This document shows positions 1 to 64,000 of a DNA stretch of 64,000 nucleotides, in pieces; position 1 is the stretch's first letter, and every line of letters begins with the position of its first letter. Origin of the DNA: Dictyostelium discoideum (lineage: Eukaryota); the NCBI GenBank assembly GCA_000004695.1, contig CM000151.3, positions 6,976,001 through 7,040,000 of the forward strand, read 5' to 3'. A model generated the notes under the pieces. It had not been told where the DNA came from and did not search any database. It saw only the letters and a list, made by a program, of their open reading frames with translations. Both the position numbers and the translations under genes were made by a program.

Positions 1-92
1 AACCAATTTTAACAACTATTTTAAAACAAGGTTTTAAGTTTAGCAATTCACAATCAAATCAAATTATTAGATCATATTCAAAAGGTTTACTA

Positions 93-1247
93 TTGGGTCA
101 AAATGGTTTCGATTTTAATAATAGAAATAAACAAATTATTTCGTTTTCATCATTAAATAATTGTAAAAATATTAAAGGTTTATCATTTTTTAGAATAACA
201 AGACAATTTTCATCATCAAATACACCAACCAAAAATAATAATAATAATAATAATAATAATGATAACGATAATAATAATGACAATAATAATAATGAAAATA
301 AAAACGAAAATGAGGGTGAGGGTGAAAAAGATGAAAATAAACTTGAGGAAGTTGAAATTTCATCAGAGGAAGCTTCATCATTAAGAAATAAAAGAAAAGA
401 TAAACTTGCAGGTATGTTTAATAAACCTAAAGAACCTGTAAAAAAAGAAGAGGAGGCAGCAGCAGCAACAGCAGCATCAGAACAAGAAGAAGTTCAACAA
501 GAAGAAAAAGAGTCATCAAATACTGAGGAAAATCAAGTTAAAGAGGAGCAAGCTAAAAGTAATGATGTCATTATTGAACCACAAGTTTTTACAGATGGTA
601 AAGGTGAAAAGGTTGTTATTGAAGGTGATCTTTCAACCTTTTACATCTACACTATTTTCTCTGCATTATTTGTTGGTACCATTGGTATTGCAATTGCAAA
701 ATTAATTTCAGATTGGAGAAATAGTGCAACTGGTGTACTTGGTATTCAACAATTTGATTTCGTTTTATTGATTCAAGATATTTATTTTGGTGATTTAAAA
801 CCTGCAATGGAAGTTGGTAATAAAGAATTCAATGAAAAAACTAAAAAGAATTACTTTTTTGATGAAGCTAATGTATGTAATAATAATAAATAATAATATA
901 GATAATAATGATGATTTTATTTTTATTTTATAAAGATATTAGTTTTTTTATTACATTTTTTATTAATAATAAAAATTTAAATTTTATAGATTAAACATGC
1001 AACACTTGGTGATACAATTACATTAATTATTCCAATTTTACAAAAGAAAACAAATGCAAGATTAGGACATGTAAATGTTGATTTTTGCAAAGAAGGTAAT
1101 GAAATGACCATTCAAAATTTCTATATCAATGCAATCAATGGTTATGTTTATGACCTTCCAGCACCAAAACATAAGATTGACACAACAAAAGAAAGATACA
1201 GTGGTAAATATTCATTAGAAGAATTATTGGCTGATCCAACACTTTAA
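93..1247 (+). CDS. Hypothetical single-pass membrane protein with an N-rich, presequence-like N-terminus (possibly mitochondrial). Two exons: 93..872 and 990..1247.
   Basis: ORF 93..893 runs into a GTATGT donor at 873. A 117-nt AT-rich intron ends at the TAG acceptor at 987-989. Exon 2 is open in phase 0 to TAA at 1245-1247 and encodes IKHATLGDTITLIIPILQKK...LADPTL. One hydrophobic segment: FYIYTIFSALFVGTIGIAIAKLI. Confidence 0.5.
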
Positions 1248-1541
1248 AATTATAATAATAAAGAAATAAAAAAATAAAAAAATAAAAAAAAAATAAAAAA
1301 ATAAAAAAATAAAAAAATAAAAAAATAAAAAAAAAGAGATAAATAAAATGAAAAAAGAAATAAATAAAATAAAAAAATAAAAAATTAAAAAAAAAAAAAA
1401 AAGCAACTATATTTTATTTTACAAACTATTTTATGATGAGTTTAAATTAATATATATATAAAGTATATTTATTTATTTTATAATTAAATTTTTTTTTTTT
1501 TTTTATATTAAACTTTTATTATTACATTAAGATTTATTTAT

Positions 1542-2818
1542 TTATTTATTTACATTATTTTTATTAAAATTTTCAATTTTCTTTTGTTCTTGTAAAGTTT
1601 TCTTTAATCTTTCTGTACTATTATATTTATTAATGAATGGTTTTAATTCATCTTTGATTGGTACTTCAATAGTTTCACCATGTTTTAAAGAATTTGGTAA
1701 AACATATGGACCATAAGCAACACGAATTAAACGTAAAACTTTAACATTGAAATATTCTAATAATGTTCTAATCTCTCTTTTCTTACCTTCTTGCAATGTT
1801 ATACGTAACCATGTGTTTGAATCGGTTTCACTCTCGACTTGAACACTCACTGGTCTATAGAAAACTTCATTTATAACCATACCTTTTGCAAGACTAAATT
1901 TCATTTCATCTGTAAATTTACCAAATATTCTTACCTTGTAAACACGGAAAAATAAATTCTGTGGTAATGTTAAATATCTTGCCAATTCACCATCATTTGT
2001 AAATAAAATCAATCCCTCTGTATAATAATCTAATCTACCAACTGATATCAAATGATCAATTCCTATAACTTTTCTAATAATTGGTAATAAACAATCTCTA
2101 CCATCTGGATCATATTCTGATGTCAAAACTTGTGGATTCTTAAAATGCATCCAAATTTTTGGTTTATCTACTTTAATCTTTTTTGAAAATTTTAATTAAT
2201 ATTAATATATTAATTAAAAATAAATAGAATAAAATATGAAAAACTTACTGGTTTATCATCAACTGTAATTATATCATGTGGTTTAACTAATATTTCTTCC
2301 ATTTTAATTATTTTACCATTAACTTTAACTCTACCATCTATAATTAATTCTTCAGCTTTTCTTCTTGAAGCAATACCTGCTCTTGCTAAAATCTTTTGAA
2401 TTCTTTCAGTACCGATTTTACCATCTTCTACAAAACCTTCACCTTTTTTAATAAAATCATTTTCTTTAATTTTTTCTGCATCTTTACTCCAAAAACTTAT
2501 TTCTGGATAACCATCTTTTTTCATATCTTTTTCATTTAATTCACCTTGTTTTTTTGCTAATTTTTGTTCTCTAAATTTGTCACGTCTAAGTTTCTTTAAA
2601 TATGACCCAATTTTATCTAATCTTGGTATCTTTTTTGATGTTGAATAATTTAATAATGATGATTGTATTAATGATGATGGTGTTGTTTGATTTATAAATA
2701 AAGATGAAAATGATTGAACATTTTGTTTTAAAATTGTTAATGATAACGATGATGGACCAAGTGGTATATTCGCTTTATATCTTCCTAATATATTAAAACA
2801 ATTATTTAATTTAAACAT
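1542..2818 (-). CDS. Pseudouridine synthase of the RsuA/RluB family (S4 domain plus catalytic VGRLDYYTEGL Asp motif). N-terminal presequence-like region. Two exons: 2249..2818 and 1542..2177.
   Basis: The upstream ORF ends ...ITVDDKP directly before GTAAGT (minus strand). The acceptor is ttttcaaaaaAG at 2179-2178. The downstream exon continues IKVDKPKIWMHFKNP...VGRLDYYTEGLILFTNDGELA in the same phase. The S4-like motif ILARAGIASRRKAEELIIDGRVKVNG sits upstream of the catalytic domain. Confidence 0.8.
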
Positions 2819-2921
2819 TTTTTATAATCAAAAATAAATAAAAAAAATAAAAAAATGAAAAGGATTATAAAAAAAAAAAAAACGAAAAATGACTTTTTCA
2901 TTTAATTTTTTGTCAGCTTTT

Positions 2922-2956
<35 letters not shown>

Positions 2957-3250
2957 TCTTTTCATTTTTTTTATTTTGTGGAAATGTGTTGGGTAGGATT
3001 TTATAAGTTTTAATATCCTTACTTTAATTTGATTTTATTAAGACATTAATTATTTTTTTAAATTCTAAAATATATTTCTTTCAATTAAAAAAAAAAAAAA
3101 ATAAAATAAATAAAAAAAAAAAAAAAAAAAAAATTATTCATTTAATAATTAATACAAAATAAAAAAAAAAATCCCAATTTTTTTGTATAGAAAAAATAGT
3201 TTCCAAACAATGCCCATAAAAGGAAACAAGGATTGTTAATTTTTTTTTTT

Positions 3251-3312
<62 letters not shown>

Positions 3313-3796
3313 TTTATTTTAAAGAAAATTTTCTTTTCACCTTTTTTTTTTTTTTTTTTTTTTTACTTTTTTCAAAAATAATAATATTTTCTTTTTTTTG
3401 TGTGGGTGTGTTTTATTTATTATTCATATAACCTGATTTATTCATTTTAATAATAATTTTTTTTTTTATTAAAAAAAAAAATAAAAAATAAAAAATAAAA
3501 AAATAAAAAAAATAAAAAACCAAACAAAGCAAAACACCTCTAACATTAAAAATTTTACACACAAAAAAAATAAAAAAAATAAAATAAAATAAAGGAGATA
3601 ATTGTAGTAGTAGAAGTAAAAAAAAAAAAAAAAAAACAAACAAAATAAATAAAAAAAACAAAACAAAACAAAATTGTATAATAAAATTTAGAAAAGAACT
3701 CAAACTAAACAAAATAAAGGTTGAAAAATAATAATAATAAAATATAAACAATAATTTTTTTAAAAAAAAAATAAAAATAAAGAAACAAAAATAAAA

Positions 3797-4914
3797 ATGG
3801 AGTCATTTACAGAGAAAATGTTTGATTTTCAAAGAAGAGCAACACAAGCAGTACTTCAAAAGATGGGAGCATCAGAAACAACAATTGATGAACAATTTGA
3901 AAATACTCATACAAATTTTAAAAGATTAGGTGAATTTTTAACACATTTAGAGGAATCAACACAATCATCATTAACTCAAATGGAAAAGATGTGTTTTGCA
4001 AATAATCAATTAGCATCATCTTTATGTAATTTCGTATTATCAGAGTTATCAAATGATGACACTGAATTCTCTACAGGTTTATTATCGAAATTCTTTTTAA
4101 AAACTTCAACCAATCCAAACCTATCTCAAATGGAAAACACTAAAGAGTTTGAATTGAGACAATCAAAATTTCAAGAATCAGTTCAAAGATTATACGATAG
4201 TTTCGGTACAATGGGTCATGAAAATATGGCCTCTACTCAAGATGAAATCAATCATAAAATCGTACGTCCAATTAAAAGAGATCAAGATTATAATAAAGTA
4301 ACTAAACAATTAATAGAAAAAAGAAAAAAATTAAATTTAGATTATGATTCAATTAAAAGATCAAAGTAATTATTAATATATATATATATATATACACATA
4401 TTATATATATTAAATTTAATTTATTTCATTTACTAATTATTATTGTTATGTTTTTTTTTTATTTTTTTTTTATAAAAGTGATAATGAAAAAATTAAATTA
4501 GTTAAAGAAGAATTTGATATATTATCAAAGAAAACAGCATCACATCTTCAAAATAGGTCATATGTAAGATGTAAATTAATAGTTCATAGTGTAATCACTA
4601 TGGTACAACAATTTTGTATGTTTTTCGAATCAAACTCTGTACTTTTAGAAGGATTATTAACATTTATAGAACCACTCATTCAAACTTATCAATTAAATAC
4701 CGAGCAATTAACTGATATCTATACAATTAAAAAAACAACAACCCCCACCACCACCACCACTACTACCTCTTCACCTTCATCTTCTTCACCTAGACAACAA
4801 CCATTTAATGGCAGTAATAACAATGGTAATACTCCAACTGGAAAACCGATACCATCTTCACCACCTCCAACTTATAAAGAGCATTTAGATAATAATAATA
4901 GTAATAATAGTAAT

Positions 4915-4950
<36 letters not shown>

Positions 4951-5107
4951 AACCAACAAAGAAATAATAACAATAATAATAATAATAAAAATAATAATAT
5001 GAATGAAAGTCATCAAAATTTAAATGAAGAATTTACACAAAAGGCATCATTTCAAGGATCACCATCAGATTCAAATAGTAGTACAAGTAGTAATAATTAT
5101 TCACCTC

Positions 5108-5172
<65 letters not shown>

Positions 5173-5576
5173 CCACCACCACCAAAGGAAGAGAAATTAT
5201 TTAGCGTTTGGGATGATGATTTAAATGGTAAATCTAATGATGATAATAATACGGCAAGCAATAGTAATAGTAAGAGTAAAAGCAATGATGATGATGATTG
5301 GATGTATAATAATAATAGTAGCGACAATAAACCAAATTTGAGTAGGTCCGATACAACTTGGGAAGATCCTTTAGTACCAGAAAACAGCTCCTATTCAAAA
5401 CCAGCATATTCTTCATTTAATAATACTCCACAACAACCGCAATACTTTAATACACAACCTCAACAACAACAACAACAACAATTTAATAGACAGCCACATC
5501 AACAACAACAACAACAACAACAACAACAGCAACAACCTTTTAACAGACAGCCATCTCAACCATACCAACCACCTCC

Positions 5577-5619
<43 letters not shown>

Positions 5620-6102
5620 AAAAAATCAAGCGGATTTGAAAATATATTTGGTGATTTTGATTTTACCTCTCCTTCACAACAAAGACAGAACCCACAACCG
5701 CCTCAACAACAAAGTAATTATTTTAATAATGGTATGCCACCACAATCATCAGTTTCTCAACATGTTGATAATCACCAACATGAAAGATCAAATGTTGAAC
5801 CTATAGTATCAGAGAAAATAAAAATGTGGGGTGAAAAGGGTGGTAGAAAGAATAATTTAAGAGTTTTATTATCGACACTTCATGAGGTTTTATGGATAGA
5901 AAGTGGTTGGGAAAAAGTAACCTATGGTTCATTGGTTACTCCAATTCAAGTTAAAAAGGTTTATCGTAAGGCAATCATCGTTGTCCATCCTGATAAAGTT
6001 CATAATGGTACAATGGAACAAAAAATGATTGCTCAAAGAATTTTCGAAACTCTTAGAGACCAATTTGAAGTTTTTAAAGTTGATTTAGAACCATCAAATT
6101 AA
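3797..6102 (+). CDS. Auxilin-type J-domain protein with an N-terminal BAR/arfaptin-like helical domain and a long poly-Q/N linker. Two exons: 3797..4365 and 4479..6102.
   Basis: Donor aa|GTAATT at 4366. The acceptor is (T)n ATAAAAG at 4477-4478, joining in phase 2 (AA+T gives Asn). The C-terminus LRVLLSTLHEVLW...LVTPIQVKKVYRKAIIVVHPDK closely matches the auxilin/GAK J-domain, including the HPD motif. (CAA)n encodes runs of more than 20 Q. Confidence 0.8.
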
Positions 6103-6380
6103 TTAAAAAATAAAAAAAAAAAAATAAAAAAAAAAAAAGAAAAAAAAAAAGAAATAAAAAAGAAATAAAAATAAAAATAAAAAAATAAAATAAAAACAAT
6201 TAAATTAATAAATGAAAAATAAATAAATACTCTAAGGATCTTTTATTTATTTTAATATATTTATTTATTTGGGAAAAAATGATAAAATGGTTGACCCACT
6301 AAAAGAGAAAAAAGATAATTGTTTAATTTATTTTATTTTTATTACAACAGACTAATTAAAGTTTCATTTAATATTTTAAA

Positions 6381-6739
<359 letters not shown>

Positions 6740-6832
6740 TAGATGGTTAACCCAGCAATTCAAAATTTTTAAAAAACAATAAAAAAAACATTTCCAAAAA
6801 AAAAAATACAAGATGATTTTAAAATCATCTTA

Positions 6833-6989
6833 TATTTTTTTTTTAAAATTCAAATATTAAAAATGATTATCTTTGTATTTAAATATAAGAACTAATTATT
6901 AAATTTGTTATGAATTAAAATTATTATTATATAAATAATATTTTTGAAAATAGATGTAAAATCTATAATCAAAACAAATAAACTCAAAG

Positions 6990-7025
<36 letters not shown>

Positions 7026-7470
7026 TATTATTATTTTGATAGTAATTAATTAAATAAAAAAAAAATTAAAATATTTTATATGATATTACTTTTATTTGTT
7101 GTTTTTTTTTTTTCTTTCATATTTTGTTTTTTTTTTAAAAAATTTGAAAATTGCGTTTAAAGTTCATAATGGTACAATGGAACTAAAAATGATTGCTCAA
7201 AGAATTTTCGAAACTCTTAGAGAACAATTTGAAGTTGGTTTAAAATCATCAAATTAATAAAAAATAAAAGAAATAAAAAAATAAAAAAACAAATAAAAAA
7301 GAAATAAAAATAAAAAAATAAAATAAAAACAATTAAATTAATTAATGAAAATAAATAAATACTCTAAGGATCTTTTATTTATTTTAATATATTTATTTAT
7401 TTGGGAAAAAATGATAAAATGGTTGACCCACAAAAAGAGAAAAATGATAATTGTTTAATTTATTATTATT
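6833..7470. repeat. Chimeric segmental duplication of two blocks: a copy of the BiP 3' flank (6833..7170, block B') fused to a copy of the J-domain gene's 3' end and flank (7171..7470, block A').
   Basis: 7171..7260 repeats 5997..6102 (gttcataatggtacaatggaac...caatttgaagtt) with an internal deletion. 7360..7465 repeats 6225..6330 (ctctaaggatcttttatttattttaatatatttatttatttgggaaaaaatgataaaatggttgaccca...). 6840..7170 repeats 7990..8335 (aagaactaattattaaatttgttatga...gaaaatagatgtaaaat...aaaaaatttgaaaattgcgtttaaagttcat). The junction lies at the shared 9-mer aaagttcat. Confidence 0.8.
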
Positions 7471-7476
7471 TTATTT

Positions 7477-7839
7477 TTATTTTGGCACATCGAATTTTTT
7501 TTCAATTTTTTTACCAACTATATTTCCTCCTACACAAGAAGAAATAGCAGCAATGACTGAAGTTTTACTAGCAACTAATAAAGTGCCAGTTGCACCAATT
7601 GATTGAGCAGTTGCAACTATCGCACTACCCGACCCTAATGCTGAAGCGATGGATGCAGCTGCACTACCAGCCGCAATACCACCTGACGTGAAACCTACAT
7701 ACGAAACTAACAATGGTGCACCTCCAAAGCAAACTCCACCAATCACAAGAGTACTAGCGATGACTGGGTGCTCTTTTGAAAATTGAACTACTTTTCCACT
7801 AACTTTTTTTATAAAACCATTATTATTTTCCCCATCCAT
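7477..7839 (-). CDS. IFI6/IFI27 (ISG12)-like small glycine/alanine-rich membrane protein.
   Basis: 120-aa ORF with the pattern GFTSGGIAAGSAAASIASALGSGSAIVATAQSIGATG, typical of the Ifi-6-16 family. GC-rich codons (GGT/GCA) stand out against the AT-rich background. Confidence 0.6.
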   Translation of the reverse strand: MDGENNNGFIKKVSGKVVQFSKEHPVIASTLVIGGVCFGGAPLLVSYVGFTSGGIAAGSAAASIASALGSGSAIVATAQSIGATGTLLVASKTSVIAAISSCVGGNIVGKKIEKKFDVPK

Positions 7840-8335
7840 TTTTAAAAAGAGAATTAAAAGTTGTGATGATTTTGTGAAAAAAATAAAAAAAAAAAAATAA
7901 AAAAATTAAAAATCGCACAAAAATTTTTTATTTTGGTTAATCTTTTTCTCGAAATCAAAATTTTTTAAAAAATAATTTTTTAAAAATTTAATAAAAAAAC
8001 ATTTCAAAATAATTATATTTAAATACAAAGATAAGAACTAATTATTAAATTTGTTATGAGTTATAATTATAATATTTTGATTAGAAAAAGTTTTTTTGAA
8101 AATAGATGTAAAATTATTAACCAAAACAAATAAACTAAAAGAAATTTTTTTTTTTTTTTTTTTTATTGACAATTATTTTATTAGTAAATAAAAAAAATAA
8201 TAATAAATTTATTATATGATATTACATTTATTTGTTGTTTTTTTTTTTTTTGTTTTATATTTTTTTTTTTTATTTTATTTTTTATTTTTTTTTTAAAATC
8301 TATACTTTTTTTTTTAAAAAATTTGAAAATTGCGT

Positions 8336-10396
8336 TTAAAGTTCATCATGGTTTGGCATATCTTCACCAGCGCCATTTGGGGAACCACCAGCAGCACCAT
8401 ATAATTTAGAGAAGATTGGTTGAACGATCTTTTCAAGGATTTTGTATTGTTCATCAAATTCTTCTTTTTCGGCAGAGGAGTTAACATCCAACCAAGAAAG
8501 GGCATCAGAGATAGCGGTTTCAATGGTTTCTTTATCATCTGATTCGATTTTACCACCGATCTTATCTTTATCACCAATGGTGTTTTTAATTTGATAGATG
8601 TAATTTTCCAAGGTATTCTTGGCTTCGACACGTTCTTTGGCAGCTTTATCTTCATCAGCGGCATCGGCAGCTTCTTTGACCATACGATCGATATCGGCTT
8701 GTGAGAGACGTTCCTTATCGTTGGTAATGGTGATGGATTCTTTAGAACCAGAAGCTTTATCTTCAGCTGATACATGTAAAATACCATTGACATCCATTTC
8801 AAAGGTGACTTCAATTTGTGGGACACCTCTTTGAGCTGGTGGGATACCAGAGAGATCAAATTTACCCAAGAGATTGTTATCTTTGGTCATTGAACGTTCA
8901 CCTTCATAGATTTGAATGGAGACACGATCTTGATTATCTTGATAGGTTGAGAAAACTTGTGATTTCTTGGTTGGAACAAATGTACCTCTTGGGATTAAGG
9001 CAGTCATAACTCCACCAACGGTTTCAATACCGAGGGTGAGTGGGGCGATATCTAAGAGTACGAGAGTGTCAGTACCTTCTTCATTGGTGAAAATACCACC
9101 TTGAACGGCAGCACCATAGGCTACAGCCTCATCTGGATGAACACCACGATTTGGTTCTTTACCATTGAAAAAATCTTTTAAGAGTTGTTGAATCTTTGGA
9201 ATACGAGTTGAACCACCAACTAAAACTACTTCGTGGATTTGTGATTTCTTGAATTTGGCATCTTCTAATACCTTCTTTACTGGGTCTAAAGTCTTTTTGA
9301 AGAGATCCATATTGAGTTCTTCAAATTTGGCTCTGGTGAGGGTTTCAATGAGATCTTTACCATCAAAGAAGTTTTCAATCTCTAATTGGGTTTGTGGAGA
9401 GGTTGAGAGAATACGCTTGGCATTTTCAGCAGCTCTTCTTAATTTTTGGAGTGATTTCTTATCTTTTGAGGCATCTTTACCAGTCTTCTTTTGGAAAACG
9501 GTTAAGAAATGTTTCATAACACGTTGATCGAAATCTTCACCACCTAAATGAGTGTCACCATTGGTTGAACGAACTTCAAATACACCATCTTCAATGGATA
9601 AAACTGAAACATCAAATGTACCACCACCTAAATCGTAAACCAAGATATTCTTTTCCTTATCACCAGTGGCATCGAAACCATAGGCTAATGCTGCTGCGGT
9701 TGGTTCATTAATAACACGTAAAACTTCAAGACCTGCAATAACACCTGCATCCTTTGTGGCTGCACGTTGTGCATCATTGAAATAAGCTGGACATGTTACA
9801 ACGGCGTGAGTTACTGTCTTACCAAGGGATGCTTCGGCAATTTCCTTCATTCTACCAAGGATCATTGCTGAGATTTCTTCTGGTGAGTAAGTCTTTTCTT
9901 CACCTTTAACTTTAACTACAACGTATGGTTTATTATTTTTTGAAACAATTTTATATGGTAATAATTTCATATCTCTTTGAACTTCTTCATCATCAAATCT
10001 AAAAAAAAAAAAAATAAATAAAAAAATAATTAGTTATATATTTAAAAAAAAAAAAATAAATAAAAAATAATTAATTAATTACCTTCTACCAATTAAACGT
10101 TTAATATCAAAAATTGTATTTTCTGGGTTGAGAGTTGCTTGATTCTTTGCAGCTTCACCAATGAGACGTTCAGTTTCAGTGAATGCAACATATGATGGAG
10201 TAATACGATTACCTTGATCATTTGGAATAATTTCAACTTTACCTTTCTTGAAGACACCAACACATGAATAGGTAGTACCTAAATCAATACCAATAACACT
10301 TCCATAATCTTTCTTTTCTTCTTCTTTCTTTTCAGCTGCTGCTGCAAAAGAAATTAATAATAATAAACATAATAATGCGTAAATGGATTTATTCAT
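8336..10396 (-). CDS. grp78: ER-lumenal Hsp70 chaperone BiP/GRP78 (signal peptide, C-terminal HDEL). Two exons: 10081..10396 and 8336..9998.
   Basis: Exon 1 encodes [21 protein letters not shown]...[14 protein letters not shown]...LIGR. Donor ag|GTAATT at 10080. Acceptor tttAG at 10000-9999. Exon 2 continues [19 protein letters not shown], carries the full Hsp70 ATPase and substrate-binding domains, and ends [10 protein letters not shown]. Confidence 0.9.
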
Positions 10397-10548
10397 TTTT
10401 TATTTATATATAATGTACAATTTGGAATTTAAAAAAAAAAAAAAAAATGAAAAATGAAAAATGAATTTTTTTTATGGAGTGAACTGAATTTTTTTTTTTT
10501 TTTTTAAATAGTTTTTTTTTTTAAAATAGTTTTTTTTTAATTTTGTTG

Positions 10549-10555
10549 CAGCGTC
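10549..10555. promoter_or_regulatory. CAGCGTC, one mismatch from the yeast UPRE core CAGCGTG, about 150 bp upstream of the BiP start codon.
   Basis: Lies inside a short non-AT-rich island (ttgttgcagcgtcatcactcacttccaacacacc) within an otherwise poly(A/T) promoter region. Speculative. Confidence 0.15.
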
Positions 10556-10810
10556 ATCACTCACTTCCAACACACCAAAAAAAAAACCAAAAAATTTTTT
10601 AAAAAAAAAAAAATTAAAAAATTAAAAAAATCGAGAGTCATATTATTAATTTTACAAGAATAATAAATTATTATTATTCTTTTTCCTTTTTTATTATTCA
10701 GTTTTTTTTTTTTCTTGACTCAAATTGGTTTCCTTTTTTTTTTTAATTATTATCCAGTCAATCTGGATTTTTTATCAAATTTTAAAACCGAAAGTTATGA
10801 CACGGAGTTC

Positions 10811-10871
<61 letters not shown>

Positions 10872-12861
10872 CATATTTTTTTTAAAAAAAAAAAAAAAAA
10901 AATAATAATTTGAACCAGATATATTTATAAATTTGAAATTTCTTAAAATATTTATTTATTTTTCCATTATTATTATTTTAATTTTTTTAACTTTTAATTA
11001 AATAATTTAAATATTTTCTTAAATAATAATTTTATTATTTTTTTTTTTTAAAATAATTAAATAATTTAAATGTTTTAAAAATTTTTTTTTTATTTTTTTA
11101 TTTCTTGTTAAATATTAATTCTTTTGATTTATTAATCAAATAACCACCAAAAACAATTATTTGATATAAATTAATTGATGAAAAATTAATTGGGGAAAAT
11201 TGAAAATAAAAAGGTATAAAAAAAAAAGTCCAATATATATATATATTTCCAAAAAAAAATATATATAAATATGTATATTTTTAAGGAAAAACCAAAATCA
11301 TCCCATTTTAAAAAGCGTTACATATGCCGTTCCTAAATTTCCAGCTTATTTCAATGATATACAAGTTTACCTACTAAAATACAGCTGGTGGTGTATTATT
11401 AAGAGGTCTTCAAGTATTAACAAAGTTAATAATGACCCAACTGCAGCTCTGCATTTATTATTTTATTATATAAGTGGTTTTTGAAATTTAATTATTTAAT
11501 TATTTATTGTTTGAATTTCAAAAGGTTCCAGTCAGTTAAGTCAAGTTAAATTTTTTTTAAAAAAAAAATGTAAAGAAAAAAACCAACTTTTAAAATTAAT
11601 TATAACCATTGATTTAATTCTAAATACGAAACTTTTAAAACTTTTTTTTTTTTTTTTTTTTGATGGAATTTCTTATTCCATAATATCGTATTTTAAAAGT
11701 AGATAAACAAATTTTTTAAAAAAAAAAATAAAAAAATAAAATAAAATAAAATATTGTTATATAATTTTCTAAAAAAATAAAATAAAAAAAAAAAAAAATA
11801 ATAATATTTTAAAATCTCTCTTTTTACTTGTTGAAATCATACTCAAAAAAAAAGAATTTTTTTTTAATGTAAAAATTGTTTAAAATAATGAATTAGCTTT
11901 GCTTGTATATCAACATATCTACTCTACAAATTATAAAAAAAACAGTGGGTGTTTTGTCTGATTAATTTTTTTTTTTATTTTTTTATTTTTTTTTTTTTTA
12001 TTTTTTATTTTTTTTTTAATTAATTTTTAGTTCAATCAAATAAAACTATAAATAATATTTTTTATTTTTATTTTATTGATATTAAATAAAAAATCATAAA
12101 ATCAAATTTTAAAAATAAAAAATAAATAAAATAATTAATTATTAAACTAAAAAAAAACAAAAAAAAAAAAAAAAAAAAAAATATTTATAATTATAAAATG
12201 TTTCTTAGTATGTTTTATTTCTTTACAATTAATTAGAATCAAAAAAATTTTTTATTCATTTTTTTTTTATATTTTTATTAATTAAATATTTAATTATTTT
12301 ATTTAGAATTATTAATTTCATTATCAAATAAAAAGAATTCTTCATTAAATTCAATTTCAAATGAATTTAATAATAACTTAAATTATTCAATTAATAATAT
12401 TTCAAATAAAAATTCAATTACATCCGTTTCATATTTTACAAGACCAAATTTTGTAAATTATTAATTTATTAATTTAATAATTTAATTCTGGAAAAAAAAA
12501 AAAAAAAAAAAAAAAAAAAGAATGAAAATTAAAAAATATTCAAACGTTATTTATTTATTTATTTATTTGTAAAAATAATATAAAAAAAAAAAAATAAAAA
12601 TAAAAATTAATAATAATCTTGTTGTTCAACACTATAAAATAAAAAATTTAAAAACAAAGCAAAAAAATTATGTTTCCCCCCCAGATGTCGACGTATTTTA
12701 TTCTTCTAAATTTAAAATTTATTTTTTAATTTTTTTTTAAAATTTTAAAATTTTTATTCTTTTTTTTATTTTTTTTTAATATAAAGGGTAATAAATTCTT
12801 ACAAATTATTCACATGTGGTATGAATTAAGTGTGTGTATTCATTTATTTTATTGAACAAAC

Positions 12862-12900
<39 letters not shown>

Positions 12901-12935
12901 ATTATAAAAAAATCAAATAATTAATTTATTAATTA

Positions 12936-14122
12936 ATGGCAACAAGAGATAGAACACCATCATATCTTTTATTAAAAATCGAATATAACAATAGAAGACC
13001 CATTAACCATAAGAAATCAACATCAAATTATGAAACATTAGATGAAGAGAATAGAAATGGTATGATACCATTAGTATCATTAAACAATAATAATTATAAA
13101 AATGGCGCAAATATTGATACTAGTCCAAAATTACAACAATTAAATGTAATACCTGCGTGGATGCAAAGAATAAATGATATAGATGTAAATCTATCAAAAA
13201 TTCATTCTCAAAGTAAGTTTTTTTTTTTTTTATTTTTTTAATTTTTATTTTTTTTTTTTTTATTTCCTAAACTATACATATTAATTTTTTTTATTTTTTA
13301 TTTTTTTTTTAATAATAATAATAAATAGTTGAAAAATTAAAAGGATATCATGATAAAAATTTATTACCAGATATGAGTTTGGAAGATCAATCAGATTTAG
13401 AAAGATCAATTGAAATTACTACTTCTGAAACTACAAGAGTATTTATTTTTAAAATAATAAAAAAAAAAAAAAAAAAAAACTAATTTTTTATATATTTTTA
13501 GTTATTCCATAAAACACATGATATGATAATAAATTTAGGTGGTGATAAAGGTACAATTTTTACATCAGAAGATATAAAGATTAAAAAAAATGTACAACAA
13601 TCGAAATCAGCGAAATTACAATCATTATCAGTATTATTTAGACGAAAACAAAGTAATTATTTAAAAGCATTAAGAAAAAGGTCAAATTCATTTACAGATT
13701 TATATAATAAAAGTGGACTTGCTAAAGAAGAAGAAGAAGAAGAAGGAGAAGGAGAAGAGGAAAATCAACTTTGGCAAGAAATCGAATTCGATTTTACAAA
13801 TGAACAAAAACAAATAGTCAAATTAATGGAAATTGAAATTTCATCAAGAGATAAAGAAATTAGAAATCTACTTGAATCAATCAATGATTTAACTCGATTA
13901 TTTCAAGATATAAGTTTATTAGTTGCTCAACAAGGTACTATATTAGATAGAATAGATTATAATTTAAATGAAACCGAGTCAATGGTAACTGACGCAACAG
14001 ATGTAGTTATTATAATAAATAAAAAGCATAAAGAATATAGATCAAGATTATGTATATTAATGGTTTTAGTTGCTTTAGTTGTTTCAATGATTTTCATTAT
14101 TATTTTAAAAATGGTATTCTAA
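12936..14122 (+). CDS. Syntaxin-16/Tlg2-like Qa-SNARE, copy 1. Three exons: 12936..13212, 13329..13438 and 13502..14122.
   Basis: N-terminal MATRDRTPSYLLL peptide (SM-protein-binding type). Donors a|GTAAGT and aga|GTATTT. Acceptors aaatAG and ttttAG. SNARE motif LFQDISLLVAQQGTILDRIDYNL followed by a C-terminal TM anchor. Confidence 0.8.
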
Positions 14123-14159
14123 TTTTATAAAATTAAAAAATAAAATAAAGTTAAATTTT

Positions 14160-14224
<65 letters not shown>

Positions 14225-14869
14225 AATTAATTCTAAATTTTTATGAAAATTTTATTATTGATGATATTTTTATTTTGTGGAGCTTTAAAATTGAAGTGAT
14301 TGATAACTACACACTGTTTAGGGGGGTTTGATTTTTATTACTTTTTGATTTTCAGACCACGAAAACAATTTTTTATTTTTTTTTTTTTGACACATTCACA
14401 AAAAAAAAGTTTGCCCCTGGTGATGAAGAATTTAAAAATATCTTTTATGTCAAAAAATTCCTTAATCTAGATTTTTTTGGAAAAAAATTTTTATTTCATA
14501 GAAAAAAACAGAAAATCTGATTTTCTGGTGATTGTCAAAAAAAAAAAAAAATAAAAAAAAATAAAATTTTTTTTGTTTTTTTTTTTTTGTTTTTTTTTTA
14601 CTTTTTTTTTTTTTTTTTAATTTTAAAATCAAGTGTTGTGCTAAAAGGTGCCGTAGTAAAATATAAAAAAAAAAAAAGTATTGTTGAAACACAAAACAAC
14701 ACGTTTTTTTTCTGAAAAAAAAAAAAAAAACAAAAAAAAACAGAACCAAACAAAAAATAAAAAAAATAAAAAAAATAAATAAATAAAATAAAAATAAATA
14801 AAAATAAATAAAAATAAATAAAAAAAAAAAATAAAAAAAATAGGGTTTAGAAATCATAATTTTTAAAAA

Positions 14870-16122
14870 ATGGCAACAAGAGACATAACATCATCATATA
14901 TTTTATCAAGAACAGAATGTAAAAATCGTGCAAAAATAATAAATAGTGCAATTAATATTAATATTAAAAAATCAGGATCAGGTTATAAAAGATTAGAAGA
15001 AGAGAATTATCAAGATATTGATATTGATAATAATAATAATAATAATAATATAAATAATAATAATATAAATAATAATGACAATGATAATGATACTACTAAT
15101 AATATAAAGAACAGTAATAATAATAATGATATACAATTAAATATACTCGATACTGAAATAAATATAGAACAATTAAATTCATTACCACCATGGATTCTAA
15201 AATTAAATGATATAGATGAGAATATTAAAAAAATTATATCATTAAGTATGTCTTTTTTTTTTTTTATCATCATCCCATTTTAAAAAAAATAATTATTAAT
15301 TAAAAAAAAAAAAAAAATAAAGTTGAAAAATTTAAAAAATATTTAAAAGAAGATATTGATAAAATTTTAGCAGAAGATATTGAAATGGAAAGTAGAATTG
15401 ATTGTGAAAGATCAATTGAACTTTTAACGATGGAAACAATTAGATTATTTCATAAAACATTTGATATGATAAAGTATTTAAATAAAAGTAATAATTCAAG
15501 TCAAGGTGAAAATAAAATGAAAAAGAATACACAGAGAATGAAATCTGCAAAATTAAAAGCATTATTAATAACATTCAAACATATTCAAAGGTCATATTTA
15601 GCATTGTTAAAGAAAGTATCAAGTTTACAACGGAGTTTATCTTCATCATTTTTATATAGAAGTGGTGAATATGATGTAAATAATGATAATGAAGATTATG
15701 GTGAGAATAGTAGTATTAGCAATTCACATTATCTTCAACATCATCACAACAACAACCACCACCATGAAGATGATCATGATCATGAGGAAGATCATGAAGA
15801 GATTATGGATGAATTAAATGAAATGGCAACTACATTAATTGAAAGACAAAGAGTATCTCAATTAATTAAAGAAACTTCTCATTTAATTCAAGACGTTGGC
15901 TCAATGTGTGTAAAAAAAGATTCAATTTTTGATAGAATAGATTACAATTTAGCTGAAGGTGAAGAATTAGAATTTAATGGTACTATTTTAATTTGTGATG
16001 GTATTACTAATGGTTATGAAAGACCAGAAAATGAAAAAAGAAAAAAATTATTATTGATTTTTGCTGTTTTAATCATAGTAATATTGTTCATATTTATTTT
16101 AAAATATGTAATTGAAATTTAA
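14870..16122 (+). CDS. Divergent syntaxin-16/Tlg2-like paralog, copy 2. Two exons: 14870..15245 and 15323..16122. The second intron is absent.
   Basis: N-terminus MATRDITSSYIL. Donor a|GTATGT at 15246. Acceptor ataaAG at 15321-15322. The exon 2 and exon 3 equivalents are fused (…ERSIELLTMETIRLFHKTFDMIKYL). His/Asp-rich insert (HHHNNNHHHEDDHDHEEDHEE). SNARE motif IQDVGSMCVKKDSIFDRIDYNL, where KKD replaces QQG. TM anchor present. Confidence 0.7.
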
Positions 16123-16584
16123 ATTATAAATACTAAATAAATAAAACAAAGAAATAAATAATTAAATAAATTTATTTTTACATCGGATACCAGTAAAAAA
16201 AAAAAAAAAAAAATTGAAAAATCCAAGAATTTCTTTTCATATTTATTTTAAATTTTTATATTTTATAAAATTAAAAATTAATTATTTTATTTTATTATTA
16301 TTTATTATTTTCTGGAAAGCAGAAAAAATCAAAATTATCAAAAGCATTATAATTTGATTTTATCAATAATTTGGATTCATATTGCTAATAAATTTTATTT
16401 TCAAATAAATAAAAAAAAAAATAAAAAAAAAAAAATTTATAAAAAATTTTAATTTCAAAAAATAATAATATTTAATAATAAAATAATAATAACAAAATTA
16501 AAATTAAAGAAATAATAATATATAAAATAAAAATAAAATAATTGTTTTATTTAATTAAATTATTATTATTAATTTAATTAAAAT

Positions 16585-16621
<37 letters not shown>

Positions 16622-16968
16622 TTAATAATATTTTAAAAAGATTATTTTGTTTGATTTTTAAAAAAAAAAAAAGTCATCGTGAGCAAACAATCAGTTTTTT
16701 AAAAAATAGATTAATTAATAAAAAAAAGAATTCATTATTACCATCTTGTTATTAAATTTACCCAATCTTCTGCATTAATTACTTTATTTTTGACATTTTA
16801 AGAAACAAAGTTTTAATAATTTTTTTATTATCCAAGAATTAAATACAATTTTTGAATTAATGCAAAATAAAAGAAATAAATTTAAAAAACAAAAAAATAA
16901 AAGTAAAAATAAAAAACAAAAAAATAAAAATAAAAATAAAAAAAAAGTAATTATGTCTGGTAATGATT

Positions 16969-17009
<41 letters not shown>

Positions 17010-17305
17010 TTTTTTTTATTTTTGTTTTAAAAATTAACGACCACCTCAATAAAACCAAAAATTAAAAAAAAAAAAAAAAAAAAAAATTTATAAAAAATAT
17101 CAAAATAATTGTGCGTTTCAAATTATTTTTTTTATTTATTTATTTAATAACAATAACAAAAAGGATTAATAAAACTTTACAACTAAACAGCAAAGATTAT
17201 AATTTCTTAATTAATAAACAAAACACACACCCACACATATACATATATATATATATATTTATTTTTATAAATATATATATATTAATTATTATATAGCAGA
17301 CCTAA

Positions 17306-18463
17306 ATGGCAACAAGAGATAGAACCCCTTCATTTAATTTAATAAAATCAGAATACAAGAATAGAAGACCCTCAAGACACTATGGTAATGAATCAGATGA
17401 AGATAGTAATAATGTACCATTAGTATCTCTTAATAGAGCTGGAAATAATATTCATAATAACAATAATAATGACCTTAATTTACAAAAATTAAATGTATTA
17501 CCAGCATGGATGCAAAGAGTTAATGATATAGATGTAAACTTAACAAAAATTTCACAACAAAGTAAGTAATATATTCTTCTTCTTTTTTTTTTTTATTCAT
17601 TCATTCATTTATTTAAAATATTTAACCTAAAAAGATAAAATTATTAACAACAACAACAACAACAACAACAATAATAATACATAATAATAATAATAATAAA
17701 TAGTTGAAAAATTAAAAGGATATCATGATAAAAATTTATTACCAGATATGAGTATGGAAGATCAATCGGATTTAGAAAGATCAATTGAAATTACAACTGC
17801 TGAAACTACAAGAGTATTTATCAACATATTATTATTAATAAAATAATTAAATAATAAAAATACTAACATTATTAATATTTTTAGTTATTTCATAAAACAC
17901 ATGATATGATAAAAAATTTAGGTGGTAAAGGTACAATATTATCAGCAGAAGATATGAAAATGAAAAAGAATATACAATCAAGTAAATCAGCAAAATTACA
18001 ATCACTTTCATTATCATTTAGACAAAAACAAAGAACTTATTTAACAGCATTACAAAAAAGGTCAAATTCATTTTCAGATTTGTATAATGACCAAAATGAT
18101 GATGATGATGGTGAAAATGCAATCGATTTAGATTTTACAGATGAATTAAAACAAGTTGTAAATGCAATGGAAGAAGAAATCACTCAAAGAGATAAAGAAA
18201 TTAGAAAAATCGTTGCATCAATCAATGATTTATCTCATTTATTCCAAGATATAAGTGTATTGGTTGTTCAACAAGGTACTTTATTAGATAGAATAGATTA
18301 TAATTTAAATCAAACTGAAGCATATACTCAAGAAGCAGTCGTTGAAATTGATGAAACAAATAAAATACATAAAGAATATAGAACTAGATTATGTATATTA
18401 ATGATTTTAGTTGCTTTGGTTGTTGCAATGGTTTTCATATTTATTCTTAGATTCATTTTTTAA
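17306..18463 (+). CDS. Syntaxin-16/Tlg2-like Qa-SNARE, copy 3. Three exons: 17306..17561, 17704..17813 and 17885..18463.
   Basis: Same exon structure and phases as copy 1. MATRDRTPSFNLIKSEYKNRRP...LFQDISVLVVQQGTLLDRIDYNL, then TM. Confidence 0.8.
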
Positions 18464-18741
18464 AATAAATAAATAAAATAATAAAATAAAATGATACATA
18501 AAAAAAAAAAAAAAACAAAAAAAAAAAGTAACAACAATGATAAAAAAAATGTAAATCTTCCCAAAAAAAATAAAATTAAATACTAAAAAATAAATATTAA
18601 AATTTAAAAATAAATACTAAAATTAAAAACAAATAAAAGAAGTCTATTTTTTTTTTTTTTACATAATTTTTTTTATTAAAAGAAAAAAAAAAATAAATTA
18701 AAATACAAAAACTAAAAATTGGTTATTTTTTTTTTTTTTTT

Positions 18742-18773
<32 letters not shown>

Positions 18774-18799
18774 TTTTTTGATTATGAAAATACTTTTTC

Positions 18800-18830
<31 letters not shown>

Positions 18831-18896
18831 TTTTAGATTTTAGATTTTATATAGATATATTTATATATATATTTTTTTAAATTATTATTATTATTA

Positions 18897-18936
<40 letters not shown>

Positions 18937-18953
18937 TTTTATTATTAACATAT

Positions 18954-21355
18954 TTATTGAGTTTGTGGTCTACTATTATTACTACTATTACTCATATTTA
19001 ATTGATGTAAAGAAGAAACGCTATTTCTAAAAGCCATACCAGAACTTTGATTTAATGAATTATTTGTTGAATTTGAACCATTTACAATTGTTTTCAAGTT
19101 AATATTTTCATTTCTTAGATAAGAATTTTCTGATTGAAGAACATCCAATTGAGTTTGAAGTTTAGAAACCAAATTTGGATCGGTTGGAGATAAAACTTGA
19201 CCATTACTAGTATTGAGAAGGTTTTGTTGTTGAAGCCAATTGGTGAGTGTGGATATCTTATCTTCAAGATAGGAAATATGAGTTGCTTGGGAGTCGAGTT
19301 TTGATTGAATTTTATTATTCTTTCTACCACTGGTACCTCTACTACTCTTTTTATATTTTGAAGATTTATAATCTCTATCTCTACTTCTGTCTCTACTTCT
19401 ATCAGAATCAGATGATCTATCTCTGGATTTATTTCTACTATCACGACTTCTACTTCTTCTTCTGTTGGAATGACTTCTTGAACGATCTCTACTTCTATCC
19501 CTACTATCAGAATCTCTACTTCTTGAACGATCTCTGCTTCTATCTCTACTTCTATCTCTATCCCTTTCTCTACTTCTATCTCTTGAACGATCTCTACTTC
19601 TATCTCTATCTCTTGAACGATCTCTACTTCTATCTCTTTCTCTATCTCTACTTCTATCTCTTGAACGATCTCTACTTCTGTCTCTATCTCTTTCTCTGTC
19701 TCTATCTCTTTCCCTTTCTCTTTCTCTATCTCTGTCTCTTGAACGATTATGTCTATCTCTTTCTCTTTCTCTGTCTCTACTAACATTTCTACTTCTAGAG
19801 TTTTTATAGGTTTTATTAGAACGATCACGGTCACGTTCACGTTCACGATCTCTTTTACTATTGCTACTACTGCTACTGCTCTTTTTCTTTTTATAAGATT
19901 TTCTATCACTTTCATATCTACTAGAGTGTTCATCAGAGCTCGAAGTATGAGAGGTTGAATCTGAACTCTCTGATAAAGAGGAGGCTCTTGATGATTGTCT
20001 AGATTTTGATTTATTTGATTTACTGGTAGAGTTATTTTCTTTATCGGAAGATGGAGATGGGGGTTTTGATAGAGCACTACCCGATGCAGATATTAATTCT
20101 CTATTGTATGCGCCATTACTACTAATACTACTATTATTACTATTTATCATAGCTGGATCTTGTTGTTGTTGTGGTATTTGTTGTTGATGTTGTAATGGTG
20201 ATTTTGGTGAGGTTGTAACCAATGATGGAATATTACCATGAGATGAAGAGGATGGTATACTACCTTCTTTCTTTGGTGAGGTTTTTGGTGGAGTTATTAA
20301 ATCAGATTGATTTAATTTAACAATATTTATAGCGTTGATCGGACTTGGAGTTTTAATTGGTTGTTGTAGTTGATGTTGTTGTTGTGGTGGTTGTAAGGTT
20401 TGAGGTTGTTGAGTGTTATTTACAACAGTTGTTGATGCTGCTGAAGATGTTGGGTGAATTGAACTATGTGCTAAACCATGAACATTACTATGTGCGCTTG
20501 CACCCAAATTACTACTGGCGTTATGGTTCGGTATACTTCCAGATGAATGGGATAAATGATGATGTTGTTGTTGTTGGTGATAAGCAGCTGCAGTAACTGG
20601 AATAGCTGTTGGTAAGGTTAATGGTACAACTGGTGGAGGAACGACAGTCGATGATGATCCAAGTGCTGTATGATTACTTGTTGGTGTAGATGTTCTACTA
20701 TGACTTGGTGTTGAACCTGGTGATGTTGATGGTGTGTGTGATGGCGTTTCAAATGGTGATTGAGTTAAATTTTCTTTAGTTTTATTATTATTATTATTAT
20801 TATTATTTGATGGATTTGTAGTTGTAGTTGTAGTTGTTGTAGTTGTAGTTGATGAATTATTATTATCATTATTTTCATTTGGAAATATCCATTCATCAGC
20901 TGAATTACTATGACCAGTATCAAATTGTGGTGAAGAAGTATTTCTAAGCATAGCAAATGAATCTTCGGATAACATTTGATATCTTTGACCTAATGGTGGT
21001 AATTTTGCCAAAATATGTTGAACTAAATAATCTGGTTTCTTTGCTTGCTTAAAGAATCTATGTTCTAAAAGTTTTGAAGGTAATGGTCTTTTAGATGGAT
21101 CCTTTTGAAGACATTTTTCAACTAAATCTTTAAAACTATGAGACCATTTACTTTCGCCATCCCCCTCCAATGATGGTGGTGGGTTTTGAAGTGTCAATAA
21201 TAAAACTTTCATTGGTGGATATTCTGCAAAAGGTGCCTTACCTCTTGCAAGTTCTAATGCTGTAATACCAAATGACCAAATATCAACTGCATAATCATAA
21301 TTAACTTGTTCCATAATTTCCTAAATTTTTTAAAAAAAATAAAATAAAATAATTA

Positions 21356-21398
<43 letters not shown>

Positions 21399-22137
21399 AT
21401 TTAAAATTTAAACTTACAGGTGCCATCCAACAAGGTGTACCAACAAAAGTATTTCTACTTGTTTCACCAGTATCAATTAATGTTGCACTAACACCAAAAT
21501 CACTTAATTGAATGTTACCATTTGAATCGATTAAAATATTACCAGATTTAATATCTCTATGAATTCTGCCAGTTTTATGAAAATAGCAAATTGCTTTCAA
21601 AGCTTCTTTGAGGATAGTGGCGATAACATGTTCTTCAAAACCTTGAGGGAATGAAAATCTCATGATATCAGAGCATGAGCCAGCTGATAAAAAATCCATA
21701 ATTACCCATAGTGACTCGTTATATACAAAACTTGTGTGGTATGCAACTACATTTGGATGATGACAAAGACTCATTGCCTGTATTTCCTTTCTAATCTCTT
21801 CTAATGATACGTTTTTACAATGCTCTAAATCTATAATCTTTATAGCTACATTCTCTTGAAATGGTAAACATATTGCACGTTGTACTAATCCGCTTCCACC
21901 TTTACCAATGGTTTCCTTAAGTTCATATTGATCTGCTGAATTTGGGTAATTTTTTCTTGGTTTTGGTGTTATTGGAGATGCTGCCGTTGTTGTTGTTGAC
22001 GTTGTTGTTGTTGTTGTTGTCATGGAGGAGGATGAAGCTAATGTCGATGATGATGATAATGCTGCTGCTGTACTTTGCTTTGAATCTATATGATGCTTAT
22101 CATGATGTTTATCATGATGATATTTATCATCGGACAT
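18954..22137 (-). CDS. STE20-family Ser/Thr kinase of the OSR1/SPAK (Fray) type with a very long low-complexity C-terminal region including an RS/RD/RE dipeptide-repeat domain. Two exons: 21418..22137 and 18954..21320.
   Basis: Exon 1 carries GKGGSGLVQRA...VAIKIID...HRDIKSGNILI...DFGVS...FVGTPCWMAP. GTAAGT donor at 21417. Acceptor tttAG at 21322-21321. Exon 2 continues EIMEQVNYDYAVDIWSFGITALELARGKAPFAEYPPMKVLLLTLQNPPPSLEG, a near-exact OSR1 signature. About 250 aa of (RDRS/RDRE)n follow. The antisense ORFs at 19115..20077 and 19247..19783 are artefacts of the repeat. Confidence 0.85.
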
Positions 22138-22569
22138 TTCTAAATGTACTTTTTATATATATATTTTCTTTTCTATCTATTTTATTAAATTAATAAAAGT
22201 GGAGTTTTTTTCTTCTTAAAAAAAAAAAAACTGCTATTTACTTATATTAAAAAAAACAAATTGTGTTGCAGTTTTTTTTTTTTGGTTTATTTTAATTTTT
22301 TTTTTTTCTATCCAAAAAAAAAAAAAATATATATTTTTGACTTGGTCTTAATTTCTCCTCTTTTAAATTTAATTTGTTGGGTAAAAAAAAAAAAAAAAAA
22401 AATGAAAAATTGATATTAGATAAATATTTTTAAATATAAAAATACAAACAAATTTTTAAATAAATAAAAAATTTGATTTTTCGATAAGTTTAGGTTTTTT
22501 ATATGTGTATTTGTGTGAGAAAATGGTGTGTTTGTAAATATTTATGTTTTTTTTTATTTTTTTCAAAAT

Positions 22570-22579
22570 AAACCCATAA
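22570..22579 (+). promoter_or_regulatory. AAACCCATAA, an exact match to the Dictyostelium upstream sequence element (DUSE) consensus that sits about 60 bp upstream of ncRNA genes.
   Basis: Single 10-mer match in a 5-kb gene-free stretch. I could not delimit a convincing RNA downstream. Confidence 0.2.
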
Positions 22580-22845
22580 AAAAAATAATTTAAAAAAAAA
22601 AATAAAAAAAATAAAAAAAAATAAAATTTTTTTAAAAAAAAAAAAAAAAAAAACAAATGAAAACACGAACAAGGCCAACCCACTTTTTTTTTAAAATAAA
22701 ATATTAATTAATATGAAAGATTTTTTTTTTTTAAAGTTTAGGGTTGTGACTACTAAAAATAACTTTATAGTTTTATATGAAAATTTTTGTATCTGTGTTA
22801 TAAATTCTGAAAAATGTGAAACTGACAACTTTTTTTTTTTTTAAA

Positions 22846-22905
<60 letters not shown>

Positions 22906-23403
22906 CAATAAAATTAATTTTACAATTGTAATAATATGTGTAACATACACAAATTGATGATGAAATGGTTGTACCTTATTATTATTATTATTAATACTAC
23001 TGTTTATCCTGGTATTTTTTTTTTTTTTTTGTTTTTGTTTTTTTTGTTTTTTTAATTTTGTTTTTTGTTTTAAAATTATTTTTTAGGAAACAAGAAAATA
23101 AAAAAAAAAAAAAAAATGAAAAAATGAGATAACAAAGTGGATTATATAGGTATTATAAATTTGGAATTGAATGATCGCATTGTCAATCTAAAATAATAAT
23201 AAAACAATTTTTTTTTTTTTTTTTTTTAAATTACCAACAATAACAACAAATGAATGAGCTATTGTTTCTTTTTTTTTTTTCGTTTGTTTATATTTCTTTT
23301 TCCTTTCCACCTCTATTGTTTATGTTGGTGTTATCACTAATTTAATTTTATTATTATTATTATTATTGTTATTATTATTATAATATTATTAATTATTGTT
23401 GTG

Positions 23404-23435
<32 letters not shown>

Positions 23436-23741
23436 TAATAGTACAAATTTTTTTAAAAAAAAAATAAATATTTATAAATAAATAATATAGGATAAACAAT
23501 AATAAATATAGGAAAGAAAAAAAAAAAAATAAATAAACACTATTGATATATTTTATGGTGGCTTTTTATTATTTAATATTATTATTATTATTTGTTTTAT
23601 TATTTATTATTTTTATTATTATTATTATTATTTGTTTAATTATTTTATTATTTTTTTTAACTCCTATATTTTTAATGGATTGGAAAGATAGGGGGTGAAA
23701 GGAAAAAAAATAAAAAAATTTAATTTTTTTTTTTAAAGATA

Positions 23742-23772
<31 letters not shown>

Positions 23773-26700
23773 CCAATTTGTGTAATATTACTACTATAAT
23801 AAACTTTGATTAATTGGTAAGGTAAAAACTATAGATAGTTTCAAAAAAAAGAAAAATTAAATTTTAAAATAAAAATAAAAAAAATTTTACATTTGTGTAT
23901 TTTTTAAAATTTTTTAATATATACAAAAAACAAAAAACAAAACCCAAAAAAAAAAAAGTTTAATTTGGAAACATAAAACAAAACATTATATCAGTGTGTG
24001 GTGTGGGGTTGTGTGCACAATAAAAAAAAAACAAAATAAAACAAAAAATAAATAAATAAATAAATAAATAAAAAACAAAGAAAAACTTTTTTTGGTGTGC
24101 GCGTGCGAAATGAAATATACTCTGGTCATTAAGAAAAAAAAAGGAAAAAATGAAATAAAATATAATGAAAATTTTTGAAATAAATAATTTATTATTACTT
24201 TTTATTATAAATATAAATAATTATTTGTTTTTATATTTTTCAAAATAAAAATAAAAATAATAAAAAAATAAAATAAAAAAAAAAAGCTGTGAATGGATAA
24301 AAACTGTTTTGGTTTTGGTTTTTTTTTTTTTGGTTTTGGTTTTAGTTTTTTTTTTTTTTTTTTTGATGATAAAAATCCAATTCAAATAAAAAAAAAAACT
24401 TTTGGATGATCGACTATTATCGAAATTCAGATTATATTGAGTGATTATTATTATTAAAAATAAAAAGAAAAAAAAGAAAAAGGCATTCTTTATTATTATT
24501 ATAATTGAAAATAGTATTAAATTATTACTTTTCTATTTTATTTTGTTTTATTTTGTTTTGTTTTTTTTTTTATTATTTTTTTATTTTATTTTTTTAGAGA
24601 ACTGCATCTGTTTTTTTTTTACTTTTTATACATACTAAATAAATAAAATAAATATTGTTGGTGTTTTTAATAAAAAAACTAACCTTATATGTTCATTTAA
24701 AATTTTTTATTATTATTTTTTTTTTTAAGCACAAAAGTGGAAAAAAAAAAAAAAAAAAAAAAAAAACCAAAAAAATAAAATAATTAAAAAAAAATAATAA
24801 AATAAATAAATAAAAAATAAAAACAAATAAAATAAAAAATGTATGTAAAAAAAAAGTGTCAAAAAAAATTTAACCACTGTTTAAACGATAAGAAAAAAGA
24901 AATCATATACACACACAAAGTAGTTATATAAAATTGGATTATTATAAAAACATTAAAATATTAAAATTTATCATTTATTATATTTTTATTTTGGACTCGA
25001 CATATTCCAAAAAAATTTTAATAGTGGAATTCAAGACAATATTATTTAATTATTTAAACCTACTAATTATAATAAAAAAATTGAAATAATGATTATATGT
25101 GTATGTATCACTGATACTGTTTAAAACATTTAACAAATTAAATTGGTAATTATTCTCCTATATATATACACTAATATTATTATTATTATTTTTTTTTTTT
25201 TTTGCGTGTTGTTTTACATTTAATTAAAAAAAAAAAAAAGAAAAAAAAAAAAAAAAAAAATAATAAAATAAATAAATAAATAAATAAAACAAATAAAATA
25301 AAAAATAGAAAAAAATAAATTAAATAATAATTCCAAGATGTATATTTTTTTTTTTTTATTTTTTTATTTATTTATTTATTTAAAAAATAAAGGGGAAAAA
25401 AAAAAAAAAAAAAATATAGGAAGGTGCACTGTTTAAATAATATAACCAAAAAAATAGATTATTTTTTTTTTTAAAAAAAAAAAATAAAATAAAATTAACT
25501 TAACTAAACAAGTAGATATTTAAAAAAGGAAAAATAAAAAAAAAAAATAAAAAATAAAAAATAATATCAACAAACTTTTTAAATTCAACAATAATTGACG
25601 AATAAAAACTATTGAAATTGAAGTAATCGAATTACCTTTTTAGTTGTTGCTTATGTATTTGTGTTTATAGTTTTATAAAACTATCCTCTTGTTGATATTT
25701 GTTAATTTATAATATATTAATGTGTATATAATAAATCTACAATTGATTTTTTTTTTTTTTCTTTTTTCTTTTTTTTTTTTGTTTTTTGTTTTGCTTTTTT
25801 TTTGTTTTTTTTTATTTATTTATTTATTTATTTAATGTTTATTTGGTGGAATTGATTTTCTTTGATTTAATAATTTTCTTTGACTAAATAAAATTATATT
25901 ATTACTATGGTTTTTATTATTTATGAGCTTATTGATCATTATACTCTATGATAAGGGGATTATGAAATGGAAAATTTTATGTGATTTTTATTTTGGAAAT
26001 TCTGGTAAAAAAAAAAAAAAAAATTTAAAAAAAAATATATAAAACTATATTCTTTTTTTTTTATGTTATTTATTTATTTGTTTTTTTTTTTTTTTTTTTT
26101 TTTATTAAATATATATAAAATAATATGTTATTTGTGAAAAAACAAATATATATAAAAAAAAAAGAAAGAGAAAAAAAAATTTTGAAGTGAGGAAAAGTAA
26201 AACTTTTTTTAAAAAAAAAAAAATAAAAAAAATAAAATTGTGAAAAAGCCGAAAGTTTTTTTTTATTTTTTTTTTTGGCTTGCTCGAAGAAATCAAAAAA
26301 AAATTTTTAGATATTTAAATTTATAAAGGGTCATTTTTTTTATTTTTTATTTTTTTATTTTTCATTTTTTTTATTTTTTTTTTTTTTGAGGATCGATTGG
26401 TTGCTCAATTATAATAATAGGAACATTGTAATAATAGTTATAAAAATAACCATTAACACCTGGTTAATAATAAAACAAAAAAATTAAATTCTCTTTTTTA
26501 TTTTTTTATTATTTTTTTTTTTTTTTTGGGGTTTTTTTTTTTTTTTTTTTAAAAATTATTAAATCATCAAAACCCAAATTTATGTTAGTCTTTTGGAATT
26601 AATTTTATTTTTTTATTCAAATAAAACTATTTTTTTTTTTTCCAAAGAATTTGGTTAACTATTTCTGAAAAAAAAAAAAAAAATTTTTTATTCATTTTTT

Positions 26701-26802
26701 TTATATCTACCTGGTCCATAAAAAAAAAAAAAAAAAAAAAAAACCAAATATATAAAGAAGTTTGTATTTGATAAAGTCAAAAAGTCTAAAATACAAACTT
26801 AC

Positions 26803-26840
<38 letters not shown>

Positions 26841-26972
26841 AAATCAAAAATAAAAAATAAAAAAAAAAAAAAAAAAAAAAAGATTGAATCCAGGAGGGCT
26901 GGTAAAAAATCAAAAACCAGTCTTTTTTATTTTTATTTTTAAACTTTTTTTTATTTTGGGCATCAACAACTT

Positions 26973-27576
26973 TTATCCGTAACAACGAATTTTATCATTG
27001 CAACCTTTGGAAGCACATTGCCCACCTTTTTCTGTTATTTTAATAATAATTAATAAAAAAAAAAAAAAAAAAAATTAGTTTTTTAAGTTGTTTGGATTCA
27101 TTATTTTTATTATTATTTATTTATTTATTTATTTAATAATTACCTAAATATTGTTGATGTTCAGTTTCAGCAGGATAAAATACACCAGCTGGTAAAATTT
27201 CAGTTGAGATTGGATCTTTATATTTTAATTGTTCTTTTTCTTTACTTGCAATTGCTTCATTCTTTTGTTCTTCATTATGATAATAAATACCAGATCTATA
27301 TTGTGTACCTACATCATTACCTTGACGATTTAATGTTGTTGGATCATGTTTAGACCAAAATAAACCTAACAATTGATTGTATGTGACTTTTTCAGGATCA
27401 TATTCCAATTCAACTGCTTCAGCACATCCAGTTTTACCACTACAAACTTGTCTATAGGTTGGATTCTCTACAGTACCGTTAGTATAACCAACTCTTGTTT
27501 TTGTAACACCTGCTACTCTTTGAAATAATAATTCAACAGACCAAAAACATCCTGCTGCAAATGTTGCTTTTGTCAT
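26973..27576 (-). CDS. msrA: Peptide methionine sulfoxide reductase MsrA. Two exons: 27144..27576 and 26973..27031.
   Basis: Exon 1 carries [32 protein letters not shown] and AETEHQQYL. The listed ORF ends where GTAATT begins (TTA G|GTAATT at 27143-27142). An AT-rich 110-nt intron follows. Acceptor aacAG at 27033-27032. Exon 2 adds [19 protein letters not shown], restoring the cysteine-containing C-terminal tail typical of MsrA. Confidence 0.7.
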
Positions 27577-28295
27577 TTTTTTTTTTTTTTTAATATATTA
27601 ATATATATATAAATATATAAAATTTTTTTTTTTTTTTTTTATTAACTAATGTGTGTTTATATAAATTTTAAATTAAATTAAAATTTTTTTTTTTTATTTT
27701 TTTTTTTTTGAAGTGGAAAAAATAATAAAAATGAAAATAAAAAATTAATGAAAAAAAATAAAAATAAAAAATTATTTGAAAAAGTTTCAAAGCAATCCAG
27801 TCATTCTATTATTTTATTCGAAGCACACATTCTTTTGTGGTTCCAATTAATTCATTTTTCAGACATTTATAATTTGGTATTTTAATTTCGATCAAGTTGT
27901 ACTACATGTTATAATAAAAAAAAAAAAATAAAAAAAAAAAAAATAAAATAAAGTAATTGAATTTAATAGGTATCCACATAAATAAACAGTAAATATAAAA
28001 TAAACAAAACAAAAAACTTTTTGATATTGATTGCATTTTGTATGGGTCATAACATAATGACGCATTTCAACCTTTGGATAATCAACCAATGAAAGCCTTA
28101 AAGAATACTCAACTCATTGATACTGTCAATGGGTGACTTGAATAGAGTTGGGGAGATTAAAGAGGTTGACCAATAACAGCATCAATAACAAGTTTATCAA
28201 TTTTAATTTCTATTGATGGTACAACCAGAGAAAATAGAAAAATCAAAAAAAATAATACTATTTTATTAGCAAAAAAATTCAAAAAACATCAAAAT

Positions 28296-28366
28296 GGGAG
28301 ATTAGTTAAGTGGTATAATGCTACCTTTGGGTGGTAGCGTCCTGAGTTCGATTCTCGGATCTCCCC
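28296..28366 (+). tRNA. tRNA-Pro, anticodon UGG.
   Basis: Cloverleaf folded by hand. Acceptor GGGAGAT/ATCTCCC. D-arm GTTA-AGTGGTA-TAAT. Anticodon stem CTACC/GGTAG with loop TTTGGGT (anticodon TGG). T-arm CTGAG-TTCGATT-CTCGG. Discriminator C. No encoded CCA. Confidence 0.85.
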
Positions 28367-28460
28367 ATATTTTTCAACCAAAAGTGATTTGGTCGCATGT
28401 TCGACTCCCATATAGTAATATTCATAAATACAATCTGAGAGGTTACAGTAAGGATCAAAA

Positions 28461-28496
<36 letters not shown>

Positions 28497-28531
28497 AATC
28501 AAAAAAATAATTAAAATTTATAAATAAAACT

Positions 28532-28659
28532 ATTAATCACTGTTTTCCCAAATGGAAAAACAATGATTAATCAAATATATAAAAAAAAAAAAAAAAAAAA
28601 AAAATCATAAACCTATTAATTACTGTTTATTTCCTTTAATGGATAAAAAATTGATTAAT
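28532..28659. repeat. Two tandem copies of a poly(A)-led unit, each ending in an inverted-repeat hairpin (28532..28571 ttaatcactgtttt/aaaacaatgattaa; 28614..28659 is weaker).
   Basis: Direct reading. Each unit follows a 25-35 nt A run. It lies about 100-250 bp downstream of the tRNA-Pro gene. Confidence 0.5.
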
Positions 28660-28680
28660 CATTTTTAAAGAAAAAAAAAA

Positions 28681-29250
28681 AACAAAATTTTTGAAAAATA
28701 TCCGGATGAGGTAAACAAAATTTCCAGTATCCCTTTACCTCTCGCAGCACTCTTCCATCTGAATTACATCCCCTTTGATATGTTTTTAAAATTATTAAAT
28801 GAATATGGCTTTTAAAATTTATATTGTTAAAAAATAAATAAATTTATATTATTTCTAAAGGCATTTGTTTAAAGTTTATTTTATGTTAATGTTTGAATAT
28901 AGATTAGAAATATTATAATTTTGATAAAAAATCTATTTTTTAATTGTATTCTTTTATTTTATTTTTTTATTATTGAGTAACCGACATTAAAAACTCCTTT
29001 TGAGAAAAGTCTTTGTTACTCCAATAATTTATTAAACCAGATTGTTGAGTGATGGCTAGCCATTCAATTGAGCAGTTGCAAAACTATTCATAAAGCATAT
29101 TAATACTTGGTTATTTGAGTTAGGGGTGGCCATTCAATTGATCAGTTGCAAAGTATCCTTAAAGCATTTAATACTGTGGTAAAGCAAATGAGATTTAGAG
29201 CTACATATTTGGCAGATTTTTATAATCCTTCTAAGAGAAGAAAGAAAAAA
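28681..29250. other. Non-AT-rich non-coding block (about 35-40% GC) downstream of tRNA-Pro. It contains a 55-bp direct duplication (ccattcaattgaGcagttgcaaa / ccattcaattgaTcagttgcaaa at about 29046..29160). Candidate remnant of a tRNA-gene-targeted retroelement.
   Basis: The composition breaks from the background. There are no long ORFs. Non-LTR TRE-type elements in Dictyostelium insert about 100 bp downstream of tRNA genes. I cannot match the element sequence from memory. Confidence 0.25.
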
Positions 29251-29483
29251 GAAAAGAAAATAAAAGAGAAAAAAAAAAAAATTAAGACTATCCAAATTAT
29301 TATTTTAAATATTTTTATCATAATATAAATAATTTACTTTTTTCAATTAAATCGATTTTATAAAAAAAAAAAAAAAATTTTTATTATTGATACTGTTGTT
29401 ATAATTTTGTAAAAAATATTATAAATATATTTACCAAGTACAAAAACCATGAATTAAAAGATTTACTTTAATTAAAGAATATT

Positions 29484-29571
29484 TTTTTTTTTTTTTTTTT
29501 TTTTCTTATTTTTTTTTTTTTTTTTTTTTTTTTTCTCTTTTTTTTTTTTTTCTTTTTTTTTTTCTTTTTTT

Positions 29572-29650
<79 letters not shown>

Positions 29651-29679
29651 CTTTTTTTTTTTTTTCTTTTTTTTTTTTC
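29484..29679. repeat. Poly(T) tract of about 200 nt with single C interruptions every 8-35 nt.
   Basis: Direct reading. ORFs 29472..29681 and 29506..29715 (poly-K) are artefacts. Confidence 0.9.
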
Positions 29680-29801
29680 ATATTCTTTTATTAAACAATT
29701 ATAAAATGGAATCAAATGGTTTTGTCCGAGATAAATCTTTTAACCCCTGTTATTGAACAAGTCATATTAAAACAACAAATATCCCTAATAAAAAAATACT
29801 T

Positions 29802-29832
<31 letters not shown>

Positions 29833-29992
29833 GAAAAATGATTATTAAATTATTACATCCATTTTTATTTGATTTAAATATTTATATAAAATTATTATTT
29901 TTTAGTTTGTTGACAATAGGTTTTTTTTTTTTATTTGATTAAAATATTTATATAAAAATATTATTTGGAATTAAAAAAATTTTCTTTTTTTT

Positions 29993-30033
<41 letters not shown>

Positions 30034-30416
30034 ATAATCAAGATGGTCCATCTTTAGAAATATTTTCAGTTTATCCTAAAAAGGTTTAATTACTTTTTTG
30101 GAAATGACCAAAATTGATAATCAAAATTTTTTTGGTTTATTTTCAAAAAAAAAAAAAAAAAAAAATTATATCAACACCACAATCAGCTATTCTTCCCTTT
30201 TTAGAAATAAAAATAAAAAAAAAATAAAAATAAAAATAAAAATAAAAATAAAAATAAAAATAAAAATAAAAATAAAAAAATAAAAAATTATTTTTTATTT
30301 GGAAAAAGTGATTGATTTATTATTATTAATGAATTATTACTTTTAAATTTTTTTTTTTTTTTTTTCACTTTGGACAAGTCACAAAATTTCTTTTTCAATT
30401 ACATTTTAATATTTTG

Positions 30417-31260
30417 CTAACTTTTATTTCCAGTGTCATGAGTATGTAAAATGTGAATTTCCCACAACTCTTTATTTAAATTTAAAATTGAAACGATTTG
30501 TTTAAATATGATTCTTGCATATTTTAATAATTCTGATGAACTAAAATCAAGTTTCATTTGATTTAATTTTGAATTAAAAGCATCTCTTATTTTTAAATTA
30601 CTACAACCACCTGTTTCAATATCTGATAACCAATCGATTGTTTCTTTATCTTTAATTGTAACAATCATATCATTATCAATTAGGTTTAATGTAATTTCTT
30701 TCCATTTCGATGATGATTCTTTACCTATAATTGAATGTAATTGTTTTTCAGTTATTGTTTTATTATTATTTAGTTTGAATTTATATAAAATTATATGGTT
30801 CCAATTGGTGTTTATATTTATTAAATAAGTAATTTGTAATATCAGAATGCTCTTGGTTTGTCAAAACAATCTATAGGATCTTCAATAACGGTAATACATG
30901 ATTCAATAATTGGTGATAATGTTTTAAAATAATAGTATGAAGTTAATTTTGAACTATCTATTTCAATATAGTTTGATATTAATTGATGAGCTGTTTTGAT
31001 TTGATCAATTGTTGACTCTAATTAACTTTAAAAATAAGAAATTTAATATCAACGATAAATTTAATAATGATAATTGACCATCAATTAAAAATTGAATCAT
31101 TTCAATTAAATCTTTATATAAATATTTGCATGTATAGATTGCATCGTATTAATCATCATTACCATTTAAATTATCAAGTCTTGAAGCAAATTGAATCATT
31201 TGAATAATATAATATTTAAATGAATCAAAATTTTCTTTAAAATCAAATTGGTTTATGGGA
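30417..31260 (-). pseudogene. Decayed or fragmented gene. The terminal segment is open (MIVTIKDKETIDWLSDIETGGCSNLKIRDAFNSKLNQMKLDFSSSELLKYARIIFKQIVSILNLNKELWEIHILHTHDTGNKS). The upstream coding-like segments are broken by an in-frame TAA, a +1 shift, and a local duplication of atgattcaattt.
   Basis: Minus-strand translation gives ...QFDFKENFDSFKYYIIQMIQFASRLDNLNGNDD*YDAIYTCKYLYKDLIEMIQFLIDGQ...*. After a +1 shift it reads ESTIDQIKTAHQLISNYIEIDSSKLTSYYYFKTLSPIIESCITVIEDPIDCFDKPRAF*. A ttatAG acceptor is followed by GKESSSKWKEITLNLIDNDMIVTIKDKE. No canonical donors rescue the frame. Confidence 0.3.
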
Positions 31261-31488
31261 AATAATAAATAAAAAAATAAAAAATAAAGATTGAAGGTTC
31301 CACCGAATATGAAGAATTCCTAATAATTAAATTAAGAAAATCAAAGTCCAAACATCACTGTGTTCCAGAACCAGTGTTTCTGAATCTAGTCCCATTTGAT
31401 AACAAAAGATTGAATTTTCTTTTTATTTTTCCAAATTAATTTAATTTTAAGAAAAATTTCTCATTTATAAAAATAAAGATATTTTTTA

Positions 31489-31567
31489 AAAATATCTTTG
31501 AGGTGGGAATTCATTTTCGATTTTTTTAAAATATCTATGAGGTGGGAATTCATTTTCGATTTTTTTA
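31489..31567. repeat. Tandem 39-bp direct repeat x2: aaaatatct(t/a)tgaggtgggaattcattttcgattttttt, 55 bp upstream of the Pmp-repeat gene.
   Basis: Direct reading. The GAGGTGGGAATTC core is GC-rich against the background. Possible promoter element. Confidence 0.6.
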
Positions 31568-31621
31568 AAATTTTTTTTTGTTTTTTTTTTTTTTTTTAAA
31601 ATTTGTATTTATTTATTTTTT

Positions 31622-33310
31622 TTGTTTTTTTTTTTGTTAAAAATGAAAATATTATTTATTTTAGTATTGTTTTTTATTTTTGGGTTCAAACAACAATTAA
31701 CATATTGTCAAGTTGTTTGTAATGGTTGGATTGATTCAGATTTACAAGTAATTACAACACCTTGTGGAGAAAATATAGGAAATCCATGTCAGACAATTGA
31801 TCAAGCTGTTGAAACTTGTGGAAATTATGATACAATAAATTTATATTTCGCTCAAACAACAAAACCATTTATAATAAGTGAGAATGGTTCATTCAACTCT
31901 ATCAATAATAAAACCATTACTCTTAATAATATTAATAATAATAATCAACCAATTTTAATTGATTTATCAACTACAACAAAACCATTTATAAATATTACTC
32001 CAAATGAAAACAATAATTCAAATTTAACAAATACAATAAGCATTAATGGATTTACTTTTTCAAATCAAAATATTCAATCATCATCATCATCAATAATTAA
32101 AATGGTAAATAGTAATTTGAATATGAATATTAACAATTGTAACTTTTTAAACAATACTCTTGGTCAAAATGGATTATTTTATTTTTCAAGTGATCCAAAT
32201 GTTAAAAATAGTAATGTTGGTTTAATTTCAATTGTGAATTCAAATTTTATTAATAATGTTGGTAATGATTATAGTATAATATATTCAGATTATGATTCAC
32301 ATATTATCATTGATAACTGTTTATTTAAAAATATTTCAAGTAATAAAGAAGGTGCTGTATTAGACTTGGAAAAAGGTTTTACAACAATTACAAATTCATT
32401 ATTTCAAAGCATTTTATTAAACAATAAAAGTGGTGCTAATGTAATATTTTTGGGTACGCCTCAACCATCCAATGATAATTATTTAATTACAATTGATAAT
32501 ATAACAATTTCAGATAGTTTCACTGGATATGGAATTGTAATAACATCTCTATATTATACAATCAATATAAACAATTCCAAATTTATAGATAATTATAATT
32601 TTTTATCAATTGGTGTTTTTAATTCAATCATTTCAGATATTAATATAAATAATTGTATTTTCCAAGATAATAGTAATTTAAATTCAAATAGTTTAGCTAA
32701 AGGTGGTGCAATTTCATTAATAAATTCACCAGCAAATATAAGTAATTCAATTTTTAATTTAAATTCAGGAAATTTAGGTGGAGCAATTTACATTGGTAAT
32801 GGAAAACTATTATCTAATCCTATTGTAATTATTGGTTGTACATTTATAGATTGTAAAGGAACAGTCGATGATGGTGATTCAATTTTTATTAATGGTTCTA
32901 CTTTGGTTGAAATTACAAATTCAACATTTACTCAAAGTACTCAACAAAAATCAAATCAACCAAAAAATTCACAAGTTTATTGTCAATCAACAAGTCTTTT
33001 ATTATCATCATTAAAATTTATTAATCAATCAAATTCTGATGAATTATTAACTTGTTTTAATAATTCAAATTGTAAAATCATTGAAAAAAGTGATAAACAA
33101 TATTATAATTCTTGTAACCCTCCAAATGGTAAAAATGATAGTGATGATAGTAGTAATAATAATAATGAACATAATCATCGTAGATTATCACCATTGCAAA
33201 TATTTGGTATAGTTGTAGGCTCAATTATAGTAGTAATAATTATATTTTTAATTGTTGTTTTAATTTATATTAAAGTTAAAAGAAATAGACATTATATTCC
33301 AATAAAATAA
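31622..33310 (+). CDS. Secreted type-I membrane glycoprotein with Pmp-type (GGAI / FxxN) parallel beta-helix repeats. N-terminal signal peptide, many NxS/T sites, and a C-terminal TM (IFGIVVGSIIVVIIIFLIVVLIYI).
   Basis: 562-aa ORF. Repeated NSxFxxN segments. AKGGAISLINS and NLGGAIYIGNG (GGAI) with FINN/FQDN/FNLN (FxxN). Translation probably starts at the internal MKILFILVLF. Confidence 0.7.
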   Translation: MFFFLLKMKILFILVLFFIFGFKQQLTYCQVVCNGWIDSDLQVITTPCGENIGNPCQTIDQAVETCGNYDTINLYFAQTTKPFIISENGSFNSINNKTITLNNINNNNQPILIDLSTTTKPFINITPNENNNSNLTNTISINGFTFSNQNIQSSSSSIIKMVNSNLNMNINNCNFLNNTLGQNGLFYFSSDPNVKNSNVGLISIVNSNFINNVGNDYSIIYSDYDSHIIIDNCLFKNISSNKEGAVLDLEKGFTTITNSLFQSILLNNKSGANVIFLGTPQPSNDNYLITIDNITISDSFTGYGIVITSLYYTININNSKFIDNYNFLSIGVFNSIISDININNCIFQDNSNLNSNSLAKGGAISLINSPANISNSIFNLNSGNLGGAIYIGNGKLLSNPIVIIGCTFIDCKGTVDDGDSIFINGSTLVEITNSTFTQSTQQKSNQPKNSQVYCQSTSLLLSSLKFINQSNSDELLTCFNNSNCKIIEKSDKQYYNSCNPPNGKNDSDDSSNNNNEHNHRRLSPLQIFGIVVGSIIVVIIIFLIVVLIYIKVKRNRHYIPIK

Positions 33311-33386
33311 ATAAAAAAAAAAAAAAGTTAACTTTTATTATTATTATTATTAATTATTTATTAAAATTTAAATTAATTAAAATATT

Positions 33387-35726
33387 TTAATTTAAATATT
33401 TTTTATTTGTATAAAGATTATAAATAACTTCACTAACATCTTGACCAAATCTTCTTTTATTTTTACCAAAAGTAAAATCTTTAAAATGAGATTCTCCAGA
33501 TTCTTTATCTTTAATAGCTTTCAAAGCCAAGTACAATGACATGGGTGTTGGATAAACTTGAGTGATTGAATGAGCTTTCTCTGCTGAACAACCAGGGATT
33601 TGAATTAATTGAGTGGCAAAAAATTCAATCAATTTTAATCCTTTTGATTTTGAATTTAATTGATTAAAATTTTCTAATGTACATTGTGTATTCTTATTAG
33701 CAAATAAAAATTTTATAATTTCATCACCACCACCACCACCACTGTTATTATTTTTTAATAATTTCTCTTTAAAATATTCAGTTATATTAACTATATAATC
33801 AATTGTATTATCAATTGTTTTAGTTTCTTTAATTATAATACCTTCACAAATTGAAGTTGTTACCAATGCAGTTGCTAATGCATCAGGTGATAAACTAAAA
33901 TTAACAGTTCCCCATGTTTTCTTTTGAGATTGTGAAGAGCTATTGATTGTATTTGAAACTATACCTTCAATTAAATAAATGATATTATCACAACCAGATT
34001 TTGATAACCTAAATTTCTGTTCTTTATAACGACCATCAATAATTGAACTACTTAAATCATCAACTCTCTTTCTTTCTATAATATAATTTAATAACCATTC
34101 ATTATCATGTTCATCAATTGCTACCCATACAAAATCACCCAATTCTAATTTCTTTACTTGTGCATTTATACCCCGTTCATTCAATTTATTACAAATGTAA
34201 TCTCTTTCTGTCACCGATTTAACTTCACGATTATCAATTATACATTTTATATTTTTAAATTTTATTTTTATTGTTGATTTTGATTTTGATTTTGATGTTG
34301 ATGTTGATGTTGATGTTGATTGAGTTGATTGGGTTGGTGGTGGTATTTGAGAAGGTATTACTTTTGGTAGTTTACTATTATTTATTATGGACTCACCAAT
34401 ATTAACACCAGCAAGATCTTCTTCAGTGAATGATAGTCTAACAGATAAATTTGAAAATGTACGATCATCTTTATCATAATCATCTTTTTCATCTTCTGTT
34501 TCTGTAAGATCAAAATCGTCATCATCATCATTATTATTATTATTATTAATATTATTGCTGTTGTTATTATAATTATAGCTATAATTATAATTATCATTGT
34601 GTGATGTAAATTGATTATTATTATTATTAATTTCTGATTCAGATTGTATATTAACCACTTCGTCATCGTCTTCGAAATCATTATTAACTATATCATTACT
34701 TTTTGAATTTTTATTTTTTGAAATCGAAGATGATGGCGACTTATCATTTTTAAATCTCTTTTTAAATGGTGATTTTAATTTCATTTTACTTGGAGAAAAT
34801 GGCGATGTGACGCCATACTTAAATGGTGAAAATAGTAGAGGTGATGAAAAATTACATTTTCTTTTTTTACTTGTAGAAATTGGTGTATTTTTAATATTAT
34901 TATTATTATTATTAAGATATTTATGATAATTTGAGAGTTTTGAAGGGGAGGGCGATGAAATTGAAGGAGAAAATATTATACTGTCATTAAACTTATTAAA
35001 GTTTTGATTTTTTAATGGTGTTGTAATTCTAATATTATTATTATTATCATTATCACTATTACTAAAATTACTATTATTAAAAGTGTTGGTTGTATTATGT
35101 GATCTTAATTTAGATGGTGATTTAAATTTGGAAGGTGATTTATTAAGCATATCACCATATTTATAAGTTTTAATAGGTGATATTAATACAATTACGTCAT
35201 CTCCGTTATCTTCATTTTCGTGAATATAATTCTCATTATTTTTTTGATATTTTTCCTTATGATTGTCATTAATAGATGTTGTTGTTTTTATTTTATTAGA
35301 ATCAATATCACTATTAATATTATTTTCATTGTCACCACCATTATCATTATTATTATTATAATTGGGAATTCCATTATCAAATGATCCAAAATCAAAATTA
35401 AACGATTTATTTAGATCATCTGGAGTTGTATTAATACCACTACTTATATAACCATCGTCATTATCATCATTATTATCAAAACAACTTCCACTTCCATAAT
35501 CATAATAATTTTCATTTGTTGGTATTTCAAAATTTATATCTTCTTCCTCCACTATTTGCTCCAATATTGCAGATTGTTGTTTTTTCTTTTTTGATTTTAA
35601 CTCTCTTTCCAATTGTTTATTTTGATTTTTTGATGGTGATTCTGTTCCTATTAAATTTGATTGTGTATTACTAATAGTAGAAGTAGTATTATTATTTTTA
35701 GATTTCCTTATTTTCTTTTTAGGTGA

Positions 35727-35806
<80 letters not shown>

Positions 35807-36149
35807 CATTATTATTATTATTTCTATTATAAATTGATTTTAATGGTGTTGGTGGTCCTTTTGGATATAATGGATGTGATGTTGTTTTTAAATAATCATT
35901 AATTTTTTTAGTTAATGATGGTCCAAATCCATTTAATACCTCACATTCTTTACCACTGAAAACAGGAAGAGGATAAAGATTTAATGAACGAATTGCTTTT
36001 TTATATATTGATGTGGTTTTGATGTCTGCTCCTGGTCGATTTTTTATATTGGTTATTTGTTTATTTAAAAACTCTACTATATGTGGATTTATACAAATAT
36101 TATTATCATTATTATTGGTGTTGTTGTTGTGGTTTTTGTTTGTCGACAT
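33387..36149 (-). CDS. mus81: Crossover junction endonuclease MUS81 (XPF/ERCC4 family) with long poly-N and acidic inserts.
   Basis: N-terminal helical region NPHIVEFLNKQ...AIRSLNLYPLPVFSGKECEVLNGFGPSLTKKINDYL matches MUS81. C-terminal nuclease domain GDFVWVA...ERKRVDDLSSSIIDGRYKEQKFRL (GDxnERKxxxD motif). Then HhH region LIQIPGCSAEKAHSITQVYPTPMSLYLA. Apparently a single exon. Confidence 0.85.
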
Positions 36150-36202
36150 TTTCGTAAACTAAACTTAATGTTAACAAACTGTGTGCACACAAAAAAATGG
36201 TG

Positions 36203-36241
<39 letters not shown>

Positions 36242-36324
36242 AGAAAAGTGGATTTTTATTTTTATTTTTATTTTTATTTATTTTTAATTTTATTTTTTTT
36301 TATTTTTTTTTATTACTTTCAAAT

Positions 36325-36718
36325 TTAGAAAATAATACCTGAGTCTGATAATCTTCCAATTGGAGTACCAGTTTTATTATTTAAAAGCATTGGATCTCCT
36401 GGAGATTTCTTGGATTTTCTGTTCTTTGTTTGTCTTCTCTAAAAAGTTTTGATTTTTTAAAAAAAAAAAAAAAAAAAAAATATGTTAGATGAATTAAATT
36501 TAAATTGTTAATAAAAGTATTAAAATAAATACCTTTCTTAAAGTTCTTTCTTTTTCCATTCTTCTTACATATTCATCTTCCAAAGCTATTTCTCTATCTC
36601 TAATCTTTGAATCTAAACTTCTTAAAGCTATTGAGCTATTACCCATTATGGATTGTCTTTGAAACATTGATCCAACTCCTTTTCCTTTGGTAATTCCATT
36701 TACTAATAATCTATTCAT
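36325..36718 (-). CDS. Small basic protein, possibly a mitochondrial ATPase-inhibitor (IF1)-like protein. Two exons: 36533..36718 and 36325..36438.
   Basis: Exon 1 MNRLLVNGITKGKG...SKIRDREIALEDEYVRRMEKERTLRK resembles the IF1 core G-x-F-x-KRE-x-A-x-E-x-YFR. Donor aag|GTATTT at 36532. Acceptor ttttAG at 36440-36439. Exon 2 RRQTKNRKSKKSPGDPMLLNNKTGTPIGRLSDSGIIF*. The model is tentative. Confidence 0.3.
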
Positions 36719-36813
36719 TTTTTTAATTTAATTAATTTTTTTGTTTTTTTATTTTTATTTTTTGGAAATTAATTAACTTCTATTGTTTTAAAAATTATTT
36801 GTTTTTATTTTTC

Positions 36814-36850
<37 letters not shown>

Positions 36851-37874
36851 AAATAATTTATAGGAAATAAAAAAAATTAAAAGAAAAATTAAAAAAAAAA
36901 AAAAATTTTAAAACATTTATTAAAAAATAAAAAATAAAAAAAAATAAAAAATAAAAAATAAAAAATTTTCCCTTTTTTAGAAAAAATTAAAATATTTGAA
37001 AAAAATTAAAGCATTAAAAGTGAACAGATCGATTTTAATTTTACTTTTTCTAAACAATGTTTTAACATTCAAATAAAATATTCCTCTAATATTTTTTTTT
37101 TTTTCAATTTACCAAATTCGGCGTATAATTGTCATTTTTTAATTTTTATTTTTGTTTTTGTTGAGAAAAAAAAAAAAAAAAAAAAAAATGAAAGTAATAA
37201 ACAAAAATTTTGATCAGAAACTAACATCAACTATAAAAAAAAAAAAAAAAAAAAAATGGAATTCAGGTTGGAAAAAAAAAAAAATAATAAATAAATAATA
37301 ATAAATAATGGAAAATAAATGATATAAATTATTTATAGATTTTTTAAGATATGCTTTGTTTTGCAATGTGCGAAGTGGAAAAAAATGAAAAAAATAGAAA
37401 AAAAAGTGAAAAAAATAAAAAAAATAAAAAAAAAAAAAAAAATAAAAAAAAAAAAAAAAAATTTTTTTAAAAAAAAAAATTTGTCATAATATCCAAACTC
37501 GACCTAAATATTTAATAATACTAATTTTTAAAGGCAATAAAAAAAAAAAAAAAAAAAAAAACTTGAAATTAATATTTTTTTTCATAAAAAGGTATAGTTG
37601 TACATTGATTTATTATTTTTAAGATTTTTTGTTTGTTTTTTTTTATATCCAACACATCCACATCCACATATTCATTTTTTTTTTTTTTTTCAGTTTTAGC
37701 AACACAATAAAATAAAAAAAGATACATTCTCATATTTTTTTTTTCACTTTAAATAATGAAATAATCACCCTTTTTTTTTTTTTTTTTTCCTTCTTGTTTT
37801 ATTATTTTATTTAATCATTTTTATAAACGAACCACTGGAGGGATATGTAACGACATTACATGTTTGTGGTGTGG

Positions 37875-37910
<36 letters not shown>

Positions 37911-38202
37911 TATATATACAAAAATAAAATAAAATAAAAAAAGGTTTCGGTTATTTTTATTTATTTTTATTAATATTTTGTTTTTATTCAACACACATAT
38001 ATGGATCTCTGTTTATTAATCAACACCCACACACTTATCAAACAAACAAACAAACCAACCAAACCACCTCTTTATAAATAATTAGAAATAATAATAATAA
38101 TAATAATAAATAAATAAAAAACAAACAAAATAATAATAATAATAACTATTACAATAAAGTAAAGAATATTATTGAGTTTTAGATAATAACATCACTACAA
38201 AG

Positions 38203-38235
<33 letters not shown>

Positions 38236-38396
38236 AAATTGTAATTTTATTTTTAAATATTAACTATAAAGCATTTTAATATTTTCCATACCTATATTCT
38301 AGCTGTACAGTTTATCATCTGAAAGAGTTAATCACATTATAATTATAAATAAAAAAAATATATATATATAGATAATAATAAAAAAATAAAAGAAGA

Positions 38397-38977
38397 ATGA
38401 GCACACCAGATAAGTCAAATAAAGCTAAAAGAATTGAAGGTGATTATCACGAACCAGAATACATTAGTATAGTAGTTAGTGATCCAACTAGAATTGATGA
38501 ATATATTACTTATAAAATTACAACAACTGTATGTGTTTAGTACTACTCCTATTACAAAACTATACCATACTATATATATATATATATATAATTAAACACC
38601 AAACTAAATCATATCTTATTAATTATATTTTATTTTATCTTATTTTATTTTTTTTATTTTTCAGACAACATTCCCAGAATATAAAGAAAGAGAATTTAGT
38701 GTTAGAAGAAGATATAAAGAATTTGTTAATTTAAGAGATCATTTAAAACAAAAATTATCAGAGAAACCAAAAGCAATTAAATTTGGTGAATTATGTCCAT
38801 TACCAGGTAATAATCTTTCATCATTATTTGGTCAAGGTTCGTTTTGAACCTGAATTTATTGAAGAAAGAAGAAAAGGTTTAGAACAATTTTTAAACTCTG
38901 TTGCAAATCATAATTACTTTAGATTCATTCCACTTTTACATAAATTTCTTCAAGATCAATCTTTAACTTTATTGTAA
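38397..38977 (+). CDS. Small PX (phox-homology) domain protein whose reading frame is interrupted. Exons 38397..38528 and 38665 onward. Frame A stops at 38845-38847. The PX domain continues in frame B to 38977.
   Basis: Exon 1 ...EYISIVVSDPTRIDEYITYKITTT, then GTATGT. Acceptor tttttCAG at 38663-38664. Exon 2 TTFPEYKEREFSVRRRYKEFVNLRDHLKQKLSEKPKAIKFGELCPLPGNNLSSLFGQGSF*. The canonical PX continuation RFEPEFIEERRKGLEQFLNSVANHNYFRFIPLLHKFLQDQS is in the other frame. An indel of +/-1 nt lies near 38838-38842. Confidence 0.6.
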
Positions 38978-39057
38978 AAAAAAATAAAAATAAAAATAAA
39001 ATAAAAAATAAAAAAAAAAAAAAAAATAAAAAAATAATAAATCCTTGCTCACCATCG

Positions 39058-39121
<64 letters not shown>

Positions 39122-39379
39122 TAATTATAATATTTCATTTCTTTAAATTTATTTTGTGGACTGTGACACATTCCCAATTAATTAAAATAAATAATTTTGT
39201 GTGAAAAAATAAAAAAAATGGCTTTTTTCATGGACTAAAAATAATTGTTCCAAAAAAAAAAAAAAAAAAAAAAAAGTTTAATGTTAAAAATATAATTATA
39301 TTTTAAATTTATTTATTTATTTACTGTTTTTTTTTATTTTTATTTTTATTATTTTAAAAAATTATTTTTATTTAATTAT

Positions 39380-40036
39380 TTAAAACTTTGGGAATAAATT
39401 TTGATTGATAAAATAATCGATTTGTTCTCTAACGAGGGCTTCAGTGATTTCTGGATTATCGTATTTGAAACCAAGTCCTTCAATGGCGGTACCATCAACA
39501 GAGAGATGGGTATTTGATAATAACTCTTGATCAATATATGGAGTTAATGGAGTGTTTGAGATACCTTTATCTTTGCAAAGATCAGACCATGGTTTGAGAT
39601 GTTTATCATTGACCTCTTCGCAAACATCTTTCATTTTAAGGGAAGCAACATTTGATAACATGTTACCAACGAAACCAGTTTTGATTGCAAAGATTTTCTC
39701 TAAGATCTTGCTGATGGTTTGTGCATCAGTGTCACCTTTATCGGAAAGATTGTAAACATCACCAACTTTACCATTTTGAGAAAGGAACCATAATGCTTTA
39801 CAGACATCATTGACGTGAACAGTGTTATATTTCAAGTCACCATCCCAAAGGAATTTCATCTTTTCATTTGTATGTTTATAAACTGCACCAGTGATAATTC
39901 TTGGTGAAATACCTAAAATATCACCTGGACCATAAACAACTGATGGACGAACAATAATTAAATTTAATCTTTTATAATAATTAATAATAATAAAAAAAAA
40001 GAAATTAATATATATATTTAAAAAATAGTTTATAAA

Positions 40037-40089
<53 letters not shown>

Positions 40090-40617
40090 CATTATTATTA
40101 TTATTATTACTTACCCATTAATTTCTTTTAAAGCTTTTTCAGCTTTAAGTTTATGAGAGGCAATGAGTGTCCATGGATCAGTTTTATCACCTTCTTTTGA
40201 TGGTTTTTTATTTGAACTGTAAATTTGAGCAGTTGAAACTTCAATGAATTTATCAACACCAACTTTGGCGGCTTCAGTGGCACATTTGACAGAGACATCA
40301 TAAACTTTTTCATTATAGACGGCATCAGTTTGACCATATTTAGTTTCACCGGCTAAATTGAAGACAATGTTGAATTTTCCACCTTCTAATGTGAAGCATT
40401 TGGTGATTGAAGCAGCACTGGCTAAATTACCTTGCATATATTCTACTGATGGATCAGCAAAAGCCTCGAGGTGCTTAGCACCTAAAAAGGCAGTTGCTGG
40501 TAAAACTTTATCTGCAACACGAATTTTATTACAACATTTTTGTTCAACTAAATATTGAACTAAATTTCTACCAATGAAACCTACACCTCCAAGAATTAAT
40601 ACATTTGGTTTTGACAT
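39380..40617 (-). CDS. NAD(P)-dependent epimerase/dehydratase family protein (Rossmann fold). Two exons: 40115..40617 and 39380..39968.
   Basis: N-terminus MSKPNVLILGGVGFIGRNLV (GxxGxxG). Donor gg|GTAAGT at 40114. A 144-nt intron contains (ATT)n. Acceptor ataaaAG at 39970-39969. Exon 2 G-LNLIIVRPSVVYGPGD..., typical of this family. Confidence 0.75.
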
Positions 40618-41212
40618 TTTAAATAATTATTATTATAAATATATATGTAGTATACAAGTAATTTAATTTATTATTATTATTATTTTTTAATATTTAAATA
40701 TATAAAAAAAATAAAATAAAATACAAAGACAGAAAAAAAAAATATAATACAAGTGAACAGTGACTAAATAAAAAAAAAAAAAAAAAAAAAAAAAATTAAA
40801 AAAATTAAAATTGAAATATTAAAAAAAAAAAATCAAAAAAAAAAAAAAAAAAAAAAAAAAAGAAAAAAAATTAAAAAAAATAAAGAAAAAAAAAAAAAAA
40901 AAAAATTGGTTTTTTTTTTTTTGTATGAAAATAATCAAAAAAAATTAAAAAAAATGGGTTTTTTTTTTTTTTTATATGAAAATTTTTATAATATATCTTT
41001 TCTTAGTTTAAACTTCACTTTTTTTTAATTTTTTTCATTTTTTTTTTTTTTTTAATAATTATTATTTGTTCAAAAAAGATTGTCGATATATTTTGTGGAC
41101 AGTATTTTAAGGAAAAAAAAAAAAAAAAAAAAAACCAAAAAAAAATAAAAAAAAAGTTTATTTATGGAATATTTTTTATTCTCAATCTGAGATTAATCTC
41201 GATGGCTTTTTT

Positions 41213-41254
<42 letters not shown>

Positions 41255-41423
41255 GCACATATTTTTTTTTATTTATCTATTTATTAATTTTATTTGTTTT
41301 TATATTTATTATTACAGTTAGATTATTGTTAATTATTATTATTATTTTTTATTTTTTTTTTATTTTTTTCTCCATCTTTCGATTAATGTGGTTATCTCTT
41401 GTCTAATTTTTCAAATAAATATC

Positions 41424-42900
<1,477 letters not shown>

Positions 42901-42917
<17 letters not shown>

Positions 42918-44250
42918 ACCAAGTGCTTTTGAACAAATCCTCTTGATTCACTATTAATAGTTTATTCATTATAAATAATTTCCAAAAGAATTCATAATTT
43001 CTAATATAAATTTGAATTGGTTGTTGCTTTTCATTATTATTATTATTATTATTATTAATTCTATTATCAATTGTAATTGAATTCTTATCTGGTAAATTTA
43101 AAATTATTGAAATTGAATTAAACTGATTTAAATAATTTAAAAAGAAATCTAAAGCTGTTAATTGATTTTTTGAAGGTTTAATTAAAATTGTTGTATTTTC
43201 TAAAGGTGGATTTGGTTTTGAATAAATTTTTAAATTCTTTTCCCAATGTAATTTACCAGCTTGATATAATATTCTTGGTACAGTTTTAAATGCAGTTATT
43301 GGATAATTTATTAAAAGTTTACTTAAATCACCAACTGTAATTGATAATGGTTTCTTTGTTGACCATAATCTGGTTAAAATTATATAATCATATAAATCCA
43401 AACTTTTATTATCATTATCATTCTGATGTAAAGTTTCTAAACTATAATGTTTTAAAGATGACATTAAATTAATTCTAATATCAAAACAGTTTTTAGTAAT
43501 ATCACTAAAATAGAAATCATATGCACCATCTAATGAATTGAATGGGCTGACATGAAAATCTTTTGATGATGAATATCTCTTTAAATATGCATTATTATCA
43601 ATTGAATTCTTGAATGGATATTTTAAATTTGAATCATTAAATTCAGTTGGTGATGGAAAATAAAGATGTGTTTCACCAAATGTATTATTAATTTCAACAA
43701 CTATTTGAATTAATTCTTTATTTCCATTATAACAATAATAAAAACTAACTGGATTAAATGAGTCATTGAAATATCTTGGATTAGTAATTAATGTTATACT
43801 TTTAATTGATTCAATATTTAATTTTAAAATATTTTCATTATAAAATTTAGTTTGTTTATTTGTTTCTGATTTTTCTGATTTTTCTGATTTTTCTGATACT
43901 TCAGATACTTCAGATACTTCAGATACTTCTTCTTGTTCTTGTTGTTGTTCTTGTTGTTCTTGTTGTTGTTGTTGTTGTTGTTTTTCATATTCATTTATTA
44001 ATTTCTCTTTATATAATTTTAATCTATTTATAACTTTTTCTTTAATTGTTTTATTTTCATCACCCATATAACCAGTATTTTTAATTGAGATTAATCTAGT
44101 TTTATTATATCCAAATAATGAATTATCTAATTTACCACTTTCTAATTCATCTAAATCAAAAAGGAAATAATAAACTGCATATGAAAATGTATGTTTTATT
44201 GGATTAATCCTTGAATGATAAACATTACACATATAAATCTTTGACTCCAT
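42901..44250 (-). CDS. DUF1365-family protein (bacterial homologs accompany cyclopropane-fatty-acid synthase) with poly-Q and SEV/SEK repeat inserts.
   Basis: MCNVYHSRINPIKHTFSYAVYYFLFDLDEL...ITLITNPRYFNDSFNPVSFYYCY...IVVEINNTFGETHLYF...FHVSPF...LTRLWSTKKPLS...RILYQAGKLHWEK matches the DUF1365 conserved blocks. Confidence 0.7.
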
Positions 44251-44259
44251 TATTATTTC

Positions 44260-44305
<46 letters not shown>

Positions 44306-44724
44306 GTGGTATTATAATTATTATTTGAGTGAGTGGGTATTTCTTTTTTATGATATATTTATTTTTATTTTTTTTATTTTTTTTTATTTTTAAAAACTGA
44401 TTTCCATTCCCAATAAAAAAAAAAAAAAATAAAAAATAAAAAATAAAAAAAAAAAGTGAAAATAAAAAATTAAAATAAAAAAAAAATGAAATTAAAAAAT
44501 ATCTTTTTAGAAATCAGATGGCGACATCTTGAAATTCAAACAAGTTTTATTTATTTTAATTTTTAAGATTATGATTTATAAATTTTTTTTTTTTTTTTTT
44601 TTTGAGAATGTTGTGCACCAAATTTAAATAAATTAAAAAAAATGATCATTAATAGAAAAAAAAAAAAAATAATATCCTCTTGACAGTTTTATTTCGTTTT
44701 TGTTATAATTAATAATTATTATTT

Positions 44725-45453
44725 TTATAATTTCATACATGTTCTATAATACCCAATATCATATTCTGAAAACCAGAAATAAAAATAAGAGAAATAAAAT
44801 AAACCATGGCCAACAACTAAAAGAAATCTGACAAAAGCATGATAATAAGCACTATTGGTTAATTTTGGAAATTTATTTTCCACCATAATAAACAGAGCAC
44901 ATGATATTAAACTAAATGTTGACCATGGCATGCAAACTTGTTTTGTTATTGAAGTTACAATAAATTCATGAAAGAATCCACTAAATATCATTGTTGTAAA
45001 TAAACAAATCACAGTTTTAACTTTTAATAATGATTTCCTAATAATTTTAAAAAAAAAAAAATTAAATTGGTTAGTATATATATATATATATATATAAGAG
45101 GGTATTATTGTTATTATTATTATTATTTATTATTTATTATTTTAATAATAATTACATATCAGAAAACATATGTCTATATAACCAATTATGAACAGGCTTT
45201 GACCATTGAGTTAGAATTGATTTTGTTGTAACAGCTGCCCAATAATCATTGTAAAATGATAATCTATCATTAAAACCTGATATATCTGCCAATAATGATA
45301 AAGCGCAATGATACAATAGATAATATTGTAATTGAAAATTAATTTCAGTGGGAATTATGATTTTAAGGAATGAGTATAAACTCAATTCCTCTGTTAAAAC
45401 TGGAAAAATATATTCAACATCTATATATTTAATTTTTTTTAAAAAAACAAATG

Positions 45454-45514
<61 letters not shown>

Positions 45515-45803
45515 AATAAAAATAAAGTAAATAAAAAAAAACCTTACTTATATAATGAGCAGTCATCATAATAACCATTGAAGAATACAATTCTTTAAGC
45601 ATTGAAATTATTCTTGTTTTTAATGGTTCTGGTTTTAATGTTTTTGATACTTTTCTAACTTCATAATATTGATCATAAATTAAAGTTGGTGTAAATAAAA
45701 ATATAAAATAATCCTTTGAAACCTCTATATTTTTTAAAATTTGAAATCATTATAAATTAATATAATTTTTACATTTTAAATCCCCACATTAAAAGATTAT
45801 TAA

Positions 45804-45837
<34 letters not shown>

Positions 45838-46745
45838 TTACCTACCCCAAATTGTTTTAAAATCTTCATTATAACTAATTTGACGTTTTGCAATTTCTTT
45901 ATTAAATTCTATTATTTTTAATTCCTCATCTTTAGTATTTTTATTGTTATTATTATTATCACTATCAGTTTTCTTATGAATTATTAAATCTTTATTATTA
46001 ATTTTTTTTTTATGTAATACTTCATAATTTGTTACAATGAAATAAGAGTGTTGTTTCCATGATAATACAATTGCTACTAAACCTAAATAGAATTGAGTAC
46101 CCAATGGATAGATTTGACGATATAGAATGAAATAAGCTGACCATGTTCCAATAATTAATTGCACAATTAAATAAAATGAAAATAATGCTATCTTATTATC
46201 CTTTCTAAATAACCATTTACTAAAATAATTATTTTGATAACAAAAATTAAATAATGCCATTAAAAATGACATTGCATACATTACCTTTTTTAATAAAAAA
46301 AAAAAAAAAAAAAAAAATATTAATATTAAATTATTAAAATTATAATAAAAATTAAATAAAAAAAATTAAAAAACATACATACAGTTAAATCAATTATTAA
46401 TTCAAATGGATTTACAAAAATTGTTTTAAGAACTGATGCATGATGAACTAATTTATTGATACCATGATTTTTACCATCAATTGCAAAATAAAGTAAAATT
46501 AATGAGAATATTAAGATTCTATTTCTGTGAACAAATTTATGGAATGATTGTTTAACACCTGGTGGATCTTCTAAATCTAAAAATGCTTTTGAAATTGTGA
46601 ATTTACGATCATAAGTTTTACCATCCACAAATATAACTTGATCACTGTAGAATGGTGTTGCTTTACTTGATGAATTTTCATTCTTTGGTATAGTTGAAGT
46701 AAATGATGACGATGATGTTGATGTTGATGAACTAGTTGAGTTCAT
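44725..46745 (-). CDS. dgat1: MBOAT-family acyl-CoA:diacylglycerol/sterol O-acyltransferase (DGAT1/ACAT type). Five exons: 46383..46745, 45846..46284, 45548..45724, 45156..45420 and 44725..45037.
   Basis: Conserved blocks SFYNDYWAAVTTKSILTQWSKPVHNWLYRHMFSDM (FYxDWWN ... WNxPVHxWxxRHxY) and IFSGFFHEFIVTSI (FFHEY). Donors GTATGT, g|GTAGGT, a|GTAAGG and at|GTAATT, with phase-consistent (T)nAG acceptors. Multiple TM segments. Confidence 0.75.
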
Positions 46746-47840
46746 TTTTAATTTATTTAAATTGTTATCAATAGTTTGTTTATTTATTTATTTATTTATT
46801 TTTCCAATATTTTTTTATTTTTATTTTATTTTTATTTTTATTTTTTTTTTATTTTTATATTTTATATTTTATTTTTATTTTTATTTTTATTTTTATTTAT
46901 TTATTTGTATCTCTAATGAAATAATAATGAAAAAAAAAAAATGAATAAAAAATTATTTTTATATTAATGAGTTATTATTAAAAAAAAAAAAAAATTAAAA
47001 AATTATTTTATTAAAATAAAAAAAAATAAAAAAAAAAAAAACAACACAAATTATTTTTTTAATATAAAAAAAAAATAGGTGTTCAAAATCAAAAAGACAC
47101 ATTTAAAATTTGGTTCAAAAAGTGGCCATTTTAGGAATTCACAATCATTATCGCTATTCTCAAATTTTTTTATTTTTTTTATTTTTTTTATTTTTTACTT
47201 TTTTACTTTTTATTTTTTTCCTTTCAATTCACTTTTTTAGTTACCTATATGATGACCATAGTGTAATCAAATTTTATCTAAAAATAAATAAAAAAACAAA
47301 ACAAAACTTTTTTTTTTTAATTTACAAACAGGGGCAACAAAAATTAAAAAAAAAAAATAAAAAAATAAAAAAATAAAATAAAAATAAAAAAAAATAAAAA
47401 AAAAATAATTTTTTTATTTTTATTTTTATTTTTTTTTTTTTTATAGTAATGACAGGAATTTTCTTATTCGATTTCTGTTTAACTTTTCAAAAAATATCGA
47501 TTTTTTATTTACCTTAAAACATTTTTTTTTTTTTTTTTTTTTTTTTTTTCCGGGCTTCATTTAAATTTAATTTAATTTAATTTAAACGAACATAAAAAGA
47601 TATTTTTGGTACTCAAGTACTTTTTTCCTTCTCTCTTTTTTTTAAGTTTTTATTTTTTTTCAAGCTGAGAAACCTATTACAATTTTTTTATTTTTTTGTT
47701 TTTTTTTTTTTTTTATTTAAAGTTTTTTTTTTTTTATTTAAAGTTTTTTTTTTTTTTATTTAAAGTTTTTTTTTTTTTTTTTTTTTTTCTTTTTTTTCTT
47801 CTTTTAACTTACTTTATTATTATTAAAAAAACGAAAAAAG

Positions 47841-48615
47841 ATGAAAGTTTTAATTTTATTAGTTTCATTAATTAGTGTTTGTTTCTCACAAATTGCTCCA
47901 AAACCAATTATTGTTGGTGGTGTTTATAGAGGTGGTGAAACTTGTAATTCACTCCAACCACCATACACTTGTTCATCAGATGATTTAGCAGGTGGTATTA
48001 TGATGCGTCAAGGTGCTTGTACCTATTTCAGAGGTTTATCAAATTTACCAACAACTTATAATTCTTCAAGTGATGGTTCATCTGTTATTCAATATACTTA
48101 TTCAGCAGATGATTATTTCTGTCAAGGTAAATAATATATATATATTATTTTCTATTTTTAGAAAAATCCCAAAAAAAAAAAATAAAAAAAAAATGAAAAA
48201 TTAAATTAATAAATTAAATATATATATATATATATATATAGAATCACCAATTCAAACCCAAACAATTAGCAATGGTGATTGTGAAGCTGGTTGTTCAAAT
48301 GATAAAATTTCATATCTTTATAATTTATCATCAGATTCAAATGATCAAGTTCCAAAGAATGCAGTATTAACTATTAAATCACAATCTAGTAATTGTGCAA
48401 CTGATTGGGAAACTACATGGGAATCTATTGAATATCTTAATACTGATACTTGTATTGTCGATGAGGTTACTGGTGGTTCATTCAAAGTTAGTTGCACTCA
48501 AGGTGGAATGACAATTTATTCATATGCCGCACCAGGTTGTACAAATAATCCAAAAGTATATGGTGTAGGATTTTACACTGACTCATGTGACGGTTATCAA
48601 GTTTGTAGTCTTTAA
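47841..48615 (+). CDS. Secreted cysteine-rich protein of unknown function. Two exons: 47841..48126 and 48242..48615.
   Basis: Signal peptide MKVLILLVSLISVCFSQ. Donor g|GTAAAT at 48127. The intron contains (TA)n. Acceptor tatAG at 48240-48241. Exon 2 ESPIQTQTISNGDCEAGCSN...GCTNNPKVYGVGFYTDSCDGYQVCSL. 16 Cys in total. Confidence 0.65.
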
Positions 48616-49053
48616 ATAATAATTCTTTAATACAATTAATTCATGTAATTTCACATGTTTTCAATAATTATAACAATAATAATAATTAAAAAAAAAAAAA
48701 AAAAAAAAAATTAAAAAACATTCTGTAATATATTTTGGTCATCTAGTTTTATTATATTATTTTTTTACTTTATTTTTTTCATTCTTAACCTTTATTTTTT
48801 TTATTTTTTTTTATTTTTTATTTTTTATTTTTTTTTAAAGAATTTAATATAATAAATGTAATATTTATTTCGAATGGCGAACTAAATAAAATTTTGTTTT
48901 TTTTTGTTTTTTTGTTTTTTTTTTTCCTTTTAGAATTTGTACAAAGAGAATTATTTATTAATTACATATATAGAATTATTGGTTTGTTTTTTTTTGTTTT
49001 TGTTTTTTTTTTTTTTTTTGTTGCTCATTGATAATTGTTAGTTGATATTGCTT

Positions 49054-49299
49054 CTAATAATAGGATGGTGGATAGAATGGTTGGCCCATTGGAGGTGGAA
49101 CTCCCATCATTGGTGGAGGAGCACCATAGACAACTGGTGGAGGGACCATGCCTTGAACGAATACTTGTGGTTGAACGATACCCATTGGAGGTGGAACTAC
49201 CATCATTGGTGGAGGAGCACCATAGACAACTGGTGGAGGAACTCCTGGCATGATATATGGAGTTGTGGTTGTATAAGCATAGTGGTGGTGATGACCCAT
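49054..49299 (-). CDS. Small His/Pro-rich protein with an internal tandem repeat (GxVPPPVVYGAPPPMMxVPPPMG x2).
   Basis: 81-aa ORF MGHHHHYAYTTTTPYIMPGVPPPVVYGAPPPMM... About 45% GC, distinct from the flanks. The plus-strand ORFs 49035..49253 and 49042..49401 are antisense artefacts. Confidence 0.4.
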   Translation of the reverse strand: MGHHHHYAYTTTTPYIMPGVPPPVVYGAPPPMMVVPPPMGIVQPQVFVQGMVPPPVVYGAPPPMMGVPPPMGQPFYPPSYY

Positions 49300-49776
49300 T
49301 TTAAAATATTATTATTATTATTTATTATTATTTATTATTTACTATTTATTATTTACTATTTATTTATTATATTTATTATTTATTTTTATTTATATGTTTA
49401 AGAGGTGTTCCCAAGTTTTTAATAAAATAAAATTCAAAAACAAACAAAAAAAAAATAAATAAAATTAAATAAAAAAAAAATTAAAAAAAAATAAATTAAA
49501 AAAACAAAAAATTAATAAAAAAAAAATAAAAAAAAAAAAAAATAAAATAAAATCTGAGATAGCCACAAATTTTCACAAAACACAATTTCGTGTAAAAAAA
49601 GCTCACATAATTGCAATAAAAAAAAAAAAAATAATAAATATAAAAATAAATTCTAATTTTTTTATATTTTATTTTTAATATTTGGTCGTTCCCTTTTTAA
49701 ATAAATAAGTTTTTTTTATGATTCGTACTTTAATTAATTTTTTATGAATTATTTTTTTTTTTTTTTCTTTTAATAG

Positions 49777-49941
49777 TTTACAAAGTTTGGTCTTGTAAAG
49801 AAAGTTGTTGAACTCTTATTTGAAACAGTATTACATGTTAAATCGAATGAATTTAAATTAGAATCATTTGATGATAATAATGATTTTGATAATGAAACAT
49901 TTGATGATTTATTTGATAATGAAATAATTGATTCTAAAAAA
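49777..49941 (+). CDS. Conserved small acidic exon (FTKFGLVKKVVELLFETVLHVKSNEFKLESFDDNNDFDNETFDDLFDNEIIDSKK*). It is preceded by an in-frame stop inside a (T)n-aatAG acceptor, so it is probably the 3' exon of a short gene whose 5' exon I could not place.
   Basis: 55 codons open in about 80% AT DNA. Paralogous open copies lie at 51420..51578, 53413..53583, 55005..55160, 57005..57172 and 58417..58599. The copy at 60911 has a premature TAA at 60974, and the copy at about 63296 has lost the AG acceptor (tag to taa). Differences between copies are substitutions or 3n indels. No in-frame ATG, so an upstream exon is required. Confidence 0.3.
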
Positions 49942-51044
49942 TAAATAAAGATAATAATTAATTAGTAAATTGTTTATTAATTTTTTTTTTTTTTATTATT
50001 TTTTTTTTTTTTTAAAAAAAAAACATACTGAATAACATTTTTTTATATTTTTTAATTTTATAAATTTATAATATTTATTTTTTAATTGATAATTGATTTT
50101 GTTTTTGGTTTAAATAAAAAAATAAAATTCTATAAATACTTTTTTTTAATTTTTTTTTTTTTTAATTTTTTTGTTTTTTAATTTCCCACACTAAAATAAC
50201 CTTACCTTACCTTACCCCTCCTTTGGTCAACCACTACTAAACTCTAAACAAGAGATATTAAATTTTTTATTTTTTTGAAGGAATTATATGTTGACATACA
50301 AATAAAATAATAAAGTAAATAGATTTATTTCGGAAGTATGATACTAACAAGTACAAGCTTATGATTTTATCATCTTTTAATTATAAAACAGCTTGTTTTT
50401 TTTTTTTTTTATTAATCATTTTTTTATTTTTCACTTTAAATTAATATGATTCTATCATCATTGTTAAATTGAATTTATAAAATAATTGTAACATCATTAC
50501 ATCAAAAAAATCATCATTTAAAATCCTCAATTATTTAATATTAATTAATCAAAGGAAAAAAAAAAATACTTAATTTTCCAATGATACTCACCAGTTTCAT
50601 TGGAAAATTAAGTATTTTTTTTTTCATTTTTGATTATGGTAATTATGAAGTTTTGATGGATGTTTTGATTTAAAAAGGCTACAATAAAAATAAAAAATAC
50701 AACTTAATAATTTTATTTTTTCAATTTTTAATTAAATTTGTAAATCTATTATTTTAATTACTTTCCATTATAATTTTTTTTTTTTTTTTTTTTTCTATCC
50801 AATTTTGTTTTTCATCAAATTTTTAAAAAGAATTCATGGATACAAACATGACAAAATCATTAATACTTCGATAGAAATTCAAGATGAAAAAATTTTTTAC
50901 CTTCATATATTAGTAATAAAAAAAAAAAAAGAGAATTTAATGGTTTTCTTCCTTTTTTTTTTAAATAATTTTCAATACATAAATCAAACTCAAAGAATAC
51001 AAAAACACCAAAAATATTAATAATACCAATATAATAGAATTGAT

Positions 51045-51215
51045 ATAAAACCACCAATGGATGACATTAACAAATAATAAATTAATCATTAAAACAGAAT
51101 TAACATGTGTTTCAGATAATCATATAGATATATTAATATTAAATATTAAATTCTCGTCATTCAAGGTGAAAAAATAAAAACATGATTAAACAACAACATT
51201 TAATCTTTAATTGGC
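51045..51215 (+). pseudogene. Decayed fragment of the sHSP gene.
   Basis: accaccaatggatgacattaacaaaTAAtaaattaatcattaaaacagaattaacatgtgtttcagataat...attcaaggtgaaaaaataaaaacatgattaaacaacaacattt aligns to hspG codons about 40-95 but has stops and loses both ends. Confidence 0.65.
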
Positions 51216-51219
51216 AAAT

Positions 51220-51263
<44 letters not shown>

Positions 51264-52601
51264 TTACAAAAATTAACATATAATAATTCATTTTTTAAAA
51301 GAATATAAAATTATTTTTTTTATTTTATTTTTTATTTTAAATATATTGGTCGGTCCCTTTTTAATAAATAAGTTTTTGTTTTATGATTTCGTACATTAAT
51401 TTTTTTTTTTTTTTAAAAGTTTACAAAGTTTGGTCTTGTAAAGTATGTTGTTGAACTTTTATTTGAAACAGTATTACATGTAAAATCAAATGAATTTAAA
51501 TTAGAATCATTTGATAATAATGATTTTGATGATGAAACATTTGATGATAATGAAATAATTGATTCTAAAAATAAATAAAAATAATTAGTAATTTGATTTA
51601 TTTATTTTTATTTATTAATTTTTTTTTTTCTAAAAATACCTACTAAATAACATTTTTTTAATAAGTTTTTATTATTATTTTTTTTTTTAAATTTTTTGTT
51701 TTAATTAATAATTGATTTTATTTCTGATTAAAAAAAAAAAAAATAAATTTCTATTTATAGTTTTTTTTTTTTTTCCAGATTTTTTTTTTTTCTTTTTTTG
51801 TTTTACCCCAGTAAAAAAAAAAATTAATACTGGTTCAACACTACTAATCCTTTACAATAGATATTGAATTTTTTTTATATTTTAGTAAAATGTTTATGTG
51901 GACATACAAGTAAAATAATAAAGTAAATAAAAAAAAAAACCAAAGTGTATGACACTAACAAGTAAAGGATTATGATTTTATTATTTTTTTTTTTTTTTTT
52001 ACATTTTTCCCAACCACTTTAATTATTTTTCCATATGATTCTATCATCATTGTTAATGTTTTGTAAAAATTATTTTAATTTTCATACAAACATCATTTTA
52101 AATCATACCTATGATTTATTTAATTTTTTAAAATGATTATAAAAAAAAGGAAAATTAATAAGGGGTCGCATAAAATATAAAAAAATAAAAGTAAAAAAAA
52201 AAAAAGGGACAAACCCACAGCTCCACACAAAATTACTTTTCACCACTTTAATGCTGAAATTTTTACATCCAACCAATCTTAAAAATTAAACAACAACACA
52301 AATTTTTTTTTTTTTTTTTTTTTTCATTTGAATTTCATTTGTTTTCCACACAAATTTTAAAAAGAATTAAATGACATTTCGATGGCATGGTCAATAATAC
52401 TTCAATTGAAATTCAAGATGCAAACAAATTTATAAGTGTCATTGGAAAATAAATTGAAAATTTTAAAAAAAAAGAAAAAATATAAATTCTTTTTTTTTTT
52501 TTTTTTAAATACTCACCAATACATAAATCAAACAAACAAATAAAATTTATTACAAATAAAAGCACCAATAATATTAATAATAACAAAAATAAATAATTAA
52601 A

Positions 52602-53201
52602 ATGACAACCCTCTTTGATATTTTAAATACACTCAACAACAATAACAATAATAATAATTATACAGGTTGTAAAAGACAATACTCTATTAATAAAAGAGTT
52701 GATATAATACCATCAATGGATGTAACATTAACAAATGATAAATTAATCATTGAAACAGAATTAACAGGTGTCTCAAAGAATGATATAGATATTAATATTA
52801 AAGATTCAATTCTCATCATTCAAGGTGAAAAGAAAAAGAGTATAATTAAAAATCAACAACAACAACAACAACAACAACAACTCGAAAATTCAAATAATAA
52901 AGAAAATGATGAACCATCAATAGAAGAATTTGAAGAAGATGTTAAATCAAAATCAGAGTTAAATAAAACAACTTTAAATACCACTGAAAATAAAGATGAA
53001 GATAAAACAACACAAAACATTAATAAAGAGTTTATATCAGAAAGATCATTTGGTAATTTTAAGAGATATTTAAATCTTTCAGAAATTTTATACCAATTAG
53101 ATTTAAATTCAATTGATACTCAATTTGAAAATGGTTTATTAACAATTACAATTAAAAAAAAGTTTGATAGTTCAAACACAATTAAAATTAATATTAATTA
53201 A
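52602..53201 (+). CDS. Small heat-shock protein (alpha-crystallin/Hsp20 domain), Dictyostelium hspG-type, with a 12-residue poly-Q.
   Basis: 199-aa ORF. The ACD pattern is [45 protein letters not shown]...[43 protein letters not shown]. Confidence 0.8.
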
Positions 53202-54649
53202 ACTTTTGGTGAATATATAAAATAAAAATAATTTTTTAAACTTTAATGTATAAATAAAATTAAAAATAAGTTTTTTTATTTTTTTAAAATAAGTTTATAT
53301 ATATATTCTTTTTTTATTTTTAAATATTTGGTCGGTCCCTTTTTTAATAAATAAGTTTTTGTTATATGATTCGTACTTTAATTTTTCTAATTGTTTTTTT
53401 TTTTTTTAATAGTTTACAAAGTTTGGTCTTGTAAAGAAAGTTGTTGAACTCTTATTTGAAACAGTATTACATGTTAAATCAAATGGATTTAAATTAGAAT
53501 CATTTGATAATAATAATGATTTTGATGATGTTACGTTTGATGATTTATTTGATAATGAAATAATTGATTCTAAATATAAATAAAAATAATAATTAGTAAT
53601 TTGTTTATCAATAAATTTTTTTTTTATAAAAAAACATACTGAATAACATTTTTTTTTATAGTCTTTATACAATAAATTTATAATATTTATTGTTTAATTG
53701 ATAATTGATTTTGTTTTAATTTAAATCAAAAAAAAAAAGATTTCTATATATACTTTTTTTTATTTTAAATTTATTTTTTTTATTTTTTTATTTTTTATAA
53801 TTTACCACACCAAAATAATTACCCCTTTGGTCAACCACTACTTAACCCTAAACAAGAGATATTGAATTTTTATTATTTTGAAAGGATTATATGTTGACAT
53901 ACAAGTAAAATAATAAAGTTAATAAAATTTATTTGGGAAGTATGATACTAACAAGTACAAGATTATGATTTAATATCTTTTGATTATAAAACCATTTTTT
54001 TTTTTTTTTTTTTATTAATCATTTTTTATTTTTCTCAATAAATTAATATGTTTATATCATCATTGTTAAATTAAATTTATAAAATAATTGCAAACATCAT
54101 TTCCATCATTAAAATCATCATTTAAAATCCTCAATTATTTTTATTATAATATTTTTAAATCAATCAAATGGAAAAAAAAAAATGAAAATTGACATGTATC
54201 GATAGAAATTAGGTATTTTTTTCATTTTTGATTATGGTAATTATGTAGTTTTAATGGATGTTTTGATTTAAAAAGGTAATAGTTAAATTCGAAATTGTGT
54301 GATGTTTTTATAAATGAAGATATTAAAAAAAAAATACAACTTAATAAATTTTTTTTTCAATTTTTAATTAAATTTGTATATCTATTATTTTAATTACCTT
54401 ACACTATAATTTTTCTTCTTTTTTTTTTCCAATTTTGTATTTCACTTAATTTTAAAAAGAATTCTAAGATACGATCATGGCAAAATCATTAATACTTTGA
54501 TAGAAATTCAAAATGCAAACATTTTTTATCTTCATATAAAAGGAATTAAAAAAAAAAGAAAGAATTTATAGGTTTTTTTTTTTAAATAATTTTCAATACA
54601 TAGATAAATGCAAAATAAAAACAAAAATACCAAAAATATTTATAATAAC

Positions 54650-54830
54650 AATATAATAGAATTGATATACCATCAATGGGTGACATTGACAAATAATGAA
54701 TTAATAATTGAAACAGAATCAATAGGTGTTTCAAATTATAGATAATAATATTAAATATTAAATTATAATCATTTATGGTGAAAAGAATCAAAACATTATT
54801 AAACAACAACATTTAATCTTCAATTTTCAA
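54650..54830 (+). pseudogene. Second decayed sHSP fragment, paralogous to the 51045 fragment.
   Basis: ataccatcaatgggtgacattgacaaaTAAtgaattaataattgaaacagaatcaataggtgtttcaaat...tggtgaaaagaatcaaaacattattaaacaacaacattt. It occupies the same position in its unit, about 3.5 kb from the first. Confidence 0.65.
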
Positions 54831-56091
54831 AAAAAAGAAAAAAACATTAACAAAAATTAATTAACATAATATTTCATTTTTTCAAAGAATATAAAATTAT
54901 TTAATTTTATTATACTATTTTTTATTTTAAATATTGGTCGGTCCCTTTTTAATAAATAAGTTTTTGTTTTATGATTTCGTACATTAATTTTTTTTTTTTA
55001 AAAGTTTACAAAGTTTGGTCTTGTAAAGTATGTTGTTGAACTCTTATTTGAAACAGTATTACATGTTAAATTGAATGAATTTAAATTAGAATCATTTGAT
55101 AATAATGATTTTGATGATGTAACATTTGATGATAATGAAATAATTGATTCTAAAAATTAATAAAAATTATAATTAGCAATTTGTTTTTCATTTGTTTTTA
55201 TTTTTTTTTCTTTTCTAAATATACATACTAAATAACATTTTTTTTAAGGTATTTATTATTTTTTATTTTTTTAATATATTTTGTTTTAATAATCGATTTT
55301 ATTTTTGATTAAAAAAAAAAAAAAAAATTTCTATTTATATTTTTTTTTTTTTCCAGATTTTTTTTTCTTTTTTTTCTTTTTTACCCCAGTAAAAAAAAAA
55401 AAAATTAATACTGGTCTAAAACTACTAATCCCTTTTCAATAGATATTGAATTTTTTATTATTTTAGTAAAATGTTTATATAGACATACAAGTAAAATAAA
55501 AAAGTAAATAAAAAAAAAACCAAGGAGTATGACACTAACAAGTAAAGGATTATAATTTTATTATTTTTTTTTTTTTTTTTTCAAAAAAAAAAAAATTTAT
55601 TTTTACATTTTTCCCAACCACTTTAAATATTTTTCCCACAACATGTATGATTCTATCATCATTGTTAATGTTTTGTAAAAAAATATTTTAATTATCACAC
55701 AAACATCATTTTAAACCATACCCATTATTTATTTAATTATTTAAAATGATTATAAAAAAAAAGAAAATTAATAAGGGGTTGGTGGAGTTGCAAAATTTTT
55801 TTTTTTTTTTTTTTTTGAATTTCATTTGTTTTTCACACAAATTTTAAAAAGAATTTAAAGACATTTCGATGTCATAATCAATAATACTTCATATGAAATT
55901 CAAGATGCAAACAAATTTATAAGTGTCATTGGAAAATAAATTGAAAATGAAAAAAAAGAAAACATATAAATTCTTTTTTTTTTTTTTTTTTTAAATAATT
56001 ACCATAACATAAATAAAACAAACATACAAATAAAATTTATTACAAATAAAAGCACCAATAATATTAATAATAACAAAAATATATAATTAAA

Positions 56092-56775
<684 letters not shown>

Positions 56776-56968
56776 ACTTTTTGTAAATAAATATATAAAA
56801 TAAACTTTTTGTAAATAAATATAAAATAAACATAATGTATAAGTATAAGTAAAATTAAAATAAGTTTGTATTTTATATTTTTTAATATTATTTTTTATTT
56901 TTAAATATTTTAGTCGGTCCCTTTTTAAATAAATAAGTTTTTGTTTTATAATTCGAGCATTAATTGGC

Positions 56969-57003
<35 letters not shown>

Positions 57004-58202
57004 GTTTACAAAGTTTGGTCTTGTAAAGAAAGTTGTTGAACTCTTATTTGAAACAGTATTACATGTTAAATCAAATGAATTTAAATTAGAATCATTTGAT
57101 AATAATGATTTTGATGATGAAACATTTGATGATTTATTTGATAATGAAATAATTGATTCTAAAAATAAATAAAAATAATAATTAATTAGTAATTTGTTTA
57201 TTAATTTTTTTTTTTTTTTTTTAAAAAATACATACTGAATAACATTTTTTTTTTAGTTTTTTAAATATTTATTAAAATAATATTTTATTTTATAATTGAT
57301 ATATTTTGTTTTTTATTTTAACAATTAAAAAAAATTCTATTTATACTTTTTTATTTTTTATTTTTTTTTTCTTTTTTTAATATACCCCACTAAATAATTA
57401 CCCCATTTCTAACCACTATTAAACCCTTAACTTGAGATAATTTTTTTTTTTTTTTTTGTAAAAATTTATATGTTGACATACAAGTTAAATAATAAAGTAA
57501 ATAAAATTTATTCGGGAAGTATGATACTAACAATTACGAGATTATGATTTTTTTTTGATTATAAAGTGTGTTTATTTTTTTATATATCATTTTTTATTAT
57601 TCTCCATGATTCTATCACCATTTTTTATTATTCTCCTTTTTTCTATCATCATTGTTAAATTCATTTTATAAAATATTTTTTTCTTCATATACATCATTTA
57701 AATTATCATTTTTAAATTTAAATAATATAATTTTTGAAGGGAATAAATATGAAAATTCATCATCGTTGGAATAATAGAGTTTTTTTTTTTTTTTTTTTAT
57801 TATTATTAGTCATATAGATGGTTGTTTTGATTTAAAAAGGTTGCAATAAAATTCTTAATTGATTAGTTTGGTTAAAATTAGGTAAATTGTATCATGATAA
57901 TTTTAAAATTGCCTTAAAAAGTAAAAAAAGTGGAAATGGAATTTCCTTTTTGAAAAAAAAAAAAAAAAAAAAATTATACTTCACATATAAAGATTTTTGT
58001 TTCTTGTCTAAACCTTTGATAGAAATTCAAGATGTAAACAAATTTATTAGTTTCATATAAATCAAAATAAATATATTAAAAAAATAAAATATTAAATTAA
58101 TTGAATCTAGAAAGTGAAAAAAGAAATTAAAAAAAGAAACAATAAAAACCAAAAAAAAAAAAAATTAACAACATCTTTTTATGGTTTTTTTGAATTCAAG
58201 AT

Positions 58203-58238
<36 letters not shown>

Positions 58239-59595
58239 AATTAGGTTTAGAAAAAAATACAATTTATTATTTATAAAAGATTTTACAAAAAATTAAATAA
58301 TAAATTTTTTTTTATTCTAGTTTTTATTTTATACATTGGTCGGTCCCTTTTTAATAAATAAGTTTTGTTTATGATTCGAACATTAATTTTTTTTTTTTTT
58401 TTTTTTTTTTTAATAGTTTACAAAGTTTGGTCTTGTAAAGAATGTTGATGAACTCTTATTTGATACAGTATTACATGTTAAATCGAATGAATTTAAATTA
58501 GAATCATTTGATAATAATGATTTTGATGATGAAACATTTGATGATTTATTTGATAATGAAATAATTGATTCTAAAAATAAAAAAAAAAAAATTTATTAGT
58601 AATTTGTTTTTTTATTTGTTACTATTTTTTTTTTTTAAAAAAAATAAAAATACATACTGAATAACATTTTTTTTATAGGTTTTATTTAATTAGTTTTAAA
58701 TTTTATTTGATTTTAAATTGATTTATTTTTGAAATGAAAAAAAAAAAAAAATTTCTATTTATACTTTTAAATTTTTATTAATCCCATTTTAAACCTAAAC
58801 AAGAGATATTAAATTTTTTAATTTTTAGTAAAATTAATATGTTGACATACATTTAAAATAATAAGTATATATTTTATTCGAGAAGTATGATACTAACAAG
58901 TACAAGATTATGATTTTAATATCTTTTAATAAAAAAAAAGTTTTTTTTTTTTTTTTTAAATCATTTTTATTATTTTCACATACTAAAAAATATGATTCTA
59001 TCGTCACTGTTAAATTAATTTTATAAAATAATTGTAAACATCATAAACATCATTTAGAATCCTCAATTATTTAATTTTTTTTATTTAAATTGCCAATATC
59101 ATTGGAAAATCTTTTTTTTTATTTTTTTTTTATTTTTTTTTATTTATTTTTATTTTTTTTTATTTTTTTTTATTAATTTTTATTTTTTTTTTGGGTCTTT
59201 CGGATTATTATTTGCGAAGTAATTTGTAATTGTAATGAAAAAAATAATTAATAATAAATACATTATAGAGTAAATGATATCATTAACTTGACACCATTTC
59301 TTTTTTTTTAAAAAAAAACAATTTTCATTGATTCAATATCTTCCTATTAATTTTTTGTATAAAAATAAAAATAAAAATAACAAAAATAAAAATAAAAAAT
59401 AATTAATAGAAAATAAAAAAAAAAACAAAACCCAAAAAAAAAAACAAAAACCTTCCAAAAAAAACGAGCCAAAAAAAAAAAACCAAAAAAAAAAACCTAT
59501 TTTAAATTATTTTTATTTTTAAACAATGTATGTTTTTAAAAAAAAGAAAAAAGGGGGAATCTTTTTTGATTGAAAAATTACAATTATTAATAGTT

Positions 59596-60336
59596 TTAGT
59601 TGATTTTTGGAATTTTGTTAAGTAATGATTTTAATTTTGGTTGAGATAAAATAGGAGAATTTAAACAAATACTTGGTAATTGGAAGTTTGATGAATCAGC
59701 AGATGGTTCGTAATAGTAAAAGTTGGTCAATGAATTACCACTTGGTGAACCATTAGCATTTTGAGCAGATGCAGAGATCAATGAACAATCGGATTTATCA
59801 ACAAAGAGATATTGATTTGTACTGTTACCTAAAATGCTTGGATACATAAACAAATCACATTCGACTGAACCTATTTCAGCATCACTAACATACTTTAAAT
59901 TTTCAAAGACTGGGATAGAGTATGTCAATGTCTCTAAGAAACAATATTCATTTCCATTTAATTCAATATTAACATATTGAGTATTATTTCCATTGAAACC
60001 CCAAAGTTTACCTTTAGTAACAGAGTTTTCAGTATCCATTTCAAAATCAACATACAATTGTCCACCAACAAAATCAATATCAACTGTACCAGATTCCATA
60101 TAAGAAGTTTGAGTAATGTCTCCGTTTGAAGTTGGGGTATTTGCATTAAAAGCTATTTGGACAAATGAAGTAGAATAACCAGTTGGAAAGTTAGAACTTG
60201 ATGTAAAACATTGTTGTTGGCCAACTTTATTTTCAAGTTTCGAAAAATCAACATTATTATTTACACCCAATTTAAGGGATTCACCACAATTGAATGCAAT
60301 TGTAAATAATAAAATTAAAGATAATAATAATTTCAT
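59596..60336 (-). CDS. Secreted protein of unknown function (signal peptide MKLLLSLILLFTIAFNCG; 246 aa), copy 1.
   Basis: Complete ORF. Asn/Ser/Thr-rich with several NxS/T sites and 6 Cys. Confidence 0.65.
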   Translation of the reverse strand: MKLLLSLILLFTIAFNCGESLKLGVNNNVDFSKLENKVGQQQCFTSSSNFPTGYSTSFVQIAFNANTPTSNGDITQTSYMESGTVDIDFVGGQLYVDFEMDTENSVTKGKLWGFNGNNTQYVNIELNGNEYCFLETLTYSIPVFENLKYVSDAEIGSVECDLFMYPSILGNSTNQYLFVDKSDCSLISASAQNANGSPSGNSLTNFYYYEPSADSSNFQLPSICLNSPILSQPKLKSLLNKIPKIN

Positions 60337-61748
60337 TTTAATGATTTTTTAATTTTTTTAATTATTTGTTTTGGAAATATTTTTTTTTTTTTATTGATTG
60401 ATTTTAATAATTTAATAAATTTTTTTTTTTTTTAATTTATACAAAATTTTTTTAACTATTTGTTTTAAAAATTTTATTGTTTTTTACTTTAATTTTCAGT
60501 TTCCAAAAATTAATAAGATTTTTCTTTTGAAGTATTGGTTGATTGGTGTTTTGATATTTTTATTTTTTTATTTTTTTTTTATTTTTGAAAAAGATATTTT
60601 TGGATTTTTTTCACTGAAAAAAACAAGTTTTTTGAAAAGTACAAAAAATTAAAATCTAATAATGGTCAGGGATGACGTAAAAAAAAATCCAAAAAAAAAC
60701 ACAATTTTTTTCTTTTTTTATTATTACATCCAAAATATAATTTATTACAAAAATAAATAATAAACATAATTAAATAATTTTTTTTTTTTTTTTAAATTAT
60801 TTTTTATTTTCTTTTTATTTTATATTTGGTCGTTCCCTTTTTAATAAATAAGTTTTTGTTTTATGATTGGTACTTAAAATTATAATTTTTTTTTTTTTTT
60901 TTTTTAATAGTTTACAAAGTTTGGTCTTGTAAAGAATGTTGATGAACTCTTATTTGAAACAGTATTACATGTTTAATCGAATGAATTTAAATTAGAATCA
61001 TTTGATAATAATGATTTTGGTGATTCAAATTTAAAATATAATAATCCTATTTATACTTTTTTTTTTTTTTTTTTTTTTTTGACAAAATAAATTGATAAAG
61101 GATTTTTTTTTTTTTTAACAAAAGAATTTAAAAATAAAAAAATAAAAAAATAAAAAAATAAAAAAAGTATAAATAGGATTATAAGAAAATATAAAAAGAA
61201 AAAAAAAAAAGGATAAATAGGATTATTATATTTTAAATTTATAAATTAGAAACAAATGAAAATTGTTTTTTTAAAAAAGAAACTGTGTTATGAATAAATT
61301 AAATAATCAAAAAAAAAAATATTTTTTATAATTCCTTCATTTATAATCTCAAACTTTCTCAGTGTATCCAATCCTTTAAAAAAAGATAAAAAAATAAAAA
61401 AAATTTAATATGAAATTAAATCATTTCCAATGATATTAACAAATTTTAATTTTTGTCGTCATTTAAAATTAAGTATTAGAATGATGATATGTAAAAGATT
61501 TTTTAAACTATTTTATAATATCAATTAACAATGATGATGGGACCATATTTTTTTAATGAGAAAAATAAATTAAAATGATTAATAATAAAAACAAATTTTA
61601 AAAATTAAAAGATTATCTTTCACTTGTACTTGTTTATGCCGTACTCTATTTATTTGCTTTATTATTTTACTTGTATGTCAACATAAAAATTTTTGTAAAA
61701 ATAATTAAAATTAATTGTGGTTAATAAGGGGGTTATTATTCAGTGTTT

Positions 61749-61804
<56 letters not shown>

Positions 61805-61926
61805 TATTTTTAATTATTTTTATTTTAAGAAAATTAAGGATTTAATATGTTTTTGAAAAAAGAAAAAAAATGGGTGGAGTGAATCTTTTTTGATTGAAAA
61901 ATTATTATTATTCGAAATTAATAATT

Positions 61927-62667
61927 TTAGTTGATTTTTGGAATTTTGTTAAGTAATGATTTTAATTTTGGTTGAGATAAAATAGGAGAATTTAAACAAA
62001 TACTTGGTAATTGGAAGTTTGATGAATCAGCAGATGGTTGGTAATAGTAAAAGTTGGTTAATGAATTACCACTTGGTGAACCATTAGCATTTTGAGCAGA
62101 TGCAGAGATCAATGAACAATCGGATTTATCAACAAAGAGATATTGATTTGTACTGTTACCCAAAATGCTTGGATACATAAACAAATCACATTCGACTGAA
62201 CCTATTTCAGCATCACTAACATACTTTAAATTTTCAAAGACTGGGATAGAGTATGTCAATGTCTCTAAGAAACAATATTCATTTCCGTTTAATTCAATAT
62301 TAACATATTGAGTATTATTTCCATTGAAACCCCAAAGTTTACCTTTAGTTACAGAGTTTTCAGTATCCATTTCAAAATCAACATACAATTGTCCACCAAC
62401 AAAATCAATATCAACTGTACCAGATTCCATATAAGAAGTTTGAGTAATGTCTCCGTTTGAAGTTGGGGTATTTGCATTAAAAGCTATTTGAACAAATGAA
62501 GTTGAATAACCATTTGGAAAGTTAGAACTTGATGTAAAACATTGTTGTTGATTAACTTTATTTTCAAGTTTAGAATAATCAACATTATTATTTACACCCA
62601 ATTTAAGGGATTCACCACAATTGAATGCAATTGTAAATAATAAAATTAAAGATAATAATAATTTCAT
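61927..62667 (-). CDS. Secreted protein, copy 2. It differs from copy 1 by 4 aa (F31Y, G38N, T52N, E210Q). Flanks are conserved 2331 bp apart.
   Basis: Complete ORF. 5' and 3' flanks are nearly identical to the 59596 copy (for example gaatcttttttgattgaaaaatta upstream and cattttaatgattttttaatttttttaattatttgttttggaaatatttttttt downstream). Confidence 0.65.
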   Translation of the reverse strand: MKLLLSLILLFTIAFNCGESLKLGVNNNVDYSKLENKVNQQQCFTSSSNFPNGYSTSFVQIAFNANTPTSNGDITQTSYMESGTVDIDFVGGQLYVDFEMDTENSVTKGKLWGFNGNNTQYVNIELNGNEYCFLETLTYSIPVFENLKYVSDAEIGSVECDLFMYPSILGNSTNQYLFVDKSDCSLISASAQNANGSPSGNSLTNFYYYQPSADSSNFQLPSICLNSPILSQPKLKSLLNKIPKIN

Positions 62668-63624
62668 TTTAATGATTTTTTAATTTTTTTAATTATTTGT
62701 TTTGGAAATATTTTTTTTTAATTATTTGTAAATTAATTTTTGATTGATTTTAATAATTTAAAAAAAATTTTTTTTAATTTATACAAAATTTTTAAATTAT
62801 TTGTAATTTTTTTTTTTTATATTTTTTGTTTTATAATTTTTTTACTTTAATTTTCAGTTTTCATTTGAGAATAAAAAAACGATTTTTCTTTAGAATTAAC
62901 CAGATCCAATTGTGATTTGAAATTTTTATTTTTTTTTTTACACGTGTATTTTTTTTTTATTTTGAAAATAGATATTTTTAGATTTTTTGTCTAAAAAAAC
63001 AAGTTGAATAAAAAACATAAAAATTAATATTAAATTAAATGATAAGGTTACAAAATAAAATCATAAATATCACAACATTACATCTTTTTTCAAAAAAGAA
63101 ATTTTTTTTTTTTTAATAAAAAAAAAAATAAATTAAATGAAACAATGGTGGTGTTTTTTTTTTTTAAAAAAATTATTTTTTATTCTTTTTTTATTTTATA
63201 CATATGGTCGTTCCCATTTTAATAAATAAGTTTTTTTTTATGACTCGTTCTTTAATCAATTTTTTTGATTGTTTTTTTTTTTTTTTTTTAATAATTTACA
63301 AAATTTGGTCTTGTAAAAAATGTTGATGAACTCTTATTTGAAACAGAATTACATGTTAAATCGAATGAATTTAAATTAGAATCATTTGATAATAATGATT
63401 TTGATGATGAAACATTTGATGATTTATTTGATAATGAAATAATTGATTCTAAAAGTAATAAAATAAATTAATTAGAATTTTGATTATTAATTTTTTTTTT
63501 TTTTAAAAAAAATACATACTGAATAACATTTTTTTTTTTTATAGGTTTTATTTAATAATTTTATATTTTGATTAAATTGATTTTTTTTTGATTTAAATAA
63601 AAAAAATAATGATCCTATTTATAC

Positions 63625-63673
<49 letters not shown>

Positions 63674-64000
63674 AACACTGAATAATAATAACCCCCCTTT
63701 TATACCACAATTAATTTTAATTATTTTACAAAAATTTTTATGTTGACATAAAAGTAAAATAATAAAGTAAAAAATTTTTATTAGGGAAGTATCATACAAA
63801 CAAGTAAAAGATAATAAAATCATAATCTTTTTTTTATAAAATTTTTTTTTTTTTTTTTTTTTAATAATTTTTATTTATTTTCCTCTTTAAAAAAAATATG
63901 ATTCTATCATCATTGTAAAATTGTTATTATAAAATAGTTGAAAACATCGTTTCCATAATTATAATCATCATTCTAATACTCAATAACTTAATTTTAAATG

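What the first reader, a model, noticed from the sequence alone, without database searches (positions are those of the whole stretch)
12936..18463. Tandem triplication of Tlg2/syntaxin-16-like Qa-SNARE genes; the middle copy has lost an intron and its zero-layer glutamine
Three paralogs lie head-to-tail within 5.5 kb. All begin with MATRD (the N-peptide type bound by Vps45-class SM proteins), and all end in a SNARE motif plus a TM anchor. Copies 1 and 3 share a 3-exon structure with identical intron phases and a canonical ...LVAQQGTILDRIDYNL / ...LVVQQGTLLDRIDYNL motif. Copy 2 (14870..16122) has exons 2 and 3 fused, which is precise intron loss. It carries a His/Asp-rich insert. It reads MCVKKDSIFDRIDYNL, so the zero-layer Gln that defines Q-SNAREs is replaced by Lys/Asp. 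A membrane-anchored syntaxin without its ionic-layer Q could act as an inhibitory or regulatory SNARE, or be on its way to pseudogenisation.
Basis: partly seen in the sequence, partly recalled or inferred. Interest (0 to 1): 0.7.

Follow-up and report, generated by a model that had tools for sequence, protein, structure and literature searches.

The report
Conserved syntaxin-16 paralog with lysine zero-layer
Three syntaxin-16/Tlg2-type membrane-fusion genes lie side by side in Dictyostelium discoideum, and the middle one has swapped the defining central glutamine for lysine yet has been kept by natural selection in at least five species, so it is a working but unconventional (probably regulatory) SNARE, not a dying gene.

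Summary
The window is D. discoideum AX4 chromosome 2. My three gene models equal the annotated proteins XP_643157 (c1), XP_643158/DDB_G0276515 (c2) and XP_643159 (c3). All three are Syx16/Tlg2-type Qa-SNAREs.

- **Zero layer.** By alignment to syntaxin-1A Q226 and Tlg2, c1 and c3 have Gln. c2 has Lys324; the Asp replaces the following Gly.
- **Intron loss.** c2 lacks intron 2, which is present in c1, c3, D. purpureum and P. violaceum.
- **Not a pseudogene.** Intact c2 orthologs exist in five species, all reading MCVKKDS. dN/dS is 0.18-0.39 (p<1e-8 against neutrality).
- **Where c2 is constrained.** The Habc domain (0.13) and SNARE layers -7..+3 (0.11) are tightly constrained. Layers +4..+8 are relaxed (0.52), Gly/Pro-rich and not predicted helical.
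- **Rarity.** Among 113 fetched proteins, mostly Syx16/Tlg2 family members, only c2 and its D. citrinum duplicate have Lys at layer 0.
- **Origin.** The "triplication" looks composite. c3 pairs with a D. purpureum gene at another locus, c1 with a second D. purpureum gene beside the same HSP70 neighbour, and c2 is a tandem copy of c1.

Most likely c2 is a non-fusogenic regulatory SNARE. That role is inferred, not shown. I found no expression data.

The parts
12936..14122 (+). c1: divergent Syx16/Tlg2 paralog (XP_643157.1, Q869U2), 3 exons (12936-13212, 13329-13438, 13502-14122); Gln273 at layer 0 (13931-13933)
   Evidence: Pfam SNARE scores 21.1 bits, below the 26.8 cut-off. Whole-gene dN/dS is 0.19-0.49, but layers +4..+8 are nearly neutral at 0.73.
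14870..16122 (+). c2: DDB_G0276515 (XP_643158.1, Q551H6), 2 exons (14870-15245, 15323-16122), 391 aa; the non-Q paralog
   Evidence: Orthologs are intact in D. discoideum wild isolates, D. cf. discoideum, D. citrinum (2 strains), D. dimigraforme and D. firmibasis. dN/dS is 0.18-0.39.
14870..14911 (+). c2 N-peptide MATRDITSSYILSR
   Evidence: It keeps R4, Y10 and R14, which by my hand alignment (no tool call) correspond to Tlg2 R3, Y9 and R13. It has lost R6, which is I, Q or N in c2 orthologs. (PMC7470827). dN/dS over residues 1-24 is 0.65.
15182..15639 (+). c2 Habc domain (residues ~105-231; spans intron 1 at 15246-15322)
   Evidence: AF2 predicts three helices (107-141, 147-179, 186-238) with pLDDT 83-93. 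The top Foldseek hits are closed syntaxins Sso2, Sso1, Stx1 and Tlg2. dN/dS is 0.13.
15442..15447 (+). Site in c2 where intron 2 (phase 0) is missing: codons R166|L167
   Evidence: The intron sits at the homologous alignment column in c1, c3, the D. firmibasis copy cY, D. purpureum P0027 and P. violaceum. D. purpureum P0045 has the same three-exon structure.
15724..15801 (+). c2 His/Asp/Glu-rich linker insert (residues 260-285)
   Evidence: It is His-rich in every c2 ortholog and its length varies. The C-terminal part, EDDHDHEEDHEEIMDELNEMA, is well conserved.
15844..16002 (+). c2 SNARE motif, layers -7..+8 (residues 300-352). Core residues are R V I T I V C K F I L G E G I G
   Evidence: The layer table is. 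Layers -7..+3 have dN/dS 0.11 and layers +4..+8 have 0.52. The AF2 helix 280-321 breaks at 322-326, and residues 338-362 have pLDDT below 50.
15916..15918 (+). Layer-0 codon AAA = Lys324 (Gln in c1, c3 and the rest of the family)
   Evidence: Alignment to Stx1A Q226 and to Tlg2. The Lys is invariant in all c2 and cX copies, and D. dimigraforme uses the synonymous codon AAG. In the family tally, K occurs only in c2/cX: Q 104, K 8, S 1.
16048..16113 (+). c2 C-terminal transmembrane anchor
   Evidence: AF2 predicts helix 361-390. dN/dS for the juxtamembrane region plus TMD is 0.30.
17306..18463 (+). c3: canonical, slowly evolving Syx16/Tlg2 ortholog (XP_643159.1, Q551H5), 3 exons (17306-17561, 17704-17813, 17885-18463); Gln252 at layer 0 (18272-18274)
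   Evidence: Pfam SNARE scores 28.6 bits, above the cut-off. Match to Tlg2 structure 6xm1 has E=5e-21. dN/dS is 0.01-0.15. AF2 predicts one continuous helix 208-313 with pLDDT 81-90. c3 groups with D. purpureum P0027 at 89.5% bootstrap.

Best explanation
The locus holds three Syx16/Tlg2-type (Qa.III.a) syntaxin genes with different fates.

- **c3** is the conserved housekeeping endosome/TGN Qa-SNARE.
- **c1** is an older, faster-evolving paralog.
- **c2 (DDB_G0276515)** arose as a tandem copy of c1 in the ancestor of the D. discoideum species complex. It lost intron 2, diverged rapidly, and was then held by purifying selection.

c2 keeps the parts of a syntaxin that contact the SM protein and start SNARE assembly: most of the N-peptide, the Habc bundle, SNARE layers -6..+3 including the invariant DRIDYNL (+2/+3) segment, and the membrane anchor. 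It has replaced the layer-0 Gln with Lys. Its membrane-proximal half (layers +4..+8 plus the juxtamembrane linker) is Gly/Pro-rich, weakly constrained and probably non-helical.

The most likely mechanism is inferred, not shown. c2 is a membrane-anchored, non-fusogenic regulatory syntaxin. It would engage Vps45 and/or the cognate Qb, Qc and R partners but could not complete C-terminal zippering, so it would titrate or brake Syx16-dependent fusion, as an i-SNARE does.
For: **Identity.** The gene models equal the AX4 RefSeq proteins. Tlg2 is the best solved-structure match. Foldseek's top hits for the c2 model are syntaxins.

**Layer 0.** c2 has Lys at layer 0 in ungapped alignments with Stx1A and Tlg2.

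**Functional retention.**
- Intact ORFs with the same exon structure in 7 genomes of 5 species.
- dN/dS 0.18-0.39, with Fisher p from 2e-9 to 2e-16 in the six pairs tested.
- Lys324 and Cys321 are invariant; one ortholog uses the synonymous Lys codon AAG.
- Internal contrast: the D. citrinum secondary duplicate cX has dN/dS 0.75, not distinguishable from neutral. c2 in the same two strains has 0.09.

**Pattern of constraint in c2.** Habc 0.13, SNARE layers -7..+3 0.11, juxtamembrane+TMD 0.30, layers +4..+8 0.52, N-peptide 0.65.

**Core residues.** c2 departs from the family at layers -7 (R), -4 (T), -1 (C), 0 (K), +4 (G), +5 (E) and +8 (G). It has 4-6 Gly/Pro in the post-+3 segment, against 0-2 in the family.

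**Structure prediction with the same 35 sequences.** c3 gives one continuous helix 208-313 (pLDDT 81-90). c2 breaks at 322-326 and is non-helical with low confidence in the C-terminal part of the motif and the juxtamembrane linker: no helix 346-360, pLDDT below 50 over 338-362.

**SM contacts.** The published Vps45 contacts on Tlg2 are the N-peptide Arg/Tyr residues, Habc, and the +2/+3 helix (PMC7470827). These map onto the parts that c2 conserves.

**Origin.** c2+cX form a 100% clade nested in the c1 clade, and c2 shares the N-terminal motif KKS.S.Y..LEEEN with c1. Intron 2 is present in outgroups.

**Rarity.** An exhaustive phmmer scan of 1.84 billion representatives found c2-type proteins only in this species complex. 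Lys at layer 0 occurs only in c2/cX among the 113 fetched proteins.
Against: - I have no expression, localisation or binding data for c2.
- Purifying selection shows function but not which function.
- Lys is basic like Arg, so c2 could still sit in a functional 0-layer with a compensating partner.
- Gly at +6 is normal for this family.
- c1, which keeps Gln, also has a nearly neutral +4..+8 segment at 0.73. Relaxation there is therefore not unique to c2.
- Fusion can proceed without complete zippering when Sec17/Sec18 are present (title and abstract of PMC8143792).
- The AF2 models have modest confidence (mean pLDDT 62) and rest on a shallow 35-sequence alignment.
- One of the three Arg contacts of the N-peptide (R6) is lost in c2, so Vps45 binding may be weakened.
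- The NJ tree places c2 inside the c1 clade in a way that long-branch attraction may distort.
Confidence: 0.45

Rival explanations
1. c2 is still a fusogenic Qa-SNARE serving a lineage-specific trafficking step. Its Lys sits in a re-balanced ionic layer, for example paired with a partner that carries Gln, Glu or Asp where Arg normally sits. Its odd C-terminal half still zippers, or is compensated by Sec17/Sec18.
For: There is strong constraint on layers -7..+3 and invariance of the unusual core residues C(-1), K(0) and T(-4). That pattern is what co-evolution with a specific partner bundle would produce. The TMD is retained and constrained. Fusion without completed zippering has been reported (PMC8143792).
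Against: The core has a charged Glu at +5 and Gly at +4 and +8. There are 4-6 Gly/Pro residues and a longer linker before the TMD. dN/dS is 0.52 there, and AF2 predicts no continuous SNARE-TMD helix, unlike c3. No compensating partner was looked for.
Confidence: 0.25
2. c2 has left SNARE-complex biology altogether. It would work as a tail-anchored Habc/coiled-coil scaffold, for example a receptor or sink for Vps45 or a tether. Its conserved His/Asp/Glu-rich linker would act as a metal- or pH-sensitive element.
For: Habc is the best-conserved domain (dN/dS 0.13). The His/acidic insert is c2-specific and present in all orthologs. Pfam no longer recognises the SNARE motif.
Against: [quoted passage not shown] The DRIDYNL segment is invariant. 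Both facts argue that the motif is still used.
Confidence: 0.15
3. c2 is a decaying duplicate (incipient pseudogene), or the annotated exon containing KKD is not really coding.
For: c2 sits on a long branch. Pfam finds no SNARE hit. No expression evidence was found. The related copy cX in D. citrinum does evolve near-neutrally.
Against: The ORF is open in 7 genomes, with dS up to about 0.5 between them. dN/dS is significantly below 1 (p<1e-8), and is 0.11 exactly over the KKD-containing segment. The splice sites and phase of intron 1 are conserved.
Confidence: 0.03

Closest known systems
Syntaxin 16 / Tlg2 (Qa.III.a SNAREs; structure 6xm1/6xmd, Vps45-Tlg2)
   Same: The N-peptide is of the MATRDxT..[FY] type. 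There is an Habc three-helix bundle, an acidic linker, a SNARE motif with ...DRIDYN..., and a C-terminal TMD. Tlg2 is the best solved-structure match for both c3 and c2. c3 fits in every tested respect.
   Different: c2 has Lys instead of Gln at layer 0 and non-canonical core residues at -7, -4, -1, +4, +5 and +8. It carries a His-rich insert and a Gly/Pro-rich, longer juxtamembrane segment. It has lost one N-peptide Arg, and Pfam SNARE does not detect it.
i-SNAREs (Varlamov et al. 2004, PMC2171956)
   Same: The concept is a SNARE that substitutes for, or binds to, a subunit of a fusogenic SNAREpin and forms a non-fusogenic complex (abstract). c2's conserved N-terminal half and non-canonical C-terminal half fit that logic.
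   Different: The i-SNAREs tested in that paper were Golgi-localised SNAREs added as a fifth SNARE to fusogenic sets (abstract). c2 would be a dedicated, sequence-specialised one. No inhibitory activity has been shown for c2.
tSNARE1 (bioRxiv 10.1101/2021.02.09.430442)
   Same: It appeared in the i-SNARE literature search as a SNARE-family protein that regulates endolysosomal trafficking (title and abstract). It is therefore a possible precedent for a regulatory rather than fusogenic SNARE.
   Different: From my own knowledge, not checked here: most tSNARE1 isoforms lack a membrane anchor and keep a canonical SNARE domain. c2 keeps its anchor but alters the zero layer and the C-terminal half. 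I read only the abstract, which is cut off in the listing.
Engineered 0-layer mutants (Q-to-R and R-to-Q swaps in yeast exocytic and vacuolar SNAREs)
   Same: A basic residue is placed at a Q position of the ionic layer.
   Different: Those are laboratory mutations in otherwise intact motifs. c2 is a natural, selected Q-to-K change combined with other core changes. The comparison rests on my own knowledge of that literature, which I did not read here.

Membership tests
Qa-SNARE, Syx16/Tlg2 subtype (Qa.III.a) | N-terminal SM-binding N-peptide (Tlg2 residues 1-14, with Arg3/5/13 and a buried Tyr9) | tested here: met
   c1 and c3 have R4, R6, Y/F10 and K14. c2 has R4, Y10 and R14 but I/Q/N at position 6, so it meets this only partly. 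Actual binding was not testable.
Qa-SNARE, Syx16/Tlg2 subtype (Qa.III.a) | Habc three-helix bundle | tested here: met
   AF2 predicts three long helices with pLDDT 83-93 in c2 and a similar result in c3. Foldseek's top PDB hits are Sso2, Sso1, Stx1 and Tlg2.
Qa-SNARE, Syx16/Tlg2 subtype (Qa.III.a) | Recognisable SNARE motif (Pfam PF05739 at or above the gathering score) | tested here: inconclusive
   c3 scores 28.6 bits, above the 26.8 cut-off. c1 scores 21.1, below it. c2 gets no hit. phmmer still aligns c2's motif to Tlg2 with E=2e-4.
Qa-SNARE, Syx16/Tlg2 subtype (Qa.III.a) | Glutamine at the zero ionic layer | tested here: not met
   c2 does not meet it: Lys324. c1 (Q273) and c3 (Q252) do. 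By this feature c2 is not a Q-SNARE in the strict sense.
Qa-SNARE, Syx16/Tlg2 subtype (Qa.III.a) | Hydrophobic heptad core through layers +4..+8, continuous with the TMD helix | tested here: not met
   c2's core residues at +4 to +8 are G, E, G, I, G, with 4-6 Gly/Pro and no continuous AF2 helix. c3 meets the feature. This rests on prediction only.
Qa-SNARE, Syx16/Tlg2 subtype (Qa.III.a) | C-terminal transmembrane anchor | tested here: met
   All three copies have one.
Qa-SNARE, Syx16/Tlg2 subtype (Qa.III.a) | Binds Vps45, pairs with Vti1 + Syx6/Tlg1 + an R-SNARE, and localises to TGN/endosomes | not testable with these tools
   This needs biochemistry and imaging.
i-SNARE (functional class) | Forms a non-fusogenic complex by replacing or binding a subunit of a fusogenic SNAREpin, and so inhibits fusion | not testable with these tools
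   There is only indirect sequence and selection evidence.
Pseudogene / processed retrocopy | Disabled ORF or neutral evolution; for a retrocopy, loss of all introns | tested here: not met
   The ORF is intact in 7 genomes. dN/dS is 0.18-0.39 with p<1e-8. Intron 1 is retained with conserved phase.

The most novel reading that the evidence does not exclude
DDB_G0276515 and its orthologs would be a naturally evolved, dedicated 'K-SNARE'. [quoted passage not shown] Its Lys zero layer and unzippable C-terminal half arrest assembly, giving the D. discoideum species complex a genetically encoded brake on Syx16-dependent fusion.
Probability: 0.3. Interest if true: 0.7.

Novelty: new variant of a known kind. 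Interest (0 to 1): 0.5.

Why it matters
The 3Q:1R zero layer is the defining and almost invariant feature of SNAREs. Among the 113 proteins fetched here, mostly Syx16/Tlg2 relatives, only this clade has Lys at layer 0. A Qa-SNARE that changed this residue and has been kept under selection is therefore a natural experiment on what the ionic layer and C-terminal zippering are for.

The protein sits in a haploid, genetically tractable amoeba. Knock-outs, K324Q swaps and reconstitution are straightforward there. Its two neighbours, one canonical (c3) and one intermediate (c1), provide built-in controls.

If c2 proves inhibitory, it would be one of very few dedicated i-SNAREs. If it proves fusogenic, it would show that a Lys-containing zero layer works in vivo. 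In either case the current annotation of DDB_G0276515 as 'hypothetical protein' can be improved.

Tried and rejected
1. **Pfam on c2.** No family was found. I used phmmer against PDB and the paralog alignment instead.
2. **Literature on the genes.** Searches for DDB_G0276515, Q551H6, Q551H5, Q869U2 and syn16A/B found nothing on these genes. The only trace is one RNA-seq paper naming 'syn16a', with no indication of which copy it is.
3. **Supplementary tables.** I checked five transcriptome or proteome papers for expression. Four hold no supplementary text. The fifth listed only DDB_G0276513, which I cannot map to a copy.
4. **P0019.** This 48-aa 'representative' of c2's 90% cluster is an unrelated sequence, a clustering artefact.
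5. **AX4 c2 locus look-up.** The look-up of encoding contigs has no record for the AX4 c2 protein, so cDNA-derived contigs could not be checked.
6. **Error corrected.** My first conclusion that outgroup dictyostelids have a single Syx16 gene was wrong. D. purpureum, P. violaceum, T. lacteum and A. subglobosum each have a second paralog. I redid the tree and the origin scenario.
7. **NJ placement of c2.** The tree puts c2 next to D. dimigraforme c1. I reject that detail as long-branch attraction, because c2 orthologs exist in all five species.
8. **Timing of the c1/c3 split.** It remains ambiguous. Synteny and N-terminal motifs favour c1 being the ortholog of D. purpureum P0045. Overall, though, c1 is closer to c3 and P0027, and pS between c1 and c3 is low (0.27). 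That is compatible with gene conversion or with a younger duplication.
9. **Extra copies in AX4.** tblastn found no remnant of a fourth copy in the AX4 spacers 14123-14869 and 16123-17305.

Full report
**What is there.** The region is extremely AT-rich eukaryotic DNA. Splicing the ORF fragments at GT..AG sites gives three + strand genes:
- c1: 12936-13212, 13329-13438, 13502-14122; 335 aa.
- c2: 14870-15245, 15323-16122; 391 aa.
- c3: 17306-17561, 17704-17813, 17885-18463; 314 aa.

An exact-sequence look-up shows these are the Dictyostelium discoideum AX4 proteins XP_643157.1 (Q869U2, 't-SNARE family protein'), XP_643158.1 (DDB_G0276515, Q551H6, 'hypothetical protein') and XP_643159.1 (Q551H5), on an 8.48-Mb contig, i.e. 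chromosome 2. Intron 1 is phase 1 in all three genes. Intron 2 is phase 0 in c1 and c3 only. The flanking genes are an HSP70 (8336-9970, - strand) and a protein kinase (18954-21314, - strand).

**Family.** c3 matches the solved Tlg2 Qa-SNARE (6xm1/6xmd) best, with E=5e-21, ahead of syntaxin-1A. c2 also matches Tlg2 best, with E=2e-4. Pfam's SNARE model passes its cut-off only for c3 (28.6 bits). c1 is sub-threshold at 21.1 bits, and c2 is not detected. Many family members fetched from across eukaryotes begin with MATR[DN]xT. Vertebrate Stx16-like sequences begin with MATRRLTDAF (P0062, P0100). This supports the Syx16/Tlg2 (Qa.III.a; PMC2639358) assignment.

**Layer 0.** The HMMER alignments of c3 with Stx1A and Tlg2 through the SNARE motif are ungapped, as is the alignment of c2's motif with Tlg2. 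They place Stx1A Q226 opposite the second Q of c1/c3 'QQG' and opposite the second K of c2 'KKD'. c2's layer-0 residue is therefore Lys324 (AAA, 15916-15918), and Asp325 replaces the next Gly.

The full core of c2 (layers -7..+8) reads R V I T I V C K F I L G E G I G. The dictyostelid canonical copies read I I I L F I V Q L I L T T/V A/G I T. c2 thus deviates at -7, -4, -3, -1, 0, +4, +5 and +8. It also has 4-6 Gly/Pro residues between +4 and the anchor (0-2 in relatives) and a longer juxtamembrane linker.

**Is c2 decaying?** No. A word-indexed search found c2 orthologs in other D. discoideum isolates, D. cf. discoideum, D. citrinum and D. firmibasis. All carry MCVKKDS. I fetched the loci and rebuilt the gene models. 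An intact c2 is also present in D. dimigraforme, where the deposited annotation fuses it into a 440-aa model.

Nei-Gojobori dN/dS among orthologs:

| Copy | dN/dS |
|---|---|
| c3 | 0.01-0.15 |
| c1 | 0.19-0.64 (0.19-0.49 excluding the two D. citrinum strains compared with each other) |
| c2 | 0.18-0.39 between species; 0.09 between the two D. citrinum strains |

For the six c2 pairs tested, the excess of synonymous change is significant, with Fisher p from 2e-9 to 2e-16.

Regional dN/dS in c2:

| Region | dN/dS |
|---|---|
| Habc | 0.13 |
| SNARE layers -7..+3 (including the Lys) | 0.11 |
| Juxtamembrane + TMD | 0.30 |
| SNARE layers +4..+8 | 0.52 |
| N-terminal 24 residues | 0.65 |

Lys324 is invariant, and D. 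dimigraforme encodes it with the synonymous codon AAG.

An internal control shows what relaxation looks like. D. citrinum has a further c2-derived copy (cX, FCIEK[DN]S). Between two strains it has dN/dS 0.75, not different from 1 (p=0.42). c2 in the same two strains has 0.09. The same selection signal over 15844-16002 also rules out a splice pattern that skips the KKD segment.

**How rare is it?** A phmmer scan of c2's exon 2 against 1.84 billion cluster representatives found only two c2-type clusters: c2 itself and cX. Everything else was generic Syx16/Tlg2.

**Structure predictions.** I used the same 35 sequences for both predictions.
- c3 is predicted as an Habc bundle plus one continuous helix from the SNARE motif through the TMD (208-313, pLDDT 81-90).
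- c2 has a confident Habc bundle (pLDDT 83-93) and a SNARE helix 280-321. The helix breaks at 322-326, around the Lys. Confidence is low over 338-362 (pLDDT below 50) with no helix over 346-360, before the TMD helix 361-390.

Foldseek's best PDB matches for the c2 model are closed syntaxins (Sso2, Sso1, Stx1, Tlg2) with probability about 1 but weak E-values. These are predictions of modest confidence and I use them as support only.

**Origin.** Intron 2 lies at the same alignment column and phase in c1, c3, D. purpureum P0027 and P. violaceum. D. purpureum P0045 has the same three-exon structure. Intron 2 is absent from c2 and cX, and from T. lacteum. c2's state is therefore a precise loss.

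I first thought the outgroups were single-copy. That was wrong. D. purpureum, P. violaceum, T. lacteum and A. subglobosum each have a second Syx16-like gene. Three points follow:
- In D. purpureum the second gene (P0045) lies a few kb from the same 658-aa HSP70 gene that flanks the array in D. firmibasis, D. dimigraforme, the wild D. discoideum isolate and D. cf. discoideum; AX4 has an HSP70 ORF at the corresponding position.
- The c3-like gene (P0027) sits elsewhere, next to DUF1365 and MBOAT genes, as in P. violaceum.
- In an NJ tree, c3 groups with P0027 (89.5%). c2+cX form a 100% clade nested in the c1 clade. P0045 joins c1/c2 only weakly, at 44%.

c2 shares c1-specific N-terminal motifs. 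The simplest reading has three parts. c1 and c3 are older paralogs that became neighbours only in the D. discoideum complex. c2 is a tandem duplicate of c1. The array keeps changing: there is an extra c1-like copy in D. firmibasis and cX in D. citrinum.

One caveat applies. c1 is overall more similar to c3/P0027 than to P0045. pS between c1 and c3 is low, 0.27 overall and about 0.1 around exon 2. That suggests gene conversion or a younger duplication, and I cannot separate the two.

**Mechanism.** What c2 conserves coincides with what Vps45 contacts on Tlg2 in the crystal structure: N-peptide Arg/Tyr residues, Habc, and the +2/+3-layer helix (PMC7470827). c2 keeps R4, Y10, R14, Habc and an invariant DRIDYNL, and has lost R6. 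What c2 has changed is what a fusogenic bundle needs: the ionic-layer Gln and a helical, hydrophobic membrane-proximal half.

This fits a membrane-anchored, assembly-competent but fusion-incompetent regulator. [quoted passage not shown] This step is inference.

Several points count against it:
- c1 also has a nearly neutral +4..+8 segment (0.73).
- Gly at +6 is normal in the family.
- Lys could take part in a re-balanced ionic layer.
- Fusion without complete zippering is documented (PMC8143792).
- I found no expression data.

My confidence is about 0.9 that c2 is a functional, selected gene. It is about 0.45 that c2 acts as a non-fusogenic regulator, about 0.25 that it is a specialised fusogenic SNARE, about 0.15 that it has a SNARE-independent role, and 0.03 or less that it is a pseudogene.

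**Novelty and verdict.** The three genes are annotated in the reference genome, and dictyBase uses the name syn16a (PMC12954983). I found no paper describing DDB_G0276515, its Lys zero layer, its conservation or the array's history. It is a new variant of a known kind. It is of moderate interest to SNARE biologists and directly testable in Dictyostelium.

Noticed in passing
L001:6383-7530 (D. firmibasis): A fourth array member lies between c1 and c2. It is a c1-like 3-exon copy (exon 2 is 101 nt rather than 110 nt). It keeps Gln at layer 0 but has a one-residue insertion right after it (LLVKDQGILLLDRIDYN), which would shift the heptad register. The deposited model is 288 aa; mine is 331 aa.
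   Followed up: partly
L002:9522-10485 and L009:6001-6971 (D. citrinum, two strains): This is a c2-derived extra copy, cX (FCIEK[DN]S; Lys at layer 0; no intron 2; no His-rich insert). It evolves near-neutrally between strains (dN/dS 0.75, p=0.42). The deposited 254-aa model P0017 lacks the TMD because of an implausible 20-nt terminal exon. A 288-aa read-through ORF with a TMD is intact.
   Followed up: yes
window:13329-13438 vs window:17704-17813: Exon 2 of c1 and exon 2 of c3 differ at only 4 of 110 nt. Synonymous divergence between c1 and c3 drops to about 0.1 around exon 2 in most of the four species examined, against 0.3-0.6 elsewhere. This suggests gene conversion between the non-adjacent paralogs.
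   Followed up: partly
L010:10001-11098 (D. purpureum GL870957): D. purpureum has a second, fast-evolving Syx16 paralog (DICPUDRAFT_26866; QQSGVLDNIENN instead of QQGTLLDRIDYN). It lies beside the HSP70 gene that flanks the D. discoideum array. P. violaceum, T. lacteum and A. subglobosum also have second copies. Syx16 duplication is therefore recurrent in dictyostelids.
   Followed up: partly
L003:11725-15162 (D. dimigraforme): The deposited annotation merges c2 into a 440-aa gene. The real c2 ORF (11725-12148 / 12273-13060, 403 aa) is intact. It carries a much longer poly-Asn tract than the AX4 copy.
   Followed up: partly
P0038 and P0044: P0038 is a Logan assembly from an unknown organism. 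It is a Syx16-like protein with Ser at layer 0 (VVDSGTILDRIDYN). P0044 (Synstelium polycarpum, 399 aa) contains two Syx16-type SNARE motifs in one model; it is either a fusion or two merged tandem genes.
   Followed up: no
window:18954-21314 (- strand): The downstream protein-kinase gene encodes a very long Arg/Asp/Ser dipeptide-repeat tail (RDRERERDRDR...SRDRSRDRSRDR) plus poly-Thr, poly-Asn and poly-Gln tracts.
   Followed up: no
window:14166-14224 and window:15005-15130: A (TTTA)n microsatellite lies in the c1-c2 spacer. A poly-Asn/Asp-coding tract lies in c2 exon 1, and its length differs in every ortholog (absent to about 40 residues). It is a hypervariable low-complexity region between the N-peptide and Habc.
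   Followed up: no

Follow-up and report, generated by a model that had tools for sequence, protein, structure and literature searches.

A Fray-type protein kinase gene of Dictyostelium discoideum with an arginine-rich RD/RS tail

Does a STE20-type kinase of Dictyostelium discoideum really carry an RS-like arginine-rich repeat within its own polypeptide, and what might such a domain do there? The question is raised by a minus-strand locus in a 64-kb stretch (64,000 nucleotides) of contig CM000151.3, hereafter the window, to which all positions refer. A sequence-only reading of this DNA had proposed an OSR1/SPAK-like kinase with a long SR-protein-like domain. The gene of a Fray-type kinase with an RD/RS tail is indeed present, and that first observation is real but overstated.

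Gene model and the reading frame of the repeat

Splicing of the predicted frames results in a gene of two exons (22137..18954, minus strand) that encodes a 1028-aa protein. This is presumably the annotated D. discoideum fray2 gene, the product of which likewise has 1028 aa. Exon 1 (21418..22137, minus strand; aa 1-240) starts with the ATG at 22137 and ends after 720 nt at an in-frame donor, GCACCT/GTAAGT; it encodes an N-terminus rich in His (HHDKHHDKHH, aa 7-16), a Ser/Thr tract, and the kinase N-lobe with the activation segment. The intron (21321..21417, minus strand; 97 nt, GTAAGT...TTTAG, 3% GC) interrupts the kinase motif between WMAP and EIME, and once it is removed, the conserved motif GTPCWMAPEIMEQV is rejoined and can be aligned with SPAK. 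Exon 2 (18954..21320, minus strand; aa 241-1028 and the stop codon at 18954-18956) is a single open frame running from the remainder of the kinase domain through the linker and the RD/RS domain to the C-terminal helices. In the ORF listing, the frame 21314..18954 (minus strand) is unbroken over 786 codons. Look-ups of the exact sequences, both of the 1028-aa protein and of the 786-aa exon-2 ORF, returned no entry, and accordingly no strain variants or transcript contigs.

The domains follow one another in the order that had been claimed: a protein kinase domain (aa 71-330), a conserved extension (aa 331-395), an S/T/P/N/Q/H-rich region (aa 396-654), and the R-[D/S/E] repeats. The Ser/Thr/His/Gln-rich low-complexity stretch described earlier corresponds to the third of these, a linker of 259 residues (20079..20855, minus strand; S46 T35 P30 N26 Q24 H16). 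Poly-T, poly-N, and Q/H runs are other expanded tracts within the same protein. The linker is followed by a conserved Ser-rich acidic patch (19926..20078, minus strand; aa 655-705, KPPSPSSDKE...SRQSSRASSLSESSDS...SSSDEH), blocks of which are identical in the orthologue from Synstelium polycarpum (P0001), and then by a KKKK cluster (19881-19892, minus strand; aa 717-720). The RD/RS/RE arginine-rich mixed-charge domain occupies positions 19371..19853 of the minus strand (aa 730-890, 161 aa).

Two predicted helices are located downstream of the repeat. Helix 1 (19206..19331, minus strand; aa 904-945, KIQSKLDSQATHISYLEDKISTLTNW...) is nearly identical in Synstelium, and the single-sequence AF2 prediction gives it a block-mean pLDDT of 87-94 over most of its length. 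Helix 2 (19068..19178, minus strand; aa 955-991, LVSKLQTQLDVLQSENSYLRNENINLKTIV; block-mean pLDDT of 91 over most of its length) is predicted to be a leucine-zipper-like coiled coil with a leucine spacing of 7 residues. In the MAFFT alignment, it matches the C-terminal zipper of Balamuthia, of the CCT-less homologue P0013, and of plant homologues; the last 138 aa, used by themselves in a word-indexed homology search, returned no match.

Judging from the DNA and its reading frames, the RD/RS domain is translated within the kinase protein, between the conserved Ser-rich patch and the conserved C-terminal leucine zipper, which upholds the claim that repeat and kinase share one polypeptide. The GC content of the repeat is exon-like (37%); the intron has 3%, and the flanks have 6-14%. 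Exon 2 contains no GTAAGT or GTATGT donors, no AT-rich intron-like segment lies in or beside the repeat, and the only 60-nt windows of this exon with less than 18% GC cover poly-Asn codons near 20810-20830. Low-complexity DNA can hold several frames open, and two further ORFs, 19115..20077 (minus strand) and 19247..19783 (plus strand), do overlap the repeat; it could therefore be supposed that the repeat is part of another gene or of an intron, or that its open frame is a by-product of the repeat itself. However, the overlapping frames encode IEVEIE and LYFYLY nonsense and were rejected as repeat by-products, while the kinase frame alone runs on into the conserved zipper and matches the collinear Synstelium orthologue. 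Since an intron-like AT-rich segment and a strong donor are both absent, an intron or a separate gene was rejected as well, and an annotation artefact of any of these kinds is extremely improbable.

The kinase domain and its relatives

The protein kinase domain (21051..21927, minus strand; aa 71-330, spanning the intron; Pfam Pkinase, E = 1.6e-60) has intact VAIK, HRD, and DFG catalytic motifs, with Val in the DFG+1 position and the T-loop Thr within NTFVGTPCW. The search among solved structures (PDB) gave 341 bits for SPAK and 329 bits for OSR1, the next family being MST3 with 249 bits. All 60 matches listed belong to the STE20 group (SPAK/OSR1, MST, MAP4K/TNIK), and CMGC kinases are not found among them; the Pfam scan of the 1028-aa protein gave kinase-type models only. 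The OSR1/SPAK-like assignment is therefore borne out, and the kinase is of the Fray/GCK-VI type, with SPAK and OSR1 as its nearest relatives among solved structures. The label of a WNK-pathway kinase is not supported, since the nearest relatives are CCT-less plant BLUS1-like and amoebozoan kinases; the top named full-length matches are plant BLUS1-like kinases and the Balamuthia 'fray2'. In the Dictyostelium kinome paper, both FRAY kinases are termed uncharacterised, and WNK is absent from its main text.

The region behind the kinase domain had been described as a conserved CCT-like region; it is conserved, but it is not a CCT domain. This stretch (20856..21050, minus strand; aa 331-395, FKQAKKPDYLVQHILAKLPPLGQRY...ADEWIFP) is a PF1-type extension that aligns with SPAK just past the kinase domain, up to residue ~320, and is conserved in Synstelium, Balamuthia, and plant homologues. 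Pfam gave no match to OSR1_C (PF12202) in the 1028-aa protein at E ≤ 1. A phmmer --max search with the CCT domain of Toxocara OSR1 found nine CCT-bearing controls (E < 1e-7) but not the Dictyostelium protein at E ≤ 10, and a CCT-like domain was rejected. In the absence of CCT/PF2, the protein is not expected to dock to RFx[V/I] motifs. GRFx[V/I] tail motifs, which occur in 212 of the 270 closest homologues versus 2 of 271 shuffled sequences, are absent from both the Dictyostelium protein and its Synstelium orthologue.

With the OSR1/SPAK/Fray kinases of animals, the Dictyostelium protein shares the similarity of the kinase domain, the T-loop Thr, and the PF1-type extension with a W-x-F element after the kinase. 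It differs from OSR1/SPAK in being devoid of CCT/PF2 and in three features that those enzymes do not have, namely the long disordered tail, the RD/RS domain, and the leucine zipper at the C-terminus. The closest full-length relatives, the CCT-less GCK-VI kinases of plants and Amoebozoa (BLUS1-like, 'fray2-like'), have the LPPLG-type post-kinase extension and the C-terminal zipper in common with it, and their moss and charophyte members contain R/D/E-rich mixed-charge stretches between kinase and zipper. None of these relatives matches its (RDRS)n domain in length or in density of arginine. That such a repeat is unusual for the kinase family, as had been suggested, agrees with the 270 close Fray-like kinases compared, among which an RS-like tail was found only in the dictyostelid orthologue; two Sphagnum proteins of this set have a strict R/D/E mixed-charge stretch.

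Composition and expansion of the RD/RS domain

A repeat of ~250 aa had been proposed, within the range 18954-20200. This range corresponds to aa 614-1028 and is too wide, as it takes in the Ser-rich patch and ~138 non-repeat C-terminal residues with the two predicted helices; the domain proper is 161 aa long. Its composition is R70 D35 S32 E10, its net charge is +28, and 128 of its residues belong to stretches of two or more successive R[DSE] dipeptides. It holds every one of the 16 RDRS and 29 RDR motifs. The longest strict R-x alternation comprises 78 residues, whereas 10,000 same-composition shuffles of the 161 residues gave a mean of 7.1 and a maximum of 22, and no second R-x run of such length was found in any frame of the 64-kb window. 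RS/SR coverage amounts to 0.45 for the whole domain and reaches 0.64 in its best 50-aa segment, and in this respect the composition is SR-protein-like, as had been claimed. The pure RS character is not confirmed: consecutive RS dipeptides are rare, the longest run is RSRSR, and most of the Ser residues stand in RDRS or RSRD contexts. Of the 32 Ser residues, 20 are in the R-S-R context and none precedes a hydrophobic residue; there is a single Thr. By composition, the domain would be better termed arginine-rich mixed-charge (RDRS)n than pure RS.

SR proteins, in the definition of Manley and Krainer, reportedly have one or two N-terminal RRMs and an RS domain that is at least 50 aa long, exceeds 40% in RS content, and is marked by consecutive RS/SR dipeptides. 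Pfam detects no RRM in the 1028-aa protein, which sets it apart from SR proteins; the RS content of 45-64% given above exceeds the 40% threshold, yet no consecutive run is longer than RSRSR. The SR proteins of D. discoideum itself have RDR/RDRS motifs as their signature, enriched over pure RS/SR (PMC5173251), and this enrichment is found here. The compositional likeness extends to SR proteins, U1-70K, NELF-E, CPSF6, and D. discoideum NKAP, the RS domain of which has the same RDR/RDRS motifs. Unlike in these proteins, the domain is joined to a protein kinase and not to an RRM or another RNA-processing domain, and it has few consecutive RS dipeptides. The resemblance to RS domains is one of composition, and homology cannot be claimed.

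Mixed-charge domains have been delimited by a length of more than 60 aa, a charged fraction of at least 0.7, a positive-to-negative ratio from 1:0.7 to 1:1.3, and a high R/K ratio (10.1101/771592). The segment aa 752-852 lies within these limits (101 aa, charged fraction of 0.79, ratio of 1:0.70, R47 versus K0). The whole 161-aa domain is just outside the ratio window with 1:0.62 when phospho-Ser is left out of account, and has 1:1.05 when every Ser is counted as phospho-Ser.

AF2 on the single sequence gives aa 730-802 as one helix (block-mean pLDDT of 53-79), and the RE/RD-rich first half might accordingly be taken for a single stable charged alpha-helix, a rigid spacer fixing the distance between zipper and kinase. 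This is very unlikely. Single alpha-helix domains depend on pairs of opposite charges at i and i+4, whereas strict R-x alternation puts like charges in these positions; neither Asp nor Ser favours helix formation, disorder is predicted for the RS-rich half (pLDDT < 45), and a helix that AF2 models from a single sequence of low complexity carries little weight.

At the DNA level, the degenerate TCTNTC repeat noted previously was recovered by TRF, which reports periods of 6, 12, 24, 30, 48, and 78 on the plus strand, with consensus units such as TCTTTCTCTATC. The tandemly duplicated core (19512..19781, minus strand; aa 754-843) includes the unbroken 78-residue R-x alternation (aa 766-843). In it, the period of 78 is present in 3.5 copies with an 81% match, along with periods of 30, 24, and 12; one exact 24-mer occurs three times, and there are a 35-nt exact repeat and a recurring CGT-TCA codon pair. 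The synonymous codons shared among the repeats point to recent duplication.

The Synstelium orthologue is collinear with the D. discoideum protein, with conserved flanks and a 64-aa R/S/D/K-rich stretch in the repeat position, and the island RDSRNKSRDR (aa 866-875) is identical in both. In the alignment, most of aa 754-843 has no counterpart in Synstelium, and the insertion coincides with the repeat array. Because this segment matches the DNA tandem repeats, the excess in D. discoideum is a lineage-specific expansion. A 64-aa R/S/D/K-rich version exists already in a distant dictyostelid, and in D. discoideum it was enlarged to 161 aa by duplication of 24-78-nt units. An exhaustive HMMER search of 1.84 billion representatives gave no further dictyostelid orthologue, so conservation here is that between D. 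discoideum and one species, Synstelium polycarpum. The HMMER search with the 101-aa RD/RS core returned only three short metagenomic proteins; as its bias correction strips compositional matches, families sharing the repeat cannot be read from it.

Such a history admits a largely neutral reading, which we consider possible, though it is not the one we favour: through slippage or unequal exchange, a purine-rich AGA/GAT/AGT minisatellite would have expanded in a disordered linker that tolerates it, leaving a flexible charged spacer between kinase and zipper with no targeting function. The recent duplications with shared synonymous codons, the difference between 161 aa and 64 aa, the poly-T, poly-N, and Q/H tracts expanded in the same protein, and the low AF2 confidence over most of the region are all consistent with it. 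The length of the domain may itself be neutral, since D. discoideum coding sequence is full of slippage repeats and the longest part of the domain is a recent DNA-level expansion. However, the R/S/D/K-rich stretch and the identical island in the same position of the Synstelium protein indicate that composition is conserved beyond the recent expansion. This composition is also unlike the usual N/Q/T/S type seen elsewhere in the kinase protein, the repeat has no equal in the window, and its sequence fits the motif type of D. discoideum SR proteins (PMC5173251).

A possible targeting module

We propose, with a probability of about one half, that the RS-like arginine-rich mixed-charge domain of the dictyostelid Fray kinase is a phospho-tunable module for targeting to the nucleus or to speckles. 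RD/RS/RE-type sequence directs splicing-related proteins to nuclear bodies, and for this reason the kinase may have a nuclear function. The (RDRS)n/(RDRE)n domain would act as a multivalent, arginine-driven module by which the kinase, as a dimer, is brought into the nucleus and to speckle-like bodies of RNA processing. This role is suggested by the behaviour of synthetic RD repeats of at least 30 units, of natural R-rich mixed-charge domains, and of the Dictyostelium NKAP RS domain. Entry into speckles is known for RD30 to RD60 repeats and for R-rich mixed-charge domains of natural origin, whereas their lysine versions stay out, and RS domains act like phospho-tunable versions of mixed-charge domains; GFP-DdRS of D. 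discoideum NKAP is nuclear and punctate (PMC5173251). Against targeting, it can be noted that the classical SRPK substrate, consecutive RS dipeptides, is rare in the domain, that one orthologue is available for comparison, that without phosphorylation of Ser the charge ratio of the whole domain (0.62) falls just outside the mixed-charge range, and that nuclear speckles are poorly defined in Dictyostelium (PMC5173251). The literature yielded no data on localisation, phosphorylation, or transcripts of the fray2 protein.

The 32 serines, 20 of them in R-S-R, would make the net charge (+28 in the unphosphorylated state) tunable through phosphorylation. For the catalytic domain, specificity for Thr and a requirement for a hydrophobic residue at +1 are predicted, in line with the preference of non-PAK STE20 kinases for Thr and a hydrophobic +1 (PMC6445471); the serines are therefore likelier targets of SRPK/CLK-type kinases acting in trans than of their own kinase domain. 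As the principal mechanism, autophosphorylation of the RS serines was rejected, given the Val at DFG+1, the 32 Ser versus one Thr, and the lack of any Ser before a hydrophobic residue.

Alternatively, the charged domain, the acidic Ser patch, and the zipper could together set the activity of the kinase and not its location, through autoinhibition or dimer-dependent activation released by phosphorylation, similar to the C-terminal region of plant BLUS1. We regard this as unlikely. BLUS1, which also belongs to GCK-VI, does have an auto-inhibitory C-terminal region relieved by phosphorylation (PMC8254492), the acidic patch (aa 655-705) adjoins the basic domain so that electrostatic pairing could occur, and the C-terminal zipper is conserved. 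However, the regulatory element of BLUS1 lies directly after the kinase (residues 337-367), and residues past 367 are dispensable (PMC8254492); most homologues do without an R-rich domain, and docking onto the kinase domain is backed by no structural model.

The proposed targeting role has parallels among other kinases. CLK1-4, CDK12/CDK13, CDK11, and PRP4K combine a kinase with an RS-like low-complexity domain that directs the enzyme to speckles and to splicing or transcription substrates. All of them are CMGC-group kinases with an N-terminal RS domain, whereas the Dictyostelium enzyme is a STE20/GCK-VI kinase, outside CMGC, in which the RS-like domain is C-terminal and followed by a zipper. 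To our knowledge, every well-studied RS-domain kinase (CLK, CDK11/12/13, PRP4K) is of the CMGC group. Fray/OSR1/SPAK kinases are known as cytoplasmic regulators of ion transport that work via CCT-RFxV docking, and the usual docking devices, namely the CCT domain of OSR1/SPAK and the GRFx[V/I] motifs of the closest CCT-less relatives, are missing from the Dictyostelium protein. A broader reading, which is rather doubtful, would be that a dictyostelid Fray/GCK-VI STE20 kinase has been re-wired, having lost CCT and GRFx[V/I] and having gained and expanded an RS-like domain. It would then be a dimeric, non-CMGC kinase resident in nuclear RNA-processing condensates, associated with splicing or transcription, and might couple RNA processing to stress or osmotic signalling. 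If docking has been replaced by the RS-like domain in this way, low-complexity targeting domains can move a conserved kinase to another compartment, and tandem DNA expansion can quickly tune such a domain; if the domain is inert, it would be a clean example of tolerated charged-repeat expansion inside a conserved signalling protein.

Gene structure, neighbourhood and catalytic domain

The kinase gene lies on the minus strand of the window at 22137..18954 and consists of exon 1 (22137..21418), an intron of 97 nt (21417..21321), and exon 2 (21320..18954). The intron begins with GTAAGT, ends with TTTAG, and has a GC content of 3%; joining the exons restores the kinase motif GTPCWMAPEIMEQV and yields a protein of 1028 aa. 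The gene is putatively fray2, a name that rests on the annotated D. discoideum fray2 protein being 1028 aa in length as well. Pkinase (aa 71-330, E=1.6e-60) is the sole Pfam domain type found in the protein. Among solved structures, this domain matches SPAK with 341 bits, OSR1 with 329 bits, and MST3 with 249 bits. Since SPAK and OSR1 score well above MST3, the Fray/GCK-VI assignment stands, in agreement with the OSR1/SPAK-like kinase of the sequence-only reading; judged by its residues, the catalytic domain is intact.

At the N terminus, a 12-nt tandem repeat (22090-22119, minus strand) encodes the tract HHDKHHDKHH (aa 7-16). Histidine-rich tracts are named in the introduction of one study (10.1101/771592) among the sequences able to suffice for speckle incorporation; the tract found here is short.

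The kinase gene is convergent with a gene at 17906-18463 (+), which has an upstream ORF at 17306-17569 (+); the 3' ends of the two genes are about 490 nt apart. With a Pfam SNARE domain (E=5e-7) and a transmembrane helix at its C terminus, the product of this neighbour looks syntaxin-like. Over the roughly 5 kb that precede the kinase gene (22200-27000), ORFs of at least 60 aa occur only as low-complexity F/K/I-rich strings, and the stretch is also extremely AT-rich down to about 22950; it is unusually long as intergenic DNA for a compact-looking genome. The EukProt model of the Synstelium polycarpum orthologue (P0001) has the kinase fused to an entire N-terminal methionine sulfoxide reductase (PMSR) domain (aa 1-146, E=5e-57), which is probably a merged model of two neighbouring genes; there is no MsrA-like ORF upstream of the kinase gene in the window.

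Post-kinase extension and docking motifs

The kinase domain is followed by a conserved extension (aa 331-395) and a linker rich in S/T/P/N/Q/H (aa 396-654). The extension had been read as CCT-like; however, it aligns with the SPAK segment directly after the kinase domain and is thus of the PF1 type. No match to Pfam OSR1_C was found in the kinase protein at E<=1 or in its Synstelium, Balamuthia, and Sphagnum relatives at E<=0.01, and an unfiltered phmmer search of 271 sequences with the nematode OSR1 CCT recovered nine CCT-bearing proteins, none of them the kinase protein.

The nearest full-length relatives are CCT-less plant BLUS1-like and amoebozoan kinases. The GRFx[V/I] motif is present in 212 of the 270 closest relatives, whereas shuffled controls contain it in only 2 of 271 sequences. 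CCT (9 proteins) and GRFx[V/I] (212 proteins) never occur together among the 271 close Fray-like kinases, and both dictyostelid proteins, from D. discoideum and Synstelium, have neither. Since CCT domains bind RFx[V/I], other proteins with CCT-like domains, e.g., WNKs, may dock onto the plant and amoebozoan kinases that lack a CCT.

The RD/RS domain as part of the kinase protein

The RD/RS domain is 161 aa in length (aa 730-890; 19371-19853, minus strand; R70 D35 S32 E10), and 128 of its residues sit where two or more R[DSE] dipeptides follow one another. The longest unbroken R-x alternation spans 78 residues (aa 766-843), far beyond the expectation from composition: in 10,000 composition-matched shuffles, the mean was 7.1 and the maximum 22. 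There is no second R-x run of such kind in any frame of the 64-kb window. On the plus strand, the repeat DNA is of the TCTNTC type with periods of 6 to 78. The sequence-only reading was right about this minus-strand coding and about the order of kinase, conserved extension, low-complexity linker, and arginine repeats, but its length of about 250 aa was an overestimate; its range, 18954-20200 (aa 614-1028), does contain the repeat, but it also takes in a Ser-rich patch and, at the C terminus, about 138 residues that are not repeats.

A single open frame runs from the kinase C-lobe through the repeat to the stop codon. At 37%, the GC content of the repeat DNA resembles that of other exon sequence; the flanks have 6-14% and the intron 3%. 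Exon 2 contains no GTAAGT or GTATGT donor, no AT-rich intron-like segment was found inside or beside the repeat, and the only 60-nt windows of exon 2 with GC <18% are poly-Asn codons near 20810-20830. Two further ORFs overlap the repeat; their products are IEVEIE and LYFYLY strings, and they were rejected as repeat by-products.

Downstream of the repeat, AF2 predicts two in-frame helices (aa 904-945 and aa 955-991) with block-mean pLDDT of 87-94 across most of both. Of these, the latter (LQTQLDVLQSENSYLRNENINLK) is a coiled coil of leucine-zipper-like type and can be aligned with the C-terminal zippers of Balamuthia, the CCT-less homologue P0013, and plant homologues of the same kinase clade. 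P0001, the sole dictyostelid orthologue recovered, is collinear with the kinase protein: it shares the blocks KPPSPSSDKE, SRQSSR.SSLS, and SSSDEH, then has a 64-aa R/S/D/K-rich stretch containing the island RDSRNKSRDR, identical in the RD/RS domain, followed by the shared KIQ.KL..QA.HISYLE.KI.TLTNW and the zipper. Given the open frame, the exon-like GC without intron signs, the conserved in-frame zipper, and the collinear P0001, the RD/RS domain is, at the sequence level, part of the kinase protein, as had been proposed; the same four observations contradict an annotation artefact, which is hardly credible.

That the tail regulates the kinase in cis, like the auto-inhibitory region of BLUS1, is improbable, since the BLUS1 element lies directly after the kinase domain and the distal residues there are dispensable. 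A rigid single alpha-helix is very improbable; its sole support is a low-confidence helix predicted by single-sequence AF2 over the RE/RD-rich half.

Sequence type, origin and proposed role of the domain

RS domains are defined by a threshold of 40% RS content. With RS/SR coverage of 0.45 across the RD/RS domain and 0.64 in the best 50 aa, the repeat lies above this threshold; its typical units are RDRS (16 copies) and RDR (29 copies). It is SR-protein-like in composition, as had been suggested, except that consecutive RS dipeptides are rare. RDR/RDRS is the reported signature of D. discoideum SR proteins, and the RDR/RDRS-rich RS domain of DdNKAP, of the same motif type, gives a nuclear, punctate pattern when fused to GFP (PMC5173251). 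Under the criteria that Greig et al. (10.1101/771592) used to search for mixed-charge domains, aa 752-852 qualifies (101 aa, charged fraction 0.79, positive:negative 1:0.70, 47 R / 0 K). Across all 161 aa, the net charge is +28 and the ratio 1:0.62; counting every serine as phosphorylated shifts the ratio to 1:1.05. Nuclear speckles of HeLa cells take up natural arginine-rich mixed-charge domains as well as synthetic RD repeats of at least 30 units, but not lysine versions, and RS domains behave as phospho-tunable equivalents (10.1101/771592).

Among the 270 closest Fray-like kinases, collected by two independent searches, only Synstelium has an RS-like tail, so the repeat is indeed atypical for this kinase type. 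A strict R/D/E mixed-charge window occurs in two Sphagnum proteins only, looser R/D/E-rich stretches lie between kinase and zipper in several other bryophyte and charophyte homologues, and none of the 270 approaches the arginine density or length of the D. discoideum domain. Moss, charophyte, and lycophyte homologues (P0075, P0117, P0092, P0067, P0012, and P0011) have R/D/E-rich stretches downstream of the kinase domain, upstream of the zipper where it is kept and often between two GRFx[V/I] motifs; a Sphagnum example consists of REREEREHRKYDEREHR repeats. In view of these stretches, the arginine-rich charged segment may be older than Dictyostelia or may have arisen repeatedly.

A tandem array was detected by TRF at 19512-19781 (period 78 nt, 3.5 copies, 81% match; nested periods 30, 24, and 12). 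Three exact copies of the 24-mer AGTAGAGATCGTTCAAGAGATAGA and an exact 35-nt repeat are present, and an unusual Arg-Ser codon pair, CGT-TCA, is used repeatedly along the array. Synonymous codon choices common to the copies point to tandem duplication at the DNA level. In the two-species alignment, the array coincides with the D. discoideum excess of about 90 residues over Synstelium; thus, a shorter R/S/D/K-rich domain is common to both dictyostelids compared, and it appears that its length doubled in the D. discoideum lineage specifically. This recent expansion and the length difference would fit a neutral slippage product serving as a charged spacer; however, the composition and the island are kept at the same position in Synstelium and the domain matches the SR-protein motif type, which makes a neutral spacer possible but rather doubtful.

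The kinase gene itself is already known; the listing in the Dictyostelium kinome paper gives both FRAY kinases as uncharacterised, and our literature search found no publication on this protein. An interpretation of its tail as a Dictyostelium-type RS/mixed-charge domain on a STE20 kinase that has apparently lost both RFxV-related devices has not been described before. Non-PAK STE20 kinases favour Thr and a hydrophobic residue at +1 (PMC6445471). Of the 32 serines of the domain, 20 are in R-S-R context and none is followed by a hydrophobic residue, and there is a single Thr; the catalytic domain carries Val at DFG+1. For these reasons, SRPK/CLK-type trans-phosphorylation is more plausible than autophosphorylation. 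We give a probability of about one half to a model in which the zipper would dimerise the kinase, multivalent arginine contacts of the RD/RS domain would bring it into the nucleus and speckle-like RNA-processing bodies, and phosphorylation of the 32 serines would tune its net charge and, hence, its residence there.

Follow-up and report, generated by a model that had tools for sequence, protein, structure and literature searches.

The catalytic cysteine of MsrA forms a sulfenic acid that is resolved by C-terminal recycling cysteines, and thioredoxin then reduces the disulfide (PMC6316033). The N-terminal GCFW catalytic motif was defined in bioRxiv 10.1101/2021.02.26.433065, and a Tyr/Glu/Tyr set provides the substrate-binding residues (PMC6316033). 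A tail of the form Q[C/S/K]...I[R/L]CYG marks the poplar-like MsrA subtype, which also occurs in a few early-diverging fungi (bioRxiv 10.1101/2021.02.26.433065). The 163-aa MsrA of Acanthamoeba is reduced by Trx-1 (PMC8038987); it is likened to the protein discussed here by its published description.

Among solved structures, the best match to the Dictyostelium protein is the plastidial MsrA of poplar (Populus trichocarpa; PDB 2J89), an enzyme of the 3-Cys plant type. Residues 4-163 of the spliced Dictyostelium protein align with 2j89_A up to the last residue of both (6e-61). The alignment runs from the GCFW site through the terminal KGC-N-D-x-I-R-C-Y-G, and the poplar tail KGCNDPIRCYG pairs with the residues ending at 163. 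Cys10, Cys155 and Cys161 align with 2j89 residues 103, 253 and 259. In both proteins the tail cysteines are six residues apart and equally spaced from the catalytic cysteine, and the spacing is the same as between Cys46, Cys196 and Cys202 in poplar numbering. Rouhier et al. reportedly found in 2007 (J Biol Chem) that Cys202 of the CYG signature attacks first in poplar MsrA and Cys196 second. The two proteins differ at the N-terminus and in the tail. Only poplar MsrA carries a transit peptide and, behind KGG, five inserted residues (RFGFM); the Dictyostelium protein has no N-terminal extension. A Ser in poplar replaces the third Dictyostelium tail cysteine (Cys150, in QC). Of the two, only the poplar enzyme is known biochemically.

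E. coli and bovine MsrA (1FF3, 1FVA) share with the Dictyostelium protein the fold, the GCFW cysteine, the Tyr/Glu/Tyr set and the principle of two C-terminal recycling cysteines that thioredoxin reduces. Their tails, however, are longer and Gly-rich (HKNPYGYCG), and past about residue 151-152 they no longer align with that of Dictyostelium. In these enzymes the first C-terminal cysteine, not the last, is said to be the first recycling cysteine, again after the 2007 work of Rouhier. Other dictyostelid and amoebozoan MsrAs, including that of Balamuthia, are 71-91% identical to the Dictyostelium discoideum protein, have 163-168 aa and carry the tail EKGGQC..KGC.DKIRCYG. The genes of D. purpureum, P. 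violaceum, Heterostelium album, Acytostelium subglobosum and Tieghemostelium lacteum differ from that of D. discoideum in having no intron at codon 145.

The window analyzed here is a stretch of 64,000 nucleotides of D. discoideum DNA with 19.8% G+C overall, which is typical for Dictyostelium. The msrA gene (DDB_G0276579) is read from the minus strand, and its 147-codon ORF (27576..27133) ends with EHQQYLGNY*. The product of this ORF is identical to that of D. discoideum AX4 DDB_G0276579 (EAL69243.1, XP_643161.1, UniRef100_Q551H3). Compared with the single exon of the AX4 reference, we propose that D. discoideum msrA has two exons and encodes a 163-aa protein, and we put the probability of this model at about 0.93. 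The features of the proposed gene are listed in Table 1.

Table 1. Features of the proposed two-exon msrA gene in the window, and msrA gene structures in other dictyostelid loci.
Feature	Coordinates	Strand	Remarks
msrA exon 1	27144..27576	-	433 nt; ATG 27576..27574; ends CAA TAT TTA G, the last G being the first base of codon 145
Catalytic Cys10 codon TGT	27549..27547	-	inside GCFW, exon 1
Predicted 5' splice site GTAATT	27138..27143	-	preceded by exonic AG; GTAATTAT identical in 6 of 6 intron-bearing loci
Predicted msrA intron	27032..27143	-	112 nt, phase 1, GT-AG, 92% A+T (8% GC)
In-frame TAA in the intron	27133..27135	-	stop of the 147-aa AX4 model, read-through end GNY*
Candidate branch point ACTAAT	27074..27079	-	branch A 27075, 43 nt from the acceptor
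T20 tract	27055..27074	-	23-42 nt upstream of the acceptor, directly after ACTAAT
Predicted 3' splice site AACAG	27032..27036	-	ACAG kept in five loci; ATAG in D. dimigraforme
Predicted msrA terminal exon 2	26973..27031	-	59 nt: 2 nt, 18 codons and TAA (26975..26973)
Tail Cys150 codon	27017..27015	-	exon 2
Tail Cys155 codon	27002..27000	-	exon 2
Tail Cys161 codon	26984..26982	-	exon 2
First AATAAA after the exon 2 stop	26950..26955	-	motif position only; possible polyadenylation signal
H. album, P. violaceum and A. subglobosum msrA			whole protein in one uninterrupted ORF
D. purpureum msrA			introns at codons 47 and 86; contiguous at codon 145
T. lacteum msrA			contiguous at codon 145; different intron at codon 160
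D. cf. discoideum and two D. discoideum strains, msrA			intron at codon 145, phase 1, donor GTAATTAT; 129, 129 and 126 nt
D. dimigraforme msrA			intron at codon 145, phase 1, donor GTAATTAT; 235 nt
D. citrinum msrA			intron at codon 145, phase 1, donor GTAATTAT; 93 nt

The spliced coding sequence has 492 nt, is in frame and gives a protein of 163 aa with cysteines at positions 10, 45, 51, 150, 155 and 161. Relative to this protein, the AX4 reference MsrA ends 16 residues short. The last cysteine of the unspliced 147-aa product is residue 51, whereas the spliced form has three C-terminal cysteines. The G+C content is 32% in exon 1, 8% in the intron and 37% in exon 2.

A sequence-only reading of this locus had named the ORF end EHQQYLGNY*, a GTAATT donor, an AACAG acceptor and a second exon, and all of them are present. 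It had also stated that the unspliced product would lack any C-terminal cysteine and the spliced product would have three, which holds (none after residue 51; 150, 155 and 161 in the tail). Its count of 19 residues for the terminal exon is right when the split codon is included. Several details are revised here. The intron has 112 nt and not 110. Of the junction given as 27143/27031, position 27031 stands, while 27143 is the first intron base and the exon boundary is 27144. The stop codon had been described as overlapping the donor; it occupies intron positions 9-11 (TAA 27135..27133), just past GTAATT, with no overlap. Exon 2 had been called the only non-AT-rich patch of the 3' region, but a second patch lies at about 26880..26920 (GC 0.375). 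We considered this second patch as a further exon and rejected it: it is past the conserved TAA/TGA stop and has no MsrA homology, and the orthologues end with CYG.

In a set of 17,300 D. discoideum introns, the median length was 103 nt and the A+T content 89%, the commonest branch hexamer was ACTAAT, and a single poly-T peak was located 15-40 nt from the acceptor (PMC2483917). On all four counts the msrA intron conforms to these norms. Its GT-AG boundaries (GTAATT...AACAG) restore both frame and homology, and the junction is gap-free against 18 homologues. The candidate branch hexamer ACTAAT is kept in the three other D. discoideum-type loci and reads ACTGAT in D. citrinum; by itself it is weak evidence, as 12% of shuffles contain ACTAAT. 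The D. dimigraforme intron has neither a wCTRAY motif nor a long T run. GTAAGT is the consensus for Dictyostelium 5' splice sites, from which the msrA donor GTAATT differs at +5 (no +5 G). The donor GTAATTAT is unchanged in all six loci, although the intron length shifts widely. Past the exon 2 stop, AATAAA motifs are found at 18, 36 and 42 nt, and the first of them is a possible msrA polyadenylation signal.

The tail encoded by exon 2 was searched for with a profile. We built a tail HMM of 19 positions from 104 homologues, with all D. discoideum-complex sequences left out, and ran it against 3,678 stop-to-stop fragments (at least 10 aa) from the six frames of the 64-kb window. It matched one fragment only, 26976..27074 (-), with 49.2 bits and E = 7e-14 over the whole profile. 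The runner-up in the window had E = 0.22. Because the E value to this independent tail profile is 7e-14 and the match is the sole one in the window, a chance-ORF origin of exon 2 is excluded. The plant/poplar-type signature was defined as an end of ...KxC..xI[R/L]CYG with two recycling cysteines six residues apart. KGC155NDKIRC161YG is the extreme C-terminus in the spliced model only, and the unspliced model lacks the signature.

The spliced protein matches PMSR (Pfam PF01625) with 4.3e-63 and 212.6 bits (cut-off 23.7) over profile positions 1-147 of 153. The GCFW residues G9, C10, F11 and W12 are invariant in 19 aligned homologues. An ungapped alignment to 1ff3_A (query 3 = chain 44) pairs Y41, E53 and Y93 with E. 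coli Tyr82, Glu94 and Tyr134, and these three residues are also invariant in the 19-sequence alignment. By homology, the spliced msrA product would be a peptide-methionine (S)-S-oxide reductase of the plant/poplar subtype. In such an enzyme, Cys10 of GCFW would attack the sulfoxide to give a sulfenic acid. A tail cysteine would resolve the sulfenic acid, by poplar analogy Cys161 of the terminal CYG first. A disulfide exchange to Cys155 would follow, and thioredoxin would reduce the resulting disulfide. The roles proposed for single cysteines, the order in which Cys161 and Cys155 act and any part played by Cys150 are carried over from poplar, and by the same analogy we infer thioredoxin-dependent recycling through the D. 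discoideum tail disulfide.

One residue in this alignment is lineage-specific. At codon 51 (27426..27424), the widely conserved His of G-x-T-G-H-A-E-A-V is Cys (GKTGCAEAV). Cys at this position is confined to the clade with the codon-145 intron (D. discoideum, D. dimigraforme and D. citrinum); Phe is found in T. lacteum and His in the rest of the aligned homologues.

A database search found full-length MsrA orthologues (163-168 aa, about 100% coverage) from seven other dictyostelids: D. dimigraforme, D. citrinum, P. violaceum, D. purpureum, H. album, A. subglobosum and T. lacteum. The same search gave MsrA homologues from further Amoebozoa, from oomycetes and plants, and from fungi of the zoopagomycete and kickxellomycete groups. 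The fungal matches agree with the poplar-like tail reported in early-diverging fungi (bioRxiv 10.1101/2021.02.26.433065). In the 19-sequence alignment, the tail EKGGQC..KGC.DKIRCYG is present in every sequence but the AX4 model, with no gap at the junction.

These comparisons bear on what the sequence-only reading had said about the tail. Its proposal that splicing restores a conserved Cys tail agrees with the presence of that tail in all other dictyostelid MsrAs and in amoebozoan, oomycete, zoopagomycete and plant homologues. The two alignments it had suggested point the same way. With the MsrA profiles, the end of the PMSR match moves from profile position 145 (unspliced) to 147 (spliced), in addition to the tail HMM match; with other dictyostelids, the tail is found in all and five outgroups encode the junction contiguously. 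Its argument from resolving cysteines is in line with PMC6316033, but the tail is of the plant/poplar type and not of the E. coli/mammalian type it had invoked. The word "cryptic" was too strong for an exon that is merely absent from the AX4 reference model.

The gene structures at msrA were rebuilt from the genomic locus of each species (Table 1). The codon-145 phase-1 intron is common to the window and to five further loci from four taxa, in which it has 93-235 nt. Indels alter the length of the intron but leave exon 2 at 59 nt and in the same frame. Compared with the window, exon 2 of the D. discoideum-type loci has 1-3 nt changes, all synonymous, and 0 indels; the intron of the same loci has 12-16 mismatches and 14-27 gapped columns. 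The three cysteines and DKIRCYG of exon 2 are invariant in 9/9 dictyostelid sequences. Such constraint beside a drifting intron is the signature that a translated exon flanked by a real intron would leave, and we infer that the codon-145 intron is spliced in vivo. In D. purpureum, the contiguous sequence TATTTAG-AAAAAGGTGG equals the spliced junction predicted for D. discoideum.

The codon-145 intron occurs only in D. discoideum, D. citrinum and D. dimigraforme and is absent from five outgroups across the dictyostelid tree. The most parsimonious history is that the intron was gained once this group had diverged from D. purpureum; parallel losses are less likely. The two D. purpureum introns (2140-2214 and 2332-2402 of its locus, codons 47 and 86) are both phase 1 and are absent from D. 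discoideum, so that these two group-4 species have 0 shared msrA intron positions. The lack of a common position suggests rapid intron turnover in this small gene. In T. lacteum, a tail intron of 62 nt (980-1041 of its locus) interrupts codon 160 in phase 2 with GTAAGT...CATAG. The terminal exon behind it has 28 nt and encodes (K)IACYGLNK, an independent 3' micro-exon in the same gene family. The T. lacteum tail has also lost the first Cys (QS), and Ala replaces Arg before CYG.

We weighed the two-exon model against other explanations of the locus. A single-exon gene would have the 147-aa GNY* protein as its only product, with the downstream 19-codon frame as a chance ORF or a decaying relic. 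The existing annotation calls this ORF (XP_643161.1 / Q551H3 and GCA_054883475.1), the donor is non-consensus at +5, and 1-Cys MsrAs without a resolving cysteine are known elsewhere (bioRxiv 10.1101/2021.02.26.433065). We nevertheless consider a single-exon gene very improbable. The tail profile excludes a chance ORF, and a relic is excluded by a frame, three cysteines, a DKIRCYG motif and two splice sites that are kept in four taxa around an intron of 93-235 nt, and by strain differences in exon 2 that are all synonymous. The tail is also present in all orthologues. There is next to no probability that the AT-rich "intron" was introduced into a contiguous gene by an error of assembly or sequencing: assemblies are prone to errors in homopolymers and in low-complexity AT-rich repeats, but the same codon is interrupted in six independently assembled genomes from four taxa, with varied lengths and GT-AG ends.

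Two deliberate isoforms are improbable too, and nothing speaks for them specifically. Here the spliced 163-aa form would be recyclable by thioredoxin, and regulated intron retention or intronic polyadenylation would give a tail-less 147-aa form with different redox behaviour. The intron contains five AATAAA copies, but such strings, like stops, are expected in an intron of 92% A+T. The in-frame stop 9 nt into the intron gives a GNY* read-through end in 5/6 intron-bearing loci, and the sub-consensus donor GTAATTAT is conserved; however, GNY is what the donor sequence itself encodes, and its conservation can be explained without an isoform. D. dimigraforme has no stop at the TAA site, and read-through there leads to a different 13-residue tail. 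The five outgroups without the codon-145 intron cannot make the 147-aa isoform. It is likewise quite unlikely that the recently gained intron, placed exactly between catalytic core and redox tail, acts through its sub-consensus donor, early in-frame stop and AATAAA motifs as a switch in which splicing efficiency sets the redox mode. If it did, the tail-less 147-aa MsrA would not be recyclable by thioredoxin through the usual disulfide relay. Under the two-exon model, the 147-aa form ending GNY* is an annotation artefact. The original gene prediction plausibly stopped early because the donor deviates at +5, a TAA follows nine bases into the intron and the exon is small.

Exon 2 was also considered as part of the next gene, and this was rejected. 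The next same-strand gene, which matches the neighbour annotated in D. dimigraforme, begins roughly 1 kb further downstream, at 25939. Because it starts only there, exon 2 is assigned to msrA as its own terminal exon.

GenBank already has an independently modelled entry, KAM9981676.1 (D. cf. discoideum), with exactly this 163-aa sequence, and KAM9964627.1 and KAM9966136.1 (D. discoideum) are one-residue variants of it (L to S). The 147-aa form is still found in EAL69243.1, XP_643161.1 and UniProt Q551H3 (AX4) and in KAM9946138.1. The last of these comes from GCA_054883475.1, whose sequence (JBTAPE010000033.1, 701-1304) is identical to window positions 27576..26973 over 604 nt including the intron and exon 2. 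Its msrA is annotated as the 147-aa ORF, but the 163-aa model is used in sister assemblies of the same accession series; the msrA annotation is inconsistent within one assembly project. RNA-derived copies of the 163-aa form were not found in the protein collection, in which the matches were NCBI genome annotations only. No mention of DDB_G0276579 was found in the literature searched, and none of the literature searched on Dictyostelium and msrA deals with this gene.

The finding is an ordinary gene-model correction that is already known, and no new biological entity is involved. Its practical value lies in curation, as the AX4 reference MsrA is without the residues that, by homology, thioredoxin-dependent turnover needs. 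The annotated ORF, if expressed, modelled or knocked in, would probably give a crippled enzyme. Orthology and cysteine-proteome analyses on the reference set would misclassify this MsrA as 1-Cys. The case also illustrates a general weakness of Dictyostelium models, in which short terminal exons behind AT-rich, early-stop introns are easily lost. For work on intron gain, the lineage-restricted intron adds only a small data point; the biology of the enzyme, including tail and mechanism, is well known.

Other features were noted around msrA. A tRNA-Pro(UGG) lies at 28296..28366 (+), about 720 nt upstream of the msrA ATG and on the opposite strand (ARAGORN; Rfam 57 bits). It is the only structured RNA that Rfam recognized in the whole window. 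Retroelements of the TRE and DGLT-A types use tRNA genes as landing sites in Dictyostelium. Downstream of msrA, at 26700..26925 (-), small islands amid poly-T show conservation across D. discoideum strains and, in part, in D. citrinum. One of them, GACTGG...TTACCAGCCCTCC at about 26885-26925 (-), has a CTGG/CCAG stem. Another region, 26800..26757 (-), contains a perfect 12-bp inverted repeat, AAGTTTGTATTT...AAATACAAACTT, with GACTTT repeated in the loop, and a further island, ATGGACCAGGTAGAT, is found at about 26719..26705 (-). The islands at 26700..26925 have no Rfam match; they may belong to the 3'UTR or to the promoter of the next gene, or represent a small RNA.

Elsewhere in the window, two 246-aa ORFs at 59596..60336 (-) and 61927..62667 (-), 2,331 nt apart, each match the amoebozoan ependymin domain PF25544 with about 1e-63, and the pair is a tandem gene duplication. 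The Hsp70 ORF at 8336..9970 (-) begins at Pfam profile position 82 with its first residue. Because of this start, the N-terminal ~80 residues must lie in a predicted upstream exon, and the six-frame ORF understates the gene. Two adjacent 202-aa ORFs, 1542..2150 (-) and 2210..2818 (-), are separated by 59 nt; an S4 domain is found in the upstream ORF, and the downstream ORF has the C-terminal two-thirds of PseudoU_synth_2. Together they probably form a single gene for an RluA-type pseudouridine synthase, interrupted by a short intron.
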